A stretch of DNA of 64,000 bases from Oscillospiraceae bacterium (GCA_015064625.1 SVRW01000008.1:87-64086), one strand, 5' to 3'. Numbered from the stretch's first letter, positions 1-64,000 are shown. Program-made: numbers and translations. The notes: a model not told the origin generated them from the sequence alone.

Positions 1-60
1 CTTAATATTTAATTTTTGTCTAATCTTTTGGGTTCACTTCAGCCTTCGGGAGCTTTTTTA

Positions 61-588
61 TCAAATTTTTCTTTCACTTATAATGGAAACCACAAGCTTT
101 TCAGGGTCTATTTGTATGACAACTTTATCTTTTTTCAAGGCGTAGTCAACTGTATAGGCTGTTCCGCCCGGTTTACCGTCAAAGCAACAGACGACCACGT
201 CTGCATTATCAACCATATATCTGTTCCGCTTATGAAAACAGCCTTTTGTATAAGAAGGAGACGTAACTACAATTTCGTCAGCTTGTGTTTTTATTTTTTC
301 GTAACGCTCTTTTTCTTCATCTGTCCAGCTTGAAGCCTGACGGTCAAAGGGGATAGCAGAAATAAGCTTCACTTCACTATTTTCCTTTTTAAGCTCACAA
401 ACATCCTCTGCAACCCACATATCAAACCCGCGAGCCATTCCCGAAATAAAATCAGTATACCCTAATTCCACAAGGCGATTTATAACTCTTTTTTGCAGTG
501 AGCGGAATTTGAGATACATATTATCATCCGCACTCTCCCGAAAACCCAATTTTTCGGGACGGTATCCTGTAAATGCTACAGCTTTCAT
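61..588 (-). CDS. YpsA-like SLOG family protein (DUF1273)
   Basis: ORF track 61..594 begins at TTG. The ATG at 588 lies 6 nt after GAGAGG. The N-terminus MKAVAFTGYRPEKLGF and the ~175-aa size match the DUF1273/YpsA SLOG family (recognised from memory). Confidence 0.7.
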   Translation of the reverse strand: MKAVAFTGYRPEKLGFRESADDNMYLKFRSLQKRVINRLVELGYTDFISGMARGFDMWVAEDVCELKKENSEVKLISAIPFDRQASSWTDEEKERYEKIKTQADEIVVTSPSYTKGCFHKRNRYMVDNADVVVCCFDGKPGGTAYTVDYALKKDKVVIQIDPEKLVVSIISERKI

Positions 589-605
589 ATACAACCTCTC
601 TTTTT

Positions 606-1268
606 TTAATACGGATTGAATTCTCCACTTCCTTTGAATCCCAAAAGGAAAAACACCTCTGTTTCCTTTGAATCGGAAAGAAACCCAGCAGGATAGAAAA
701 ATCCGTACCCTTTTGGTGTAAGATAAAAATCATTTTTGGAAAACCCGCTTTTCAGCTTTTTTTCGTAATCCTTGAAAAAGCAGGAAAGCCCTGCCTTCTC
801 TCTCATTCGTCCTTCGCTTTTTATCCCTGTTATAATATGTTCTTTATCCTCTGAGGTGAAAAAATCCTCAAAAAGTAACAGCCTGCCCGTTTTCATATCC
901 CAATTTTGCGAAAGCCGTTTTGATTCCGTTTTATCACCGCCACAATAAACGTATGCATCGGTAACAATAGAAATAACGTTCTCGTCACTAAATGCGCAAA
1001 CGTAACGAAGAACCGCACCAAACGGACGGAATTCATTCTCAAGCTGCCTATAACGCAAGGCTTCTCTGTAAAGCCTTGTTTTTGCAAAGCTCTCAAATCT
1101 TTTCGCCATCATGGAATAGAATCCGCAAAACACTTTTCCGAAGCTGTTTTTCAATTCTATTTCAGGATAAGAAATATTGTATTTAACCAAGATCTCCCCT
1201 TCTTCGGGGAAAACGCCCTTGATTTCTTTTTTCAAGAGCGAATCAATATTATTCTTCAAAAAAATCAC
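606..1268 (-). CDS. hypothetical protein, DUF3298/RsiV-PdaC-like C-terminal region
   Basis: 220-aa ORF with a GTG start and no clear RBS, so the start is uncertain. The C-terminal FYLTPKGYGFFYPAG...EVFF resembles the end of DUF3298-type domains. Weak call. Confidence 0.4.
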   Translation of the reverse strand: MIFLKNNIDSLLKKEIKGVFPEEGEILVKYNISYPEIELKNSFGKVFCGFYSMMAKRFESFAKTRLYREALRYRQLENEFRPFGAVLRYVCAFSDENVISIVTDAYVYCGGDKTESKRLSQNWDMKTGRLLLFEDFFTSEDKEHIITGIKSEGRMREKAGLSCFFKDYEKKLKSGFSKNDFYLTPKGYGFFYPAGFLSDSKETEVFFLLGFKGSGEFNPY

Positions 1269-1307
1269 CCAATACTAATATATTATTGAGTGATTGAAAT
1301 ATTACCC

Positions 1308-2117
1308 TTATTTATCGATTTTAAAGAGCTTTTCTGCAGTAAGATGATATATCTGCTCCTTCTGATTTTCAGAAAGAGAAAGAGCTTCAAAGGCATTGTA
1401 AGCCTTGCAAGTGCTCATCAACGGGAAATCGCTTCCGAACATTATTTTATCCGCACCGTGACGGTTTATCATATCCACCACACGTTCGTTTGACAAAACA
1501 AGTAACGCATCAGACGTATCCATATAAACACGACTGCCGACAAGATATTCTTCCGCCTCATCCCATGCTACCCAACCGCCCATATGAGCAGCGATTATCT
1601 CTAACTCAGGGAACTTGTCTGCTATAAATCTGACTGCTTTTGGCGTGGAATTAACAGTTTTTTTATCACCAACGTGGAAAAGAACAGGTAAGCCAAACTC
1701 AACCGCCGCCTCGTAAATAGGGAACATTTTTGGGTCTTCTATTTTGAAATGCTGAAAATCCGGATGGAGCTTCAAGCCTTTTCCGCCCTTGGCTTTTATA
1801 TATTCAAGCTCAAGACGCATACTTTTTTCATCCATATCCTGATGAACTGATCCAAGAGGAACAACCTTTGTTGGAAAACGGGTTGCACATTCAAACAAAA
1901 AATCGTTTCCATGACGGACGTTTTCAGCCTTAGTTGCGGCATTGCAGATAACAAAGCTTGCATCAAGTCCCAAAGCTCCTTCAAAAAGCCCGTCAACAGT
2001 TCCGTTCTCATCCATTTCTACACCGTAATAATTACTCACATTCTCAACTGCATGCATTGCTATTTTGTCAGGGAAAACGTGGGTATGAACGTCAATTATT
2101 TTTCTCTTAGTATTCAT
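1308..2117 (-). CDS. TIM-barrel metal-dependent amidohydrolase (PF04909-like)
   Basis: ORF track 1308..2153. The internal ATG at 2117 (MNTKRKIIDVHTHVFP) is preferred because the longer form overlaps the efp terminator hairpin. Carries the HxH motif DVHTHVF and later FHVGD, AAHMGG and GSDFP motifs. Confidence 0.7.
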   Translation of the reverse strand: MNTKRKIIDVHTHVFPDKIAMHAVENVSNYYGVEMDENGTVDGLFEGALGLDASFVICNAATKAENVRHGNDFLFECATRFPTKVVPLGSVHQDMDEKSMRLELEYIKAKGGKGLKLHPDFQHFKIEDPKMFPIYEAAVEFGLPVLFHVGDKKTVNSTPKAVRFIADKFPELEIIAAHMGGWVAWDEAEEYLVGSRVYMDTSDALLVLSNERVVDMINRHGADKIMFGSDFPLMSTCKAYNAFEALSLSENQKEQIYHLTAEKLFKIDK

Positions 2118-2130
2118 AAACGCCTCACAG

Positions 2131-2176
2131 GAAAAACAGGTTACCGCAAGCAAACTTACGCTAACCTGTTTTTCTT
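2131..2176. terminator. bidirectional-looking rho-independent terminator downstream of efp
   Basis: aacaggtta (2135-2143) pairs with taacctgtt (2162-2170). An A-run lies on the left and tttttctttt on the right, directly 3' of the efp stop. Confidence 0.6.
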
Positions 2177-2189
2177 TTATACTCTGAAA

Positions 2190-2747
2190 TTAAACTCTTT
2201 CAATGTATTCGCTTGTTCTTGTATCGATTTTGAGAACATCGCCAATGTTGATAAACATAGGAACTCTGATTTCTGCACCAGTTTCCAACGTGCAGGGCTT
2301 GAGAGCGTTAGTTGCTGTGTTACCCTTGAAGCCGGGTTCTGTATCAACAACTTCCAATTCAACGAACATGGGAGGTTCTACAGAGAAAACCTTGCCCTTG
2401 TATGACATGATACGAACTGTCATACCTTCTTTAACGAACTTGAAGTTCTCAGGAAGTGATTCTTCGTTAAGGGGAACCTGATCGTATGTTTCAGGATCCA
2501 TAAAGTAGTAAAGATCACCATCGCTATAGCTGTATTCCATATCCTTACGTTCGATAATAGCGGGAGGGAATTTAGCTGTAGGGTTGAAAGAGTTTTCAAC
2601 AACACCGCCCGTTATAACGTTACGAAGCTTTGTACGAACGAAAGCCGCACCTTTACCGGGTTTAACGTGCTGGAACTCAATAATCTGCATTACCTGTCCG
2701 TCCATTTCAAAAGTAAGACCATTTTTAAAATCGCCTGCTGATATCAT
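2190..2747 (-). CDS. efp: elongation factor P
   Basis: 185 aa. [43 protein letters not shown] is the canonical EF-P N-terminus with the KPGKG loop. Confidence 0.95.
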
Positions 2748-2806
2748 AAATCCTCCATAAGTCCGAGAAAACGGACTTTAAATTAGTATAATTATTTATC
2801 TTTTGT

Positions 2807-2835
2807 ATTTTACAGTATAATTCCCGTTTTGTCAA
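2807..2835 (-). promoter_or_regulatory. sigma-A-type promoter for efp
   Basis: Minus strand reads TTGACA (2835-2830), a 17-nt spacer, then TAAAAT (2812-2807), about 60 nt upstream of the efp ATG. Confidence 0.55.
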
Positions 2836-2934
2836 CAGCATTTTTTCTTTTTTTCTATGCGAATAAAACTATTCATAAAAAACGGAAATCAATTTTTAGC
2901 CTGATAAAGCAACCGCAAGGGAAAGAAGTCTGTT

Positions 2935-5454
2935 TTAAGATACAACAACTTCAACAATACCATTTTCATTGATTCTTATGGGATACATATATGTATGTCT
3001 ATTGTCCCAACCTGTGGTTCCTCCCGTGGGTTTTGCATGGAATACCACCCATATAACACCGTTTTCATCAGTAATAAAACAGTTGTGTCCGGGGCCGTAG
3101 AAACCGTTCATGGAGCTAAGAATAGGATATTCTATTTTTTGCCACCTATTGGGATTCAATATATCGCCTCCTAAGAAAAGCAACTGGCCAAGGCAATAAT
3201 TATCACACCAACTTCCGCTCGCGGAATAAACTATCGTTAAATAATCCCCCTGTGTTATCGCAACTGGACCTTCGTTTACATAGGGATTTTCTGGCATTTC
3301 ACCTTTTTGTCTTTCCCAATCATACGAAGGTACAGAAATGCAAACTCTTTCAGAGGAAAGCGTCATGGGATCAGACATTCTTGCAATATAAATGTTCTGT
3401 TGAACGTTTACGTCGCCTTCCCAACCTGACCATGTGAAATATAATTCACCCTCATATTCAAACACAGAGCCGTCTATCGCCCATTTATCGTTTCTCCAGT
3501 CATAAATTTTCTGCGGAGCCTCAAATCCACCTGAAAGGTCATTTTTATTTTTGCTCTTCGCAACGTACATTCTACGAGCAGATACATCAGCACCTGGTGC
3601 TAAATACGCAAAATATATGTACCAATACTCGCCTATAAAATGTAATTCAGGTGCCCATACATCCCCTGATGTATCCAAACCCTCCACAGAAAGTCCAACA
3701 AATTTCACTTTTTCATATGTGAATATATTTTTAGTACTATCATTTAACTCAGCCAAATGTTCAGGATTAAAAACATCAAGCTCAATGGCAAAGAATCCAC
3801 CTATACCGCTCCAATAACCAATCCAATAATATTTACCATCATGATACGCTATTTGCGGGTCGGGAGAGCCTTGACGAGCAGGATTACCTATTGGTGTATA
3901 TCCTGTTACGTTCGGATCTACAAACCCTGCGTTTTGAACGACATCTTGAATACTTGGGAATTTTACATCCGAATTTATAACCTCAATAATACCGTTTTCG
4001 TTGATTCTTATGGGTTCAAGGAACGTATCTCTACCTTCCCAACCTTTTCCTGAGTATTTGTTGGCATGAAACATCATCCACCAAACACCGTTTTCACTTG
4101 GAACAACACAGCTATGTCCAGGAGCATAGAAACGATCTGGAATTGTTTTAAGTATTGGTTCTGTATGTTTATGCCAGCTAGATGGATCCAAAACGTCGCC
4201 ACCTAAATAAAGCAACTGACCAAGACAATAATCGTCACACCAGCTTCCGCTTGCTGAATAAACTATGGTTAAGTAATCGCCTTGTGAAAATGCGTAAGGA
4301 GCTTCGTTAACCGTAGGATTTTCTGTTAACGTACCTTTTTTCTTTTCCCAATCATAATAAGGAACAGCAATTTCAACTCTTTCAGAAGAAATTGTTGTAG
4401 GAGAAGACATTTTTGCGATATAGATATTCTGTTGACCATCCACATCGCCTGCCCAGCCTGACCAGGTGAAATACATTCCGCCCTTATATTTAAACACAGA
4501 GCCGTCTATTGCCCATTTATTTGAAGAATCAGTAATTACACCCACGTATTCGAAAGCTTCTTCCATGGTACCATCCGCTTTAAGATAATCTTCTCTTAAA
4601 AGGGAACTCTTTTTGCTCTTCAACACGTGCATTCTGTGATTTGCACCTACACCCACCGCATAATATACGTACCAGTATCCGTCTATAAAATGAAGTTCAG
4701 GTGCCCATAATTCCGAATCAGCATTATGATAAATGGGGTAATTAACGGGAACTGCGTTATCCGTTGTTATTTCATCAAGACTATCAAAGGAAGAAATAAA
4801 ATGTCCAAATGGCGAAGTGAAATACCAATAATATTTTCCTTCGTGGTATGCGATAGTAGGGTCTGACATACCTTCACCAATGGGATTCAATGCTTTATTA
4901 TATCCAACCTCAAGAGGATCGACAAATCCGGCATCTTCAACAACCGCAGGCAATCCCTCAATGTGGAATCTCTCGGGTGCTTTCAAATAAGAACCTTCAT
5001 AAAGGTTAAACATTTCAAGAAAATGCCCTTTTATTCGAAGATAGTCCGTAGCATCTACGGGACGATCGCCATCAACGTCTGCCGCTTCCAAAAAAGCTCC
5101 GTTAAGTTCTACATCGCCAAGACAATATTTCTTAACGTTAAGATAGTCCGTAGTATCTACAACGCCGTTTCCGTCCACGTCGCCTAAAACAACTGCTTTA
5201 TAGCTTTTATCCGCTATTTTAACAGAACTCCCTGTTCCAATATGTTCCTGTGTCGTGGAAACCTCTGTTTTTTCTTTCATGGACCACTCAAATTTTTGTG
5301 GTTCTACACGTTCGGGTATACCCATGATATATCCACCGTTATAGGAGATGTTATAATCCCAAGAAATATCGATCGCACCTGCAAAAGATGGAGCAAACAC
5401 CGTTGTACACATCAAAACAACCAATGCAAATGCAATAATTTTGTTTTTTCTCAT
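2935..5454 (-). CDS. secreted protein: N-terminal dockerin + two tandem GH43-type beta-propeller modules
   Basis: Signal peptide MRKNKIIAFALVVLMCTTVFAPSFAGA. GGAGG RBS.
Duplicated Ca-loop dockerin: GDVDGNGVVDTTDYL...AADVDGDRPVDATDYLRIK.
Two copies of the GH43 motif set: DPxIAYHxGKYY, WAPELHFIxxYWY, HRMxV, WAIDGSVF, QNIYIAxMS, VNE[AG]P, YSASGSWCDxYCLGQL, PGHxC. Confidence 0.8.
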   Translation of the reverse strand: MRKNKIIAFALVVLMCTTVFAPSFAGAIDISWDYNISYNGGYIMGIPERVEPQKFEWSMKEKTEVSTTQEHIGTGSSVKIADKSYKAVVLGDVDGNGVVDTTDYLNVKKYCLGDVELNGAFLEAADVDGDRPVDATDYLRIKGHFLEMFNLYEGSYLKAPERFHIEGLPAVVEDAGFVDPLEVGYNKALNPIGEGMSDPTIAYHEGKYYWYFTSPFGHFISSFDSLDEITTDNAVPVNYPIYHNADSELWAPELHFIDGYWYVYYAVGVGANHRMHVLKSKKSSLLREDYLKADGTMEEAFEYVGVITDSSNKWAIDGSVFKYKGGMYFTWSGWAGDVDGQQNIYIAKMSSPTTISSERVEIAVPYYDWEKKKGTLTENPTVNEAPYAFSQGDYLTIVYSASGSWCDDYCLGQLLYLGGDVLDPSSWHKHTEPILKTIPDRFYAPGHSCVVPSENGVWWMMFHANKYSGKGWEGRDTFLEPIRINENGIIEVINSDVKFPSIQDVVQNAGFVDPNVTGYTPIGNPARQGSPDPQIAYHDGKYYWIGYWSGIGGFFAIELDVFNPEHLAELNDSTKNIFTYEKVKFVGLSVEGLDTSGDVWAPELHFIGEYWYIYFAYLAPGADVSARRMYVAKSKNKNDLSGGFEAPQKIYDWRNDKWAIDGSVFEYEGELYFTWSGWEGDVNVQQNIYIARMSDPMTLSSERVCISVPSYDWERQKGEMPENPYVNEGPVAITQGDYLTIVYSASGSWCDNYCLGQLLFLGGDILNPNRWQKIEYPILSSMNGFYGPGHNCFITDENGVIWVVFHAKPTGGTTGWDNRHTYMYPIRINENGIVEVVVS

Positions 5455-5539
5455 CTGTGCCTCCTGAAATATTTATAAATCATAATTCATTATCAAACCA
5501 TTACAGATTCAATAAAACAAACAATCATTCGTAGACGTT

Positions 5540-8500
5540 TTATTTATATAAAATAACTTCAACTTTGCCTTGTTCGTTAATTCTGATGGGATATGCTCTG
5601 ACACTTCTGCCGTTCCAGCCTGTACCTGGTTGGTCATTTGCATGGAATGTCATCCACAAAACTCCGTTTTCATCAGGAACGACACCGCAATGACCTGGAC
5701 CGTAGAACCAGTTGGGATCTTTTTGAAGAATAGGCTGGGGTAGTTTTTCCCAGTTTCTTGGATTTAATATGTCACCGCCGCGGAAAAGCAACTGACCGAT
5801 ACAGTAATCGTCGCACCAGCTTCCGCTTGCAGAGTAAAGTATGGTTAAATAATCACCACGGGTAATGGCACAAGGTCCTTCGTTTACCGTTGGGTAATTT
5901 TCCGCTCCGCCTGCACCTTTCTTCTCCCAATCATACCATGGAACAGAAATACAAATTCTATCGGTTGAAATCTGCGTTGGAGAAGACATTCTTGCGATAT
6001 AAATGTTTTGTTGAACGTTAACGTCGCCTTCCCAGCCAGACCATATAAAATACAACTTGCCTTGATATTCAAACACGCTTCCGTCGATTGCCCACTTATT
6101 AGTCCAATCCGTTACCTGTCCAACAAAGTCGAATCCGTCCTCAATCTTGCTCGTTTTGCTTTTGAGAGCATACGTTCTGCGAGTTGCATCTTTTCCTGCC
6201 GAATAATATACGTACCAATATCCGTCTATAAAATACATCTCAGGTGCCCATACATCCTCCAAAGGTGTATCTTGCGGGATATTTAACCAAGTAGGGTGGC
6301 TTGTATCTATATTACTGAGGCTGTCAAATGTATGAAGAATAATTCCCAAAAAACCAGCAGGCCAATAGTATTTTCCGTCGTGATACGTAATACCTGGGTC
6401 AGCTCCGCCGCAAATAGGATTAGTTATTTTTGTAAATCCTGTTACAAGTGGGTCTTTGAATCCAGCTTCTTTCACAACGACAGACATATCTTCAAATCTT
6501 CTGTCTGTGATTATAACTTCAGCAATGCCCTTTTCGTTGATTCTCAAAGGATAAACGTACGTGCTTCTGCTGTTCCAGCCTGAACCTGATTCTATGGTTG
6601 CATGAAACACTAACCACAGAACGCCCTTTTCATCGGTTGTTACACAGCAATGTCCAGGGCCATAGAATAAATCGGGGTCTTTTTGAAGAATTGGTTCGGA
6701 ATGTTTTCTCCAGTTATTAGGATTAAGAACGTCGCCGCCTTCAAAGAGCAACTGACCGATACAGTAGTCATCGCACCAGCTTCCGCTTGCCGAATAAAGT
6801 ATTGACAAATAATCGCCTTTTACTATTGCATAAGGTCCTTCGTTAACTAAAGGTGAACCGCCTTGCTTTTCCCAGTCGTAAGTGGGAACGGAAATGCAAA
6901 CTCTTTCAGAGGAAAGCGTTGTGGGAGAAGACATTTTTGCGATATAAATATTTTGCTGAACGTTGGTATCACCTTCCCAACCTGACCATGTGAAATACAT
7001 TTCGCCCTTATATTCAAAAACGCTGGCATCGATAGCCCATTTATTAGACCACTCGTTGATCTGTCCTGCGTATTCGAATCCGCTTGCAACGTCGCTTGTT
7101 CTGCTTCTGAGAACGTACATTCTGTGGTTCGCATCTTTTCCAGCTGTATAATATATATACCAATGTCCGTCTATAAAATGAAGCTCGGGAGCCCAAATAT
7201 CGTCAGTAACAGGTGCAACAGAAAAATCAACAGGAACTGCGTTATCTGTTGTCCATTGGTCAAGACTGTCAAAGGAAGAAATAAACGCACCGAATATGCA
7301 AGTAAAGTACCAGTAGTATTTTCCATCATGATAAGCAATAGTTGGATCTGCAATACCTCTTCCTACGGGATTTACCACCTTATCATAACCTACAACCAAA
7401 GGATCTGCAAAGCCTGCGTTTTTCACAGCTTCTTTGATATCTCCGTATATAACTTCAACAACGCCATTTTCGTTGATTCTTATAGGTTTCATAAAGATGC
7501 TTCTGCCGTCCCAGCCTTTTCCTGCTTCCTTGTTTGCATGGAATACCATCCACATAACGCCTTTATTGTCTGTGGTTACACAGCAGTTTCCAGGTGCATA
7601 GAAACGATCAGAATCTGTTTTAAGAATTGGCTGTTCCTGCTTTGCCCAGTTAGCAGGGTCTAAAACGTCGCCGCCCATGAACAAAAGCTGACCGATACAG
7701 TAATCGTCACACCAGCTTCCGCTTGCGGAATAAAGCAATGTTAAATAGTCGCCCGAAGAAATTGCACAAGGCACGTCATTGATCAAAGGTGAACCGCCTT
7801 GAATTTCCCAATTCCTTTCGGGGATGGAAAGACAAACTCGGTCAGAGGAAATTGTTGTTGGTGAAGACATTTTTGCAATGTAAATGTTTTGAGCAACGTT
7901 TTCATTGCCTTCCCAGCCTGACCATGTAAAGTACAACTGATTCTTATATTCAAAAACAGAACCATTTGCAGCCCATTTGTTGGTAGAGTCTGTAACTTTA
8001 CCTACAAATTCATACTGACCCATCGCATCAGATGTTTTGGATTTAAGAACGTACATTCTGTGATTTTCAAGATTTCCGTCACTTGCAGAATAATATACGT
8101 ACCAATGTCCGTCCACGAAATACATTTTAGGAGACCAAATATCCTGTGTTGCCTCAAAAGGTAAATTTTCAGGAACTATATGGACAGCTCCATCCGTTGT
8201 CATTTCTTCAAGAGTGTTAAAGGAAGAAACAAAAATAGATCCCCAAACTAAAAACGCACGATAATATTTTCCGTTATGATAAGCACTGACAAAAGGATCT
8301 GCCCCGTCTCGGATTGACTTTGTCTCGTAGCCGACTACGAGGGGATCCACAAAATTACCGCTTTTTACAACCTCTGCCATATTTTCAAATCTTGTAGGAG
8401 GCAAAGGTACCTCAGAAGGTTCTTCTGATGATTCTTCATCAAGATAAGAATCTTTATAAAGATCATACGTGCCAAGGAAATGTCCCTTGATTCTGAGATA

Positions 8501-8923
8501 ATCCGTAGCATCAACAGATTTGTTGCCGTCTACGTCTGCAGCCTCATAAAATGCTCCGCTAAGCTTTACGGTATTGAGACAGTGTTGCTTGATTCTTAAA
8601 TAGTCAGTAGTGTCAACTTTACCGCTTCCGTCAACGTCGCCTAAGATTACAGCATAAAAACTACCTCTTTGACCTATAGTTACAGTACACCCAGTACATA
8701 CGTAAGCTTTTGATTCAGAATTGAAAGTAACAGTTGTCACCTCTCTCATTGAAGACAAAAACTCACCAACGGTTACACCCGCAGGTATACCCTTGATATA
8801 TTCTCCTGAAATGGAAACATTATACTTTTTGGATAAGCCGTTCGCCCACGCAAGAGAAGGGGCAAGGACGGACATACACATCAGGATAACCAATCCAAAT
8901 GCAATCAATTTGTTTCTTTTCAT
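5540..8923 (-). CDS. secreted protein: N-terminal dockerin + three tandem GH43-type modules
   Basis: ORF track 5540..8968. The ATG at 8923 (MKRNKLIAFGLVILMC...) follows GGGAGG and opens a signal peptide.
Dockerin: GDVDGSGKVDTTDYLRIK...AADVDGNKSVDATDYLRIK.
Three repeats of the same GH43 motif set as the downstream paralog. Confidence 0.8.
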   Translation of the reverse strand: MKRNKLIAFGLVILMCMSVLAPSLAWANGLSKKYNVSISGEYIKGIPAGVTVGEFLSSMREVTTVTFNSESKAYVCTGCTVTIGQRGSFYAVILGDVDGSGKVDTTDYLRIKQHCLNTVKLSGAFYEAADVDGNKSVDATDYLRIKGHFLGTYDLYKDSYLDEESSEEPSEVPLPPTRFENMAEVVKSGNFVDPLVVGYETKSIRDGADPFVSAYHNGKYYRAFLVWGSIFVSSFNTLEEMTTDGAVHIVPENLPFEATQDIWSPKMYFVDGHWYVYYSASDGNLENHRMYVLKSKTSDAMGQYEFVGKVTDSTNKWAANGSVFEYKNQLYFTWSGWEGNENVAQNIYIAKMSSPTTISSDRVCLSIPERNWEIQGGSPLINDVPCAISSGDYLTLLYSASGSWCDDYCIGQLLFMGGDVLDPANWAKQEQPILKTDSDRFYAPGNCCVTTDNKGVMWMVFHANKEAGKGWDGRSIFMKPIRINENGVVEVIYGDIKEAVKNAGFADPLVVGYDKVVNPVGRGIADPTIAYHDGKYYWYFTCIFGAFISSFDSLDQWTTDNAVPVDFSVAPVTDDIWAPELHFIDGHWYIYYTAGKDANHRMYVLRSRTSDVASGFEYAGQINEWSNKWAIDASVFEYKGEMYFTWSGWEGDTNVQQNIYIAKMSSPTTLSSERVCISVPTYDWEKQGGSPLVNEGPYAIVKGDYLSILYSASGSWCDDYCIGQLLFEGGDVLNPNNWRKHSEPILQKDPDLFYGPGHCCVTTDEKGVLWLVFHATIESGSGWNSRSTYVYPLRINEKGIAEVIITDRRFEDMSVVVKEAGFKDPLVTGFTKITNPICGGADPGITYHDGKYYWPAGFLGIILHTFDSLSNIDTSHPTWLNIPQDTPLEDVWAPEMYFIDGYWYVYYSAGKDATRRTYALKSKTSKIEDGFDFVGQVTDWTNKWAIDGSVFEYQGKLYFIWSGWEGDVNVQQNIYIARMSSPTQISTDRICISVPWYDWEKKGAGGAENYPTVNEGPCAITRGDYLTILYSASGSWCDDYCIGQLLFRGGDILNPRNWEKLPQPILQKDPNWFYGPGHCGVVPDENGVLWMTFHANDQPGTGWNGRSVRAYPIRINEQGKVEVILYK

Positions 8924-9008
8924 TTTAGCCTCCCGAAACACAGAATGTTGCCTTTGAAAATTGAACATATAGAGAATACATTTTCTCCATTATTCCTTTT
9001 TCACTGTA

Positions 9009-9037
9009 AGTATAACACAATTTTTCTCTTAAATCAA
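9009..9037 (-). promoter_or_regulatory. sigma-A-type promoter for the GH43 gene pair
   Basis: Minus strand reads TTGATT (9037-9032), a 17-nt spacer ending in TGT (extended -10), then TATACT (9014-9009). No terminator is visible between the two GH43 genes. Confidence 0.5.
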
Positions 9038-9121
9038 TACCTTATTTCCAGCATTTTATAAATACTTTTTTAATTTTAACATTTTTGATTTCAAAATACG
9101 CTAAAAAGGACTTCAAAAGTC

Positions 9122-9156
9122 AAAAAAAAGCTGTCACGAGATTTCTCGTGACAGCT
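9122..9156 (-). terminator. rho-independent terminator of tuf
   Basis: agctgtcacgag (9129-9140) pairs with ctcgtgacagct (9145-9156) around a 4-nt loop. On the minus strand it is followed by a U-run (the A8 tract at 9122-9129). Confidence 0.8.
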
Positions 9157-9175
9157 AAAAAGTTATTTAATTAAC

Positions 9176-10378
9176 TTATTTAATATCGATAACAACACCG
9201 GAACCTACAGTTCTGCCGCCTTCACGGATAGCAAAACGAAGTCCTTTTTCGATAGCGATAGGTGTGATAAGTTCAACGTTCATATCAACGTTATCGCCAG
9301 GACGGCACATATCAACGCCTTCAGGAAGTGTGATAGAACCAGTAACGTCTGTTGTTCTGAAATAGAACTGAGGTCTGTAGTTTGTGAAAAAGGGCTTGTG
9401 ACGGCCGCCTTCTTTTTCTGTAAGAACGTATACCTGACCAATAAACTTGGTGTAAGGGTTGATGGAACCTGGTTTACAGAGAACCTGTCCTCTTTCGATT
9501 TCGTTCTTCTGAACACCTCTGAGCAAGCATCCGATGTTATCGCCAGCTTCTGCGGAGTCGAGGAGCTTACGGAACATTTCGATACCTGTAACAACAGTTG
9601 TACGTTTTTCATCAGAAAGACCAACGATTTCGATCTGGTCGTTAAGTTTAACAGTACCTCTTTCTACACGGCCTGTAGAAACTGTACCACGGCCTGTGAT
9701 GGAGAAAACGTCTTCAACAGGCATAAGGAATGGAAGATCGGATTTACGTTCAGGAGTAGGAATGTAGCTATCTACTGCATTCATAAGCTCAAGGATAGGA
9801 GCATATTCAGGAGAAGAAAGATCTGTGCTTGCACAGTCAAGAGCTACTCTTGCAGAACCACGGATGATGGGAATCTCATCACCGGGGAATTCGTACTGGT
9901 TGAGAAGGTCTCTGATTTCCATTTCAACGAGCTCGAGAAGTTCTTCGTCGTCAACGAGGTCACATTTGTTCATGAATACGCACATTGCAGGAACGCCAAC
10001 CTGACGAGCAAGAAGAATGTGTTCACGAGTCTGCTGCATAGGTCCGTCGGAAGCAGCAACAACGAGGATAGCACCGTCCATCTGAGCAGCACCGGTGATC
10101 ATGTTTTTAACATAGTCAGCGTGGCCAGGGCAGTCAACGTGTGCATAGTGACGAGCATCAGTTGTATATTCAACGTGACGGGTATTGATCGTGATACCTC
10201 TTGCTTTTTCTTCGGGAGCGTTGTCGATCTGATCGTATGCGAGGAATTCGATAGAGTTGTCTTTAAGTGCAAGTGTCTTTGTAATAGCAGCTGTAAGAGT
10301 TGTCTTACCATGGTCAACGTGACCGATTGTACCGATATTAACGTGAGGCTTGCTTCTTTCAAATTTTGCCTTTGCCAT
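9176..10378 (-). CDS. tuf: elongation factor Tu
   Basis: 400 aa. [33 protein letters not shown]..., with the DCPGHADY and NKCD GTPase motifs. Confidence 0.98.
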
Positions 10379-10486
10379 TAAAATTATCCTCCTATGGATA
10401 TCATGTATATTTTTTTATTTTTTCTTTTTTCTACACGAAAGGGAGTACTTCGGAACATGTCCCAAATACTCAAATCATCATTTCGT

Positions 10487-10514
10487 ATTATACCACAATT
10501 TCTCACGCTGTCAA
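10487..10514 (-). promoter_or_regulatory. internal sigma-A promoter for tuf
   Basis: Minus strand reads TTGACA (10514-10509), a 16-nt spacer ending in TGG, then TATAAT (10492-10487), within the fusA-tuf spacer. Confidence 0.6.
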
Positions 10515-10642
10515 GTGTTTTTCAAAAAAAACTCTGAAAAAAAGTTATTTTATCTTCCCATTTTACTGAATTTTGGCGAATTTTGCGTCAAAATTTGGGA
10601 TAAACACTTGCAGCGATACGAAATTCAAGTTACATAGTTTTA

Positions 10643-12721
10643 TTATACGTCCATTTTTCCTGAAACAATTTTTTCAAGAATAGACTTGGGAACCTCTGCA
10701 AAGTGGCTGGGTTCCATAGTGTACTGACCTCTACCCTGAGTCATGGAACGGATAGTGTTGGAGTATCCGAACATTTCAGAAAGGGGAACGTTTGCAGTAA
10801 TCTGCTGAACACCGCCCATAGGTTCTGTTCCTGAAATCTGACCTCTGCGAACGGAGATATCACCGATAACAGAGCCGAGATATTCGTCGGGAACTATTAC
10901 GTTTGTTTTCATGATAGGTTCTGTAAGAACGGGGTTAGCCTTCTTCATAGCGGTTTTGAATGCCATAGAGCCAGCAATCTTAAATGCCATTTCAGAGGAG
11001 TCAACTTCGTGGTAAGAACCGTCAACGAGAGTTACCTTAACGTCAACAACAGGGTAGCCTGCAAGAGTACCGCTCTGCATTGCGCCCTTGATACCTGCTT
11101 CGACAGCAGGGATATATTCTTTAGGAATGTTACCGCCAACAACCTTGCTTTCGAAGGTAAAGCCTGCACCTGGTTCGTTAGGTTCGATTTCGATCTTAAC
11201 GTGACCATACTGACCGTGACCACCAGACTGACGAACAAATTTTTCGTCTGCATAGCCTTTTGTTGTAATGGTTTCTCTGTAGGAAACACGAGGCTTACCT
11301 ACGTTTGCTTCGATTCTGAATTCACGGAGAAGTCTGTCTACGATGATTTCAAGATGAAGCTCACCCATACCTGCGATAATTGTTTGTCCCGTTTCTTCGT
11401 CTGTATAAGTACGGAAGGAGGGATCTTCTTCAGCAAGCTTGGAAAGGGCAATACCCATTTTTTCCTGACCTGCTTTTGTTTTGGGTTCGATAGCAATTCT
11501 GATAACGGGTTCTGGGAACTCAATAGCACCGAGAACGATAGGATGGCTTTCGTCACAAAGAGTGTCACCTGTTGTAGTGTTTTTAAGACCAACGATAGCA
11601 CCGATTTCACCTGCACCGATTTCATCAACGTCTTCTCTGTGGTTAGCATGCATAAGCACGATTCTGCCTAAACGTTCGCGTTTGCCGTTATTTGAGTTGT
11701 AAACCGTTTCGCCTGCTTTAACCGTACCTGAATACACACGGAAGAAGCAAAGCTTTCCGTATGGGTCGGATACGATTTTGAATATGAGAGCAGAGAAAGG
11801 ATCCTTGAGGCTTGCTCCTCTTTCCTCGTCTTCTCTTGTATCAGGGTTAACACCTGTGATGTTTCCAATGTCAATAGGAGAAGGCAAATAATCAACAACA
11901 GCGTCAAGAAGCTTTCTAACGCCTTTATTTTTGAAGGAAGTACCGCAAACAACGGGAATCATTTTGATAGCCAAAGTTGCTTTTCTGATAGCAGCCTTAA
12001 GTTCTTCCTGTGTAATTTCTTCGCCTTCAAGATATTTCATCGCAAGATCGTCGTCTGCATCTGCAGCGGCTTCGATGAGTTTGATTCTGTATTCTTCACA
12101 AAGGTCGAGCATATCAGCGGGAACTTCTTTAACGTCAACGGGAGCATCTGGATCCTGTGCGCCGCTGTAATAATATGCTTTCATTTCTACAAGGTCAACA
12201 AGACCTACAAAGGTTTCAGATGCGCCGATAGGAAGCTGAAGGGGAACAGCATTAGCTTTAAGACGGTCCTTCATCATTTCTACAACGCGGAAGAAGTTAG
12301 CACCGTTAATATCCATTTTATTAACGTAAGCCATTCTGGGAACCTTGTATTTTTCTGCCTGATGCCATACTGTTTCAGACTGAGGTTCAACACCGCCCTT
12401 TGCACAGAAAACTGCAACGGCACCGTCGAGAACACGAAGTGAACGTTCAACTTCTACAGTAAAGTCAACGTGACCAGGTGTGTCGATAATATTGATTCTA
12501 TGATTCTTCCAGAAGCAAGTTGTTGCAGCGGAAGTGATGGTGATACCACGTTCCTGCTCCTGCTTCATGTAGTCCATTGTAGCTGCGCCTTCGTGAGTTT
12601 CACCTAATTTGTGAGTCTTTTTGGTATAGAACAAAATACGTTCGGACGTGGTTGTTTTACCGGCGTCAATATGTGCCATTATACCTATATTTCTCACACG
12701 TTCAAGTGGATATTCGGGCAT
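10643..12721 (-). CDS. fusA: elongation factor G
   Basis: 692 aa. [41 protein letters not shown] and NKMD motifs. Confidence 0.98.
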
Positions 12722-12867
12722 AATTATTCTCCTTAATCTTTGTTTTCTTTTTCTTTTCTTCCAGCCTTCTTGGCTTTTTCACTTTTTTCTTTTCTTTTTT
12801 CTCTTATTCTTCTAAATTTCGCCCGACCCGAAAGGGTCGGACGAAAAATAATATCAGGTAAAATTTA

Positions 12868-13338
12868 TTACCACTTGTAGTGAGCAAACGCTTTGTTTGC
12901 TTCTGCCATTCTATGAGTATCGTCTTTCTTCTTAACTGCTGCACCTGTGTTGTTGATAGCATCAAGAATTTCGTTTGCAAGACGGTCGGACATACGCTTG
13001 TCGCTTCTGGCTCTGGAATATGTTACGAGCCAACGGAGTCCGAGAGTTTGTCTTCTTTCAGGTCTAACGTCCATAGGAACCTGATAGTTAGATCCGCCTC
13101 TACGTACAGACTTTACTTCAAGATTGGGCATAATGTTATCGAGAGCTTTCTGGAACTGCTCCAATGCGTTTTCGCCTGATTTTTCTTCTACTTTAGCAAA
13201 TGCATCATAAACGATTTTCTGTGCAACGCCTTTTTTACCGTCGTACATGATGTTGTTGATGAGCTTTGTTACCAATACAGAACCGTACATAGGATCGGGC
13301 AAAACGTCTCTTTTGAAATTATGCACTCTTCTTGGCAC
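12868..13338 (-). CDS. rpsG: 30S ribosomal protein S7
   Basis: ORF track 12868..13356. The first 6 codons of that ORF (ATGAAGGAGGGAAGTAAA) contain the RBS GGAGG. The GTG at 13338, 8 nt downstream, gives the canonical [20 protein letters not shown] start. Confidence 0.95.
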
Positions 13339-13483
13339 TTTACTTCCCTCCTTCATAAAATTTGAATGAATTCTCAGGTACTCGAAAATTTCTTTCCGTC
13401 AGTGCTTCGGGTTTTATCCTTATATCATGAGGATATCAGCCTACTTAGCACGAACAAAAATACCGTTTCGGTTTTGTCCCTCC

Positions 13484-13897
13484 TTATGCCTTGGGTCTCT
13501 TGGCACCGTACTTGGAACGGGACTGGTTTCTCTTGGCTACGCCGTTGGTATCAAGAGTTCCGCGGATGATGTGGTAACGTACACCAGGGAGGTCCTTAAC
13601 TCTTCCGCCTCTGATGAGTACAACAGAGTGTTCCTGAAGGTTGTGACCGATACCAGGGATGTATGCTGTTACTTCAAGACCGTTTGTAAGTCTTACTCTG
13701 GCAATTTTACGCTGAGCAGAGTTAGGCTTTTTAGGTGTCTTAATGGCAACCTTTGTGCAAACGCCTCTCTTCTGTGGGGAAGGCATGTCTACCATTTCCT
13801 TTTTAAGAGAGTTGTAAGTCTTCTGAAGAACAGGGGATTTGGATTTCCACACCGACTGCTTTCTACCTTGTCTTACGAGCTGGTTAAATGTAGGCAC
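13484..13897 (-). CDS. rpsL: 30S ribosomal protein S12
   Basis: 137 aa. [25 protein letters not shown]...[10 protein letters not shown] is canonical S12. Confidence 0.97.
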
Positions 13898-13973
13898 AAT
13901 ATCGCTCCTTTCTTTGAAATTTTTTTATCTCAGGGGGCTTTTTCAAGCCCCCGTGATAAGCTTTAGGGAAAAT

Positions 13974-16900
13974 TTACGAGGGCTGACCGTAACGAAGGTC
14001 GTATGCACCGATTTCTTCTTCCTCGTTGCTTACGATATCGACTCTGTTGTAATGCTTCATACCCGTACCTGCAGGAATGAGCTTACCGATGATAACGTTT
14101 TCTTTCAAGCCGACAAGGTGATCACGCTTTCCTTTGATAGCCGCTTCTGTGAGAACCTTCGTTGTTTCCTGGAAGGAAGCTGCAGAGAGGAAGCTTTCTG
14201 TAGAAAGTGAAGCCTTGGTAATACCGAGAAGCATCGGTGAATAGGTTGCTTCCAAGAGAGGAACTTCCGTTTCGCCTGATTGGTTCTTTCTCTGTATTTC
14301 TTCGTTTGCGGCAAGAACTTCCGCACAATCGACGGACGAGCCTACGAGAAGCTCTGTATCGCCTGCGCTTTCGATCTTAACCTTCTTAGTCATCTGCCGG
14401 GCAATAACTTCAATATGCTTATCGTTGATTTCAACGCCCTGTAATCCGTAAACACGCTGAATTTCTTTGATGATGTATTCATAAACAGCATCAAGACCGC
14501 TGATACGAAGAATGTCTGCAGGAGTTTCAGTACCTTCAGTAAGCTTCTGGCACTTTGTAACTCTGTCGCCCTCTTTAACGAGGATTCTTGCGGCACCGGG
14601 AATTGCGATAGGAGAGGAGGCGGTTCCATCTTCGTCGTTAACGATTGTAATCTGCTTGTTTCTCTTACCGTCTTCAATTCTTACGATACCATCTCTGTCT
14701 GCAAGCTCTGCAGCCTTTTTAGGTCTGCGAGCTTCGAATATTTCTTCAACACGGGGAAGACCCTGTGTAATATCGCTTCCTGCAACACCACCAGTATGGA
14801 ACGTTCTCATGGTAAGCTGTGTACCAGGTTCACCGATGGACTGAGCTGCGATAATACCTACGGATTCACCGATGCTTACGGGGAGACCTGTTGCAAGGTC
14901 AGCACCATAACAGTGAACGCAGATTCCGCGCTGTGCTTTACAGTTAATAACTGAACGGATGCGAACTTCTTCGATGCCGGCTGCAACGATTGCTGCTGCA
15001 TCGGATTCTTTGATGAGCATATTATCAGCAACGATAACTTCGCCTGTTTCGGGATGAACAACGTCACCGATAACGTATCTGCCCACAAGTCTGTTGATGA
15101 ACGGTTCGATAACGGCTTCCTTGCCTCCGTCCGTAACGTCAACGATTTTGCGTACGATAAGACCTCTCTTATCATGGCAGTCATGTTCTCTGACGATAAC
15201 TTCTTGAGATACGTCAACAAGTCTTCTCGTAAGATAACCTGAGTCAGCGGTTCTGAGAGCCGTATCTGCAAGACCTTTACGAGCACCACGGGCAGCGATA
15301 AAGTATTCGAGAACCTTCATGCCTTCGCGGAAGTTAGCCTTAATAGGCATTTCGATAGTCTTACCTGTAGCAGCAAACATAAGTCCACGCATACCGGCAA
15401 GCTGTCTTATCTGTTTTATACTACCTCTGGCTCCTGACGTTGACATCAAGTTAAGAGGATTGTATTTATCAAGGTTACGTTTAAGAGCATCTGTAACTCT
15501 GTTTGTACATGCGCTCCATTCGTCAACAACGCGTTTGCTTCTTTCATCTTCTGAAAGGTAGCCCTTGCGGAAGAATTCGTTGATCTTGTCAACCTTTTGT
15601 TCGGATTCAGCAATAAGTGCCTGTTTTTCGGGAGGTATTGTCATATCGTAAATGGATATGGTAATAGCGGCTCTCGTTGAATACTTGAAGCCCATTGCTT
15701 TCATCATATCGAGAACTTCACAAGTCTTTGCAGTACCGTGAACTCTGATACAACGGTCAACTATTTCGCCAAGCTCGGAGCTTGTTGTTACGAAATCAAT
15801 TTCAGGAACGAAGTCGTTTTCAGGATCAGTTCTGTCAACAAATCCGAGGTCCTGAGGAATGTAGCTGTTGAATATAAGTCTGCCCAAAGTGGAATGAACG
15901 ATACCTGTTTTCTGTTCGCCCCTTACCTCACGGGTCATTCTTACTGAAATCTTGGCATGAAGTCCCAAATCACCATTCTGATATGCCATCTGGGCTTCTT
16001 CATAATCCTTGAAGATACTGCCTTCACCGATTTCTCCGTCTTTTTCCATAGTGAGATAGAATGAACCGAGAACCATATCCTGTGAAGGAATCGTAACGGC
16101 TTTACCGTTAACGGGTTTAAGCAGGTTGTTTGCAGAAAGCATAAGGAATCTTGCTTCTGCCTGAGCTTCAACGGAAAGAGGAACGTGAACAGGCATCTGG
16201 TCACCGTCAAAGTCTGCGTTGAAAGCTGTACATACGAGAGGATGAAGCTTAATCGCTCTGCCCTCAACCAATATAGGCTCGAAAGCCTGAATTGAAAGTC
16301 TATGAAGCGTAGGCGCACGGTTCAAAAGAACAGGATGTTCCTTGATAACGCCTTCCAATGCATCCCAAACCTCATCAGTTGCACGTTCAACTCTCTTTTT
16401 AGCGTCCTTAATATTCTTTGCAATACCTGAAGCTACGAGAGTTTTCATAACGAAAGGCTTGAAAAGCTCAAGAGCCATTTCCTTAGGAAGACCGCACTGA
16501 TAGATCTTCAGTTCAGGACCAACAACGATAACGGAACGGCCTGAATAGTCAACACGCTTACCGAGAAGGTTCTGTCTGAAGCGTCCCTGCTTACCTCTGA
16601 GCATTTCAGAGAGAGACTTAAGGGGACGTGTATTTGCACCGATAACCGCACGGCTTCTCTTGCCATTGTCAATAAGGGAGTCAACAGCTTCTTGAAGCAT
16701 ACGTTTTTCGTTTCTGATGATGATGCTGGGTGCTTTCAGATCCATAAGCTTTCTCAAACGGTTATTTCTGTTGATAACACGTCTGTAAAGATCGTTAAGG
16801 TCACTTGTAGCGAATCTGCCGCCGTCAAGCTGAACCATAGGTCTGATTTCAGGGGGAATAACGGGAAGCACGTCAAGAATCATCCATTCGGGCTTGTTGC

Positions 16901-17567
16901 CTGATGTACGGAAAGATTCAACAACTTCAAGGCGTTTTACAAACTTTGCCTTGCGCTGTCCCTGAGCTGTGATAAGCTCGTTTTTAAGATATGCGGAAAG
17001 TTCTTCAAGGTCTATCTCCTGCAAAAGCTCTTTTATAGCTTCTGCACCGATACCTACTCTGAAATCGTCTTCATATCTTTCATAGTATTCTTTATACTGG
17101 GATTCCGTAAGAATCTGCTTTTTCTTAAGAGAATCTACAGGACCAGGATCAAGAACGATATAGTTTGCAAAATAGAGAACCTTTTCAAGATTCTTTGGAG
17201 AAAGGTCGAGCATAAGTCCCAATCTTGAAGGGATAGCTCTGAAATACCAGAAGTGAGAAACAGGAGCGGCAAGCTCAACGTGACCCATTCTTTCACGTCT
17301 TACCTTGTTTGTGGTAATCTCAACGCCGCACTTTTCACAAACCTGTCCTTTTTCATGGATTCTTTTGTATTTTCCGCAGCTACATTCCCAGTCCTTCTGA
17401 GGCCCGAAGATTCTTTCGCAGAAAAGACCGTCTTTTTCGGGTTTAAGGCTTCTGTAGTTTATGGTTTCAGGCTTTTTAACTTCACCGTAGGACCATTCGC
17501 GGATTTTCTCGGGAGATGCAAGACCAATCTGAATCGACTCAAATTCTATGTGTTCATTTTCAACCAT
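13974..17567 (-). CDS. rpoC: DNA-directed RNA polymerase subunit beta'
   Basis: 1197 aa. Zinc-finger [22 protein letters not shown], the NADFDGDQM catalytic motif, and the position after rpoB. Confidence 0.98.
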
Positions 17568-17586
17568 GTCTGTTACCTCCTCTTAA

Positions 17587-20500
17587 TTATTCATAATCGT
17601 CTGCGGCAGAGCCGAAGCTGTCCGCTGAACTGTAATCATCGCTTGAATCATCAAGGATATCCGAATCCTCGTCAACGTTCTGCATACCGTCGAAATCGTC
17701 AGCCAACGTTGCTTCGCCCAGCAAGGATGCGTCGAATTCTTCTTCGTCACCTCTTGTGATCGGGCTTTCGTTTTCGTCGGAATAGTCCTTCAGATTGATT
17801 TCGTTGTTATCCTTATCGAATACTCTGATATCCAATCCCAAGGACTGAAGCTCTTTAACGAGAACCTTAAATGATGCAGGAACACCTGGTTTAGGAATAT
17901 TCTTACCTTCAACGATAGCCTGGAATGCCTTGAGACGACCCTTGATATCGTCGGACTTAACAGTAAGAATTTCTTGAAGTGTATATGCTGCACCGTATGC
18001 TTCCAATGCCCAAACTTCCATTTCACCGAAACGCTGTCCGCCGAATTGAGCTTTACCGCCCAAAGGCTGCTGTGTAACGAGGGAGTAAGGACCTGTGGAT
18101 CTTGCGTGAATCTTATCGTCAACCAAGTGGTGAAGCTTTAAGAAGTACACGTATCCAACAGTTACGGGGTTATCAAAGGGTTCGCCCGTTCTGCCGTCGT
18201 AAAGTATTGTTTTACCATCATCGCGGAGTCCTGCCATTCTGAGACATTCCGCAATATCTCTTTCGTTTGCACCGTCAAATACAGGGGTCATTACTTTCCA
18301 ACCCAATTTCTTTGCGGCAATACCCAAGTGAACCTCAAGAACCTGTCCGATGTTCATACGTGAAGGAACGCCAAGGGGATTAAGAACGATATCAAGAGGC
18401 GTACCATCGGGAAGGAAAGGCATATCTTCCGTTGGGAGTATTCTTGAAATAACACCCTTGTTACCGTGACGGCCAGCCATTTTGTCACCAACGGATATCT
18501 TACGCTTCTGAGCAATATAAACTCTTACAACCTTGATAACACCTGGTTGGAGAACGTCACAATCGTCTCTTGAGAATTCTTTAACGTCGAGAACTATACC
18601 CTGTTCACCGTGAGGAAGTTTAAGAGAAGTATCTCTTACGTCTCTTGCTTTTTCACCGAAGATAGCTCTGAGAAGTCTTTCATCGGGAGTAAGCTCGGTT
18701 TCTCCCTTAGGAGTTACCTTACCAACGAGGATATCGCCTGAACGAACCTCTGCGCCGATACGGATAACACCGTTTTCGTCAAGGTTTTCAAGAACTGCTT
18801 CGCCTACGTTGGGAATATCACGGGTAATTTCTTCAGGGCCTAATTTTGTATCTCTGGATTCGCACATATATTCCTCAATATGTATTGAGGTGTATACGTC
18901 TTCTCTTACCAATCTTTCGTTAAGCAAAACAGCATCTTCGTAGTTGTAACCTTCCCATGTCATAAAGCCGATGAGAACGTTCTTACCCAAAGAAACTTCG
19001 CCATTGCTCGTAGAAGGTCCGTCTGCGATAAGGTCGCCTTCCTTAACGATGTCGCCCTTGTGTACAACGGGTCTTTGATTTACGCAAGTGCCCTGGTTGG
19101 AGCGCTTGAATTTAGTAAGAGTATAAATATTTTTCGTGCCGTCGGGAGCACGAGTGATAACTCTGTCAGCGGTAACGGATTCAACAACACCGTCTCTTAC
19201 CGCATGTACCATTACCCAGGAGTCCTTGGCTGCCTTGTATTCCATACCGGTAGCAACTATTGGGGATTCGGTAATCATAAGAGGAACTGCCTGCTTCTGC
19301 ATGTTTGAACCCATAAGTGCTCTGGAGTTGTCGTCGTTTTCAAGGAATGGGATCATTGCCGTTGCGACGGAAACTACCATTTTTGCAGATACGTCCATCA
19401 TATCTACTTCTTTAGGTTCAAATTCACCGATATAATCCTTATGTCTGCAAACAACCTTCTTATTGAGGAAGTTGCCGTTTTCGTCCAGAAGCTCGTCTGC
19501 TGTTGCAACAACGCATTCGTCTTCTTCGTCTGCAGTAAGGTATTTTATTTCTTTCGTAACTACGCCGTCTTTAACAACTCTGTAAGGAGCTTCGATAAAT
19601 CCGAATTTGTTAACCTTTGCGTATGTGGAAAGATAGGAAATAAGACCGATGTTAGGACCTTCAGGGGTTTCGATAGGACACATTCTTCCGTAATGGGTGT
19701 AGTGAACGTCACGAACCTCGAAGGATGCTCTGTCTCTGCTGAGTCCTCCAGGACCCAACGCAGAAAGACGACGCTTATGAGTAAGCTCTGCCAAGGGGTT
19801 CGTCTGATCCATAAACTGAGAAAGAGGAGAAGAACCGAAGAAGTTTCTTATTGCGGCAGAGATAGGTCTTGTATTGATAAGTGACTGAACAGTAACGTTT
19901 TCCATGTTTTGAGCGTTCATTTTGTCTTTAACGTTTCTGTCCATTCTGGAGAATCCGATTCGGAGCTGGTTGAGCAAAAGTTCACCAACAGAACGGAGTC
20001 TTCTGTTGCCAAGGTGGTCTATGTCATCACATTTGCCCACACCATGGCTGAGACCAAGCATATAGTTAACGGAAGCAAAAATATCGTCAAGCGTGATATG
20101 CTTTGCAACCAACTCATCATGTCTGTCTCTGATAGCTTCACGGAGAGCATCAAGGTCGGATGTTCCAACTTCTTCAATAATCTCCATGAAAGGCTCTATG
20201 CTGACTTTTTCAGAAAGTCCCAATTCTTCATTGGAAATTCCGCAAAGCTTTTCAGCATCAACTGTTTTATTGGAGAATACAACGATACCGCTTTCATCTT
20301 CAGTATCAACAACAACTCTCCATACACCGTTGTTTTCAATAGCTTCAGCCATTTCTCTGGTGATTTTTTCACCCGGCATACAAACAATTTCACCTGTGAT
20401 GGCAGATATTGCAGGTTCAGCAAGAGTGAGACCGACAATACGTTTTGAAAGGCAAAGCTTTTTATTGAATTTATATCTTCCTACGGAAGAAATTTCATAA

Positions 20501-21318
20501 CGTTTAGTATCAAAGAAAAGGTTATTGAGAAGCACCTGCGCGCTTTCAACTATTGGAGGATCGCCCGGACGGAGCTTCTTATAGATTTCCTTAAGAGCCT
20601 CGTCTGAGGGAGAAGTTTTATATTTGAGAGCTTCGGAAACGGAAGTATCCTTTTCTATTGTTCTCTCAAGCTTTTCTTCTTTACCGAAAAGTTCATAAAT
20701 CTGCTCGTCCTCACCCAAGCCAAAGGCTCTGAGAAGAACGGTAACGGGAAGCTTTCTGTTTTTATCTATTCTTACGTAGAAAACGTCGGAAGCATCCGTT
20801 TCGTATTCAAGCCACGCTCCTCTGTAAGGAATAATGGTTGAAGAAAAGAGCTCTTTTCCGTTTTTGTCGCTTGTGCTTTCATAATATGCACCCGGAGAAC
20901 GAACGATCTGAGAAACAATAACTCTTTCCGCACCGTTGATAATAAACGTACCACCGTCAGTCATCATGGGGAAGTTGCCCATGAAAATCTCACTCTGGTT
21001 GATGATATTTCCCGTCGCCTTATTTATAAGACGAGCGTTTACGGTGAAACGTACGGAATAGTCCACGTCTCTTTCTTTACACTCTTCTACGGAGAATCTG
21101 GGCGTGTCGCTCAAGGAATAATCGTAGAATTCGATAATAAGATTACCCGAATAGTCAACCATTGGGGAAACGTCTTCAAGAACTTCTCTTATACCTTTTT
21201 CAATAAATTCCCTGAAGGATTTTTTCTGAATCTCTATAAGATCCGGCATATCAAGCACTTCATCGTGCTTTGAAAATGACTTTCTCACATTTCTGCCCAA
21301 CTTACAGTCTTTAACCAT
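17587..21318 (-). CDS. rpoB: DNA-directed RNA polymerase subunit beta
   Basis: ORF track 17587..21399. The ATG at 21318 ([35 protein letters not shown]) follows GGAGAG. Conserved RpoB blocks run throughout. The last ~70 aa form an Asp/Glu/Ser-rich tail. Confidence 0.97.
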
Positions 21319-21561
21319 TTTCTCACTCTCTCCTTCGTTATTGTCACAAAGTTTTCGCAAAGCCTGTGGATCACAAGGATTTTTTATCCCTCTCACCACA
21401 TCGATCCATTTTTGAACGTCTTAACACTTTATTATCGCTTTACTAACAAAAAATACCATTTCATCCACGTTTGTTTCGTTGATGTTAAGCGAACATTTCT
21501 GTGTTTTTACCACAAAAACGGCATACTACGCCCATCCAAACCATGGTAGGCGCAGTATGCA

Positions 21562-21590
21562 ATATTATCACAAATATTTCCTTTTGTCAA
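21562..21590 (-). promoter_or_regulatory. sigma-A promoter for rpoB-rpoC
   Basis: Minus strand reads TTGACA (21590-21585), a 17-nt spacer, then TAATAT (21567-21562). This implies a ~240-nt leader before the rpoB ATG. Confidence 0.6.
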
Positions 21591-21624
21591 TAGCTTTTTT
21601 GAAAAAAGTTAAAAAGATTTTTTG

Positions 21625-21852
21625 GGCAGGAGGCTGACGCCAAGGCAAGAGGCAAGAGGCAGGAGGCAAGAGGCGATAGTAATTCGGAATTCGGAGTTCG
21701 GAATGCGGAATGATTAAAAAGCATGGTTTCGAGGATTCTCAAGCCCGTTCTTTATCTATTTTCATTTTGAATAATATAATAAAATATTTTTCGACCATCG
21801 GGAGAAAAATTTCAATAATTTTCAATTTTCAACTGTCAATTTTCAATTCAAT
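21625..21852. repeat. interspersed repeat family, copy A (three heptamer arrays + half hairpin core)
   Basis: Starts ggcaggaggctgacgccaag.
Array 1, 21644-21674: GGCAAGA units.
Array 2, 21681-21712: AATTCGG units.
Core arm, ~21779-21813: aatatttttcgaccatcgggagaaaaatttc.
Array 3, 21817-21849: AATTTTC units.
Shares strings with the copies at 32993, 40505 and 43764. Confidence 0.75.
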
Positions 21853-21875
21853 GTGTTTTTCTGCATTCCTTGTAT

Positions 21876-21905
21876 AAACAAAGAAAAACCCCTTTCGGAG
21901 TTTTT
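21876..21905 (-). terminator. rho-independent terminator of serA
   Basis: On the minus strand, AAAAACUCC-GAAA-GGGGUUUUU (21905-21884) is followed by CUUUGUUU, 20 nt after the serA stop. Confidence 0.6.
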
Positions 21906-21924
21906 CCTGTTATTTACATCATAA

Positions 21925-23085
21925 TTATATAACTCTTACTCTGATAACGCCTTCAACCGCAGCGATATCAGAAATCATCTTTTCCGTTATATCGGAATTC
22001 GTATCGATCAACGTGCAAGCTTTTGTATTTTTGGAACGGTTGATCATACCTTCAATATTGATTCCATCGCTGCCGAACACGCCTGAAAGGTTTGTAAGAA
22101 CGTTGGGAATGTTTTCGTGAAGAACAACGATTCTCTTTGTTCCTGTTTTAGGAAGAACTGTATCTGGATAGTTTACACTATGTCTGATGTTTCCGTTTTC
22201 AATGAAGTCGATAAGCTCTTCAGCAGCCATAACTGCGCAGTTATCTTCAGACTCGGGAGTGGAAGCTCCAAGGTGAGGAGTTGTAACTATTCCCTTTACA
22301 CCGACTGTTTCATTATTAGGGAAGTCTGTTACGTATCTTGCAACCTTGCCCGATTCAAGAGCTGCTTTCATATCTGCAACGTTAACAAGGTCTGCTCTGG
22401 AAAGGTTGATGATTCTTACACCGTCTTTCATAAGAGCCAAAGTGTCTGCATTTATCATTCCTTTTGTTTGAGGAGTTGCAGGAACGTGAATAGATATGTA
22501 ATCGCTTGCAGCGTAAACGTCTTCAAAGGTCTCAGCCTTTTTAACGTTAACGTCAAGTCTCCATGCTGCGTCAACAGTCATATAAGGGTCACAACCGAGA
22601 ACGTTCATTCCAAGAGCGAGAGCTGCGTTTGCAACCATGCCGCCGATAGCACCAAGACCGATAATACCCAAGGTTTTACCTTTAAGCTCAGGTCCTACAA
22701 ATGCGGATTTGCCTTTTTCAACTGCTTTTGCAATATCTTCAGTTCCTTCAAGGCTCTTTGCCCATTCAATACCGCCTACGATATCACGGGATGCCATAAG
22801 GAGAGAAGCAATAGCAAGCTCTTTAACGCCGTTTGCGTTTGCACCCGGTGTGTTAAAAACAACAATACCCTGTTCTGCACATTTATCGCAAGGAATGTTG
22901 TTAACACCTGCGCCGCAACGTGCAACAGCGAGAAGCTCCTTTCCAAATTCCATATCATGCATGGAAGCGGAACGAACCATTATAGCATCTGGATTTTCAA
23001 CAGCTTCGGAAACGTTATATTTTGAGGTATCGAATTTTTCCGTACCGTATTTGCTTATTTTATTAAGAAGTTTTATGTTTTTCAT
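21925..23085 (-). CDS. serA: D-3-phosphoglycerate dehydrogenase (2-hydroxyacid dehydrogenase + C-terminal ACT-like domain)
   Basis: 386 aa. NAD-binding GIIGLGAIGGMVA. GGAGG RBS. Lies immediately downstream of serC. Confidence 0.88.
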   Translation of the reverse strand: MKNIKLLNKISKYGTEKFDTSKYNVSEAVENPDAIMVRSASMHDMEFGKELLAVARCGAGVNNIPCDKCAEQGIVVFNTPGANANGVKELAIASLLMASRDIVGGIEWAKSLEGTEDIAKAVEKGKSAFVGPELKGKTLGIIGLGAIGGMVANAALALGMNVLGCDPYMTVDAAWRLDVNVKKAETFEDVYAASDYISIHVPATPQTKGMINADTLALMKDGVRIINLSRADLVNVADMKAALESGKVARYVTDFPNNETVGVKGIVTTPHLGASTPESEDNCAVMAAEELIDFIENGNIRHSVNYPDTVLPKTGTKRIVVLHENIPNVLTNLSGVFGSDGINIEGMINRSKNTKACTLIDTNSDITEKMISDIAAVEGVIRVRVI

Positions 23086-23100
23086 TTTTTCCTCCGAGAT

Positions 23101-24186
23101 TTATGCGTTTTCTTTTTCAAACGCTTTCATAAACTCAACGAGCTTTTCAACGCCCTCTACAGGCATTGCATTGTAGATGGAAGCTCTCATACCGCCTACA
23201 GACCTATGTCCCTTAAGGTTTACAAAGCCTGCCTTAGTTGCTTCTGCACAGAATTTCTTGTCAAGATCTGCGTCGCCCGTAACAAAGCAAACGTTCATAA
23301 GAGAACGATGTTCTTTTTCTGCAGTTGCCTTGAAGAGCTTGGAAGAATCAAGATAATCGTAAAGCATTTTTGCTTTTGTAACGTTGATTTTTTCCATTGC
23401 TTCAAGTCCACCCTTTTCGAGAAGATAATCGAAAACAAGACCTGCAAAGTAAATACCATATGTAGGAGGCGTATTATACATAGATTCGTTTTTAGCCTGA
23501 ACGGTATAGTTAAGAATAACCGGGGTTTCGGGAGCGGCAAAGCCAAGCATGTCTTCTCTCACGATAACAACAGTAACACCAGCAGGACCGATGTTTTTCT
23601 GTGCGCCTGCATAGATAACCGCATATTTGCTAACGTCTATAGGGCGGGAAAGAATACCGGAAGACATATCAGCAATCAAGGGGATATCACCTGTATCGGG
23701 AACATAGTTATAAACGGTTCCGAAAATAGTGTTGTTATAGCAAATGTGAACGTAGTCTGCATCGGGAGAAATGTCGGATTTCTCAACCTTGGGAACGTAT
23801 GTAAAGTTCTTATCCTTTGAGCTTGCAATAATTTTAACTTCACCATATTTTGCAGCTTCTTCGGCAGCCTTGCCGGAGAACTGACCTGAAACGATATAAT
23901 CTGCTTTTTTATTCTTCGTCATGAAGTTCATAGCAATAGCGGCAAACTGAGCAGTTGCACCGCCCTGAAGGAAAAGCACCTTGTAATTATCAGGAATATT
24001 CATGAGCTTTCTGAGAGAAGCTTCTGCTGCATGAATGATTTCTTCGTATACTGCCGAACGGTGGCTCATTTCCATAACGCTCATTCCTGAGCCATTGTAA
24101 TTACAAAGCTCGGAAGCTGCTTTTTCAAGCAATTCTAAAGGGAGCATGGAAGGTCCCGCGGAAAAATTAAAAACTCTGTCTGACAT
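23101..24186 (-). CDS. serC: phosphoserine aminotransferase
   Basis: 361 aa. MSDRVFNFSAGPSMLPLELLEKA is the canonical SerC start. Class V aminotransferase layout. Confidence 0.93.
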   Translation of the reverse strand: MSDRVFNFSAGPSMLPLELLEKAASELCNYNGSGMSVMEMSHRSAVYEEIIHAAEASLRKLMNIPDNYKVLFLQGGATAQFAAIAMNFMTKNKKADYIVSGQFSGKAAEEAAKYGEVKIIASSKDKNFTYVPKVEKSDISPDADYVHICYNNTIFGTVYNYVPDTGDIPLIADMSSGILSRPIDVSKYAVIYAGAQKNIGPAGVTVVIVREDMLGFAAPETPVILNYTVQAKNESMYNTPPTYGIYFAGLVFDYLLEKGGLEAMEKINVTKAKMLYDYLDSSKLFKATAEKEHRSLMNVCFVTGDADLDKKFCAEATKAGFVNLKGHRSVGGMRASIYNAMPVEGVEKLVEFMKAFEKENA

Positions 24187-24262
24187 AATTTCAACCTGTC
24201 TTTCTTACTTATTTCTTATTTTCCACGGATAGTATCTGAAGACATATCCGCTTATCAGGGGT

Positions 24263-24291
24263 ATTTTACTACATAAATTATAAATTGTCAA
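24263..24291 (-). promoter_or_regulatory. sigma-A-type promoter for serC-serA
   Basis: Minus strand reads TTGACA (24291-24286), a 17-nt spacer, then TAAAAT (24268-24263). Confidence 0.5.
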
Positions 24292-24311
24292 TAATATATT
24301 TGGTTTTTCTC

Positions 24312-24340
24312 TTGACAAAAGGTAAAAATTTTGTTATAGT
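24312..24340 (+). promoter_or_regulatory. sigma-A-type promoter for the Wzz/BY-kinase operon
   Basis: TTGACA (24312-24317), a 17-nt spacer, then TATAGT (24335-24340). Divergent from the serC promoter. Leaves a ~155-nt leader. Confidence 0.55.
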
Positions 24341-24500
24341 GAATAAGGTTAATTTTGTACATTTCTCACCTATGCTTCAAAATATATCGCGGTTGATGGA
24401 GACCGAACGCGTGAACATCGATAATCTTAACTTATTACTCATCTTATTTATCATCGAATACGCATTTTTTATATTAGTTCTAATACTGGAGGGCAATCAA

Positions 24501-25274
24501 ATGGATTTTTCTTTTTCGCTGGAAAAAATCATAAAGGTGGTCAAACGCTTCTTCTTACTTATCATAGTTTTTGCCGTTGCATTTTATGCTTTGGGCTACT
24601 ATATCACTTTAAAGAAGACTAACGTTTCCTACTACTCCTATACGGATCTTTATATTCATACAACCTCATCAAGCGTAGAAGATTACGTTAAATACATGGA
24701 TTCGGAAGCCAGATATGTTGATACTTACCTTCTTACTATAGACACGTATAAGTTTTACGAAGAATTAAGACAACAGCTCCCCGAAAAATGGCGTGACAAG
24801 GTTTCTGCGGGTTATCTTAAAGGCGCTGTATCTCCTTCCATACGAGAGGAATCGGCGATAGTACGTTTTTCAGTATATACGAACGACCCGGATCTTTCGA
24901 AAACGATAGCCACAACGCTCAGTCTTTATATGGACGATTATCTTTTCAATAACTTCCGTGTAAACAGCGTCCAAGTTGTTGAAAGTCCGCGTCCTCCCAT
25001 CCCATCCGTAACACAAAACAGATACTTTTCGATTATTCTTGCTGTGGTAGGCATTCTTGCAGGCTTCAGTATAGGATATATTAAAGAAATCAATGACATA
25101 AGAATCCGCACAGTCGCAGATATAGAAAGATACAAAATCCCCGTATTGGGCGTTGTTCCCGCATTCTCTTCATCTCCTGTAAAAAAAGGCAAGAAGTATG
25201 CTTACGGCGGATATGACACTTATTCGAATGCATCCGCAAAACTCGAAGCAGCAGACAAGAAAAACAAAAAATAA
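24501..25274 (+). CDS. Wzz/CpsC-type polysaccharide chain-length determinant (BY-kinase transmembrane modulator)
   Basis: ORF track 24285..25274 starts at TTG. The ATG at 24501 follows TGGAGGG. Two TM segments flank a ~170-aa loop. The C-terminal DIRIRTVADIERYKIPVLGVVP is typical of CpsC/YveK. Confidence 0.75.
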   Translation: MDFSFSLEKIIKVVKRFFLLIIVFAVAFYALGYYITLKKTNVSYYSYTDLYIHTTSSSVEDYVKYMDSEARYVDTYLLTIDTYKFYEELRQQLPEKWRDKVSAGYLKGAVSPSIREESAIVRFSVYTNDPDLSKTIATTLSLYMDDYLFNNFRVNSVQVVESPRPPIPSVTQNRYFSIILAVVGILAGFSIGYIKEINDIRIRTVADIERYKIPVLGVVPAFSSSPVKKGKKYAYGGYDTYSNASAKLEAADKKNKK

Positions 25275-25289
25275 AGGAGGGAGCTTCTG

Positions 25290-26177
25290 ATGTTCGGAAA
25301 ACGCAAATCAAGTAACGAAAGAAAAATATACACATCGGGATATCATCCTGAAAGCGAAAAAGATAAGCTTCTTTCCTTTTCCGTTAAAGAAGCGTATAAG
25401 GCTATAAGAACAAACATAGTTTTGTCTCTTATAAAAGACGGATGCAAGGTAATAACCTTTACAAGTCCGGTCCCTTCAGAAGGGAAATCCACAACTATTT
25501 CAAACGTTGCGGTGTCACTTTCAAAAGCATATTACAGAGTTCTCCTCATAGATTGCGATCTACTCAAGCCACGTTTGCACAAAACCTTCAAAATAAAGAA
25601 CACGTCAGGATTGACAAACGTATTGAGCAAGCTTTCAAGCTTTGAAAGCAGTGTTCAGGTTCTTGATGATTACAGCGGGATCCACGTGCTTACGGCTGGT
25701 ATTTCAGCACCAAACCCTTCGGAAATGCTTGGCAGTGACAGAATGAAAGAGCTTCTTGCTTCACTTACTGAAAAGTATGATTACATTCTTATTGATACTC
25801 CACCTATAAACATCCTTTCTGATGGTCTAAGCCTTGCCCGCATATCCGACGGGGTTGTACTGGTTGTAAGACAGGATCATTCGACACACGACGAGCTTAA
25901 GCAAGCAATAAATTCCATTGAATTTATTTCCGCAAAAATCATCGGTATCGTTTATAACGGTATGAGCGGAGAAAAGACGGTCGGAGGAGGATACGGAAAA
26001 TCCTCAAAATACGGCAAATACGGTAAATACGGTAAATACGGTAAATACGGTCGTTATGGTTCGTATAATTCGTACAGCTATGCAGCAACGTACGGAGATA
26101 AGGAACGCAAGGGCGATCAAACGAAAGAAAAAGGATTTATCGAAGTTGAAGAAAAATCCGAAGGTAGCGAAGGTTAA
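25290..26177 (+). CDS. CpsD/CapB-family bacterial tyrosine kinase
   Basis: AAGGAGG RBS. Walker A: TSPVPSEGKSTT. Walker A'/B: VLLIDCDLLKP and YILIDTPP. C-terminal Tyr cluster: YGKSSKYGKYGKYGKYGKYGRYGSYNSYSYAATYG. Confidence 0.85.
   Translation: MFGKRKSSNERKIYTSGYHPESEKDKLLSFSVKEAYKAIRTNIVLSLIKDGCKVITFTSPVPSEGKSTTISNVAVSLSKAYYRVLLIDCDLLKPRLHKTFKIKNTSGLTNVLSKLSSFESSVQVLDDYSGIHVLTAGISAPNPSEMLGSDRMKELLASLTEKYDYILIDTPPINILSDGLSLARISDGVVLVVRQDHSTHDELKQAINSIEFISAKIIGIVYNGMSGEKTVGGGYGKSSKYGKYGKYGKYGKYGRYGSYNSYSYAATYGDKERKGDQTKEKGFIEVEEKSEGSEG
26007..26051 (+). repeat. 5 x 9-bp in-frame tandem repeat (AAATACGGY = Lys-Tyr-Gly) in the BY-kinase tail
   Basis: aaatacggc is followed by four perfect aaatacggt units at 26007-26051, then degenerate units (cgttatggt...). 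Confidence 0.9.
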
Positions 26178-26191
26178 TACGGAGACGGCTT

Positions 26192-26929
26192 ATGGTAGAT
26201 TTCCACACACATATTATTCCCGCTATTGACGATGGAGCAAAAACAGCAGAAGACTCCATACATCTGCTTAAATCTCTCAAAGATCTTGGGATGACGCAAG
26301 TTGTACTGTCACCTCACTATTATCCTGCTCAGGAAAAGATTCAGGATTTTATTTCAAGACGTGATGCGTCCTGTAAAATTCTTGCAGAAAAATTGGAAAA
26401 GTCAAATGAAAGCTTTCCAAAGCTTCATCTGGCTTCCGAGGTTTATCTTGAACCAATAATTTTCAACAACGAAGACTTGACGCCTCTTACCGTAGATATG
26501 AGCGGTAAATTCATGCTTACGGAGCTTTTGTACGAAAAAGAATTCACAAACTCCACAGAAGCCATGATAAGACAGCTGGTTTATTCTTATAACCTTGTTC
26601 CTATACTTGCACATATTGACAGATATCCATTTTTGATGAAAGAAAAGAATCTTTATCACCTTCTTGAAATGGGATGTGTGGCGCAGATAAATCTTTCCTC
26701 ACTCACAAACTTTTTCCAGAGGAAAAAGCTGTTTAAATATTTGGAAAAAGGGTATATTGGTGTTATAGGCTCGGATATACACAACAAATCATATTTTGAA
26801 AACGTCAAAGCAGGTCTTTCTTATTTAAGAGAGGACGACATTGAATATATTACAGACGTTTCAAAAGGAATATTAAAAAAAGTTAAAAAGGATTCGGACG
26901 ATAATTACCCCGAGATAGTCGTTGATTAA
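26192..26929 (+). CDS. CpsB/CapC-type PHP-domain protein-tyrosine phosphatase
   Basis: 245 aa. MVDFHTHIIPAIDDGAKTAEDS and later SPHY, LAHIDRY and GSDIH metal-ligand motifs. Confidence 0.85.
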   Translation: MVDFHTHIIPAIDDGAKTAEDSIHLLKSLKDLGMTQVVLSPHYYPAQEKIQDFISRRDASCKILAEKLEKSNESFPKLHLASEVYLEPIIFNNEDLTPLTVDMSGKFMLTELLYEKEFTNSTEAMIRQLVYSYNLVPILAHIDRYPFLMKEKNLYHLLEMGCVAQINLSSLTNFFQRKKLFKYLEKGYIGVIGSDIHNKSYFENVKAGLSYLREDDIEYITDVSKGILKKVKKDSDDNYPEIVVD

Positions 26930-26933
26930 AACA

Positions 26934-27635
26934 ATGCTGGAATTAAAAAACATATCCTTTGTTGCAGAAAACAAAAAAATAATAGATGATATAAGCTTGA
27001 CGGTCAACGACGGAGAGATTCTTCTGTTTACAGGACCTAACGGCGGCGGTAAAACTACACTTGCAAAAATAATGATGGGTATAGTAACACCTACATCGGG
27101 TAAAATTCTTCTTGACGGTGAAGATATTACGGATATGCCAATAACGGAGCGTGCGCAAAAAGGAATCGGATACGCATTTCAGACTCCTGCCCGCTTCAAA
27201 GGTCTTACCGTGAGAAGACTTCTCAAAATTGCATGTGGAGAAAACTTTTCCGATGATTGCTGTTGCGATTTACTTTCTATGGTAGGTCTTTGTCAGAAGG
27301 AATACTTAAACAGACCTTTGGACACTTCCCTTTCAGGCGGTGAGCTTAAGCGTATTGAGGTTGCTTCAATATTGGCGAGAAAGCTTAAAGTAGCGATTTA
27401 TGACGAGCCTGAAGCAGGAATCGACCTTTGGAGCTTCAATATGCTTGTTGACACCTTTGCTTCTCAGAAAGGAAAAGGTTCAACAGTAATTATTTCCCAT
27501 CAGGAACGAATAATGAGGCTTGCTGACAGAATCGCTGTTATTTCGGGAGGAAAAATCTCCGAAATAGCATCGGGCGGCGAAATGCTTCCCAAGCTTTCAG
27601 GATATTTCAACAAATCCTGCGGTAAACTCAAATAA
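26934..27635 (+). CDS. SufC-like ABC ATPase
   Basis: ORF track starts at TTG 26922, overlapping the cpsB stop; ATG 26934 is used here, but the start is uncertain. Walker A GPNGGGKTT, a SufC-like ITERAQKGIGYAFQTPARFKGLTV segment, the LSGGELKR signature, and Walker B AIYDEPEAGID. Confidence 0.75.
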   Translation: MLELKNISFVAENKKIIDDISLTVNDGEILLFTGPNGGGKTTLAKIMMGIVTPTSGKILLDGEDITDMPITERAQKGIGYAFQTPARFKGLTVRRLLKIACGENFSDDCCCDLLSMVGLCQKEYLNRPLDTSLSGGELKRIEVASILARKLKVAIYDEPEAGIDLWSFNMLVDTFASQKGKGSTVIISHQERIMRLADRIAVISGGKISEIASGGEMLPKLSGYFNKSCGKLK

Positions 27636-27657
27636 AATAATACGGACGGAAAAATAG

Positions 27658-28605
27658 ATGTCTGATCTTCTAAATCTTTCTAAAAAACTTTTATCAATCG
27701 ACGATTTTTCCTTGCTCAAAACCATTGCCGACATGCCTGCCATTCCTGACGGTGCGGTAAACGTAAGAAAAAACGGTGAAGGTGTTTTGAGAAATTCAAC
27801 GGAAAACGTTAAAATCGAACCAAAAAAAGACAAAAGCGGAATTGACGTATACGTAAAAGCGAACTCCAAAGGAGAACGTGTTCATATTCCCGTTATTATC
27901 ACTGACGGTGGTATATCCGAGCTTGTTTACAACGACTTTTACATTGGAGAAAATGCGGAATGTGAGATTGTTGCAGGTTGCGGTATTCATAACAACGATA
28001 CCTGTAATTCAAGCCGCCACGACGGTGTACACGCGTTCCATCTTGGAAAAGGAGCAAAAGTACGTTATACTGAAAAGCATTTCGGTGGTGGGTCGGGCGA
28101 GAACATAATGAACCCCATAACCGAAATATATATGGACGAGGATTCTGTTTTTGACCTTGATACAACACAGATTGAGGGCGTTACCTCAACGGACCGCAGA
28201 ACGTTTGCAAAGGTTGGAGCGAACGCAAAGCTTAACATGACGGAGCGTTTGGTTACCCACGATGAACAGATTGCAAAATCTGACGTTGATATTTCTCTTG
28301 AAGGCGAAGGAGCGGCACTTCGAATAATCTCACGTTCTGTTGCAAGAGATTCTTCAAAACAGATATTCCATCCACGTGCCATAGGCAACTCTGCTTGTGC
28401 CGCACATATTCAATGTGACTCAATTATAATGGATAATGCGGTTGTAACGTCTATTCCCGAAATAGTTGCAAACTCCGCAGATGCACAAATGATTCACGAA
28501 GCCGCCATCGGCAGAATCAATAACGAACAGCTTCTCAAGCTCCAAACTCTTGGACTTACCACGGAAGAAGCAGAAACTGTAATTGTCGAGGGCTTTTTGG
28601 AATAA
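27658..28605 (+). CDS. short SufB/SufD-family Fe-S scaffold-like protein
   Basis: 315 aa. Beta-helix-like SufBD repeats (VVNSxA, SDSIIMDNA...), the C-terminal HEAAIGRINNEQLLKLQTLGLTTEEAETVIVEGF typical of SufB/SufD, and adjacency to the SufC-like gene. Confidence 0.7.
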   Translation: MSDLLNLSKKLLSIDDFSLLKTIADMPAIPDGAVNVRKNGEGVLRNSTENVKIEPKKDKSGIDVYVKANSKGERVHIPVIITDGGISELVYNDFYIGENAECEIVAGCGIHNNDTCNSSRHDGVHAFHLGKGAKVRYTEKHFGGGSGENIMNPITEIYMDEDSVFDLDTTQIEGVTSTDRRTFAKVGANAKLNMTERLVTHDEQIAKSDVDISLEGEGAALRIISRSVARDSSKQIFHPRAIGNSACAAHIQCDSIIMDNAVVTSIPEIVANSADAQMIHEAAIGRINNEQLLKLQTLGLTTEEAETVIVEGFLE

Positions 28606-28697
28606 AGCCCTCTTCTTTTCTCTTTCGGTGAAAGAGAAAAGAAGCAAAAGAGAAAGCAAGCCTTTAACAAAAAAACTTATTATTGAAAGATGGTATC

Positions 28698-30797
28698 ATG
28701 AAAAAAACCTATAAAGTACAAACAATACGATGTCAATCCTGCGTTAATGCTATTGAAGGGAAGCTTTCAAAATTGGAATCGGTCAAATCCGCTTCCGCAT
28801 CATTGGCATCGGGTTTTTTAACCGTTGAATTTGACGGTGACGAAAAAGAGATAATATCCGCTGTTAAATCCCTCGGATTTGATATCTACGAAAAAGGCAA
28901 AGAACCTAAAGAAGAAAAGAAGGACAGAGCAACACTCAGAATAATTCTTTGTGCAATAATCCTTGTTCTTGCACATGTTGTTATGCATTTCGTAAAGGAT
29001 ATAACACTTTCAGGTATTTTACAGCTTGCTTTATCCCTGATTATTTGCGGAATATGCAGTGGTTATTTCGTTCGTGGTATAAAAGGGTTTATTTCACTCT
29101 CCCCAAATATGGAATCTCTTGTCATAACGGGGGTTATTGCCTCGGTTTTATACAGTACAGCTTCAATCATATTGGGTGGAGACTATTATTTCGACGGCGC
29201 TATTATGATTTTCACCGTTGTTTCCCTTGGAAAATATATAGAAAGCAGAGTGAAGAAAAAAGCCTTCGATTCCATAGGCGAATTTATGAGCCTTATTCCC
29301 GACGTTGCCGAAGTTGAACGGGGAAACGGAGTTTACAAGATTCCGATTTCCGAAATTAAAGAAGGGGACGTAGTTATAGTCAAGGAAGGTGGAACTGTTC
29401 CCGTTGACGGAATCATAATCGAAGGGGCGGCTTCCTTTGACACAAGTGCAATTACGGGCGAAAGCCTGCCTTCAGACCTTTCTTTCGGCGATGAGGTTAT
29501 TTCATCCTCAATAAATCTTTCGGGCTACGTGAAAATAGAAGCGTTAAGCGTTAACGGCGACAGAATTGTTGATAAAATAGCATCCTTGATGGAAGAAGCA
29601 TCCGCAACGAAAGCACCAATAGCCCGTTTTGCAGACCAAGTGAGCAAATATTTTGTTCCATCTGTTATAGGAATTTCTATTCTCACGGGAATATGCCATC
29701 TTATTTTCGGAGATCCTTCTTCAGCTATAACTCACGCTGTTGCAGTTTTAGTCGTTTCCTGCCCCTGTGCGCTCGGACTTGCCACTCCTGCGGCTGTAAT
29801 GGCTGCCGTGGGTAAAGGCGCAAGTAAAGGAATCCTGATAAAAAACGCAGCTGCCCTTGAAGAAACGGGCAGAGCAACAACTGTTATTTTCGACAAAACA
29901 GGAACGGTTACAACGGGAAAGCTTACCGTAGCGGAAGCTGTTTCTGAAAAAGGTGAGCTTCTGGCAAAATACGCCGCATCCATTGAAGCGCAAAGCTCAC
30001 ATCCTGCAGCAGCTTCCATCAGAGAATACTATTCGTCGGTAAAAGCTGAAAAGGTAACGGGATTTTCAACAATCGCAGGTAGAGGTGTCGAAGGCTTTAT
30101 CGAAGAAAACGGAAAAGAAAAAAGGATAATCGGCGGAAACCTTCGCTTCATGGAAGAAAACGGTATTAGTGTTCCAGAAGTTTCCAATATTGGAAAAACG
30201 TTGCTTTATTTTGCCTGCGACGGTGAATATATAGGATATATTGCCCTTTCGGACGTTCCGAGAGCTGATGCAAAAGAAGGTATAACCCGTCTTAAAGAAA
30301 TGGGACTTCAGGTTATAATGTTAAGCGGTGACAATGAAGCGTCCGTTTCTGACATTGCATCAAAAACCGGAATCGAAAATTATAAATTCTCTCTTTTGCC
30401 TGCAGACAAAGAAAGATATATAAGAGAATTAAAGGAAAAAGGCGAAAAAGTCATTATGGTAGGCGACGGAACAAATGACGCTCCATCTCTTATTAGTGCA
30501 AACGTTGGTATTGCCGTAAGTAGCGGAACGGATATTTCCGTTGAATCAGCTGATATAGTCACTATGTCGGAAAATCTTACGAAGGTTTCATCTGCTGTCA
30601 GATTGGGTAAAAATGCTCTTTCAATTATAAAGCAAAATCTTTTCTGGGCTCTTATATACAATTCCATTTGTATTCCCATTGCGGCAGGAGCGATTCCTTT
30701 TATTCAGATGTCGCCTCCATTTGCTGCTATTGCTATGAGTCTTAGTTCCATATGTGTGGTTTCCAATGCTTCAAGGCTTAGATTCAAGAAAATATAG
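28698..30797 (+). CDS. copA: Cu(I)-type P1B heavy-metal-translocating P-type ATPase
   Basis: ORF track starts at TTG 28683; the ATG is at 28698. Motifs: N-terminal HMA CQSC, TM CPC (SCPCALGLATP), DKTGT, NLFWALIYNSICIP (N-x6-YN-x4-P), PPFAAIAMSLSSICVVSN (M-xx-SS) and GDGTNDAP. Confidence 0.85.
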   Translation: MKKTYKVQTIRCQSCVNAIEGKLSKLESVKSASASLASGFLTVEFDGDEKEIISAVKSLGFDIYEKGKEPKEEKKDRATLRIILCAIILVLAHVVMHFVKDITLSGILQLALSLIICGICSGYFVRGIKGFISLSPNMESLVITGVIASVLYSTASIILGGDYYFDGAIMIFTVVSLGKYIESRVKKKAFDSIGEFMSLIPDVAEVERGNGVYKIPISEIKEGDVVIVKEGGTVPVDGIIIEGAASFDTSAITGESLPSDLSFGDEVISSSINLSGYVKIEALSVNGDRIVDKIASLMEEASATKAPIARFADQVSKYFVPSVIGISILTGICHLIFGDPSSAITHAVAVLVVSCPCALGLATPAAVMAAVGKGASKGILIKNAAALEETGRATTVIFDKTGTVTTGKLTVAEAVSEKGELLAKYAASIEAQSSHPAAASIREYYSSVKAEKVTGFSTIAGRGVEGFIEENGKEKRIIGGNLRFMEENGISVPEVSNIGKTLLYFACDGEYIGYIALSDVPRADAKEGITRLKEMGLQVIMLSGDNEASVSDIASKTGIENYKFSLLPADKERYIRELKEKGEKVIMVGDGTNDAPSLISANVGIAVSSGTDISVESADIVTMSENLTKVSSAVRLGKNALSIIKQNLFWALIYNSICIPIAAGAIPFIQMSPPFAAIAMSLSSICVVSNASRLRFKKI

Positions 30798-30873
30798 TAT
30801 TCAACGAAACTGCAAAAAAAGTTTTATATCAAGCTATCTTTTTTATAGTTAATCTTGCTTTAATAATCCAGGT

Positions 30874-30900
30874 GTATAAATTCAGTATAAGAATTTATAC
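30874..30900 (+). promoter_or_regulatory. perfect 10-bp inverted repeat abutting the RBS of the downstream lipoprotein gene
   Basis: gtataaattc (30874-30883), agtataa loop, gaatttatac (30891-30900), followed immediately by AAGGAG and the TTG start at 30916. Confidence 0.3.
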
Positions 30901-30915
30901 AAGGAGAAGCTTATT

Positions 30916-32835
30916 TTGAAAAAAGAATTATTCAAATTTATATCCATTTTATCAATTTCCGCTTTATTACTATCCTCCTGCGGTGAAAACGAAACGTCCT
31001 CAACGTTTTCTGAAGATAAAGATAAATCTGATACCGTTTCAGAAAGCATCACAAACAGCGAATCAGATAAAGAAATTTCTGATTTTGAAAACAGCTCGGA
31101 AAACAGCTCTGATGATTTTGGAAGCACAGAAGAATTAAACTATGCCGTTTCGTACAAAAGCACGGACCTTACTACGGATTTTGACGAAAGCTCTGCAGTA
31201 AAAATAAAATGTGAAGGTGCGTCCGTCACAATAAATGGAGCAGGTGCAGAAGCGGAAGGCGGAATCATAACCGTAACAAACAGCGGTGTATATCTGCTCG
31301 AAGGTACTCTTAACGGAAGAATAATTGTAAGCTCGACAGACACAGACCCTGTAAGACTTATATTGAAAGGCCTTTCAGTTACCTGCAACACATCAGCACC
31401 TCTTTACGTTGCATCTGCTGACAAGGTTATTGTTACGTTGGAAGAAAATACAGTAAATACCTTTAAGGATTCTGATTCCTACGTATATGACGACGAAGCC
31501 AACGAAGAACCTTCAGCGGCTATATTCTCCAAGGATGACCTGACTTTCAACGGGAAAGGAACGCTCTTGGTAGAAGCCTCTTTCAAAAACGGTATTCAAT
31601 GCAAAGACAAGCTTAAAATATGCGAAGGCAAAATTGAAGTCACAGCAAAAAATGACGGAATAAAGGGAAAAGACTGTGTCGGAATATGTGGCGGAAATAT
31701 AACCGTTAACTCAGGCGCAGACGGTATCCAATCCTCAAATACAAGTATAGGTAACGTAGGCTTTGTAAGCATTGAAAACGGAACAGTGAATATAACTTCA
31801 TCCCTTGACGGAATACAAGGCGAAAATGGTGTTTGCATAAGCGGTGGTACAGTCACAATAAATTCTGGGAAAGGAGCTTCCTCCACAGAATCCAAAAAGG
31901 GCATCAAAGGAACGAAGGACGTAACCGTAACAGGCGGTATCATAAACGTAACTTCAACGGATGACTCCATACATTCTGACGGTGTTATAAACGTTGAAGG
32001 CGGAGATATCACCGCATCATCAGGTGATGACGGGTTCCACGCAGAATCTGAAATAAATATAAAAGGCGGAAACGTAAACATCACCCGCTCTTACGAAGGG
32101 CTTGAAGCATCAAAAATAAATATAAAGGGTGGAAACACAAGAGTCAAAGCATCGGATGATGGCGTTAATGCTTCGGACGGAACAGGCGGAAAAGGCGGTT
32201 TCGGCGGAATGGGCGGCGGTATGTCCGCAAATTCCAACTGTTCCTTTAACGTAAGCGGTGGATATATCTACGTAAACGCAAACGGTGACGGACTTGATTC
32301 CAACGGAAACATATCAATATCAAACGGAGTTGTAATCTGCGAAGGGCCGACTAACGGTGGCAACAGCTCCGTTGACCATAACGGAAGTATTTCTATTACA
32401 GGCGGTATGCTTCTTTCCATTGGAAGCAACGGCATGGCAGGGGAAATTCTCAGCTCAACTTCAGGCACAACACAGTGCGTTTTCGGCTCTTACATTAACG
32501 GAACTGCAGGCACAACGATTGCCATAAAGGATTCAACGGGCAAAATTCTCTGCGTTTTCAAAACCACAAAACAGTTCGGACATCTGGTTTTCTCATCTCC
32601 CGACCTTAAAACAGGCGAAACCTACCAAATATGGACAGGCGGAAAAGGAAACGGCGAAAGCACCGACGGGCTTTATACGGAAAATTTCTATGAAGGTGGC
32701 TCGTCTGTGGCAACCATAACACAATCAGCAACCGTTGAAGGCGGTGGAGGTGGAATGGGAGGCGGAATGGGAGGCGGAGGTTTCCCAGGTGGAATGCCTG
32801 GAGGAAATCGCCCTCAAAAGCCAAGCCGCTGGTAA
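30916..32835 (+). CDS. lipoprotein with Cthe_2159-like beta-helix carbohydrate-binding repeats
   Basis: TTG start after AAGGAG. Lipobox LLLSSC. Repeated GGxIT/VNxxSxDDGIxS-type turns (ITVNSGADGIQS, INVTSTDDSIHSDG, ITASSGDDGFHAE). Gly/Met-rich tail GGGGGMGGGMGGGGFPGGMPGG. Confidence 0.6.
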   Translation: MKKELFKFISILSISALLLSSCGENETSSTFSEDKDKSDTVSESITNSESDKEISDFENSSENSSDDFGSTEELNYAVSYKSTDLTTDFDESSAVKIKCEGASVTINGAGAEAEGGIITVTNSGVYLLEGTLNGRIIVSSTDTDPVRLILKGLSVTCNTSAPLYVASADKVIVTLEENTVNTFKDSDSYVYDDEANEEPSAAIFSKDDLTFNGKGTLLVEASFKNGIQCKDKLKICEGKIEVTAKNDGIKGKDCVGICGGNITVNSGADGIQSSNTSIGNVGFVSIENGTVNITSSLDGIQGENGVCISGGTVTINSGKGASSTESKKGIKGTKDVTVTGGIINVTSTDDSIHSDGVINVEGGDITASSGDDGFHAESEINIKGGNVNITRSYEGLEASKINIKGGNTRVKASDDGVNASDGTGGKGGFGGMGGGMSANSNCSFNVSGGYIYVNANGDGLDSNGNISISNGVVICEGPTNGGNSSVDHNGSISITGGMLLSIGSNGMAGEILSSTSGTTQCVFGSYINGTAGTTIAIKDSTGKILCVFKTTKQFGHLVFSSPDLKTGETYQIWTGGKGNGESTDGLYTENFYEGGSSVATITQSATVEGGGGGMGGGMGGGGFPGGMPGGNRPQKPSRW

Positions 32836-32874
32836 AGCAAACGCTGTGCGTTTGCAATGAGTGTGCCGTGGGCA

Positions 32875-32984
32875 GTGAAGCAGGAGCAAGGCTCCTGTGA
32901 AGCATTGACTATGGCAACGTGAAGTAGAATCAAAGCTCCTGTGAAGCATTACCTTCGCCTTCGTGAAATTTTTGGCTTCGCCAA
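32875..32984. repeat. five phased 22-nt units each starting GTGAAG/GTGAAA (2.5 copies of a 44-nt repeat)
   Basis: GTGAAR occurs at 32875, 32897, 32919, 32941 and 32963, exactly 22 nt apart. A 16-nt exact repeat, gctcctgtgaagcatt, occurs at 32891-32906 and 32935-32950. Confidence 0.85.
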
Positions 32985-32992
32985 AAGTTAAC

Positions 32993-33099
32993 ACGGTGCT
33001 CGAAAAGCAATTATATAAAATATTTTTCGAAACGCAGTGAGAAAAATTTCCTTCACTCCTGCCTCTTGCCTCTTGCCTCTATGCCTTAGCGTCAGCCTG
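32993..33099. repeat. interspersed repeat family, copy B (hairpin core + inverted heptamer arm)
   Basis: cggtgctcgaaaagcaattatataaaatatttttcgaaacgcagtgagaaaaatttccttcactcctgcctcttgcctcttgcctctatgccttagcgtcagcctg. The right end is the reverse complement of the left end of copy A. Confidence 0.75.
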
Positions 33100-33146
33100 T
33101 TTTGCTTAAATAAAACTATCCTAAATATAATCAAGGAGATTTAACA

Positions 33147-34043
33147 ATGAAAAAAGAATTCACAAACCCTATTATTTCCTTCGGTGCAGACCCTTGGATA
33201 ATTGAAAAGGACGGTTTTTACTATTACTGCCACACAAAAGATAACGGTGTTGCAGTCAGAAAATTCGGCTGGTTTTCCGAAGCAGAAACCGCAGAATCCG
33301 TAACAGTTTACACAGCTCCCGAAGGAACAATGTATTCCGCTGAATACTGGGCGCCCGAACTTCATTATCTCGACGGAAATTGGTACATATACGTTGCTGC
33401 TGATGATGGCGATAACTTCAACCACAGAATGTACGTACTCAAAGGTACCACGCAAAATCCCCTTGACCCCTTTGAAATGATTGGCAAAATTACAGATCCC
33501 ACGGATAAATGGGCAATAGACGGAACAGTTATGACCTACGAAGGTAAAAACTACTATATATGGTCAGGCTGGGAAGGGGATGAAAACGTATCACAGAACA
33601 TCTATATTGCTAAAATGAAAACCCCTTGTGAGCTTGAAGGCGAACGTGTACTTTTGTCCTCACCCACAGAAGAATGGGAAAAAAGAGGTTGCACAGGCGG
33701 TCTTCCTACCATAAACGAAGGTCCTGTAGCTCTTGTTGAAAGCGGACTTGTCGCAATAATCTATTCTGCAAGCGGAAGCTGGTGCGATGATTACTGTCTT
33801 GGACAGCTTACCTTCAAAGGTGGAGACATTATGGATAAAAACAACTGGGTAAAAGAATCCTCCCCCGTTCTTTCAAAGAAAGAAAAGGCATACGGCCCAG
33901 GACATTGTTCATTTACAAAAGATTCTGAAGGAAACCTCTATCTTGTTTACCATGCAAATGTGGTATCAGGCACAAGTTGGGACGGAAGAAGCGTTCACGT
34001 TACTAAATGTCACGTTGAAAACGGCTTACTCGTTGTTGACTAA
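33147..34043 (+). CDS. single-module GH43-type glycoside hydrolase, no signal peptide
   Basis: AAGGAG RBS. GADPWIIEKDGFYY, WAPELHYLDGNWYIY, HRMYVL, WAIDGTV, QNIYIAKM, INEGP, YSASGSWCDDYCLGQL and PGHCSF are the same motif set as the dockerin enzymes. Confidence 0.8.
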   Translation: MKKEFTNPIISFGADPWIIEKDGFYYYCHTKDNGVAVRKFGWFSEAETAESVTVYTAPEGTMYSAEYWAPELHYLDGNWYIYVAADDGDNFNHRMYVLKGTTQNPLDPFEMIGKITDPTDKWAIDGTVMTYEGKNYYIWSGWEGDENVSQNIYIAKMKTPCELEGERVLLSSPTEEWEKRGCTGGLPTINEGPVALVESGLVAIIYSASGSWCDDYCLGQLTFKGGDIMDKNNWVKESSPVLSKKEKAYGPGHCSFTKDSEGNLYLVYHANVVSGTSWDGRSVHVTKCHVENGLLVVD

Positions 34044-34062
34044 ATGATATAATTTAAAATGC

Positions 34063-34100
34063 AAAATGCTTTTCCAACGTTAAAGGGAAAGCATTTTTTT
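34063..34100 (+). terminator. rho-independent terminator of the GH43 gene
   Basis: aaaatgcttttcc (34063-34075) pairs with ggaaagcatttt (34086-34097), followed by a T-run to 34100. Confidence 0.7.
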
Positions 34101-34187
34101 CACTAAAAATTTTTAGGGATAGAATTTAACAAAGCCGAAAAATAAACAAAATTAAAATATTTGCTGTCCAAAGACATTAACATTATT

Positions 34188-34225
34188 AAAAAACGGTATT
34201 GAGCACAAAACTCAATACCGTTTTT
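34188..34225. terminator. bidirectional terminator (serves the LRR-dockerin gene)
   Basis: aacggtattgag (34192-34203) pairs with ctcaataccgtt (34211-34222), flanked by an A-run and a T-run. Lies 11 nt from the minus-strand stop at 34236. Confidence 0.7.
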
Positions 34226-34235
34226 CGTTTATTTC

Positions 34236-36104
34236 TTATGCGTATAAATCAAATTCACCAAGGAAGTATCTCTTAATCTGGAGCAAGTCCGTGGAGTCGA
34301 TAGCTCCACCACAGTCTGCATCAGCAGCAGTAATGAAAACTCCTTCGAGTTTAAGCAATCCAAGGAAATTATTCTTAACTCTGAGGAAGTCAGTAGTATC
34401 GATAACACCACTTCCGTCAACGTCACCACGAACGATTACCTCGTACGTATTTCCTTTACCGTCAGATACTTTGCAGCCTGTACCAACGTAAGCTTTTTCT
34501 CCTAAAGCATTTCCGTCTTTATCTGTAATTGTTGCTGTAATTCCAAATTCAGCAAGAGCTGCAATCAAATCTGCTGGGCTTGTTTTTGCAACAACGTTAG
34601 GCATTGTCTTGTTTTCTTCGTTCATGTAATAATCGCTGTCAGCATCTGGTTTTACAACAGGAGGAGCAACTTCCAATTCAACGAAATTAAATCCGTTATC
34701 TATTGCATAAACTTCTGCATCTGAGCCTTTAATTGCTGTTATTGTGAAGTCTTTAACTTTGTCTTCGCCGCAAAAACCAAATGCATTGTAACCAACTTTC
34801 GTTTCTGCACCGTAAATGGTTACGCCTTTAAGATAAGGACATCCGTCGAAAGCATAATCGCCAACGCTTGTAAGTTCTTCGTGAAGCGTAAGAGCTTCGA
34901 GAGATGAACAGCCGTAGAATGCCATAAAGCCAACAGTAAGTACGAATTCAGGAATAACAATTTCCTTGATTGATGAACAGCCATAGAATGCGTTATCGCC
35001 GATTGACGTTACGTATTCGGGAATAGTAATAGCTTTTATAGCTGAACAAAATTCGAATGCGCTATCACCAATTTCAGTTACAGAAGCAGGAATAGAAATA
35101 CTTTCAAGCGTTTCACATCCTGAAAAAGCTGTTGCACCAATACTGTTTGCACCTTCTTCGATAACAACTTTTTTTATTTCAAAAGTCTGCCAAGGAGAAG
35201 TTGTAAAATCATACATATCTCCGCTACCTGTTATGGTAACAACGCCATCAGTGTTAAGTTCCCATTCAAGAGAGTCGCCGCATATACCGAACTCGATTAT
35301 TCCGCCAACATCTGTTTTTTCAGCAAATGCAATACCATTATTAGTTGCATAATCTTCTACAAAAGATCCTTTTTCACTCACAAGAGTAAGAGCCGAACCA
35401 CAGCCTACGAAAGCAGTATCATCGATAAATTCCATGGTTCCGGGGATTTCTACATTTGCAATAGAATCACAGTTTGCAAACGCTTCTTCGCCAATAAACG
35501 TAACTGCATCGGGAATAGTTACATTTGTAAGGGAATCGCATTCGTAAAAAGTTTGGTATCCAATGAACATAATAAAGCTGCCCAAGGAAACATTTTTAAG
35601 AGCAGAACAATATCTGAACGCACCATCACCCAAGGATTCAACTGTGTTGGGAAGAATTATGGAACCAAGATTATAACAGTTCTCAAATGCATATTCACCA
35701 ACGGATCCGAGAGTGCCTTCAATAATAACTTCCTTAAGAGCTACACAGTTATTGAAAGCATAATCACCAATAAATGCAACATCTGCTCCAATAGTTGCTC
35801 TTTCAAGATAAATACAGCTTGCAAAAGAATATGTACCAATGTTGGTTACGCCGTCTTCAATAACAAGCTCTTTAACTTCGTAGTCAAGCCAAGGAGCTTC
35901 ACCATCATAAACGTCATACATATCGCCGCTACCTGAGATGGTAAGAACACCAGTTTTCTCATTTAAAACCCAAAGAAGGTCATCACCGCAGTTACCCCAT
36001 GCACCTACGATGTCAACGTTTACATCCTCAGCATATACGGCTGTCGAAAAAACAGCAAAAAGGAACGTTAATGCTAAAAGGACTGAAATTACTTTTCTAC
36101 TCAT
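34236..36104 (-). CDS. secreted BspA-type leucine-rich-repeat protein with C-terminal dockerin
   Basis: Signal peptide MSRKVISVLLALTFLFAVFSTAVYA. Two blocks of ~23-aa LRR_5-like repeats (IGDYAFxxCxxLxxVxIPxxV). C-terminal GDVDGSGVIDTTDFLRVK...AADADCGGAIDSTDLLQIKRYFLGEFDLYA. Confidence 0.75.
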   Translation of the reverse strand: MSRKVISVLLALTFLFAVFSTAVYAEDVNVDIVGAWGNCGDDLLWVLNEKTGVLTISGSGDMYDVYDGEAPWLDYEVKELVIEDGVTNIGTYSFASCIYLERATIGADVAFIGDYAFNNCVALKEVIIEGTLGSVGEYAFENCYNLGSIILPNTVESLGDGAFRYCSALKNVSLGSFIMFIGYQTFYECDSLTNVTIPDAVTFIGEEAFANCDSIANVEIPGTMEFIDDTAFVGCGSALTLVSEKGSFVEDYATNNGIAFAEKTDVGGIIEFGICGDSLEWELNTDGVVTITGSGDMYDFTTSPWQTFEIKKVVIEEGANSIGATAFSGCETLESISIPASVTEIGDSAFEFCSAIKAITIPEYVTSIGDNAFYGCSSIKEIVIPEFVLTVGFMAFYGCSSLEALTLHEELTSVGDYAFDGCPYLKGVTIYGAETKVGYNAFGFCGEDKVKDFTITAIKGSDAEVYAIDNGFNFVELEVAPPVVKPDADSDYYMNEENKTMPNVVAKTSPADLIAALAEFGITATITDKDGNALGEKAYVGTGCKVSDGKGNTYEVIVRGDVDGSGVIDTTDFLRVKNNFLGLLKLEGVFITAADADCGGAIDSTDLLQIKRYFLGEFDLYA

Positions 36105-36366
36105 TTTCAGAGTCTCCTTTTGTTTTTTTTGTTTTTTGTTTTTATTTCAAATCAAGCAAAAGAACTTTATAATTGAAGTACTAATGCATATTATATTTTA
36201 TACCATAAAATATAATAAAAGTCAACTCTTTTGCAAAGCTTTTTTATAAATTCCTGAAAGGAAATTTTATCAAGTATTCCTATCCTTTCTTGATTCTTGT
36301 TATTTGGACAATTTATTGTATTTTTTCTCAGATAAAGCTAAAAATTTCCTTGGTTTTGTACCACCA

Positions 36367-36400
36367 TTCGACATAATTCACACATGAAAATCGGTATAAT
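36367..36400 (+). promoter_or_regulatory. candidate Spo0A-box-containing promoter of spoIIA operon
   Basis: TTCGACA (36367-36373, reverse complement of the 0A-box consensus TGTCGAA), a 21-nt spacer, then TATAAT (36395-36400), 33 nt before the GTG start. Confidence 0.3.
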
Positions 36401-36432
36401 AAACATACAAAATCAAGAAAGGATGTGAAAAC

Positions 36433-36741
36433 GTGAATCTTACTTACAGCGAAACCAAAGACAGCTTAACAGTAAAGCTCTCTGGAGAGATAGACCATCA
36501 CGGAGCAAAATTCGCAAGGGAAGAAATTGATTCAGCTTTAAACAAAAAGATGCCTGACAAGTTTATTCTTGATATGTCGTCAATTACATTTTGTGATTCT
36601 TCAGGACTCGGACTTATTATGGGAAGATATAAAACCGTAAAAGAATACGGTGGTGAAATTTTTCTGAAAAGTCCTGCCCCAACAGTTGAAAAAATGGTTC
36701 GTCTATCAGGTCTTGACCGACTTGTAAGAATTATAGACTAA
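36433..36741 (+). CDS. spoIIAA: anti-sigma-F factor antagonist (STAS domain)
   Basis: GTG start after AAAGGA. LTVKLSGEIDHHGAKFAREEID...MSSITFCDSSGLGLIMGRYK carries the phosphorylatable DSSG motif. First gene of a IIAA-IIAB-sigF triad. Confidence 0.85.
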   Translation: MNLTYSETKDSLTVKLSGEIDHHGAKFAREEIDSALNKKMPDKFILDMSSITFCDSSGLGLIMGRYKTVKEYGGEIFLKSPAPTVEKMVRLSGLDRLVRIID

Positions 36742-36758
36742 AAAAGGAGAAGTTTAAA

Positions 36759-37241
36759 ATGTCGGAAAAAAGAAATACGGTTATAAAGAGCAGGAAAAAA
36801 CCACCTGCAGAGACGGTGAACAGCTTCAAATGTTCTTTTCCCGCAAAGTCTGTAAACGAAAGCTTTGCAAGAACAGCCGTTTCAGCATTCGTGTCCCAAC
36901 TCGATCCAACGGTTGCGGAGCTTGCAGACCTTAAAACTGCTGTTTCTGAAGCAGTTACAAATTCCATAGTTCACGGCTACAAGGATAGCCCTAATTCTCT
37001 GATATATCTTTCAGCTTTATACAGAGATGACGGTACGGTATGCATTGAGATAAAAGACAAAGGGTGTGGAATTCCCGATGTAAAAACCGCAATGGAGCCT
37101 GCTTATACCACATCTCCCGGTGATGAAAGGAGCGGAATGGGATTTACCGTTATGGCAGCCTTTTGCGACAGAATAAAGGTGTCTTCCGCAGAAGGAAAAG
37201 GAACGACGGTTATTTTGGAAAAGAGGTTCTCGTCTACATAA
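36759..37241 (+). CDS. spoIIAB: anti-sigma-F factor / serine protein kinase
   Basis: AAGGAG RBS. NESFARTAVSAFVSQLDPTVAELADLKTAVSEAVTNSIVHGY and GMGFTVM (HATPase_c). About 14 extra N-terminal residues relative to typical SpoIIAB. Confidence 0.85.
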   Translation: MSEKRNTVIKSRKKPPAETVNSFKCSFPAKSVNESFARTAVSAFVSQLDPTVAELADLKTAVSEAVTNSIVHGYKDSPNSLIYLSALYRDDGTVCIEIKDKGCGIPDVKTAMEPAYTTSPGDERSGMGFTVMAAFCDRIKVSSAEGKGTTVILEKRFSST

Positions 37242-37253
37242 GGAGTTGATAAA

Positions 37254-38042
37254 ATGCCTCTTCACGAAACGTCTGCCGAATTGCTGACGGCAGAAGAATA
37301 CGAATCGTCTCAACATATAGATTATTCCGCATATCAAGGTAAGGGTAGAGAAAATGGGTCAGAAATAATTAAAAAAGCTCAAGACGGAGATGAAAACGCC
37401 CTCTCACTCATAATAGAAACAAATTTAGGACTTGTTAAAGCTATTGCGGTAAGATTCAAAGACAGAGGAGCAGAGCTTGAAGATATTATTCAGATAGGAA
37501 CTATCGGAATGATAAAAGCTGTGAGAAATTTTGATTTTTCATTCAACACGAAATTCTCAACCTATGCCGTACCTCTCATAATGGGCGAAATAAAAAAATT
37601 TCTCCGCGATGACGGACTAATAAAGGTAAGCAGAGAAACGAAACGGAAAGCAGTTCTCGTTCTCAAAGAAAAAGAAAGGCTTTTTCTTGAAAGCGGAATC
37701 GAGCCAACAATAAAAAAGGTTGCAGAAGCAGTGGGAATCACACCCGAAGAAGCAGCAGAAGCGTTGGAAGCCGCAACAGATGCCATTTCTCTTTCCGATA
37801 CCGTTGGAGAAACACCCGTTGAAAACTTCGTAGGCGAAGATAACACCCCTGAAATAATAGAAAGATTAGCTCTCCGTCAAGCTATAGATTCTCTCGAAAA
37901 AGACGAGCGGGATCTTATTTATTACCGATATTACAAGGGATATTCCCAAAGTAAAACCGCACTCATTTTCGGAGTTACACAAGTTAAAATCTCACGAACA
38001 GAGAAAAAAATAATAGAAAAACTGAAAAAAGCATTGACATAA
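37254..38042 (+). CDS. sigF: RNA polymerase sporulation sigma factor F
   Basis: 262 aa. Region 2 LEDIIQIGTIGMIKAVRNFD...STYAVPLIMGEIKKFLRDD. Region 4 HTH SQSKTALIFGVTQVKISRTEKK. Operon position. Confidence 0.85.
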   Translation: MPLHETSAELLTAEEYESSQHIDYSAYQGKGRENGSEIIKKAQDGDENALSLIIETNLGLVKAIAVRFKDRGAELEDIIQIGTIGMIKAVRNFDFSFNTKFSTYAVPLIMGEIKKFLRDDGLIKVSRETKRKAVLVLKEKERLFLESGIEPTIKKVAEAVGITPEEAAEALEAATDAISLSDTVGETPVENFVGEDNTPEIIERLALRQAIDSLEKDERDLIYYRYYKGYSQSKTALIFGVTQVKISRTEKKIIEKLKKALT

Positions 38043-38051
38043 GCCAAAGTG

Positions 38052-38084
38052 AAAGCCCAAGCGATTTAGTTGCTTGGGCTTTTA
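38052..38084. terminator. terminator shared by sigF (+) and the convergent surface-protein gene (-)
   Basis: aaagcccaagc (38052-38062) pairs with gcttgggcttt (38072-38082), followed by a T-run. Confidence 0.7.
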
Positions 38085-38093
38085 CCTTGTTTC

Positions 38094-40448
38094 TCATTCC
38101 TGATTAAGAATATATTTTTTAACAGCCAGATAATCTGCAGTTGAAACTCTACCGTCGAAATCGGAATCTGACTCTTTTATCTGTTCTTTTGTAAGCTTTG
38201 ACACGCCCAGGAAATGAGCCTTTATTTTCAGATAGTCAAAAACCGTATATTTCCCGTCACAATCAACGTCTCCTCTCGGCTCAACAGACCAAAAGGCATT
38301 TTTTTCAACTTTGGTGGAAAGGGGAATGTCGTAATATACAAGCTTCTCGCATCTTCCGAATGCGTATTGACCGATTCGGTTCAGATTTGAAGGCAGGGTT
38401 ACTGTTGAAAAATTATCGCAATAATAGAATGCGTAGTCGTCTATTTCTCTGACGGATTCGGGTAAATTTACGGTTATAAGGGCATCGCAAGCATAAAAAG
38501 CCATATATCCAATCAAAGAAACGCTATTCTGTATATTTATCGTTTTAAGCTTTGCACAGTTAGAAAAGGTATGCTTTCTTACTGCTCTGATTCCTTTTGG
38601 TAAAGAAATAGACGTAAGATTTTTACATTGTCTGAATGCTCCTTCTCCTATATCCTCAACACCGTCCGGAATAGTAAAGTTTTTCAAATAAGTACAATTT
38701 TCAAAGGAATAATCCCCTATTTCCTTCAAGGTTGAGGGAAACTCAAGAGCTCTTAAAGCATCAAAGGTATTAAATGCGTTGTTTCCAATTCTCGTAACGC
38801 CGTCTTTTATTTTAACAGTTCTGACAGTTGCTCTGTATACTACCCAAGGCGTATCTATAATTCCGTACTGGTTTTCAAAATAGTCGTCCATTTCGCCATC
38901 GATATAGAAAGAAAAAGTTGTTCCCTCCACCTTCCATGCATGCTTTCCATTACTTCCTGCAGCGTTTGAATGTTTAAGCAGCGGTTTTGTTTCATTGACC
39001 CCTAAAATCTGTTGCCACGAAGAATATTCCGTTCCTGCGGCTTTTACCCATGATGTAAGTGACTCAAAAAGTGCTTGAACATGATATTTTGTGTTTGTTC
39101 CGTAAAGAATATATGCCATACCGTAAGAATAGAATGTATTCTTTACAGATACGTCTGAACCGTCAGGGAAAAGATCAAATCCTTTCAACCCTTCGCATTC
39201 AGAAATCCCAGAAAAATAACAGTTATTTATACTTACACCCAAAGGATTAGCAACAATACCTGCAGATATGCAAATTTTTTCAGCAGGTGGTATGTCTTCT
39301 TCAGACGTTTCCTCAGAAACATCTTCTGACACCAATTCAGAAAAATCTTCCGATACAACTTCTGATATTTCTTCATACAGTAATTCAGAGCTTTCTACCG
39401 TTGTTTCCTTTGATTCTTCCGGAGATAAATCAAGAACTTCTTCAAAATATAAAGCTGAATAAACCGCTCCATTAACAAAAGAATTTTCAATTTTTCCCGA
39501 AAAGCTTCCCGCGATTCCTCCACAAATGGACATATTTGAAGAAGAACAATAAACAACACCACTGAATGAATTATTTATAAGGATTGCCTCTTCCAAGGAA
39601 GCTCCAAGTATACCGCCTGAAACAGCTTGTTCTCCGTCAGCAGTCAATATTCCCTCGGAATTACAGCAGGAAATGTTTACCGCCTCTCCAGCAAGTCCCA
39701 AAACGCCTGCGGTATAGCGTGAATAAGAATAAAGGTCAACACCACCTGAGCAGGAAAATATATCCGTATATTCAGCATACGCTGCAATGCCGCCTGCACA
39801 CTCACCACCATTTGATGCTACGTTGCAAGCTGAAACGTTAAGATAAACTTTTGAACGTGCTTCACTTGAACCGCTGATTTCGCCAACGATACCACCCGTC
39901 CTCGCGTTCCCTTCAACCTTTCCCGCAAAAACACAACCGCTTATTTCACCATTAGCTTTACCAACAATACCGCCTGCATTTTTATCTCCGTAAACATATC
40001 CCTTAACGGTAAGATTTTTTACAATTCCACCGTCTGAAACCCCAAAGAAGCCTCCTATATCGTTTTCGTGTCCCACGAAAATACCGCTTACAGAACATTC
40101 ATTTCCGTCAAAAATACCCTTGAAAGGAATTTTCTCTGTTCCGATAGGTATCCATTCTTCTCCACCTGCAAGAATATATTCCCCATCGAAAGAAGATACA
40201 CTCGCGACAGATACGTTGTTTTTTAAAACTATTGTATACCCTTCAAAACTGGGATTTGACGGATAGTTTTCCGTTCCTTCGCTTATAAGACCGCTACATA
40301 CAGCGGATATCCATCTGAGCTGAGAAGCTGACGTTACCGTATAAGTGTTTTCGCTTAAAATAGGGGGCGTAAACGTTGCACCGTCTGCTAAAAATCCCAA
40401 TGAAATTAACATACAAAAACACAAAAACACACAAACGATTCTTTTCAT
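38094..40448 (-). CDS. secreted GLUG-repeat + BspA-type LRR protein with C-terminal dockerin
   Basis: Signal peptide MKRIVCVFLCFCMLISLGFLA. Repeated GGIVG/GGIAG/GGILG (GLUG-like) turns. Acidic SE-rich linker. LRR_5-type repeats (IGNNAFxxFxxLxxLEFP...). C-terminal GDVDCDGKYTVFDYLKIK...DSDFDGRVSTADYLAVKKYIL. Confidence 0.65.
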   Translation of the reverse strand: MKRIVCVFLCFCMLISLGFLADGATFTPPILSENTYTVTSASQLRWISAVCSGLISEGTENYPSNPSFEGYTIVLKNNVSVASVSSFDGEYILAGGEEWIPIGTEKIPFKGIFDGNECSVSGIFVGHENDIGGFFGVSDGGIVKNLTVKGYVYGDKNAGGIVGKANGEISGCVFAGKVEGNARTGGIVGEISGSSEARSKVYLNVSACNVASNGGECAGGIAAYAEYTDIFSCSGGVDLYSYSRYTAGVLGLAGEAVNISCCNSEGILTADGEQAVSGGILGASLEEAILINNSFSGVVYCSSSNMSICGGIAGSFSGKIENSFVNGAVYSALYFEEVLDLSPEESKETTVESSELLYEEISEVVSEDFSELVSEDVSEETSEEDIPPAEKICISAGIVANPLGVSINNCYFSGISECEGLKGFDLFPDGSDVSVKNTFYSYGMAYILYGTNTKYHVQALFESLTSWVKAAGTEYSSWQQILGVNETKPLLKHSNAAGSNGKHAWKVEGTTFSFYIDGEMDDYFENQYGIIDTPWVVYRATVRTVKIKDGVTRIGNNAFNTFDALRALEFPSTLKEIGDYSFENCTYLKNFTIPDGVEDIGEGAFRQCKNLTSISLPKGIRAVRKHTFSNCAKLKTINIQNSVSLIGYMAFYACDALITVNLPESVREIDDYAFYYCDNFSTVTLPSNLNRIGQYAFGRCEKLVYYDIPLSTKVEKNAFWSVEPRGDVDCDGKYTVFDYLKIKAHFLGVSKLTKEQIKESDSDFDGRVSTADYLAVKKYILNQE

Positions 40449-40504
40449 TTTTCCCCCTTCATTTTCTTAAATACTACATTTTTCGACTATAAACAAAAAA
40501 TAAA

Positions 40505-40608
40505 ACAGGCAATAAGGAAACAACTAAATTCGAATTATCTCTTGCCTTTTGCCTACTGCCTCTTGCCTTATGTCTTTGGGGATGTTACACGAATTGTGCA
40601 ACATCCCC
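40505..40608. repeat. interspersed repeat family, copy D (heptamer arm + GC hairpin)
   Basis: acaggcaataagg...aaattcgaattat, then ctcttgc cttttgc ctactgc ctcttgc ctta (40538-40570), then the hairpin ggggatgttacac-gaatt-gtgcaacatcccc (40578-40608). Lies 24 nt 3' of the GHL10 gene stop. Confidence 0.6.
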
Positions 40609-40631
40609 TCTTCAGATTATTCTGTTTTCAA

Positions 40632-42152
40632 TCAATATTTAATAACTTTACCTTTGATTTTAGTGGTTAAATAAGGTTTAGCGTTATTAACCTCTTCTGC
40701 GGTCAATGGGTTTGGAGTACCCTTGAGGGGATCAAACATATACTGATAGCAGAAAATCGCATATCCGCTGAAGTCAGGCTGTTTTACAGCAAATTCGAAG
40801 CACTTTTTGATAACGTCCTTGTTATGAATCCATTCTTCCTTACCTGCACCTGCGTATGCATCAGCTTCACCTCTTGAACCTGCCTGTGCCTTACCAAGAG
40901 TCATACCTGCATAAAGCTTGATCTTGGGATTTGTAATTGCGTCTGACCAACGCTGATACGTTGAGGAGAAGCTCCACGAGGAATGCTCCATACCAAAATA
41001 AATCTGAGGCATGATATAGTCAACATAACCGTCCTGTGAAAGCCACGTTTTAATATCGGCATAATAAGTTGTAGGCATTTTGTCAATGTTACCCGCAGGG
41101 GAAATACCGAACATAACGTTTTTATTTTCTTCTTTAATTGCGGAATAGATACCTGAAACCAAAGCGTTAAGATTGTTATATCTGAACTGCTGGAGAGTAA
41201 GGGTAGGTTTCTGTTTACGAGCCTTTTCGTATGCCTTTTTGTCGAATTCGGGCTCTTCGCCCCAGTAGAAATAGTCGTCCATATGAACGCCGTCAACATC
41301 GTAGTTACGAACGATTTCAGCAGCACCGTTTATAATAAGCTCACGAACTTCTTCGTAAGAAATATTCAAATAAAGAAGACCATCATCACCGCGGCCGTAA
41401 AGGTAATCGTTTTTGGATGCTTTTCCCGCCCAACTTGCCATGGGATAGAAAGTTTTTATTTTCCCAAGATTATCAGAGGACATACCTCTCATGGGGTTGA
41501 TCCATGCATGGAAGCTGAGACCCTTTTCATGAGCAAGTTCAACCATTATCTGAAGTGCATCATATTTTGCATATTTGCCGTAAGAGCCAAGAATATAATG
41601 AGAAGCGGGATAATATGCAGAAGGATAAAAGCTGTCTGCGTTAGGACGAACCTGAACGATAACCGTGTTGAATCCAAGATCTACCAAATTATCAAACGCT
41701 TTGGAAACAACCTTTTTGAAGTTGGATTCAGAACGCTGTGTTGTTCCGTTGTCTCCGTTTTTGTAAACGCTTGTGAAGTCAAACTGGGATATCCACATTG
41801 CCTTCATCTTGTCGTAGTTAAGGGGAACGTAGTCGCTGTTGGCACCTTTGTCCTTAAAACCTCTTTTTTTGAGAGTTTTATCTGTGTTTGAAACTCTGAG
41901 GAACTGTTTATATCCTTCTTTGTCAATGTATTCTCCTGAAGAAGCATCTTCGGAAGTATCCGTAGAAGCATCTGTGGAAACGTCAACAGAAGTATCTGTG
42001 GAAGCATCCGCGGAAGCGTCTGCGGAAGTATTGGTAGAAGTATCAGCAGAATTTTCTGATTTGCTTTCTTCTGAGCTTTCATTACCACCACATGCACACA
42101 ATGCGAAAAGCGTAGCTGCAGCAAGTAACAATGCCATAATTTTCTTTAACAT
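40632..42152 (-). CDS. lipoprotein, glycosyl-hydrolase-like family 10 (GHL10/DUF187, YngK-like)
   Basis: GGAGG RBS. Lipobox LFALCACGG. Thr/Asp/Ser/Ala-rich linker. TIM-barrel-like body with VIVQVRPNADSFYPS, FHAWINP and DGVHMDDYFYW motifs recalled from GHL10 proteins. Confidence 0.6.
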   Translation of the reverse strand: MLKKIMALLLAAATLFALCACGGNESSEESKSENSADTSTNTSADASADASTDTSVDVSTDASTDTSEDASSGEYIDKEGYKQFLRVSNTDKTLKKRGFKDKGANSDYVPLNYDKMKAMWISQFDFTSVYKNGDNGTTQRSESNFKKVVSKAFDNLVDLGFNTVIVQVRPNADSFYPSAYYPASHYILGSYGKYAKYDALQIMVELAHEKGLSFHAWINPMRGMSSDNLGKIKTFYPMASWAGKASKNDYLYGRGDDGLLYLNISYEEVRELIINGAAEIVRNYDVDGVHMDDYFYWGEEPEFDKKAYEKARKQKPTLTLQQFRYNNLNALVSGIYSAIKEENKNVMFGISPAGNIDKMPTTYYADIKTWLSQDGYVDYIMPQIYFGMEHSSWSFSSTYQRWSDAITNPKIKLYAGMTLGKAQAGSRGEADAYAGAGKEEWIHNKDVIKKCFEFAVKQPDFSGYAIFCYQYMFDPLKGTPNPLTAEEVNNAKPYLTTKIKGKVIKY

Positions 42153-42207
42153 TTTTTTCCTCCTGGGGATATTATATTTTTAAATTTCACAAAGCTGAAT
42201 ATGTATT

Positions 42208-42708
42208 TTATTTGTTTTCTTTATCTTTAAGAACTGCAAGAATTTCTTTCAATGTAGAAGCCGTAACTTCTTCAGGAGTAGGCTCTGCAGGAGCGGGAGC
42301 AGCTTCTTCTTCCTTTTCTTCTTCCTCTTTCTTTCTCAAAGCTTCTGCCTTTGATTTGATAGACATAACAACCTTCAAGGTGCAGAAAAGACAGAATGCA
42401 ACGATAAGAAAATCAATAACACTCTTTACAAATAAGCCGTAATTAAGAGTTACAGCCTCGGTAACAACAGTTGTGACGCCGTCAACCGTTTCAGTAACAG
42501 CTTCTTTAAGAACCGCCTTTGCATCTGCAAGGGACGCCGTATTGATAGCAAGACCAATAAGCGGATTGATAATATTATCAACCAAAGAAGTAACAATAGC
42601 TTTGAAAGCAGCACCGATAACAACACCGATTGCCATATCAAGCACGTTGCCCTTTGCGATAAATTCTTTGAATTCGGTTATAAAACCTTTCTTTTTTTCT
42701 TTTGCCAT
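42208..42708 (-). CDS. mscL: large-conductance mechanosensitive channel
   Basis: [45 protein letters not shown] is the canonical MscL TM1 region. Extended Glu/Lys/Ala/Pro-rich C-terminus. Confidence 0.9.
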
Positions 42709-42750
42709 AACAAGTGGGAAAAACCCATCCTCCTCTCTTTTACTTTTACA

Positions 42751-42779
42751 AGTTTATCAAAATTTTTTCTGTTTGTCAA
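42751..42779 (-). promoter_or_regulatory. sigma-A-type promoter for mscL
   Basis: Minus strand reads TTGACA (42779-42774), a 17-nt spacer, then TAAACT (42756-42751). Confidence 0.5.
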
Positions 42780-42833
42780 TAGCTTTTTGTATATATCTGC
42801 TGATAATATTTTACTTCCCTACACAAGCGTTTC

Positions 42834-42860
42834 ACAGATTTTAGCTTACCGCATAGTATA
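42834..42860 (+). promoter_or_regulatory. candidate mother-cell (sigma-K/sigma-E-like) promoter
   Basis: AC (42834-42835), a 16-nt spacer, then CATAGTATA (42852-42860), which fits the B. subtilis sigma-K pattern AC-N16/17-CATA---TA. No TTGACA-like -35 is present for the embedded TATAAT. Confidence 0.3.
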
Positions 42861-42927
42861 ATGGTAGATACGGTTATTCGTATTTATTACCATTGTATTA
42901 TAAAGTATAACAACGGAGGAAAATCTC

Positions 42928-43764
42928 ATGGGTGAAAAACAACCCCTCGGTGGATTCTGTTCAAGATCCAACGATCCACTTTGCTGTATAAGCGTTAATA
43001 AGGTTTTTGACTCTGCGAAAGACAAAGATTGCCTTGAAGACGTAAAAGTTTACGTACCCGATTGCTATCAGGAGCTTCTCGACAGAGCTACCGCCATAAG
43101 ATGCAAATCTGTAAAGGTTGCAGGAACAAACATAAGCGTTGAACCTGTTCCTTTCAACAAAGGATACTTTCAGGTTTGTATCAGATATTATTTCTGCATA
43201 ACCCTTGAAGTCTGCGTTTGCGGTGGGAAATCCGCAGAGCTTTGCGGGCTTGCCGTTTTCGATAAAAAAATCATTTTGTTCGGAAGTGAAAAGAACGTCA
43301 ACATTTTCAAATCCAATCCTGATTGCAACGATTTCTGTCCCGATGCCAGCGACGTAAAATGCGATCTTCAGCCCTCTCTCCCAACAGTTGTGCTTGAAGT
43401 TGCAGAACCTATTTGTCTGGACGCAAAAATAGTCGAAAAATGCAAAAGATTCGGAAATTGCCGTACCCACGTTGACACGATTCCGGACTGCATCCGCGGA
43501 TGCTTCGAAGGTAATCTGGTTGACGGCTACGGTGTAAACGAGCTTTTCGTTTCTATCGGTGTGTTCTCAATTATAAGAATGGAACGCCCTGTACAAATAG
43601 TTATCCCAGCCTCAAGCTTCTGCATTCCCGAAAAGGACAGTACACCTTGCGATGCCGCATCAAACCCCTGTTCCGTATTCAGCAAAATGAACTTTCCCAT
43701 TCAGGAATTTTTCCCTCAATCTCCCGACGGATGCTTGAAAATGCCTGATAAGTGTTGTAAATAA
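42928..43764 (+). CDS. cysteine-rich hypothetical protein (25 Cys in 278 aa), no family recognised
   Basis: Strong RBS GGAGG 8 nt upstream. No signal peptide or TM segment. Cys patterns CC, CxC, two Cx3C, and a terminal KCCK. Confidence 0.6.
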   Translation: MGEKQPLGGFCSRSNDPLCCISVNKVFDSAKDKDCLEDVKVYVPDCYQELLDRATAIRCKSVKVAGTNISVEPVPFNKGYFQVCIRYYFCITLEVCVCGGKSAELCGLAVFDKKIILFGSEKNVNIFKSNPDCNDFCPDASDVKCDLQPSLPTVVLEVAEPICLDAKIVEKCKRFGNCRTHVDTIPDCIRGCFEGNLVDGYGVNELFVSIGVFSIIRMERPVQIVIPASSFCIPEKDSTPCDAASNPCSVFSKMNFPIQEFFPQSPDGCLKMPDKCCK

Positions 43765-43889
43765 GGCAATAGGCAGTAGGCAGTAGTGTCGGAAGCTTTT
43801 CTCACTGCGGTCGAAAAGCAATTTTATATAATATTTTTCGACCGGCGGGAGAAAAATTTCTTTCACTCTTGCCTCCTGACCCTTGCCCG
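43764..43889. repeat. interspersed repeat family, copy C (most complete: arm-hairpin-arm palindrome)
   Basis: aaggcaataggcagtaggcagtag...ttttctcactgcggtcgaaaa-gcaattttatataat-atttttcgaccggcgggagaaaa...ctcttgcctcctgacccttgccc. Starts on the stop codon of the Cys-rich gene. Confidence 0.8.
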
Positions 43890-43892
43890 AAT

Positions 43893-43929
43893 AAATCAAA
43901 AAGAGCTGCAAGACAGCTCTTTTTGATTT
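43893..43929. terminator. bidirectional terminator between convergent genes
   Basis: aaatcaaaaagagctg (43893-43908) pairs with cagctctttttgattt (43914-43929). The 16-bp stem has A/T-rich ends, giving U-runs in both directions. Confidence 0.7.
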
Positions 43930-44842
43930 ATTTCTTCATAAACTCTCTGATTTCTTTTTCGCTTGGCAAGGCTTCAAATCCACCTTCTTTACTTCCCGTG
44001 ATAGCAGCGGCAGCAGAAGCAAATTCCGCGGAATCCTTTATATTATCCGTTCTCAAATATGAAATGGTAAGAGCAGAAACGAAGGCTTCTCTGCAACCGT
44101 TTGAATCAACTACAGGAACGTCCCAAGGCATAATAAAATCACAATATTTTCCGTCGTATATGTAATATCCCTTTTCTTCCATATCAATTATGGTATATTT
44201 GATATTCGCTTTTGAATTAAGCTTTATACATCCATTCATACGGTCATCTATAGTTTTCACTGTCAATCCGGTAAGGACAGACAGATTTTCATCGCTAAGG
44301 ATAACAATATCCGCAGACTTGAAGGAAAGCACGTCTGTTTCACTCTTTGCACCCGTTGCATCGAGAATAAATTTTGTGTTCTGCATGGAAGCACAACGGC
44401 TTGCCGTACTTACAACCTCTAATGGAAGCTCCAACGTGGTTATTACCGCATCGGGCATAACGTTGAAAGAGGTTTCAACGTCTGTTGAATTTATAAAACG
44501 CGAAGAAGAAGGAATGTATATCTCACCGCTTTTGTTTTCAAAGGAAAAATTCATTGACGTCTGAGCGTTACGGCAAATTTTAATATATCTGTTTTCAACT
44601 CTTTCATCTGAAAGAATTCGTCTGAAAGTATTTCCGAACATATCATCGCCCAAAGCCGTACAGAACATTGAGCCCCATCCGAGACGGGAAATGGCTATTG
44701 CCGTATTTGCACCTCTGCCACCTGCGGAAAATCTGTATTTATCAGATTCAAGCTTTTTCTTTTCATCACTTACAGCATAAGGCGTTCCAATTTTCAGTTC
44801 TATTATAGAAAGCCCTATGGTTAAAATATTTCCCCTGATCAT
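43928..44842 (-). CDS. PfkB-family carbohydrate kinase (ribokinase-like)
   Basis: ORF track 43928..44869. The ATG at 44842 follows AAAGGAGA. GGRGANTAIAISRLG (GG switch region). The C-terminal nucleotide-binding region reads VVDSNGCREAF instead of the usual DTxGAGDxF. Confidence 0.75.
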   Translation of the reverse strand: MIRGNILTIGLSIIELKIGTPYAVSDEKKKLESDKYRFSAGGRGANTAIAISRLGWGSMFCTALGDDMFGNTFRRILSDERVENRYIKICRNAQTSMNFSFENKSGEIYIPSSSRFINSTDVETSFNVMPDAVITTLELPLEVVSTASRCASMQNTKFILDATGAKSETDVLSFKSADIVILSDENLSVLTGLTVKTIDDRMNGCIKLNSKANIKYTIIDMEEKGYYIYDGKYCDFIMPWDVPVVDSNGCREAFVSALTISYLRTDNIKDSAEFASAAAAITGSKEGGFEALPSEKEIREFMKK

Positions 44843-44877
44843 TCGGTTCTCCTTTCTGGAAATTTTCAAAAACTATC

Positions 44878-45630
44878 CTATTTTTTTCCTGCGAATCCAC
44901 TGTATACGGAATTCGTATAAATGCTTTTTGGCTTTTCCTTTTGGTTCTCGATACAAGTACAATATCCTTCAGCGTTTTCACCGCCCTTGAACATAAGCTG
45001 AACAAAGCCCCAATTTCCTGAAGAAACGCCAGCTCTGTTAACTGCAATGTAACCGTCGTTTGTAACTACTATTTCTATAAAGCTCTGTTCTTCTCCTTTT
45101 TCATTGAAATTCGAAAGTCTGATTTTTCTTGTTTCTTTGGAAAGAGAAAGCTCATATTTTTTATTTGTAGGCTGACTACCAACGGTAAGGTTCAACTCAA
45201 TTTTATAAACTCCGTCAGATGATTTGGAAATGGAAGTCACGTTATGAGTATAAGTGTTGCTTTTGTTTTCATATTCATATGCCGTCTGAATAGCCGCAAA
45301 CAGCTCATTAGGACAAAATACCCCTTTAAGACGGGAAATCTTTTTATTTTCCGCAACTTCCGAAAACGCCTCTTCAATAACCTTTGGAAGCTTTGTTTTT
45401 ACTATTGCTTCAGAAAATCCGTCAAAAGCTTCAGCAGTAAGCCAATTAAAGTATCCACCTGTCAGCTTAATCGCCTCTTCATCCTTAACGACGTTCGTAG
45501 CTCCGCTCTTGCTGACGTTGCCTTCATCAGTCATATTGCCCTTATTGCCGTCGCTGCATGAACCAAGCAAAAGCATAGATACAACAAGCAATACCATCAA
45601 AATACATCTTATATTCTTTTTGAATACCAT
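44878..45630 (-). CDS. hypothetical lipoprotein
   Basis: AAGGAG RBS. Lipobox LLLGSCSDG. No recognisable domain. Confidence 0.6.
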   Translation of the reverse strand: MVFKKNIRCILMVLLVVSMLLLGSCSDGNKGNMTDEGNVSKSGATNVVKDEEAIKLTGGYFNWLTAEAFDGFSEAIVKTKLPKVIEEAFSEVAENKKISRLKGVFCPNELFAAIQTAYEYENKSNTYTHNVTSISKSSDGVYKIELNLTVGSQPTNKKYELSLSKETRKIRLSNFNEKGEEQSFIEIVVTNDGYIAVNRAGVSSGNWGFVQLMFKGGENAEGYCTCIENQKEKPKSIYTNSVYSGFAGKK

Positions 45631-45706
45631 AAATTCATAACTCCTTTAAATCGCCTTGTTTTTCAAATTATACATTCTTTAGCATTGTACCATAAATAAA
45701 ATGAAT

Positions 45707-45738
45707 TTTCAACGGTTTTTTATAAAAAACCGTTGAAA
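45707..45738. promoter_or_regulatory. perfect 15+15-bp palindrome in a divergent promoter region (operator candidate)
   Basis: tttcaacggtttttt (45707-45721), at, aaaaaaccgttgaaa (45724-45738). The right arm contains the -35 of the plus-strand promoter. Confidence 0.35.
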
Positions 45739-45761
45739 ACGGTAAAAAAATATTGTATACT
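45733..45761 (+). promoter_or_regulatory. sigma-A-type promoter for the serine-hydrolase/flavin-reductase pair
   Basis: TTGAAA (45733-45738), a 17-nt spacer, then TATACT (45756-45761). Confidence 0.5.
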
Positions 45762-45798
45762 AACCTTGTACTAACAAAAGTTAGAAAGAGATTCTGAA

Positions 45799-46929
45799 AT
45801 GAACGAAATTACTTTTTGGGATAACACCCGCCGACTTATAGAAGAAGGAATTGAAAAAAGATATTACCCATCCGCAGTTTGTGCTATCGGTGACAAAAAC
45901 GGCTTGATTCTCAAGGAAGCCTTCGGATATTCCCGTTGGTTCAGAGATGAATCCCCTTGCTTCGACGTGACTCCTGAAAAAATCCCCGATGATGCAATCC
46001 CCTGCACAGTGGAGCATCTTTTTGATATGGCATCATGCAGTAAGGTTATGAGTACAACCCTGCTTGCGTTGAAAGCGATTGAAAACGGAGAAATTACTTT
46101 AAGTGATTCCATATGGAGATTCATTTCAAATTCACCCGAAGATAAAAAAGATATTGAAATTCTCGATCTGATGACTCACAGAGGCGGTTTTGCCCCATGG
46201 TTCGACATTTCAAAAGCGGGTTTTGCCCCTGAAGATGCCGCAAAAGCTATTCTTTCCGTCCCTCTTGAATACGAAACCGGAAGAGAAGTCAGATATTCAT
46301 GTATGGGATATATCCTTTTAGGAAAAATTCTTGAATTGGTATATGGAGCACCTTTGGACGTAGCGGCAGAAGAACATATTTTTTCAAAAATCGGAATGAA
46401 AAACACGCTATACACCCCTCTCGCAAAAGGATATAAAGGACAAATAGCTCCAACTGAATACAATTCAGCATTAAAAAAATACAAAGAGGGCATCGTTCAC
46501 GATGAGAACTCTTGCTTCTTAAACGGCATATCGGGAAACGCAGGCGTATTTTCAACGGCAAAGGACGTAGCGAAGCTTTGTATGTCCTTGGGTAATTATG
46601 AAATTCTCAACAAAAGAACGTTGGATAAGGCGAGTATAAACTATACGGCTGATATCCCCGGGGATGACAGAGGACTTGGATTTGTTGTAAAAGGAGAAAG
46701 GCTTTCTTCATCAGGCGACCTTTTTTCAAATGGTTCTATAGGTCACACAGGATACACAGGAACTTTCTTCTTTATTGATAAGGAAACCTCATTTTATTTT
46801 GTACTCCTCACAAACAGAGTTCATTTCACTCGCGAAAACATTTTCCTCCTCAGACATAGAAGGAAAATATGCAACAGCGCAATTTCCGAATATTTCAAAA
46901 TGAAAAAGATAACAGGTGATACCAAATGA
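45799..46929 (+). CDS. serine hydrolase, beta-lactamase/transpeptidase-like fold
   Basis: 376 aa. SxxK motif ASCSKVMST and later GHTGYTG (the KTG-equivalent HTG box). Confidence 0.75.
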   Translation: MNEITFWDNTRRLIEEGIEKRYYPSAVCAIGDKNGLILKEAFGYSRWFRDESPCFDVTPEKIPDDAIPCTVEHLFDMASCSKVMSTTLLALKAIENGEITLSDSIWRFISNSPEDKKDIEILDLMTHRGGFAPWFDISKAGFAPEDAAKAILSVPLEYETGREVRYSCMGYILLGKILELVYGAPLDVAAEEHIFSKIGMKNTLYTPLAKGYKGQIAPTEYNSALKKYKEGIVHDENSCFLNGISGNAGVFSTAKDVAKLCMSLGNYEILNKRTLDKASINYTADIPGDDRGLGFVVKGERLSSSGDLFSNGSIGHTGYTGTFFFIDKETSFYFVLLTNRVHFTRENIFLLRHRRKICNSAISEYFKMKKITGDTK

Positions 46930-47489
46930 AAAAGAAGCTGAACCCTGGGACGTTACTCACGCCCCTTCCCGCAGTTCTCGTTACCTGCGGTAATATGGAA
47001 GAATCAAATGCAGTTACTGTTGCATGGACAGGTATTATAAATTCAGTCCCTCCCATGCTTTATATTTCCCTCAGACCTGAAAGATATTCCTTCGATATTA
47101 TTAAAAAAACAGGTGAGTTTGCAGTTAATCTTACAACGTCCGCCCTTACCTATGCAACGGATTTTTGTGGTGTTCGATCAGGTAGAGACGTTGATAAATT
47201 TCAGGTTTTGGGGCTTACGAAACAAAAAGCAAATTTTATAGAAGCCCCCTTGATAGGTGAATCCCCCGTCGCTCTTGAATGTAAGGTGACGGAAATAAAG
47301 GAGCTTGGAAGCCATCATATGTTCATCGCAAAAATCCTTTGCGTTGATGCGGAAGAAAAATACTTTGATTCAAAAGGGAAGTTGAACTTTGAACAAATGG
47401 GGCTTATTAGCTATTCCCACGGAACTTATAACGCTACAGGAGCAAAAAGAGGTTCTTTTGGTTTTTCAGTTGCAAAAAAGAAAAAATAG
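46926..47489 (+). CDS. flavin reductase-like FMN-binding domain protein
   Basis: ATGA start/stop overlap with the upstream gene. PLPAVLVTCG...NAVTVAWTGIINSVPPMLYISLRPERYS...GVRSGRDVDKF matches the flavin reductase family pattern. Confidence 0.75.
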   Translation: MKKKLNPGTLLTPLPAVLVTCGNMEESNAVTVAWTGIINSVPPMLYISLRPERYSFDIIKKTGEFAVNLTTSALTYATDFCGVRSGRDVDKFQVLGLTKQKANFIEAPLIGESPVALECKVTEIKELGSHHMFIAKILCVDAEEKYFDSKGKLNFEQMGLISYSHGTYNATGAKRGSFGFSVAKKKK

Positions 47490-47543
47490 TTTTTTAATTG
47501 TATTTTAAAGCTTTTCTGCCATTCTTATTCTTGAGGTGTTTTT

Positions 47544-48218
47544 ATGCGAATTTTGATTGCCGAAGACGAAAGAGATCTGAATCTCATAATAAAGAAAAAA
47601 TTACAAAACAGCGGATATACAGTAGACTCTGTGTTTGACGGCGAGGAAGCCTTGGATTTTATCGCAGCGGCAGATTACGATGGAATTATTTTAGACATTA
47701 TGATGCCAATTCACGATGGGTTTTACGTTTTATCAGAATTGAGAAAAGCAGGAAAGAAAACGCCTGTGTTGTTTCTTACCGCAAGGGATTCCGTTGAAGA
47801 CAGGGTGAAAGGGCTTGACAGCGGAGCGAACGATTATCTTATAAAGCCTTTTTCCTTTGACGAGCTTATGGCAAGACTACGTGCTATGACTCGTCCTGCC
47901 TTTGGACTTTCCGACAATATCCTTTCTATTGATAATTTGACGGTCAATTGTACGTCCCACGAGGTAAAACGTGGAGAAAAACTTATCGCTCTTTCCGCAA
48001 AGGAATATACGCTTCTTACGTATATGCTAAAAAACAAAGGACGTGTTTTATCACGTGAACAGCTTGAAAATCACGTGTGGAGCTTTGATTATGAAGGCGG
48101 CTCAAATATAGTTGAGGTTTACATAAGATATTTGAGAAAGAAAATAGATGATGGATTTGACAAAAAGCTTATACATACAATCCGTGGATTAGGATACGTT
48201 ATAAGAGAAAACCCTTAA
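47544..48218 (+). CDS. OmpR-family response regulator
   Basis: MRILIAEDERDL...DGIILDIMMP (receiver Asp) plus a winged-helix C-terminus LIHTIRGLGYVIR. Confidence 0.9.
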   Translation: MRILIAEDERDLNLIIKKKLQNSGYTVDSVFDGEEALDFIAAADYDGIILDIMMPIHDGFYVLSELRKAGKKTPVLFLTARDSVEDRVKGLDSGANDYLIKPFSFDELMARLRAMTRPAFGLSDNILSIDNLTVNCTSHEVKRGEKLIALSAKEYTLLTYMLKNKGRVLSREQLENHVWSFDYEGGSNIVEVYIRYLRKKIDDGFDKKLIHTIRGLGYVIRENP

Positions 48219-48238
48219 AATTCAAAGGAGGAATCAAT

Positions 48239-49624
48239 ATGACGGTTAAAAATAAAATAATCGTTTGGTTTATATCAATACTCGTCATAGTGTTTTCCCT
48301 CGCTTTCTTTATAATATATTCCCTCTCAAGCTCGTTTTTGAAAGAAAATCTGAAAAAAAATTTATCGCAAACCGTTGAAAAAAATGCAGACGAAATAGAA
48401 TATTATTTCATTCTAAGCGGTGAGGATGAAAACATCTATAACCAATATATAGAATACGATGGTGGTTTTCTGGAAATCGACGATGACTTTCTCAACACAG
48501 TTGACGGAATAACCATAGGCTTGTACGAAAAAAACGGAAATCTGATTTACGGGGAAAATCCATTAGGTGAGCATCTTCTAAAGAAAGGCTTTTCAAACGC
48601 AATTTTACAAACTATAACCGTGGAAGGAGAAAAGCATTACGTTTTTGACAGAAAGCTCGATGGAATAGGAGTAGACGGGCTCTGGTTAAGAGGAACAGTT
48701 TCCGAGGAAACAGCACTTTCAGGACTAAAAAGCGTTTCTAAAATAGCTTTGATTATCCTTTGCATAATAGTTGAAATAAGCGCAGTTATAGGAATCATAA
48801 TTGCCGAAAAAATATTGAAGCCCGTAAAGAAAATAACGCAAGCGGCAATCCAAATAGGCAGTAGCAAAAACCTTAAACAGCGAATCAATTTAGGAGAAGG
48901 CAAGGACGAATTCAAAACATTGGCAAATCATTTCGATAAAATGGTTGACAGACTTGATGAAGCCTTTGAAGCGGAAAAACGTTTCACCTCTGATGCATCA
49001 CACGAATTGAGAACACCCGTTACCGTCATATCGGCTCAATGTGAATATGCCCTTGAATCACCGAAAGAAACAGAAGAATATATAGAAGCTCTTGAAGTAA
49101 TTTCAAGACAAAGCAAAAAAATGTCATCCCTCATAAACGATATGCTCTCACTGTCCAGATTTGAACATAAAAAGGGGAACTATGAATTTTGCGATTTTGA
49201 TTTTTCCACATTCATATCCGAGCTTTGCGAGGATTTGGCTTTAGTTGAAAGCAAAAATATAACTCTTTATACAGACGTTGAAAAAAATATTCAGATAAAC
49301 GGTGAAAAAGAGCTTCTCGAAAGACTTGCTTCCAACCTTATTATGAATGCTTATAAATACGGGAAAGAAAACGGAGTAATCAACGTTTCACTTTCAAAAA
49401 AAGGAGAAAAGATTTTTCTTTCGGTTTCCGACGACGGCATTGGAATATCGGAAGTAGATTTGCCAAGGGTTTTCGACAGATTCTACTGTGTGGATAAGTC
49501 AAGAAATAATGCCGGTACAGGACTTGGGCTTTCAATGGCTTTGGAAATCGCCCGTCTCCACGGCGGAGATATTACCGTAGAAAGTACCTTAGGAAAAGGA
49601 AGTACCTTTACGTTTATAATATAA
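48239..49624 (+). CDS. sensor histidine kinase (2 TM, HAMP, HisKA, HATPase_c)
   Basis: AAGGAGG RBS. H-box FTSDASHELRTPV, N-box NLIMNAYKYG, G-boxes DDGIGI and GTGLGLS. Confidence 0.9.
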   Translation: MTVKNKIIVWFISILVIVFSLAFFIIYSLSSSFLKENLKKNLSQTVEKNADEIEYYFILSGEDENIYNQYIEYDGGFLEIDDDFLNTVDGITIGLYEKNGNLIYGENPLGEHLLKKGFSNAILQTITVEGEKHYVFDRKLDGIGVDGLWLRGTVSEETALSGLKSVSKIALIILCIIVEISAVIGIIIAEKILKPVKKITQAAIQIGSSKNLKQRINLGEGKDEFKTLANHFDKMVDRLDEAFEAEKRFTSDASHELRTPVTVISAQCEYALESPKETEEYIEALEVISRQSKKMSSLINDMLSLSRFEHKKGNYEFCDFDFSTFISELCEDLALVESKNITLYTDVEKNIQINGEKELLERLASNLIMNAYKYGKENGVINVSLSKKGEKIFLSVSDDGIGISEVDLPRVFDRFYCVDKSRNNAGTGLGLSMALEIARLHGGDITVESTLGKGSTFTFII

Positions 49625-49626
49625 AA

Positions 49627-50202
49627 ATGGAGAAGAATATGATTAAATCAAAAAAAGACTTAAAGGAATATATTGATGCAGACAACGGTTGGATGAAAAC
49701 ATCAGGTTTTAAGGCAAAGCTGATTGAAAGGCTTGCAAATTATCCCACCTACGAACTGAAAAAGTTTACTATATATCTCAGAAAGCAGGAATATTACATA
49801 AATACGGCAAATGGAAGCAAAATAAAAGGACTTTTAGGACTTTATTACGAAAGAAAGAAAAACCGTCTTGGAATGAGATTGGGAATTGAAATTGGTCCTA
49901 ACTGCTTTGGAAAAGGGTTGACCATATCTCATGGTGGAAGCATTATAGTAAATAGTTCTGTTAAAGCAGGAGAATACTGCATGTTACATGGTGCGAATTG
50001 TCTTGGAAATAACGGTAGTACAAATGATGCCCCTATCCTTGGAAATAACGTTGACGTTGGTATTGGTGCTGTAATTATAGGCGGTGTAACGGTCGCCGAT
50101 AACGTTAAAATAGGTGCAAACGCTGTTGTAAACCGCTCAATTACTGAAGAAGGAAGCGTTTACGTAGGTATTCCTGCAAGAAAAGTTGATAAGTCAAAAT
50201 AA
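49627..50202 (+). CDS. hexapeptide-repeat O-acetyltransferase (serine acetyltransferase-like)
   Basis: Left-handed beta-helix repeats (ILGNNVDVGIGAVIIGGVTVADNVKIGANAVV). The ATG at 49627 lies 2 nt after the HK stop. The alternative ATG at 49639 has GGAGA 5 nt upstream. Confidence 0.7.
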   Translation: MEKNMIKSKKDLKEYIDADNGWMKTSGFKAKLIERLANYPTYELKKFTIYLRKQEYYINTANGSKIKGLLGLYYERKKNRLGMRLGIEIGPNCFGKGLTISHGGSIIVNSSVKAGEYCMLHGANCLGNNGSTNDAPILGNNVDVGIGAVIIGGVTVADNVKIGANAVVNRSITEEGSVYVGIPARKVDKSK

Positions 50203-50313
50203 TTTTTGTCAATTTTATTAAGGTTGTTTTAATTTTTGGAGTGTATACTGAAGACACAAAGGAAAAGATTGCTCGACTTTTCCGAAACTTCAAAACCGAA
50301 AGGAGTTAATACA

Positions 50314-51792
50314 ATGAAAAAATCAAAAAACAAATTTGAGATAAAAAAGCTTTTCTCTACACCTAAAAGAGCAGTAATAACATTAAGTGTTTCAATTCTT
50401 GCTCTTGCAATTCTCGGAACAACTTCCGTTTTTTCTGCATACGCCATTGCTGAAAACGTAGCTATCGGAGAAGAAGCGGCAAAAAACAATGCATTTGAAG
50501 CGGCAGGTGTGGATTTTGAAAATGTTGATGCGGTTAAAACTAAATTCAAATTTCACCGTGGAAAGTTCGTATATGATGTTAAATTCTATTCCGAAGGAAA
50601 AGAATTCGAATATAAAATTCATTCCAAGGACGGTGTAGTAGTTGGATTTGAAAAGCCCGAAAAAGTTTCTCTTCCCCAAAATGCAATAACCGCTGATGAA
50701 GCAAAAGAAATCGCCCTTACTCACGCAGGTTTGGTTGAAGAAGACGTAACTTTTACAAAAGTAAAAATTGATAAAGACGACGGAATTTATGAATACGAAA
50801 TCGAATTCAAAACAGATAGCAAAAAATACGAATACGAAATAAACGCAGAAGACGGACAAATTATAGAGTCCAAATCAAAAAATCTCTCCATTTTCAGTTC
50901 CGAAGAAGCGGAAAAAGTAATTTCCGTTGAAGATGCTAAAAAAGCTGCTCTTGAACATGCTGGAATTACGGATGCGTTTTTTACAAAAGCAAAGCTTGAC
51001 AAAGAAGATGGCATTTATATATACGAAATAAAATTTATATATGAAAATGCTGAATACAAATACAAAATCGACGCCTTAACAAAAGAAGTTATTAAATCAT
51101 CTAACAAAAATGAAGAAGCTATTCCCGAAAACATTATATCTGAGGATGAAGCTAAAAACATAGCTCTCACTCATGCAGGTCTTACTGCAGAAAACGTTAG
51201 CTTCAAAAAATCAAAGCTGGACAAGGAAGAGGGAAAACTTGTTTATGATATTGAATTCTTAACAGCTGATAAAGAGTATGAATACGAAATACATGCGGAA
51301 AGCGGTGAAATTATCGAGTTTTCTTCTGATGATATAGATAATAAAGAATCAGCAGATGAAGAAAAACCTGCCAAACCTAACGAAAACCACAACGGTAATA
51401 CAAACGATAACAAACCTCAAAATCCTGATTTCAAACCTGAAGATAGCGAGAATGATGGCGATAAGAATGACAGATACGAGGGAAAAAATGAATATCCCAT
51501 GAATCCCGAACGCCCCAATAATCCTGAATATCCTATGAATCCCGAATATCCTAATAACTCTGAACAGAAACCAAACCCTCGCCCTGATTCTTTCATAGGT
51601 CTGGAAAAAGCAAAAAAAGCTGTTCTTGAAAAAGCAGGACTTTCCACAGAAAACGTAACCTTTACAAAAGCAAAGCTTGAGAAGGAAAAAGGTAGAGCTG
51701 AATACGAAATCGAATTTACCTGTGACGGAAAAAAATACGAATTTTCCGTAAATGCCTTAACGGGCGAAATTATTGAATTTGAAGTTGAATAA
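50314..51792 (+). CDS. membrane-anchored protein with ~6 PepSY domains
   Basis: ORF track 50236..51792. The ATG at 50314 follows AGGAG. N-terminal TM segment. Repeated I[ST]xDEAKxIALxHAGLxxxxVxFxKxKLDKxxGxxxYEIEFxxxxxEYEYEI units. Pro/Asn-rich spacer. Confidence 0.75.
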   Translation: MKKSKNKFEIKKLFSTPKRAVITLSVSILALAILGTTSVFSAYAIAENVAIGEEAAKNNAFEAAGVDFENVDAVKTKFKFHRGKFVYDVKFYSEGKEFEYKIHSKDGVVVGFEKPEKVSLPQNAITADEAKEIALTHAGLVEEDVTFTKVKIDKDDGIYEYEIEFKTDSKKYEYEINAEDGQIIESKSKNLSIFSSEEAEKVISVEDAKKAALEHAGITDAFFTKAKLDKEDGIYIYEIKFIYENAEYKYKIDALTKEVIKSSNKNEEAIPENIISEDEAKNIALTHAGLTAENVSFKKSKLDKEEGKLVYDIEFLTADKEYEYEIHAESGEIIEFSSDDIDNKESADEEKPAKPNENHNGNTNDNKPQNPDFKPEDSENDGDKNDRYEGKNEYPMNPERPNNPEYPMNPEYPNNSEQKPNPRPDSFIGLEKAKKAVLEKAGLSTENVTFTKAKLEKEKGRAEYEIEFTCDGKKYEFSVNALTGEIIEFEVE

Positions 51793-51840
51793 ATCATACA
51801 TAATAACAACTTAAAATAAAAACAGTAGTTTAACGCATAC

Positions 51841-51879
51841 AAAAAATGCTTTTCCCTTTTTTGAGGAAAAGCATTTTTA
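51841..51879. terminator. bidirectional terminator between convergent genes
   Basis: aaaaatgcttttcc (51842-51855) pairs with ggaaaagcattttt (51865-51878). Confidence 0.75.
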
Positions 51880-51897
51880 TTATCTTATATCATTTAA

Positions 51898-52785
51898 TTA
51901 ACCCGGATTAACAGGATTCATATCATCCTTTTTGTTTCTAACCACATAAACTACAACAGCTATAATTGCAACAGCAACGCAGGCAACAACAAGCCAACGG
52001 ATAATATTTACGCCGTCTTCATTTTCTTTATCATCAGAAGAATCGTTATTGGAACCTGCTTCAGATTCTATAGTAGAAGACAAACCTGCTTCAAAAGATG
52101 GATTTTCTACAGAAACTACTTCAGAAACAGATGTGTTATCATCAGACACTTCGGATGAAATTTGTTCAATAGAAGCTTCGGTGGAAGAAACTATTTCTTC
52201 AGATGATTGTTCTCCCGTAGATGAATCAGGGGCTTTATTGAGTGATAAAGTGTAATTTCCCCCGATACCATAAAGGGTTTCGAATGATGCGCCACCGTTA
52301 ATTCCGGATGACCCTGTTAACGTTTCGCCTTCGGGAATACTGATTGTAGTATCGGTTGCAGATGACGTAATTACCGTAAATTTCAATTCAACCCCAAAGG
52401 TGTTATCATCTTTCGCACTTGATATCGTATCAATTTTGTTTCCATCATAAACCATAATGATATCGATAGCTTTTTTTCCATCTGAATCTTCTTCGGAATG
52501 TGCCATAAAAACACTGGAACCCCACTCAGAAGGAAAAATGCCATTGGCTGATTCAAGTTTGAGATGAGAGGGGTCGTAAAATGCTACTGCATCAAGTCCT
52601 AACATACCGTTTGCATGAGTTATGTTGTTAACGTAAAATGTAACGGAGAATGAATCACCTTTATTTGCGCTGTGAGCATTAGATTCAGGAATAATAGTAA
52701 ATCCATATTCTTCTGCAAAACATACACAAAACAACGTCATAAAAAGCATAATTGCAAGAAACGATGAAACAACCTTCTGCTTCAT
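51898..52785 (-). CDS. membrane-anchored cohesin-like domain protein (candidate dockerin receptor)
   Basis: ORF track 51898..52881. The ATG at 52785 follows AAGGAG and removes the overlap with asd. Signal peptide, then a ~165-aa module with a cohesin-like pattern (ANKGDSFSVTFYVNNI...GLDAVAFYDPSHLKLES...VELKFTVI). Ser/Glu-rich linker and C-terminal TM helix WLVVACVAVAIIAVVVYVV. Pattern-based call only. Confidence 0.45.
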   Translation of the reverse strand: MKQKVVSSFLAIMLFMTLFCVCFAEEYGFTIIPESNAHSANKGDSFSVTFYVNNITHANGMLGLDAVAFYDPSHLKLESANGIFPSEWGSSVFMAHSEEDSDGKKAIDIIMVYDGNKIDTISSAKDDNTFGVELKFTVITSSATDTTISIPEGETLTGSSGINGGASFETLYGIGGNYTLSLNKAPDSSTGEQSSEEIVSSTEASIEQISSEVSDDNTSVSEVVSVENPSFEAGLSSTIESEAGSNNDSSDDKENEDGVNIIRWLVVACVAVAIIAVVVYVVRNKKDDMNPVNPG

Positions 52786-52819
52786 ATTTTTACGCTCCTT
52801 TCCAACTTCAACGCAAAGC

Positions 52820-53899
52820 TTAATACAAATATCCTTCTCTGTAGAGAAGCTCTGCGATAAGAACAGCTCCGCCTGCTGCACCTCTCAATGTGTTATGTGA
52901 AAGACCAATGAATTTGTAATCAAATACTGTGTCAGAACGGAGTCTTCCAAGAGAAATACCCATTCCGTTTTCAATATTTCTGTCAAGCCCTGTCTGAGGA
53001 CGGTTAAACTCTTCAAAATAGGTAAGGAACTGTTTAGGTGCGCTAGGCAACTGAAGTTCCTGAGGTCTGCCCTGGAAGTTCTTCCAGATGTCAATGATTT
53101 CATCTGCGCTTGGCTTAATTCTGGAGAAGCTTACGGAAATAGCTGCAAGATGTCCGTCAGAAGCGGGAACACGGATGCATTGAGCAGAAATTGTGGGATT
53201 AGATGCAGGGATAATAACACCGTCTTCAAGAGAACCCCAAATTTTCAAAGGTTCTTTTTCGCTCTTTTCTTCTTCGCCGCCAATATATGGAATTACGTTA
53301 TCAACAATTTCAGGCCAGCTTTCAAAGGTTTTTCCTGCACCTGAAATAGCCTGGAAAGTAACAACGTTAATTTTGGCAATTTCATATTTCATAAGAGGAG
53401 TAAGCGCAGGAACGTAGCTCTGGATAGAACAGTTGGGTTTTACAGCTATAAAGCCCTTTGATGTTCCCAAACGCTTTTTCTGATATTCAATAACGCCCAA
53501 ATGCTGAGGGTTAAGTTCAGGAATTACCATAGGAACGTCCAAGGTCATTCTATTTGCGGAGTTATTGGAAATAACGGGAATTTCAGCCCTTGCATATGCT
53601 TCTTCCAAAGCCTTTATTTCATCCTTGGGCATATCAACGGCGCAGAATACGAAATCAACTTTTTCTGCAACTTTGGAAATATTTGCCGCGTCAACAATAA
53701 CCATGTTCTTTACCAATTCAGGCATTGGAACAGCCATGCGCCATCTGTTTCCGATTGCTTCTTCATATGTTTTATCTGCGCTTCTTGAGCTTGCCGCAAG
53801 ACAAGCAATTTCAAAATAAGGATGGTTTGCAAGCAAAGTGATAAATCTCTGACCTACCATACCCGTTGCGCCAATTATACCACACTTCAATTTTTTCAT
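52820..53899 (-). CDS. asd: aspartate-semialdehyde dehydrogenase
   Basis: ORF track 52820..53917; the ATG is at 53899 (MKKLKCGIIGATGMVGQRF). Active-site region PNCSIQ and NTLRGAAGGAV near the C-terminus. Confidence 0.9.
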   Translation of the reverse strand: MKKLKCGIIGATGMVGQRFITLLANHPYFEIACLAASSRSADKTYEEAIGNRWRMAVPMPELVKNMVIVDAANISKVAEKVDFVFCAVDMPKDEIKALEEAYARAEIPVISNNSANRMTLDVPMVIPELNPQHLGVIEYQKKRLGTSKGFIAVKPNCSIQSYVPALTPLMKYEIAKINVVTFQAISGAGKTFESWPEIVDNVIPYIGGEEEKSEKEPLKIWGSLEDGVIIPASNPTISAQCIRVPASDGHLAAISVSFSRIKPSADEIIDIWKNFQGRPQELQLPSAPKQFLTYFEEFNRPQTGLDRNIENGMGISLGRLRSDTVFDYKFIGLSHNTLRGAAGGAVLIAELLYREGYLY

Positions 53900-53941
53900 A
53901 ATATTGTTCCACCGCAAAAGCGGGTTTCCTTTCTCAAATTC

Positions 53942-53965
53942 CCAAAGCGGATTTCTCCGCTTTGG
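53942..53965 (-). terminator. stem-loop 3' of the LRR gene (weak terminator)
   Basis: ccaaagcgga-tttc-tccgctttgg forms a 10-bp stem. Only a short U stretch (GAAUUUG) follows on the minus strand. Confidence 0.4.
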
Positions 53966-53980
53966 ATTACAGTTATTCGA

Positions 53981-56011
53981 TTATTCAGCAGATACAGATT
54001 CTTCAGCCTTGGATTCAGCAGAAGATTCTTCTGTTGCAGTTTCAGATTCTTCAGTAGGAGTTTCTGATTCAGCCTTTGATGCTTCTTCAGATTTGTCAGC
54101 AGATTCATCTTTGGATGCACCGCTTGTGTCTTTAGAAGTATCTTTTGAGGTTTCCTTATCAAATTCAAACTTTTCAGGAAGGCCCTTTACTGTAGCCTTG
54201 CCGTACTTCTTGAATGCTGAGAAGTCTTTAATATTAGTGTTACTCTGTTCTGCTTTATCATCAACCGTTACAGAAATATCAACTGTCTTAAGAACAGTAG
54301 GATCAAAGGATGCAAATACGCTTACATCAGAGATTGATGCGTTTTCGGAAAGGTCAATGTTTGAAAGTTTTTTGAGGTCCTTAATGCCTGTGATATCAGA
54401 CAGCTTGTTTTCGGAAAGATTGAGAGTTTCAAGCTTAGGCATATTTTCGGAAAGCTTACCGATTGTTGTAATTTCGTTATCAGAAGCTTCAAGTGTTTTA
54501 AGCTTTTTAAGTCCTGTAAGAACAGAGATATCTTTTATCTTATTACCCGTAAGAGTAAGGGTTTCAAGCTTTTCAAGTCCTGCAAGAGCAGAAATGTTTT
54601 CAAGAGTTTTTACAGGTTCTTTTTCTTCTGCCTTTTCAGAAGATGTTGTTTCAGAATTTTCTGTTTCTTCTTCTTTTTCTGCGTTTGAAGAAAGGTCAAG
54701 AGTTACAAGAGATGTAACCTTGCTTATTGTTCCAAGATCAGAAATGCAGTTATTAGAGAGAGTAAGGGTCTGAAGCTTGGTGTTCTGTTCGCCGATGCCG
54801 TCAACCTTTGCGATTTCGTTTGAACCAAGGTCAACTTTGTTTGCATTCACGAGAGAACCAACGGGAGACATATCCTTAATCTTGTTGTTTGAAGCATAGA
54901 AAAGTCTGAGTTCTGTAAGGCTCTTTACTGGGCTGATATCTTCAATTTCATTATAATAGAGCATAAGGCTCTTGAGATTTACAAAATCGGAAAGAACAGA
55001 GATGTCTTTGATTTTGTTCTGACTGAGGTCAAGAGTTACTATGGACTTAGGAGCGGAAGCGAGAGAAGATATATCTTCAAGCTTCAAATCAGATGCGGAA
55101 AGGCTGAAGAGATTAGGAGCTTTTTCGCTTGTAAGACCTTCGAAGTTCGTTACGTCCGTTCCTGAAAGTTCAAAATATTTAAGTTCAGAAAGATTTTCAA
55201 GACCTGCAAGTGTGTTAAGACTTGAATAACCAACTGCGAGATATTTAAGGTTCTTCATGTTCTTGAAGCAATCAAGGTTTTCAAGCTTTGCAAAGTCAAG
55301 CTGTTCTACATCTGGCAAGCTCTTGTAATAGCCGTAAGAATAATACATATAATAATTATAGTAATTCTGTCTTATAGCCGCACCTGAAACGGAAACGTAT
55401 TTAAGGTTTCTGAAGTTTTCGAAAATTTCGGGGTCGAGAGAATCACAATAGAATTTAATGCTGTGAACTTCTTCCTTTTCTTCTTCCTTGGAAGTATCAG
55501 AAGAAGATGCTGATTCAGAGGATGTAGCTTCGGAAGAAGCAGACTCGGAAGCGTCTTTGGATTCTGCTGATTCAGCGGATTCTTTGGATTCAGCAGAGCC
55601 TGTGGATTCCTTTGATTCTTCGGATTCCTCGGATTCTTCCTTTGAGGAAGGGTCTGCAAGAAGATTATCAACGTCAGCTTCAGCGGATGCAAGCTGTTCA
55701 GAAGCGAAAACGCTGTCGCCTAAATATACAACGTTTTTGAATTCACCTTCGGATGTGTATTCAAGAGTGTATGCAAAATATTCGTATTTATCAAGCATTT
55801 CCTGAGTAATATGCTTTGGATAATACTTTTCACCTACAAATTCGCCATGAGCTTCTGCAAAGCCTTTTGCAAATTCCTTATGAGGAATAAGGCTGGAGCT
55901 CATATAAACGGTTCTTAAAACCAGCAAAGCAGTAAATAAAACTACCACTGCTGTAACTACCATCAAGAAAATAAATTTCTTTTTCAGACTGCTTTTTGAA
56001 TAGTTCGCCAT
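53981..56011 (-). CDS. N-terminally anchored internalin-type leucine-rich-repeat surface protein
   Basis: GGAGGA RBS. TM segment FIFLMVVTAVVVLFTALLVL. About 15 units of 22-aa LRRs (LxxLxLxxNxIxDISxL). Two Ser/Glu/Lys-rich acidic low-complexity regions. Confidence 0.7.
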   Translation of the reverse strand: MANYSKSSLKKKFIFLMVVTAVVVLFTALLVLRTVYMSSSLIPHKEFAKGFAEAHGEFVGEKYYPKHITQEMLDKYEYFAYTLEYTSEGEFKNVVYLGDSVFASEQLASAEADVDNLLADPSSKEESEESEESKESTGSAESKESAESAESKDASESASSEATSSESASSSDTSKEEEKEEVHSIKFYCDSLDPEIFENFRNLKYVSVSGAAIRQNYYNYYMYYSYGYYKSLPDVEQLDFAKLENLDCFKNMKNLKYLAVGYSSLNTLAGLENLSELKYFELSGTDVTNFEGLTSEKAPNLFSLSASDLKLEDISSLASAPKSIVTLDLSQNKIKDISVLSDFVNLKSLMLYYNEIEDISPVKSLTELRLFYASNNKIKDMSPVGSLVNANKVDLGSNEIAKVDGIGEQNTKLQTLTLSNNCISDLGTISKVTSLVTLDLSSNAEKEEETENSETTSSEKAEEKEPVKTLENISALAGLEKLETLTLTGNKIKDISVLTGLKKLKTLEASDNEITTIGKLSENMPKLETLNLSENKLSDITGIKDLKKLSNIDLSENASISDVSVFASFDPTVLKTVDISVTVDDKAEQSNTNIKDFSAFKKYGKATVKGLPEKFEFDKETSKDTSKDTSGASKDESADKSEEASKAESETPTEESETATEESSAESKAEESVSAE

Positions 56012-56087
56012 TTTTAAATATCCTCCATGTTTTTATCGCTATAAAGAAAACTATCCTGTGAGGGCATAATACCACCACTAAAAATAG

Positions 56088-56116
56088 ATAATAGCACATC
56101 TTAAATAAAAAATCAA
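56088..56116 (-). promoter_or_regulatory. sigma-A-type promoter for the LRR gene
   Basis: Minus strand reads TTGATT (56116-56111), a 17-nt spacer, then TATTAT (56093-56088). Confidence 0.4.
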
Positions 56117-56300
56117 TACTTTAATAGAAAAAAGGATAAAAAATTCATACTATACGCCTTTTTTCGTATAAAATGCAGTTATACTATCAGATTTTTCTTT
56201 TATTTTTTGCTCAAATGCGGGTTTTCCTTGATTTTTCTCGATTTTAACGAAATTTTAAAGATATTTTTTGATTATTTTCAATATTTTTTTTATAAAACTA

Positions 56301-56329
56301 TTGATTTTTTAGAAAAAGGGTGTTATACT
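56301..56329 (+). promoter_or_regulatory. sigma-A-type promoter for rpmE
   Basis: TTGATT (56301-56306), a 17-nt spacer ending in TGT, then TATACT (56324-56329). Confidence 0.55.
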
Positions 56330-56375
56330 ATCAGAGCATGAAAAAAAGTTTGAACTTGAAAGTGAGGTAAAGATT

Positions 56376-56576
56376 ATGAAAGAAGGTATCCATCCCGTAC
56401 TTAAAGAAGTTACGGTACGTTGCGCTTGCGGCGAGGAGTTCACAACTCTTTCCACAAAAGATAGCCTTAAAGTGGATATTTGTTCCAAATGCCACCCATT
56501 CTATACAGGTAAGCAGAAATTCGTTGATGCGGGCGGTAGAGTTGACAAATTCAAGAAGAAGTACAATCTTCAGTAA
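56376..56576 (+). CDS. rpmE: 50S ribosomal protein L31 (Zn-ribbon type A)
   Basis: 66 aa. [22 protein letters not shown]...[28 protein letters not shown]. Confidence 0.95.
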
Positions 56577-56597
56577 TAAGCGAAAACGTTATGATTA

Positions 56598-56637
56598 CAG
56601 GGACGCTCATAAAGAGCCGTCCCTGTTTTTCTTTTTT
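56598..56637 (+). terminator. rho-independent terminator of rpmE
   Basis: acagggacg (56598-56606) pairs with cgtccctgt (56618-56626), followed by tttttctttttt. Confidence 0.75.
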
Positions 56638-59119
56638 ATTTCCTGAAGATTTTATAAATCGATCCTATAAATAACGCTGCAGCGGAAAGAATAAAAACAA
56701 CGAGCCACTGTGAAGAAGTCAAGGCTACTGTTCGGAAAATCCCTCTCAATGATGGAAGAAGGATAACTGACAGCTGTAAGGATGCGCAGAAGAAAAATGA
56801 CCCTAAAAGATACATATTTGAAAATACAGACCCGCTTCTCATATTGAAGGAATGGAAAAGTTGAGATAACGATAAAACCGCAAAGGACATTGTTCTTCCC
56901 GTAAAATGTCCGCCCATATTAGTACCTACTATATATGCGGACAGCGAAAGAATTCCGATTATAACACCGCCTAAAATTATTTCAAGCCCCATACCGTCAG
57001 AAAAAATACCTTCCTTTTGCTTCACAGGCTTTCTTTTCATTATGTCACTTGGAACTCTTTCCATTCCAAGAGCAATTGCGGGAAGAGAATCCGTTACAAG
57101 ATTCACCCATAAAAGCTGTATTGCCGCCAAAGGTGAAGGCAACGATGCTAAGATAGCACAAAGTATAAGAAGTATTTCCCCAATATTACAGGAAAGAAGA
57201 AAATGAACGCTTCTCCTTATGTTTTCGTAAATGCCTCTCCCCTGCTCAACTGCATCAACTATGGTAACAAAATTATCATCCGTCAGAACCATATCTGCAG
57301 CTTCCTTTGCCACTTCCGTTCCGCTTATACCCATAGCACATCCAATATCACTGCTTTTAAGAGCCGGAGCATCGTTAACACCGTCCCCCGTCATAGCAAC
57401 AGTAAAGCCTGCCTTTTTGTAGGCTTCCACAACTTCTACCTTAAATTCAGGAGTAACACGTGCAAAAACGTTATGTGAGAGAATAATTTCACGTTTTTTG
57501 GCATAGGGTAACGATTCCAGCTCCTTTTCAGTTACAACAGATGGAGATGGAAATCCTGCCTCTGCGGCAATTGCTTTGGCAGTTTCGGGATGATCTCCCG
57601 TTATCATAACCGTCTTTATACCTGCGTTTTTGCACTTTTCCACAGCTTTTTTCACACCCTCTTTTGGTGGATCTTTCATTCCCGAAAGTCCTGCAAATTT
57701 AAAAATATCTTTTTTATCTTTGCAAATTTTCTTCAAGTCGGGTTTTTCTTTAACCTCTGCATAAGCAAAAGCCATAACTCTCAAAGCCTTTGATGCCATT
57801 TCACTGCTTTTTTCTCTATAACCTGAAGTTTTTGTTGAACAAAATTGTTCAACTGCTTCTACAGCTCCTTTTATAGAGATAAAATAGCCGTTTTTTTGCT
57901 TATGTACCGTTGCCATATATTTTTTTGACGAATCAAAAGGATTCGTTTCTATTCTTTCGTATTCCGAAAAAACGCATCCAGCTTTTTCTGCTTTTTCTTT
58001 AAGTGCGTTTTCTGTAGGTGAAGAAAAATCGTTGCAAAGAAGGGAAATTTTGTGTATTTTTTCAACGTCTCCCCATTCTTCCATAACTTCCATTTTATTT
58101 TTAGTTATTGTACCCGTTTTATCCGAACAGATAATTTCCGCACAGCCTAAAGTTTCCACAGCAGGTAAGGATTTGACAACCGCCTTTCTTTTTGCCATCC
58201 TTTGCATACCGAGGCTTAAAACTACGGTAACAATGGCGGGTAATCCTTCAGGAATAGCCGCAACAGCGAGGCTTACAGACGTAAGGAACATTTCTGCCGC
58301 AGGCATTTTCTTATAAAGAGAAAAGACAAAAATCAATGCACATATTATCAAAGCTCCATTTCCCAAAACCGTTGAAACAGAGGATAATTTTTTTTGTAAC
58401 GGTGTTTTTTCCTTTTCCGCTTTTGAAAGAGAATGGGCTATTGAACCAACTCTGCTATGTATTCCCGTTGCAACAGCAACTCCCTTCCCTGTTCCCGAAA
58501 GTACAGGACAGCCCGACCAAAGCATATTTGCCATGTCAGATACGTGGTCATCCTTTTTACATATATAGTCTGCGTTTTTCTCAGCTTCAACTGATTCACC
58601 CGTCAACGAGGATTCATCTGCGGTTATATAGTTTGATTCTATAAGCCTTATATCAGCAGGAGCAACGTCACCCTTTTTTATTATTACAACATCTCCAAAA
58701 ACGATTTCTTCCGCATTTATTCGTTTTTCTATACCGTCTCTCATAACTAAAGCCTCAGGGGCTGTCATTTTTTTAAGAGCTTCCATTGCGTTTTCTGCTT
58801 TACTCTCCTGCACCGCACCAATTAATGCGTTAACGGCGACAATAACCAATATAGTTACCCAATCATAGTCCTTTTCTCCACTGAAATACGAAGCAAGAAA
58901 AGAAACTGCTGCAGCAAAAAGCAATATAAATATCATTTTGTCGGAAAGCTGTTTTATTATCTTATATAAAAAGCTTTTTTTCTTTTTTAAAACAAAGCTG
59001 TTTTTTCCATATTTTTCAAGCCTTTCCCTTGCTTCCTCCTCTGTCAGTCCAAAATCAGAGCTTTCAGCTTTTTTCAATACATCTTTTTTTGGAATCGACC
59101 AATATTTTTCCTCCGTCAT
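56636..59119 (-). CDS. P2-type cation (Ca2+-type) transporting P-type ATPase
   Basis: 827 aa. GGAG RBS. N-terminal Cation_ATPase_N (GLTEEEARERLEKYGKNSF), TGES, ICSDKTGTITKN, MITGDHPETA and TGDGVNDAPALK. Confidence 0.85.
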   Translation of the reverse strand: MTEEKYWSIPKKDVLKKAESSDFGLTEEEARERLEKYGKNSFVLKKKKSFLYKIIKQLSDKMIFILLFAAAVSFLASYFSGEKDYDWVTILVIVAVNALIGAVQESKAENAMEALKKMTAPEALVMRDGIEKRINAEEIVFGDVVIIKKGDVAPADIRLIESNYITADESSLTGESVEAEKNADYICKKDDHVSDMANMLWSGCPVLSGTGKGVAVATGIHSRVGSIAHSLSKAEKEKTPLQKKLSSVSTVLGNGALIICALIFVFSLYKKMPAAEMFLTSVSLAVAAIPEGLPAIVTVVLSLGMQRMAKRKAVVKSLPAVETLGCAEIICSDKTGTITKNKMEVMEEWGDVEKIHKISLLCNDFSSPTENALKEKAEKAGCVFSEYERIETNPFDSSKKYMATVHKQKNGYFISIKGAVEAVEQFCSTKTSGYREKSSEMASKALRVMAFAYAEVKEKPDLKKICKDKKDIFKFAGLSGMKDPPKEGVKKAVEKCKNAGIKTVMITGDHPETAKAIAAEAGFPSPSVVTEKELESLPYAKKREIILSHNVFARVTPEFKVEVVEAYKKAGFTVAMTGDGVNDAPALKSSDIGCAMGISGTEVAKEAADMVLTDDNFVTIVDAVEQGRGIYENIRRSVHFLLSCNIGEILLILCAILASLPSPLAAIQLLWVNLVTDSLPAIALGMERVPSDIMKRKPVKQKEGIFSDGMGLEIILGGVIIGILSLSAYIVGTNMGGHFTGRTMSFAVLSLSQLFHSFNMRSGSVFSNMYLLGSFFFCASLQLSVILLPSLRGIFRTVALTSSQWLVVFILSAAALFIGSIYKIFRK

Positions 59120-60338
59120 AAAATATCTCCTTTCTTTTTATGTATATCAAAAACAAATTAGGAAAAACCATCAGACAATTAAGAATGTCAGATGCAACCC
59201 AAGACAGCTTCAATGGAGCAACGCACCCTAAAGCAAAAGTAAAAGTTGCAAGGATTTTATAACTGATGGAACAAAACGTAAAACTCCGTTTTTGCCTATG
59301 TGCAAGAAATCCGATACAGGCTTCGCTATAATAGCACCAGCTTAAAACAGCCGCAAAAGCAAATACCGCCATAAAGAAAGCAAACAATAATCCTCCCGTG
59401 CTTCCAAAAAACTTCAAGAAAAGCTCAGACACGGAAAAAGTGCCGTTACACAAAAGGCAAAACGCAGTAAGCGTTCCAACTAAAAAAGTATCAACGTATA
59501 TTTCCATAACGCCCCAGATTCCGCTTATAAACGGGTTTCCGTCTCCGCTGGCATGGGCTATGGGAGAAGAACCCATTCCCGCCTCGTGAGAAAAAACGCC
59601 TCTTATCGTACCAACTCTCAAGGCTCTTGAAAAAAGATATGCAGAAGCTCCTGCGCTCATTTGCTTTATCCCGAAAGCTTCACTGATAATAGAAGAAAAA
59701 GCGCTTTGTAAGTTATTTCCCGATTTTATAAGAATAAACATCATTCCGAGAACGTAGAGAACTGACGAAACGGGTACGAGAACAGAATTCACCTTTTCAA
59801 TTCTCTTTTTCCCACCTATAAGCACTAATAAAAGAAGAATGCCAGAGAAAAAAGCAATATTTTTTGAAGATACGCCTACGTTTAGGAAAGCCTCTGCCAT
59901 AGCCCCGCTTTGAGCAGAATTTCCACCGCCTAATGATGCGCACACAGCAAGTAGTGCAAATGCTGCTCCGAGCCTGTAATATCCTGCTTTTTCAAGAGCA
60001 ACCATAGCACCGCCCATTTTATTATTACGATATTTCACAGCAACGTAGGTTTCAGCATATTTTATCCCCATTCCAAAAAATGAGGTTACCCACATCCAGA
60101 AAATACTTCCTGCTCCGCCCTCCGATATGGCAAGCCCGATCCCTGTTATGCTTCCAACACCTACAGTACCGCCCAATGCTGTTGCAAAGGCAGATAAGGA
60201 TTCCTTTTTTTTATTTTCCGAAAATAAAGATTTAATTCCCCGTATCTGTATGAACTTTGATTTGAGCGTAAAATAAATTCCGAAAACAGACAATAACAAA
60301 ACGCAGGGATATGTGCATACAATCTCAATTATCTTCAT
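59064..60338 (-). CDS. alanine/glycine:cation symporter (AGCS family)
   Basis: AAGGAG RBS. SAFATALGGTVGVGSITGIGLAISEGGAGSIFWMWVTSFFGM matches the AGCS signature region. The 3' end overlaps the ATPase gene start by 56 nt. Confidence 0.85.
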   Translation of the reverse strand: MKIIEIVCTYPCVLLLSVFGIYFTLKSKFIQIRGIKSLFSENKKKESLSAFATALGGTVGVGSITGIGLAISEGGAGSIFWMWVTSFFGMGIKYAETYVAVKYRNNKMGGAMVALEKAGYYRLGAAFALLAVCASLGGGNSAQSGAMAEAFLNVGVSSKNIAFFSGILLLLVLIGGKKRIEKVNSVLVPVSSVLYVLGMMFILIKSGNNLQSAFSSIISEAFGIKQMSAGASAYLFSRALRVGTIRGVFSHEAGMGSSPIAHASGDGNPFISGIWGVMEIYVDTFLVGTLTAFCLLCNGTFSVSELFLKFFGSTGGLLFAFFMAVFAFAAVLSWCYYSEACIGFLAHRQKRSFTFCSISYKILATFTFALGCVAPLKLSWVASDILNCLMVFPNLFLIYIKRKEIFYDGGKILVDSKKRCIEKS

Positions 60339-60493
60339 TTTATCACTCCTTTTAGTGCCTTACGAATACAATATATTTTAATTTTAATAAAAATATAAAG
60401 AAATTTCAAAAAAGCTCTTTTCAATTGACGAAAAATGTGTTATTATGGTATATAGAGAATTTTTAAAATAAAGATACAGGAAGGAAAACAACA

Positions 60494-61012
60494 ATGCCAG
60501 TTTTCACAGAATCAAAAAAAGGGTATGATAAAGACGAAGTAAATAACTTTATCAAGCAGTTAAACGAAACAACTGAAGCCCGTATCTCCGAAAAAGATGC
60601 AAAAATCAAAGAGCTTGAAGACGAAATCAGACGTCTTACGAAAAAAGGTGATATTACCACCACACAAGCACCTTCTGAAACGCCCTCAGAGGATGTAGGA
60701 GAAGCAAAGAAAAAATATGAGCGTCTTTGTGCTGATATGGGTGAAAAACTTTTGCTTGCTGAAGTTAAAGCTTCTGAAATCATTGATGACGCAAACAAAA
60801 AGGCTGAAAAAATCATGATTGATGCAAGAGTATCCGCAAATGAGAAGGTTGAAGAAATTCTCAAAGATGCAAACCTCAAAGCCGATGGAATAAGAAAAGC
60901 AGTTGCAGATTATTCCGAAAAAGGGCAGGAAATAATGGCATTGCTTAATACAACAGAAGAAACCTTCAGAAAAGCTTTGGAAGGTATTTCCGCTCATATT
61001 TATAAAGGATAA
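60494..61012 (+). CDS. DivIVA-domain protein
   Basis: MPVFTESKKGYDKDEVNNFIKQLNE (DivIVA N-terminal motif F-x-x-x-x-GYxxxEVxxFL) followed by a coiled-coil-like remainder. Confidence 0.7.
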   Translation: MPVFTESKKGYDKDEVNNFIKQLNETTEARISEKDAKIKELEDEIRRLTKKGDITTTQAPSETPSEDVGEAKKKYERLCADMGEKLLLAEVKASEIIDDANKKAEKIMIDARVSANEKVEEILKDANLKADGIRKAVADYSEKGQEIMALLNTTEETFRKALEGISAHIYKG

Positions 61013-61015
61013 TTT

Positions 61016-62422
61016 ATGACAGAGCTTAATAGAATTGAAAAATTTATTGAAAGAACGAGAGACGAATATTTGTTCGACCTCAAAGATATAATTTCCATTC
61101 CAAGTGTTGAAAGCGAACCCGTAGGAGATATGGTTTTCGGAAAAAACGTAGGTCTCGCTTTAGAATGCCTTTTAAAAATGGGCGAAAAATACGGATTCCA
61201 ATGTGAAAACGTTGATTACCGTTGCGGAAGAATAACGTTAAAATCAAATAGCAAAAAAGAAATCCCTTACAAAGAGGGATTTGAAAACGAAGTTGGTATT
61301 GTAGGACATATCGATGTTGTTCCCGCAGAACCTTCAACGTGGAGCTGTGAACCTTTTGCTCTCACTGTAAGAGATGGACTCCTTCTTGGCAGGGGAACGG
61401 AAGACGATAAAGGACCCCTTATTGCCGCATTATACGCTATGAGATATATTAAGGAAGAATATAAAAAAGAGCTTCCTTTCGATATCTCCATTATTGCAGG
61501 CTGTAATGAAGAAACAGGAATGAAGGATCTTCCCTATTATCTGGAAAAACATAAAGCTCCTTTCTTTTCAGTGACTCCCGATGCAAGCTTTCCTGTTTGC
61601 ATTGGCGAAAAAGGAATTATGACTGTTTACGTTACTATTCCCGAATGTCTTTCCAAAATTGAAAGCTTTACAGGAGGAACTGTTAAAAACGCTGTTGCAG
61701 GAAAAGCTGAATCAATGCTTAAAAATGGTCAAGCATTGCCCGAAACGAGTGATATATCCATTAACAAAAATAACGTAACAGCCGTTGGAATAACAGCTCA
61801 TGCAGCAATTCCCGAATCAGGTAAAAATGCTATTGGTATTCTTGCAAAGTACCTTCTTGAAAATATAAATCCCCAAGGAAAAGAAAAAGAAGCTCTTGAA
61901 TTCCTTAGAGAAGCTGCCTTTGATTATAAGGGAACAGTTTTCGGTATTAACTGTGAAGACGAACATTCAGGTTATTTAACTTGCGTTGCTGGCGTTACAA
62001 CAACAGAAGGTAATTCTATAACTCAATCTTTTAATATAAGACTTCCCGTGACGAAAACATGGGATACGGTTATAGAAAAAATACAAAATTTCTGTAATGA
62101 AAAAGGATACGTTTTAAAGACGTACGGAAATTCAAAGCCATATTATATTCCTGCTGACAGTAAGGAAGTTCAGCTTCTTCTTAATTGCTACAATGAGGTA
62201 ACAAATGACGAAGGTAAGCCTTACACAATAGGTGGCGGAACGTATGCAAAAATATTTCCGAATACTTACGTTTATGGAGCAACTCAAGCAAAGTATTCTT
62301 CTCTTTTAGGTGCTGGAAAAGGCGGAGCACATGAAAATGATGAATATATTTCTCAAAAGGAATTCGAGGATTGCATCAAAGTTTTTATAAAGATGTTTAT
62401 ATCCATTTCCGAAAAAATGTAA
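61016..62422 (+). CDS. pepV: M20-family dipeptidase (PepV/Sapep-like)
   Basis: 468 aa. IPSVESEP..., GHIDVVPA, PF..TVRDGLLLGRGTEDDKGP, NEETG and GGGTYA motifs. Confidence 0.8.
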   Translation: MTELNRIEKFIERTRDEYLFDLKDIISIPSVESEPVGDMVFGKNVGLALECLLKMGEKYGFQCENVDYRCGRITLKSNSKKEIPYKEGFENEVGIVGHIDVVPAEPSTWSCEPFALTVRDGLLLGRGTEDDKGPLIAALYAMRYIKEEYKKELPFDISIIAGCNEETGMKDLPYYLEKHKAPFFSVTPDASFPVCIGEKGIMTVYVTIPECLSKIESFTGGTVKNAVAGKAESMLKNGQALPETSDISINKNNVTAVGITAHAAIPESGKNAIGILAKYLLENINPQGKEKEALEFLREAAFDYKGTVFGINCEDEHSGYLTCVAGVTTTEGNSITQSFNIRLPVTKTWDTVIEKIQNFCNEKGYVLKTYGNSKPYYIPADSKEVQLLLNCYNEVTNDEGKPYTIGGGTYAKIFPNTYVYGATQAKYSSLLGAGKGGAHENDEYISQKEFEDCIKVFIKMFISISEKM

Positions 62423-62493
62423 TATAAGTAATAAACAAACCGTTTTTCTCATATAAGTTATTAAACGATATTATGTAGAAAGGCGGTTTTTTT

Positions 62494-64000
62494 ATGACCA
62501 TACCGAATAAAACCTCTTATTATTTCCGCGACGTATATACAGGTAATTTCTTTCAGGAATGGGAAAAGGAATATGAATTAGGTGAGGATTTCCCGGATTT
62601 TTCAAGACTTATACGAATCGATTCATCACCGAAAATTAAAGATTCATCTCAAAATGGAAGTATTGTAACTGTGGTTGGTTCTAACAATTTCAATATTTTA
62701 TATCATTCCTCAGAAGATGAAAAAATTCATTCCGTTCAAATTTCTGAACTGTTCACTTCAGATGATAACATAAAAATACAATCTGAAAACCCAATTATAA
62801 ACGCAAGTATCTTCTGTACATTTGTTAGCTGCAAAATCATTTCACAAAGAAAATTTTATATTAAAGCCAAAAATAAAATTACTCTTGATATTAAAGAAAA
62901 CTCTTATCTAAATACTCCAGACATGGATATGAGGAATAACATTCTTTATTTTAAATCGGAAGACGTTCCTATGCAGACTTTTCTCCCTCCTATAATTAAA
63001 ACATTTGACTTCGAGGAAGAATTAAATGTTGATGGCTCATATCCGCCTGTAGAGAACATAGTATTTTCTAATGTAAGACTTATCCCTCTTGATCTGCTTA
63101 AAAATGACGGTTCTGTTATACTTAATGCCTCAGCTATCTTCAAAGTGTTCTATGAAAGTCAAAATGGTTACGTTATGTTTTCACGATCTGTTCCTATTTC
63201 TCTTTCTGTTGAAAATGAAGATATTGATGAAAATACTCTTATATATTATTTTCTTTCCGTTGAAAACCAGTCAGCAACACCTGTAATGGATAAATACGGT
63301 GAAGAAAGAATTATAAGATTTTCGTATAGTCCATCAATTGTACTATTCAGAATCAGAGAATCAATTAAAAATCTTCCTACAGACGTGTTTTCTCCTACAC
63401 ATTTATTAGAATGCAAATCAGAAGTTCTAAAAACATCAGAATTGACAGGGATTACAACAAGGTCGTTTACTGTAGAAAAAGTGTTCGAAATACCCGAGGC
63501 TGATTTTTCCGAAATCTATGATTCTTCATCAGTAATGGAAATAGAAGAAGCTAAACAAACAGAACAAGGATATTTCATTGAAGGTATATGTGGTATTTCT
63601 GTATTGGGAATGACGGAAAAAGGAATAGACTGCGTAAGCTTTACAGTTAATTTTAGCCAGACGTTTCCCGAACTTTCAAATGATAGCAATTACACTTCCA
63701 CAGTTTCTCCAATTCAAACTACAGCTATGATATCAGGCAGAAATACATTAACTGTAAGAGTTAACGCAAATATTACCGTAAGAAAATATATTGATAAAAC
63801 GCATACTGTTCTTTCTTCATTTTCAGAGCTAAAAAAGAGAGAAACAAGAGATAAAAATCTCATAACCATTTATTATCCGTCAGCATCAGAACACCTTTGG
63901 GATATCTCTAAAGAATATGGAGTTGATCCCGAAGAGATAATTAAAGAAAACAAATCTTCTTTTATAAATGGTGATGTTTTGAATGAATCTGTAAAAACAA
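62494..64000 (+). CDS. DUF3794-repeat + LysM protein, SipL/SpoVID-like; 3'-partial (runs off window)
   Basis: Not in the ORF track. My manual translation from the ATG at 62494 stays open to 64000 (502 codons). FPDFSRLIRIDSSPKIKDSSQNGSIVTVVGSNNFNILYHS fits the DUF3794 pattern. The end ITIYYPSASEHLWDISKEYGVDPEEIIKENK is LysM-like. Confidence 0.55.
   Translation, partial: MTIPNKTSYYFRDVYTGNFFQEWEKEYELGEDFPDFSRLIRIDSSPKIKDSSQNGSIVTVVGSNNFNILYHSSEDEKIHSVQISELFTSDDNIKIQSENPIINASIFCTFVSCKIISQRKFYIKAKNKITLDIKENSYLNTPDMDMRNNILYFKSEDVPMQTFLPPIIKTFDFEEELNVDGSYPPVENIVFSNVRLIPLDLLKNDGSVILNASAIFKVFYESQNGYVMFSRSVPISLSVENEDIDENTLIYYFLSVENQSATPVMDKYGEERIIRFSYSPSIVLFRIRESIKNLPTDVFSPTHLLECKSEVLKTSELTGITTRSFTVEKVFEIPEADFSEIYDSSSVMEIEEAKQTEQGYFIEGICGISVLGMTEKGIDCVSFTVNFSQTFPELSNDSNYTSTVSPIQTTAMISGRNTLTVRVNANITVRKYIDKTHTVLSSFSELKKRETRDKNLITIYYPSASEHLWDISKEYGVDPEEIIKENKSSFINGDVLNESVKT

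Follow-up and report, generated by a model that had tools for sequence, protein, structure and literature searches.

A dispersed palindromic repeat family with a tandem-GA hairpin core and heptamer arms in Eubacteriales MAGs

REP-like repeats have been much studied in Proteobacteria and little catalogued in gut Clostridia, which are represented mostly by fragmented MAGs. Among other repeats, the pneumococcal BOX element has a modular A-Bn-C structure. Classical REP sequences are marked by a GTAG or CGTC tetranucleotide, conserved at the hairpin foot (PMC3733652). Heptameric intergenic tandem repeats include the cyanobacterial STRR sequences, the Xanthomonas GGGAATC repeat and the Geobacter heptanucleotide families (PMC4692102, PMC2700814). 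Gut-1, recorded from human-gut metagenome sequences, was classed by Weinberg et al. (2010, PMC2864571) as probably an ncRNA.

The element under study, designated copy A, lies at positions 43764-43889 of a 64,000-nt stretch of DNA (the window) and is read, on balance, as belonging to a mosaic repeat family that is palindromic, non-coding and dispersed, is of the REP/BIME/REPIN type and is carried by a clade of uncultured, Ruminococcaceae-like gut Eubacteriales. The window derives from the chromosome of a member of the Clostridia that sporulates and encodes dockerin proteins. Among the genes of the window are rpsG-fusA-tuf, rpoB/rpoC and spoIIAA/AB-sigF, and Pfam scans of ~45 ORFs identified GH43, GHL10 and BspA-LRR dockerin proteins; a protein 100% identical to its SerA is labelled 'MAG: Ruminococcaceae bacterium' at NCBI. 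The same scans returned no match to transposase or integrase families among the ~45 window ORFs, in agreement with the initial annotation of the locus, which had noted the absence of both. That annotation had also described copy A as a single large palindrome of ~125 nt with a heptamer array as its left arm and its start on a stop codon, and these points held. The element is a 126-nt imperfect palindrome with arms of 53 nt each (43765-43817 and 43835-43887), 74% complementary and 17 nt apart, TRF reported the left-arm array at 43764-43786, and the first base of the element is the last base of the TAA codon (43762-43764) that ends the ORF at 42928-43764. Its parts, and the hairpin that follows it, are as follows.

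43764-43786, plus strand: left arm, heptamer array AGGCAAT/AGGCAGT x3.3 (TRF: AGGCAGT x3.3)
43789-43825, minus strand: class-Y core, GCTTTTC-GA-CC-GCA-GT-GA-GAAAAGC; covariance model R1 45.7 bits, E 2e-8
43818-43834, no strand: AT-rich centre, GCAATTTTATATAATAT, between the two inverted cores
43827-43863, plus strand: class-X core with TTTC linker, ATTTTTC-GA-CC-GGC-GG-GA-GAAAAAT; R1 49.4 bits, E 2e-9
43864-43889, plus strand: right arm, C-rich heptamers CTCTTGC/CTCCTGA/CCCTTGC
43890-43932, no strand: probable bidirectional terminator, a perfect 19-bp hairpin (100% complementary) flanked by A and T runs, outside the repeat

In copy A, a 25-nt hairpin core is present twice, in inverted orientation, on either side of a 17-nt AT-rich centre, and heptamer arrays lie outside, the right arm being an imperfect complement of the left. 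The element is a head-to-head dimer of two half-elements of different core classes (Y and X), and the entire 126 nt therefore folds back on itself. As ssDNA, one long hairpin of -28 kcal/mol was predicted (z = -5.4, with none of 200 shuffles as good), and a z of -11.2 was obtained for copy A plus the adjacent terminator as RNA. The minimum-free-energy fold of the X core contained the outer stem, the 2x2 GA/GA loop, the inner 2-bp stem and the triloop, while the class-Y core has its GA strand on the minus strand, where the motif match falls at 43797-43817. No sigma-70-like promoter was detected in the AT-rich centre (43818-43834). The hairpin at 43890-43932 sits between the convergent genes at 42928-43764 (plus strand) and 43928-44869 (pfkB, minus strand) and is likely the bidirectional terminator of both. 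As copy A is placed between the stop codon of the first of these genes and this canonical terminator, it is almost certainly transcribed. Copy A was itself considered as an intrinsic terminator and rejected, as no T-run follows it and the separate hairpin fills that role.

In the 25-nt core hairpin the outer stem is ATTTTTC/GAAAAAT; above it come a symmetric 2x2 internal loop (5'-GA/GA-3'), an inner stem of 2 bp and, at the tip, a triloop. Three classes coexist, namely X (AUUUUUC...GAAAAAU), Y (GCUUUUC...GAAAAGC) and Z (AUUUCC...GGAAAU), and these differ from one another by compensatory changes. The covariation that the initial annotation had proposed looking for was present in an alignment of 32 distinct cores, in which 94% of the stem cells were paired and five of nine pairs were changed on both sides (41 cells); none of 500 shuffles reached the observed values, and slid registers paired in just 30-63% of cells. 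The GA/GA loop was found in 31 of the 32 cores, together with 15 different triloops. As the stem covaries and the GA/GA loop is kept while the triloops vary, there is constraint on the core to form a hairpin within a single strand, with the mismatched purines as its conserved 'face'. Wobble pairs were divided between G-U (five) and A-C (three), counts that name no functional strand, so that RNA and ssDNA are indistinguishable by this measure. The foot of the core reads (A/T)ATATTTTTCGA or TGCTTTTCGA, and no GTAG or CGTC tag was seen at the hairpin foot anywhere in the 32-core alignment. Kink-turn RNAs have tandem G.A pairs next to a 3-nt bulge on one strand; a kink-turn was rejected here, the GA/GA loop being a symmetric 2x2 loop and a bulge being present in 0 of 32 cores.

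Three partial copies, here called B, C and D, had been listed in the window by the initial annotation. Both B and C were borne out by blastn and by the covariance model, while D proved to be an arm without a core, and one further candidate core was added.

32873-33099, plus strand: copy B, mini-hairpin array, inverted core, AT-rich centre, X core, heptamers and cap
21623-21860, plus strand: copy C, solo half-element with nested arms; X core R1 51.6 bits, E 7e-10
40505-40608, plus strand: copy D, arms only, AGGCAATAAGG and (CTCTTGC-like)x5 at 40542-40577; blastn E 0.006
36314-36351, plus strand: possible decayed X core, TATTTTTTCTCAGATAAAGCTAAAAATTTCCTT; R1 20.4 bits, E 0.05; upstream of a spoIIAA-like gene

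The motif TTTTCGA-N6-9-GAGAAAA matched the window four times, against 0.02 matches expected. Covariance model R1, built from the 32 distinct cores, scored the four window cores at 45-52 bits (E 2.8e-8 to 6.6e-10), and its scan of the window returned exactly those four motif cores plus the relic at 36314-36351, which is a probable decayed fifth core. With copy A as the query, blastn matched copy B at 86% over 66 nt (33000-33065, E 1.6e-9) and copy C at 94% over 31 nt (21783-21813, E 1e-7), and both were also recovered by nhmmer. All six period-7 arrays of three or more units reported by TRF in the window fell within the four loci. Copy B was found to be longer than first noted, its left limit lying at about 32873 as a Gut-1-like mini-hairpin array (32873-32974, GTGAAG plus hairpin, x5). 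This is followed by a degenerate inverted core near 32985-33007, the AT-rich centre, an X core at 33016-33053 with an inner segment of 8 nt, and a right arm of (CTCTTGC)x4.3 at 33056-33086 ending in a cap whose sequence is AGGCTGACGCT in reverse complement. The left side of copy C carries the cap AGGCTGACGCC, (AGGCAAG)x4.6 at 21643-21674 and (AATTCGG)x4.4 at 21681-21711; beyond the latter array come a 68-nt spacer, the X core at 21780-21816 and (AATTTTC)x4.6 at 21817-21848. Copy C is positioned after a serA-like terminator and before the rpoB promoter, and module indels distinguish it from locus L025. Copy D has its own terminator hairpin downstream. The earlier statement that all four copies lie in the 3' flank of a gene was correct, but this placement is not specific, as B, C and D are also upstream of the next gene.

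A half-element is ordered as an AT-rich stretch, the 25-nt core, a TTCC-type linker and a pyrimidine-rich arm, the arm being either a heptamer microsatellite or a Gut-1-type mini-hairpin array. The polarity was strict: in the 50 nt downstream of the core on the GA strand, C outnumbered G for all 42 distinct cores (641 C vs 239 G). The arm arrays vary in length and complement one another imperfectly, and one ~95-nt core dimer bears different arms depending on the locus, these being (AATTCGG)n, (GGCAAGA)n, (ATTCCGC)n, which reaches more than 14 units, or mini-hairpin arrays. Dimers of the form X-reverse-complement / centre / Y were found at 10 loci, while in a second subfamily the centre measures ~200 nt and the arms are (CTCTGCA)n. 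The arms, modular in build, change in length by whole units, the heptamer arms behaving as microsatellites. Two distal caps, AGGCTGACGCC and CACGGCACAGGGGACGGTTCATTT, recur, which may be a sign of defined element ends. A TATAAA/TATAAT-like box was seen 2-10 nt upstream of most cores; no consistent -35/-10 pair was found upstream of 40 cores, the best scores being mostly 7/12 and copies A and B having none.

Rfam gave no match for the window at the gathering threshold, and at E<=1 the element drew just sub-threshold matches to microRNA precursors, which are generic long hairpins. The remark in the initial annotation that this is not a named family therefore stood for the core and for the element as a whole; it did not stand for one arm type, which corresponds to Gut-1 (RF01706; gathering score 50 bits), a structure of three hairpins separated by GUGAAAU. 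The following matches to that model were obtained.

L012, 6176-6249: 76.3 bits, within a mosaic of heptamers and a degenerate core
L033, 441-514: 50.4 bits
L006, 4267-4346: 46.8 bits, an arm abutting an X core
Window, 32873-32974, left arm of copy B: 19.2 bits, E 0.24, the sole match in a 351-nt stretch

Copy A gave no match to the RF01706 model and contains no Gut-1 module. Flanks of the Gut-1 seed sequences carry an AAUUUUC heptamer array, as in copy C of the window, and inverted Gut-1 pairs. The GA core is nearly absent from these flanks (one UUUUCGA string), so that the arms have the wider distribution of the two.

When one genome from each GTDB species was scanned with the pattern, 40 loci were returned, of which 27 were true and the remainder chance matches within genes. 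All 27 true loci were in Eubacteriales/Clostridia MAGs (JAZOCZ, JAZQXP, JAZSEA, JAZSMP and JAGBYM), the fragmentary MAG JAZOCZ alone contributing 15 loci with at least 22 cores. The true copies were all intergenic, in convergent, co-directional and apparently divergent spacers and in either orientation; solo cores were common. They adjoin housekeeping genes, among them rpsB, alaS, polA, parC/gyrA and aspartokinase, and others lie near carbohydrate-active genes and rpoB. No copy was found in viral, plasmid and phage collections. In metagenomes a pattern scan gave only three true loci (L082, L091 and L101), the remaining matches being discarded as unrelated (Eubacterium/Ruminococcus intestinalis coding sequence, Pelagibacter secY-like sequence and termite repeats). 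Metagenome contigs of the same species stop, or change to the arm of another copy, directly after the core. A tblastn search of 966 kb of family loci with an IS200 TnpA query gave no match to a Y1/HUH transposase, and no autonomous IS with the same ends was seen in the window or the family loci examined, the host genomes being covered in part. ORF clustering of family loci revealed no recurrent neighbour gene except a dockerin-type paralogue family. Insertion linked to tRNA genes was considered at L016 and L027 and dismissed, as ARAGORN and Rfam placed no tRNA there. The family is real and multi-copy, and it is apparently previously unreported, no paper describing it having been found in the literature searched.

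The MAG JAZOCZ represents a sister species, syntenic with the window and 86-88% identical to it. Copy A occupies the same site there with five mismatches in 119 nt and an indel of one 7-nt unit in the left arm, and copy C does so with eight mismatches in 174 nt (95%) and indels of whole modules. Copies A and C are thus ~96% identical between the two species while their flanks are ~87% identical (differing by 12-14%), an excess of conservation with P ~6e-4 and ~9e-4, respectively. As the orthologous copies are closer to each other than to paralogues, gene conversion is not the cause of this conservation. In the terminator at 43890-43932 the stem is kept in the sister species and the loop replaced. 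The sister species lacks copy D in its orthologous spacer (L012), and one Gut-1 mosaic likewise differs between the window and JAZOCZ. Empty sites, a search for which had been suggested in the initial annotation, were found for both A and C. Site A, filled in the window and JAZOCZ, is empty in L135 and L136, where congeners with an orthologue of ORF 42928-43764 that is 85-87% identical have a spacer of only 67-71 nt with a terminator. Site C, filled in the same two genomes, is empty in L143 and L144, and in congeners whose SerA is 92-95% identical the interval from serA to the conserved rpoB promoter lacks the element. JAZNJM (GCA_045578045.1) and JAZRPU (GCA_045649365.1) are taken as core-negative congeners. 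As a pointer to the age of the family, a member of it begins at the stop codon of serA in a genome with SerA just 60% identical. Empty and filled spacers do not align, and no target-site duplication or clean insertion boundary was demonstrated between them; AATAA is present on both sides of copy A, downstream of which the empty spacers are not alignable. Copies have been gained or lost between congeners, yet those retained are more conserved than their flanks.

The suggestion made at the outset of a REP/MITE-type non-autonomous repeat was supported by the multiple copies, their intergenic location in both orientations, their presence or absence at orthologous sites and the assembly breaks. In such a family, the GA-loop hairpin may be recognised by a protein that acts in trans from a gene at another genomic location. 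By analogy with the RAYTs of REPINs, this protein would copy or maintain the units, and the heptamer arms would be expanded by replication slippage. Resident copies may be tolerated or retained because the stable foldback acts in a REP-like manner, a role that could be that of a 3'-end barrier in transcripts (for example, that of ORF 42928-43764) or of a structural DNA site. Conservation above that of the flanks argues for a putative host-level function rather than pure selfishness. It is also conceivable, although quite unlikely, that the GA-loop hairpin and its polar heptamer tail are the unit of a non-RAYT, hairpin-directed copying system in Firmicutes, in which the arms would be extended from the protein-bound hairpin in a 7-nt register and Gut-1 would be another arm product and not an sRNA.

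A different reading would make the element a cis-acting RNA of the upstream gene, and so a host regulatory module serving as a 3'-UTR stabiliser, processing site, auxiliary terminator or bidirectional insulator. The placement of copy A between a stop codon and a canonical terminator, the start of several copies 0-5 nt past a stop codon, the very stable foldback and the conservation of retained copies above their flanks would all fit with this, and a modular 3'-UTR RNA had been put forward initially as well. As a general rule, however, it is not supported: copy A is the only one between a stop codon and a terminator, the orientation of copies is inconsistent, and solo cores occur in either orientation upstream of rpsB, alaS, polA and parC/gyrA. 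No U-tract follows the element. Furthermore, a pure 3'-UTR role is contradicted because copy C, which follows the serA terminator and precedes the conserved rpoB promoter, is outside both transcription units and because close congeners do without the element at the same genes. A cis-acting RNA is therefore regarded as unlikely. The proposal that the units are independent sRNA genes, starting at the AT-rich centre with a 5' GA hairpin and a pyrimidine-rich repeat tail, draws on the TATAAA/TATAAT-like boxes, the strict polarity, the terminator-like hairpins that follow subfamily 2 heptamers at some loci and the published rating of Gut-1 (PMC2864571). It is, however, very unlikely given the lack of a consistent -35/-10 pair, units with no fixed 3' end, arms highly variable in length and type, and palindromic dimers that would yield mutually antisense transcripts.

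Alternatively, the cores could be bound as double-stranded DNA by a dimeric regulator or nucleoid-associated protein, with TTTTCGA and TCGAAAA/GAGAAAA as half-sites and the heptamers as incidental microsatellites. Although the sites are intergenic, the half-sites are inverted around AT-rich DNA and retained copies are conserved, a reader of duplex half-sites needs no covariation of the kind by which the two stem sides change together within one genome across classes X, Y and Z. The asymmetric GA/GA, which is non-palindromic in duplex, is invariant, solo cores are common and the sites are dispensable in congeners; this reading was judged most improbable. That the similarity is a chance product of AT-rich intergenic DNA of low complexity, and that no family exists, was one outcome by which the initial annotation would have been overturned. 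The sequences are indeed AT-rich with simple repeats, and copy D alone is weak; the four motif matches against 0.02 expected, the R1 E-values of ~1e-8 to 1e-10 and the dozens of near-identical copies at unrelated loci of other genomes nevertheless exclude chance. Among specific protein targets, a CsrA sponge was rejected on account of several heptamer types without GGA, and CodY or Spo0A boxes on account of wrong spacing; a Rho rut site, which the C-rich polarity would fit, was set aside, the arm being paired in dimers.

With the dispersed palindromic repeat as the preferred reading, the family is of practical use in several respects. It supplies a covariance model for masking or typing, and it accounts for contig breaks and chimeric joins in assemblies. 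The tandem-GA hairpin with polar heptamer arms is a testable signature for fishing out a binding or mobilising protein, and the copies near rpoB, rpsB, alaS, polA and carbohydrate-active genes, gained and lost among congeners, constitute a natural experiment on the expression of neighbouring genes. The connection with Gut-1 is informative: if this orphan Rfam motif of 2010, of no known function, is a palindromic DNA repeat module, its covariation reads differently.

The core signature of the family is unusual among dispersed palindromic intergenic repeats. With REP, BIME and REPIN sequences it shares short, imperfect, extragenic, multi-copy hairpins that occur singly or as inverted doublets forming a long hairpin, mosaics with other short motifs, long persistence with vertical retention at some sites, and the placement of some copies between a stop codon and a terminator; the X/Y doublets parallel the Y/Z variant doublets of BIMEs. 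The differences are that the GTAG/CGTC tag is absent, that the tandem GA loop is invariant and the core AU-rich, whereas the REP stem is GC-rich, that the arms are heptamer microsatellites of strict C-rich polarity, and that the host is a Firmicute with no RAYT found in 966 kb of family loci, whereas the described systems are proteobacterial and accompanied by RAYT. The STRR-like heptameric repeats also form intergenic period-7 arrays with several unit sequences per genome, variable unit number among relatives and inverted arrangements. The present arrays, however, are physically attached to a conserved core hairpin, keep a fixed polarity and carry distal 'cap' motifs; their units are not G4-forming, and they occur in a different phylum. 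BOX, RUP, Correia and ERIC elements are likewise non-autonomous, intergenic and foldback-forming, with presence/absence polymorphism and a modular build with variable numbers of internal units, but no sequence similarity was seen, their repeat unit is of ~45 nt rather than 7 nt, and the present family has no demonstrable TIR with TSD and no partner IS. The likeness to Gut-1 lies in the mini-hairpin arrays, spaced by GUGAAAU or GTGAAG, that replace the heptamer arms in copy B, L006, L012 and L033 (19-76 bits). Gut-1 was, however, published as a free-standing sRNA candidate, whereas here it is one interchangeable arm of a palindromic repeat.

The spacer between sigF and the LRR-dockerin gene is a further presence/absence case for the mosaic repeat, being 357 nt long in the sister MAG JAZOCZ (locus L012, where 6140-6380 is orthologous to window 38043-38093) as against only 51 nt in the window. 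The longer spacer contains a full match to the mini-hairpin motif Gut-1 (76 bits), surrounded by heptamer repeats and a degenerate core. In the same MAG, an (AATGCGG)n arm was repeatedly found to begin 3 nt past the ends of the genes for large paralogous proteins (L001, L026, L035 and L004), which have no Pfam match and one of which carries a dockerin. In this family, the elements seem to have been copied jointly with the 3' ends of the genes.

An unexpected arm was also seen at copy A (window 43764-43889). Directly after its X core, the same-species contigs L131 (3937-3954) and L133 (2614-2623) carry CCTCAATTCCGAATTACGAATT, the arm of another copy, and both contigs end right after it; this foreign arm reflects a chimeric assembly at the repeat or else a real recombinational arm exchange. 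Truncated elements of subfamily 2 are joined to a conserved GGTTCGACTCCCGTACGGCT at L016 60-95 and L027 110-145. This sequence resembles a tRNA T-arm and 3' end, and no tRNA was called there by ARAGORN or Rfam.

At the serA/rpoB site, the congener locus L144 (MAG JAZRPU) has a 243-aa lipoprotein-like ORF inserted between the two genes and lying between direct repeats of TTTGAAAGATTTTTCTT (3240-3262 and 4193-4215), and a core-like relic, TTTTTCTCAAAGTCGAAAAA, overlaps its serA terminator tail. Two conserved features lie upstream of rpoB:

Window 21519-21600, minus-strand sense: sigma-70-type promoter TTGACA-17-TAATAT and leader hairpin.

The hairpin, GCATACTGCGCC...GGCGTAGTATGC, follows the promoter, and both are common to the window, L025 (JAZOCZ) and the congeners L143 and L144. 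It had no match in Rfam and possibly represents a leader or attenuator structure of rpoB.

Tandem repeats were also located inside genes of the window:

Window 41940-42051: in-frame 12/24/36-nt repeats within the GHL10 protein gene.
Window 51489-51564: in-frame 18/36-nt repeats within the PepSY protein gene.
Window 25991-26051: 9-nt repeat AAATACGGT x5, 3' end of the AAA_31/ParA-like ORF 25290-26177.

Those of the GHL10 and PepSY protein genes are coding low-complexity linkers and bear no relation to the intergenic heptamers. The AAATACGGT repeat adjoins a CpsB-like phosphatase gene and is predicted to encode a KYG-type tyrosine cluster at the end of its ORF, a typical feature of capsule BY-kinases.
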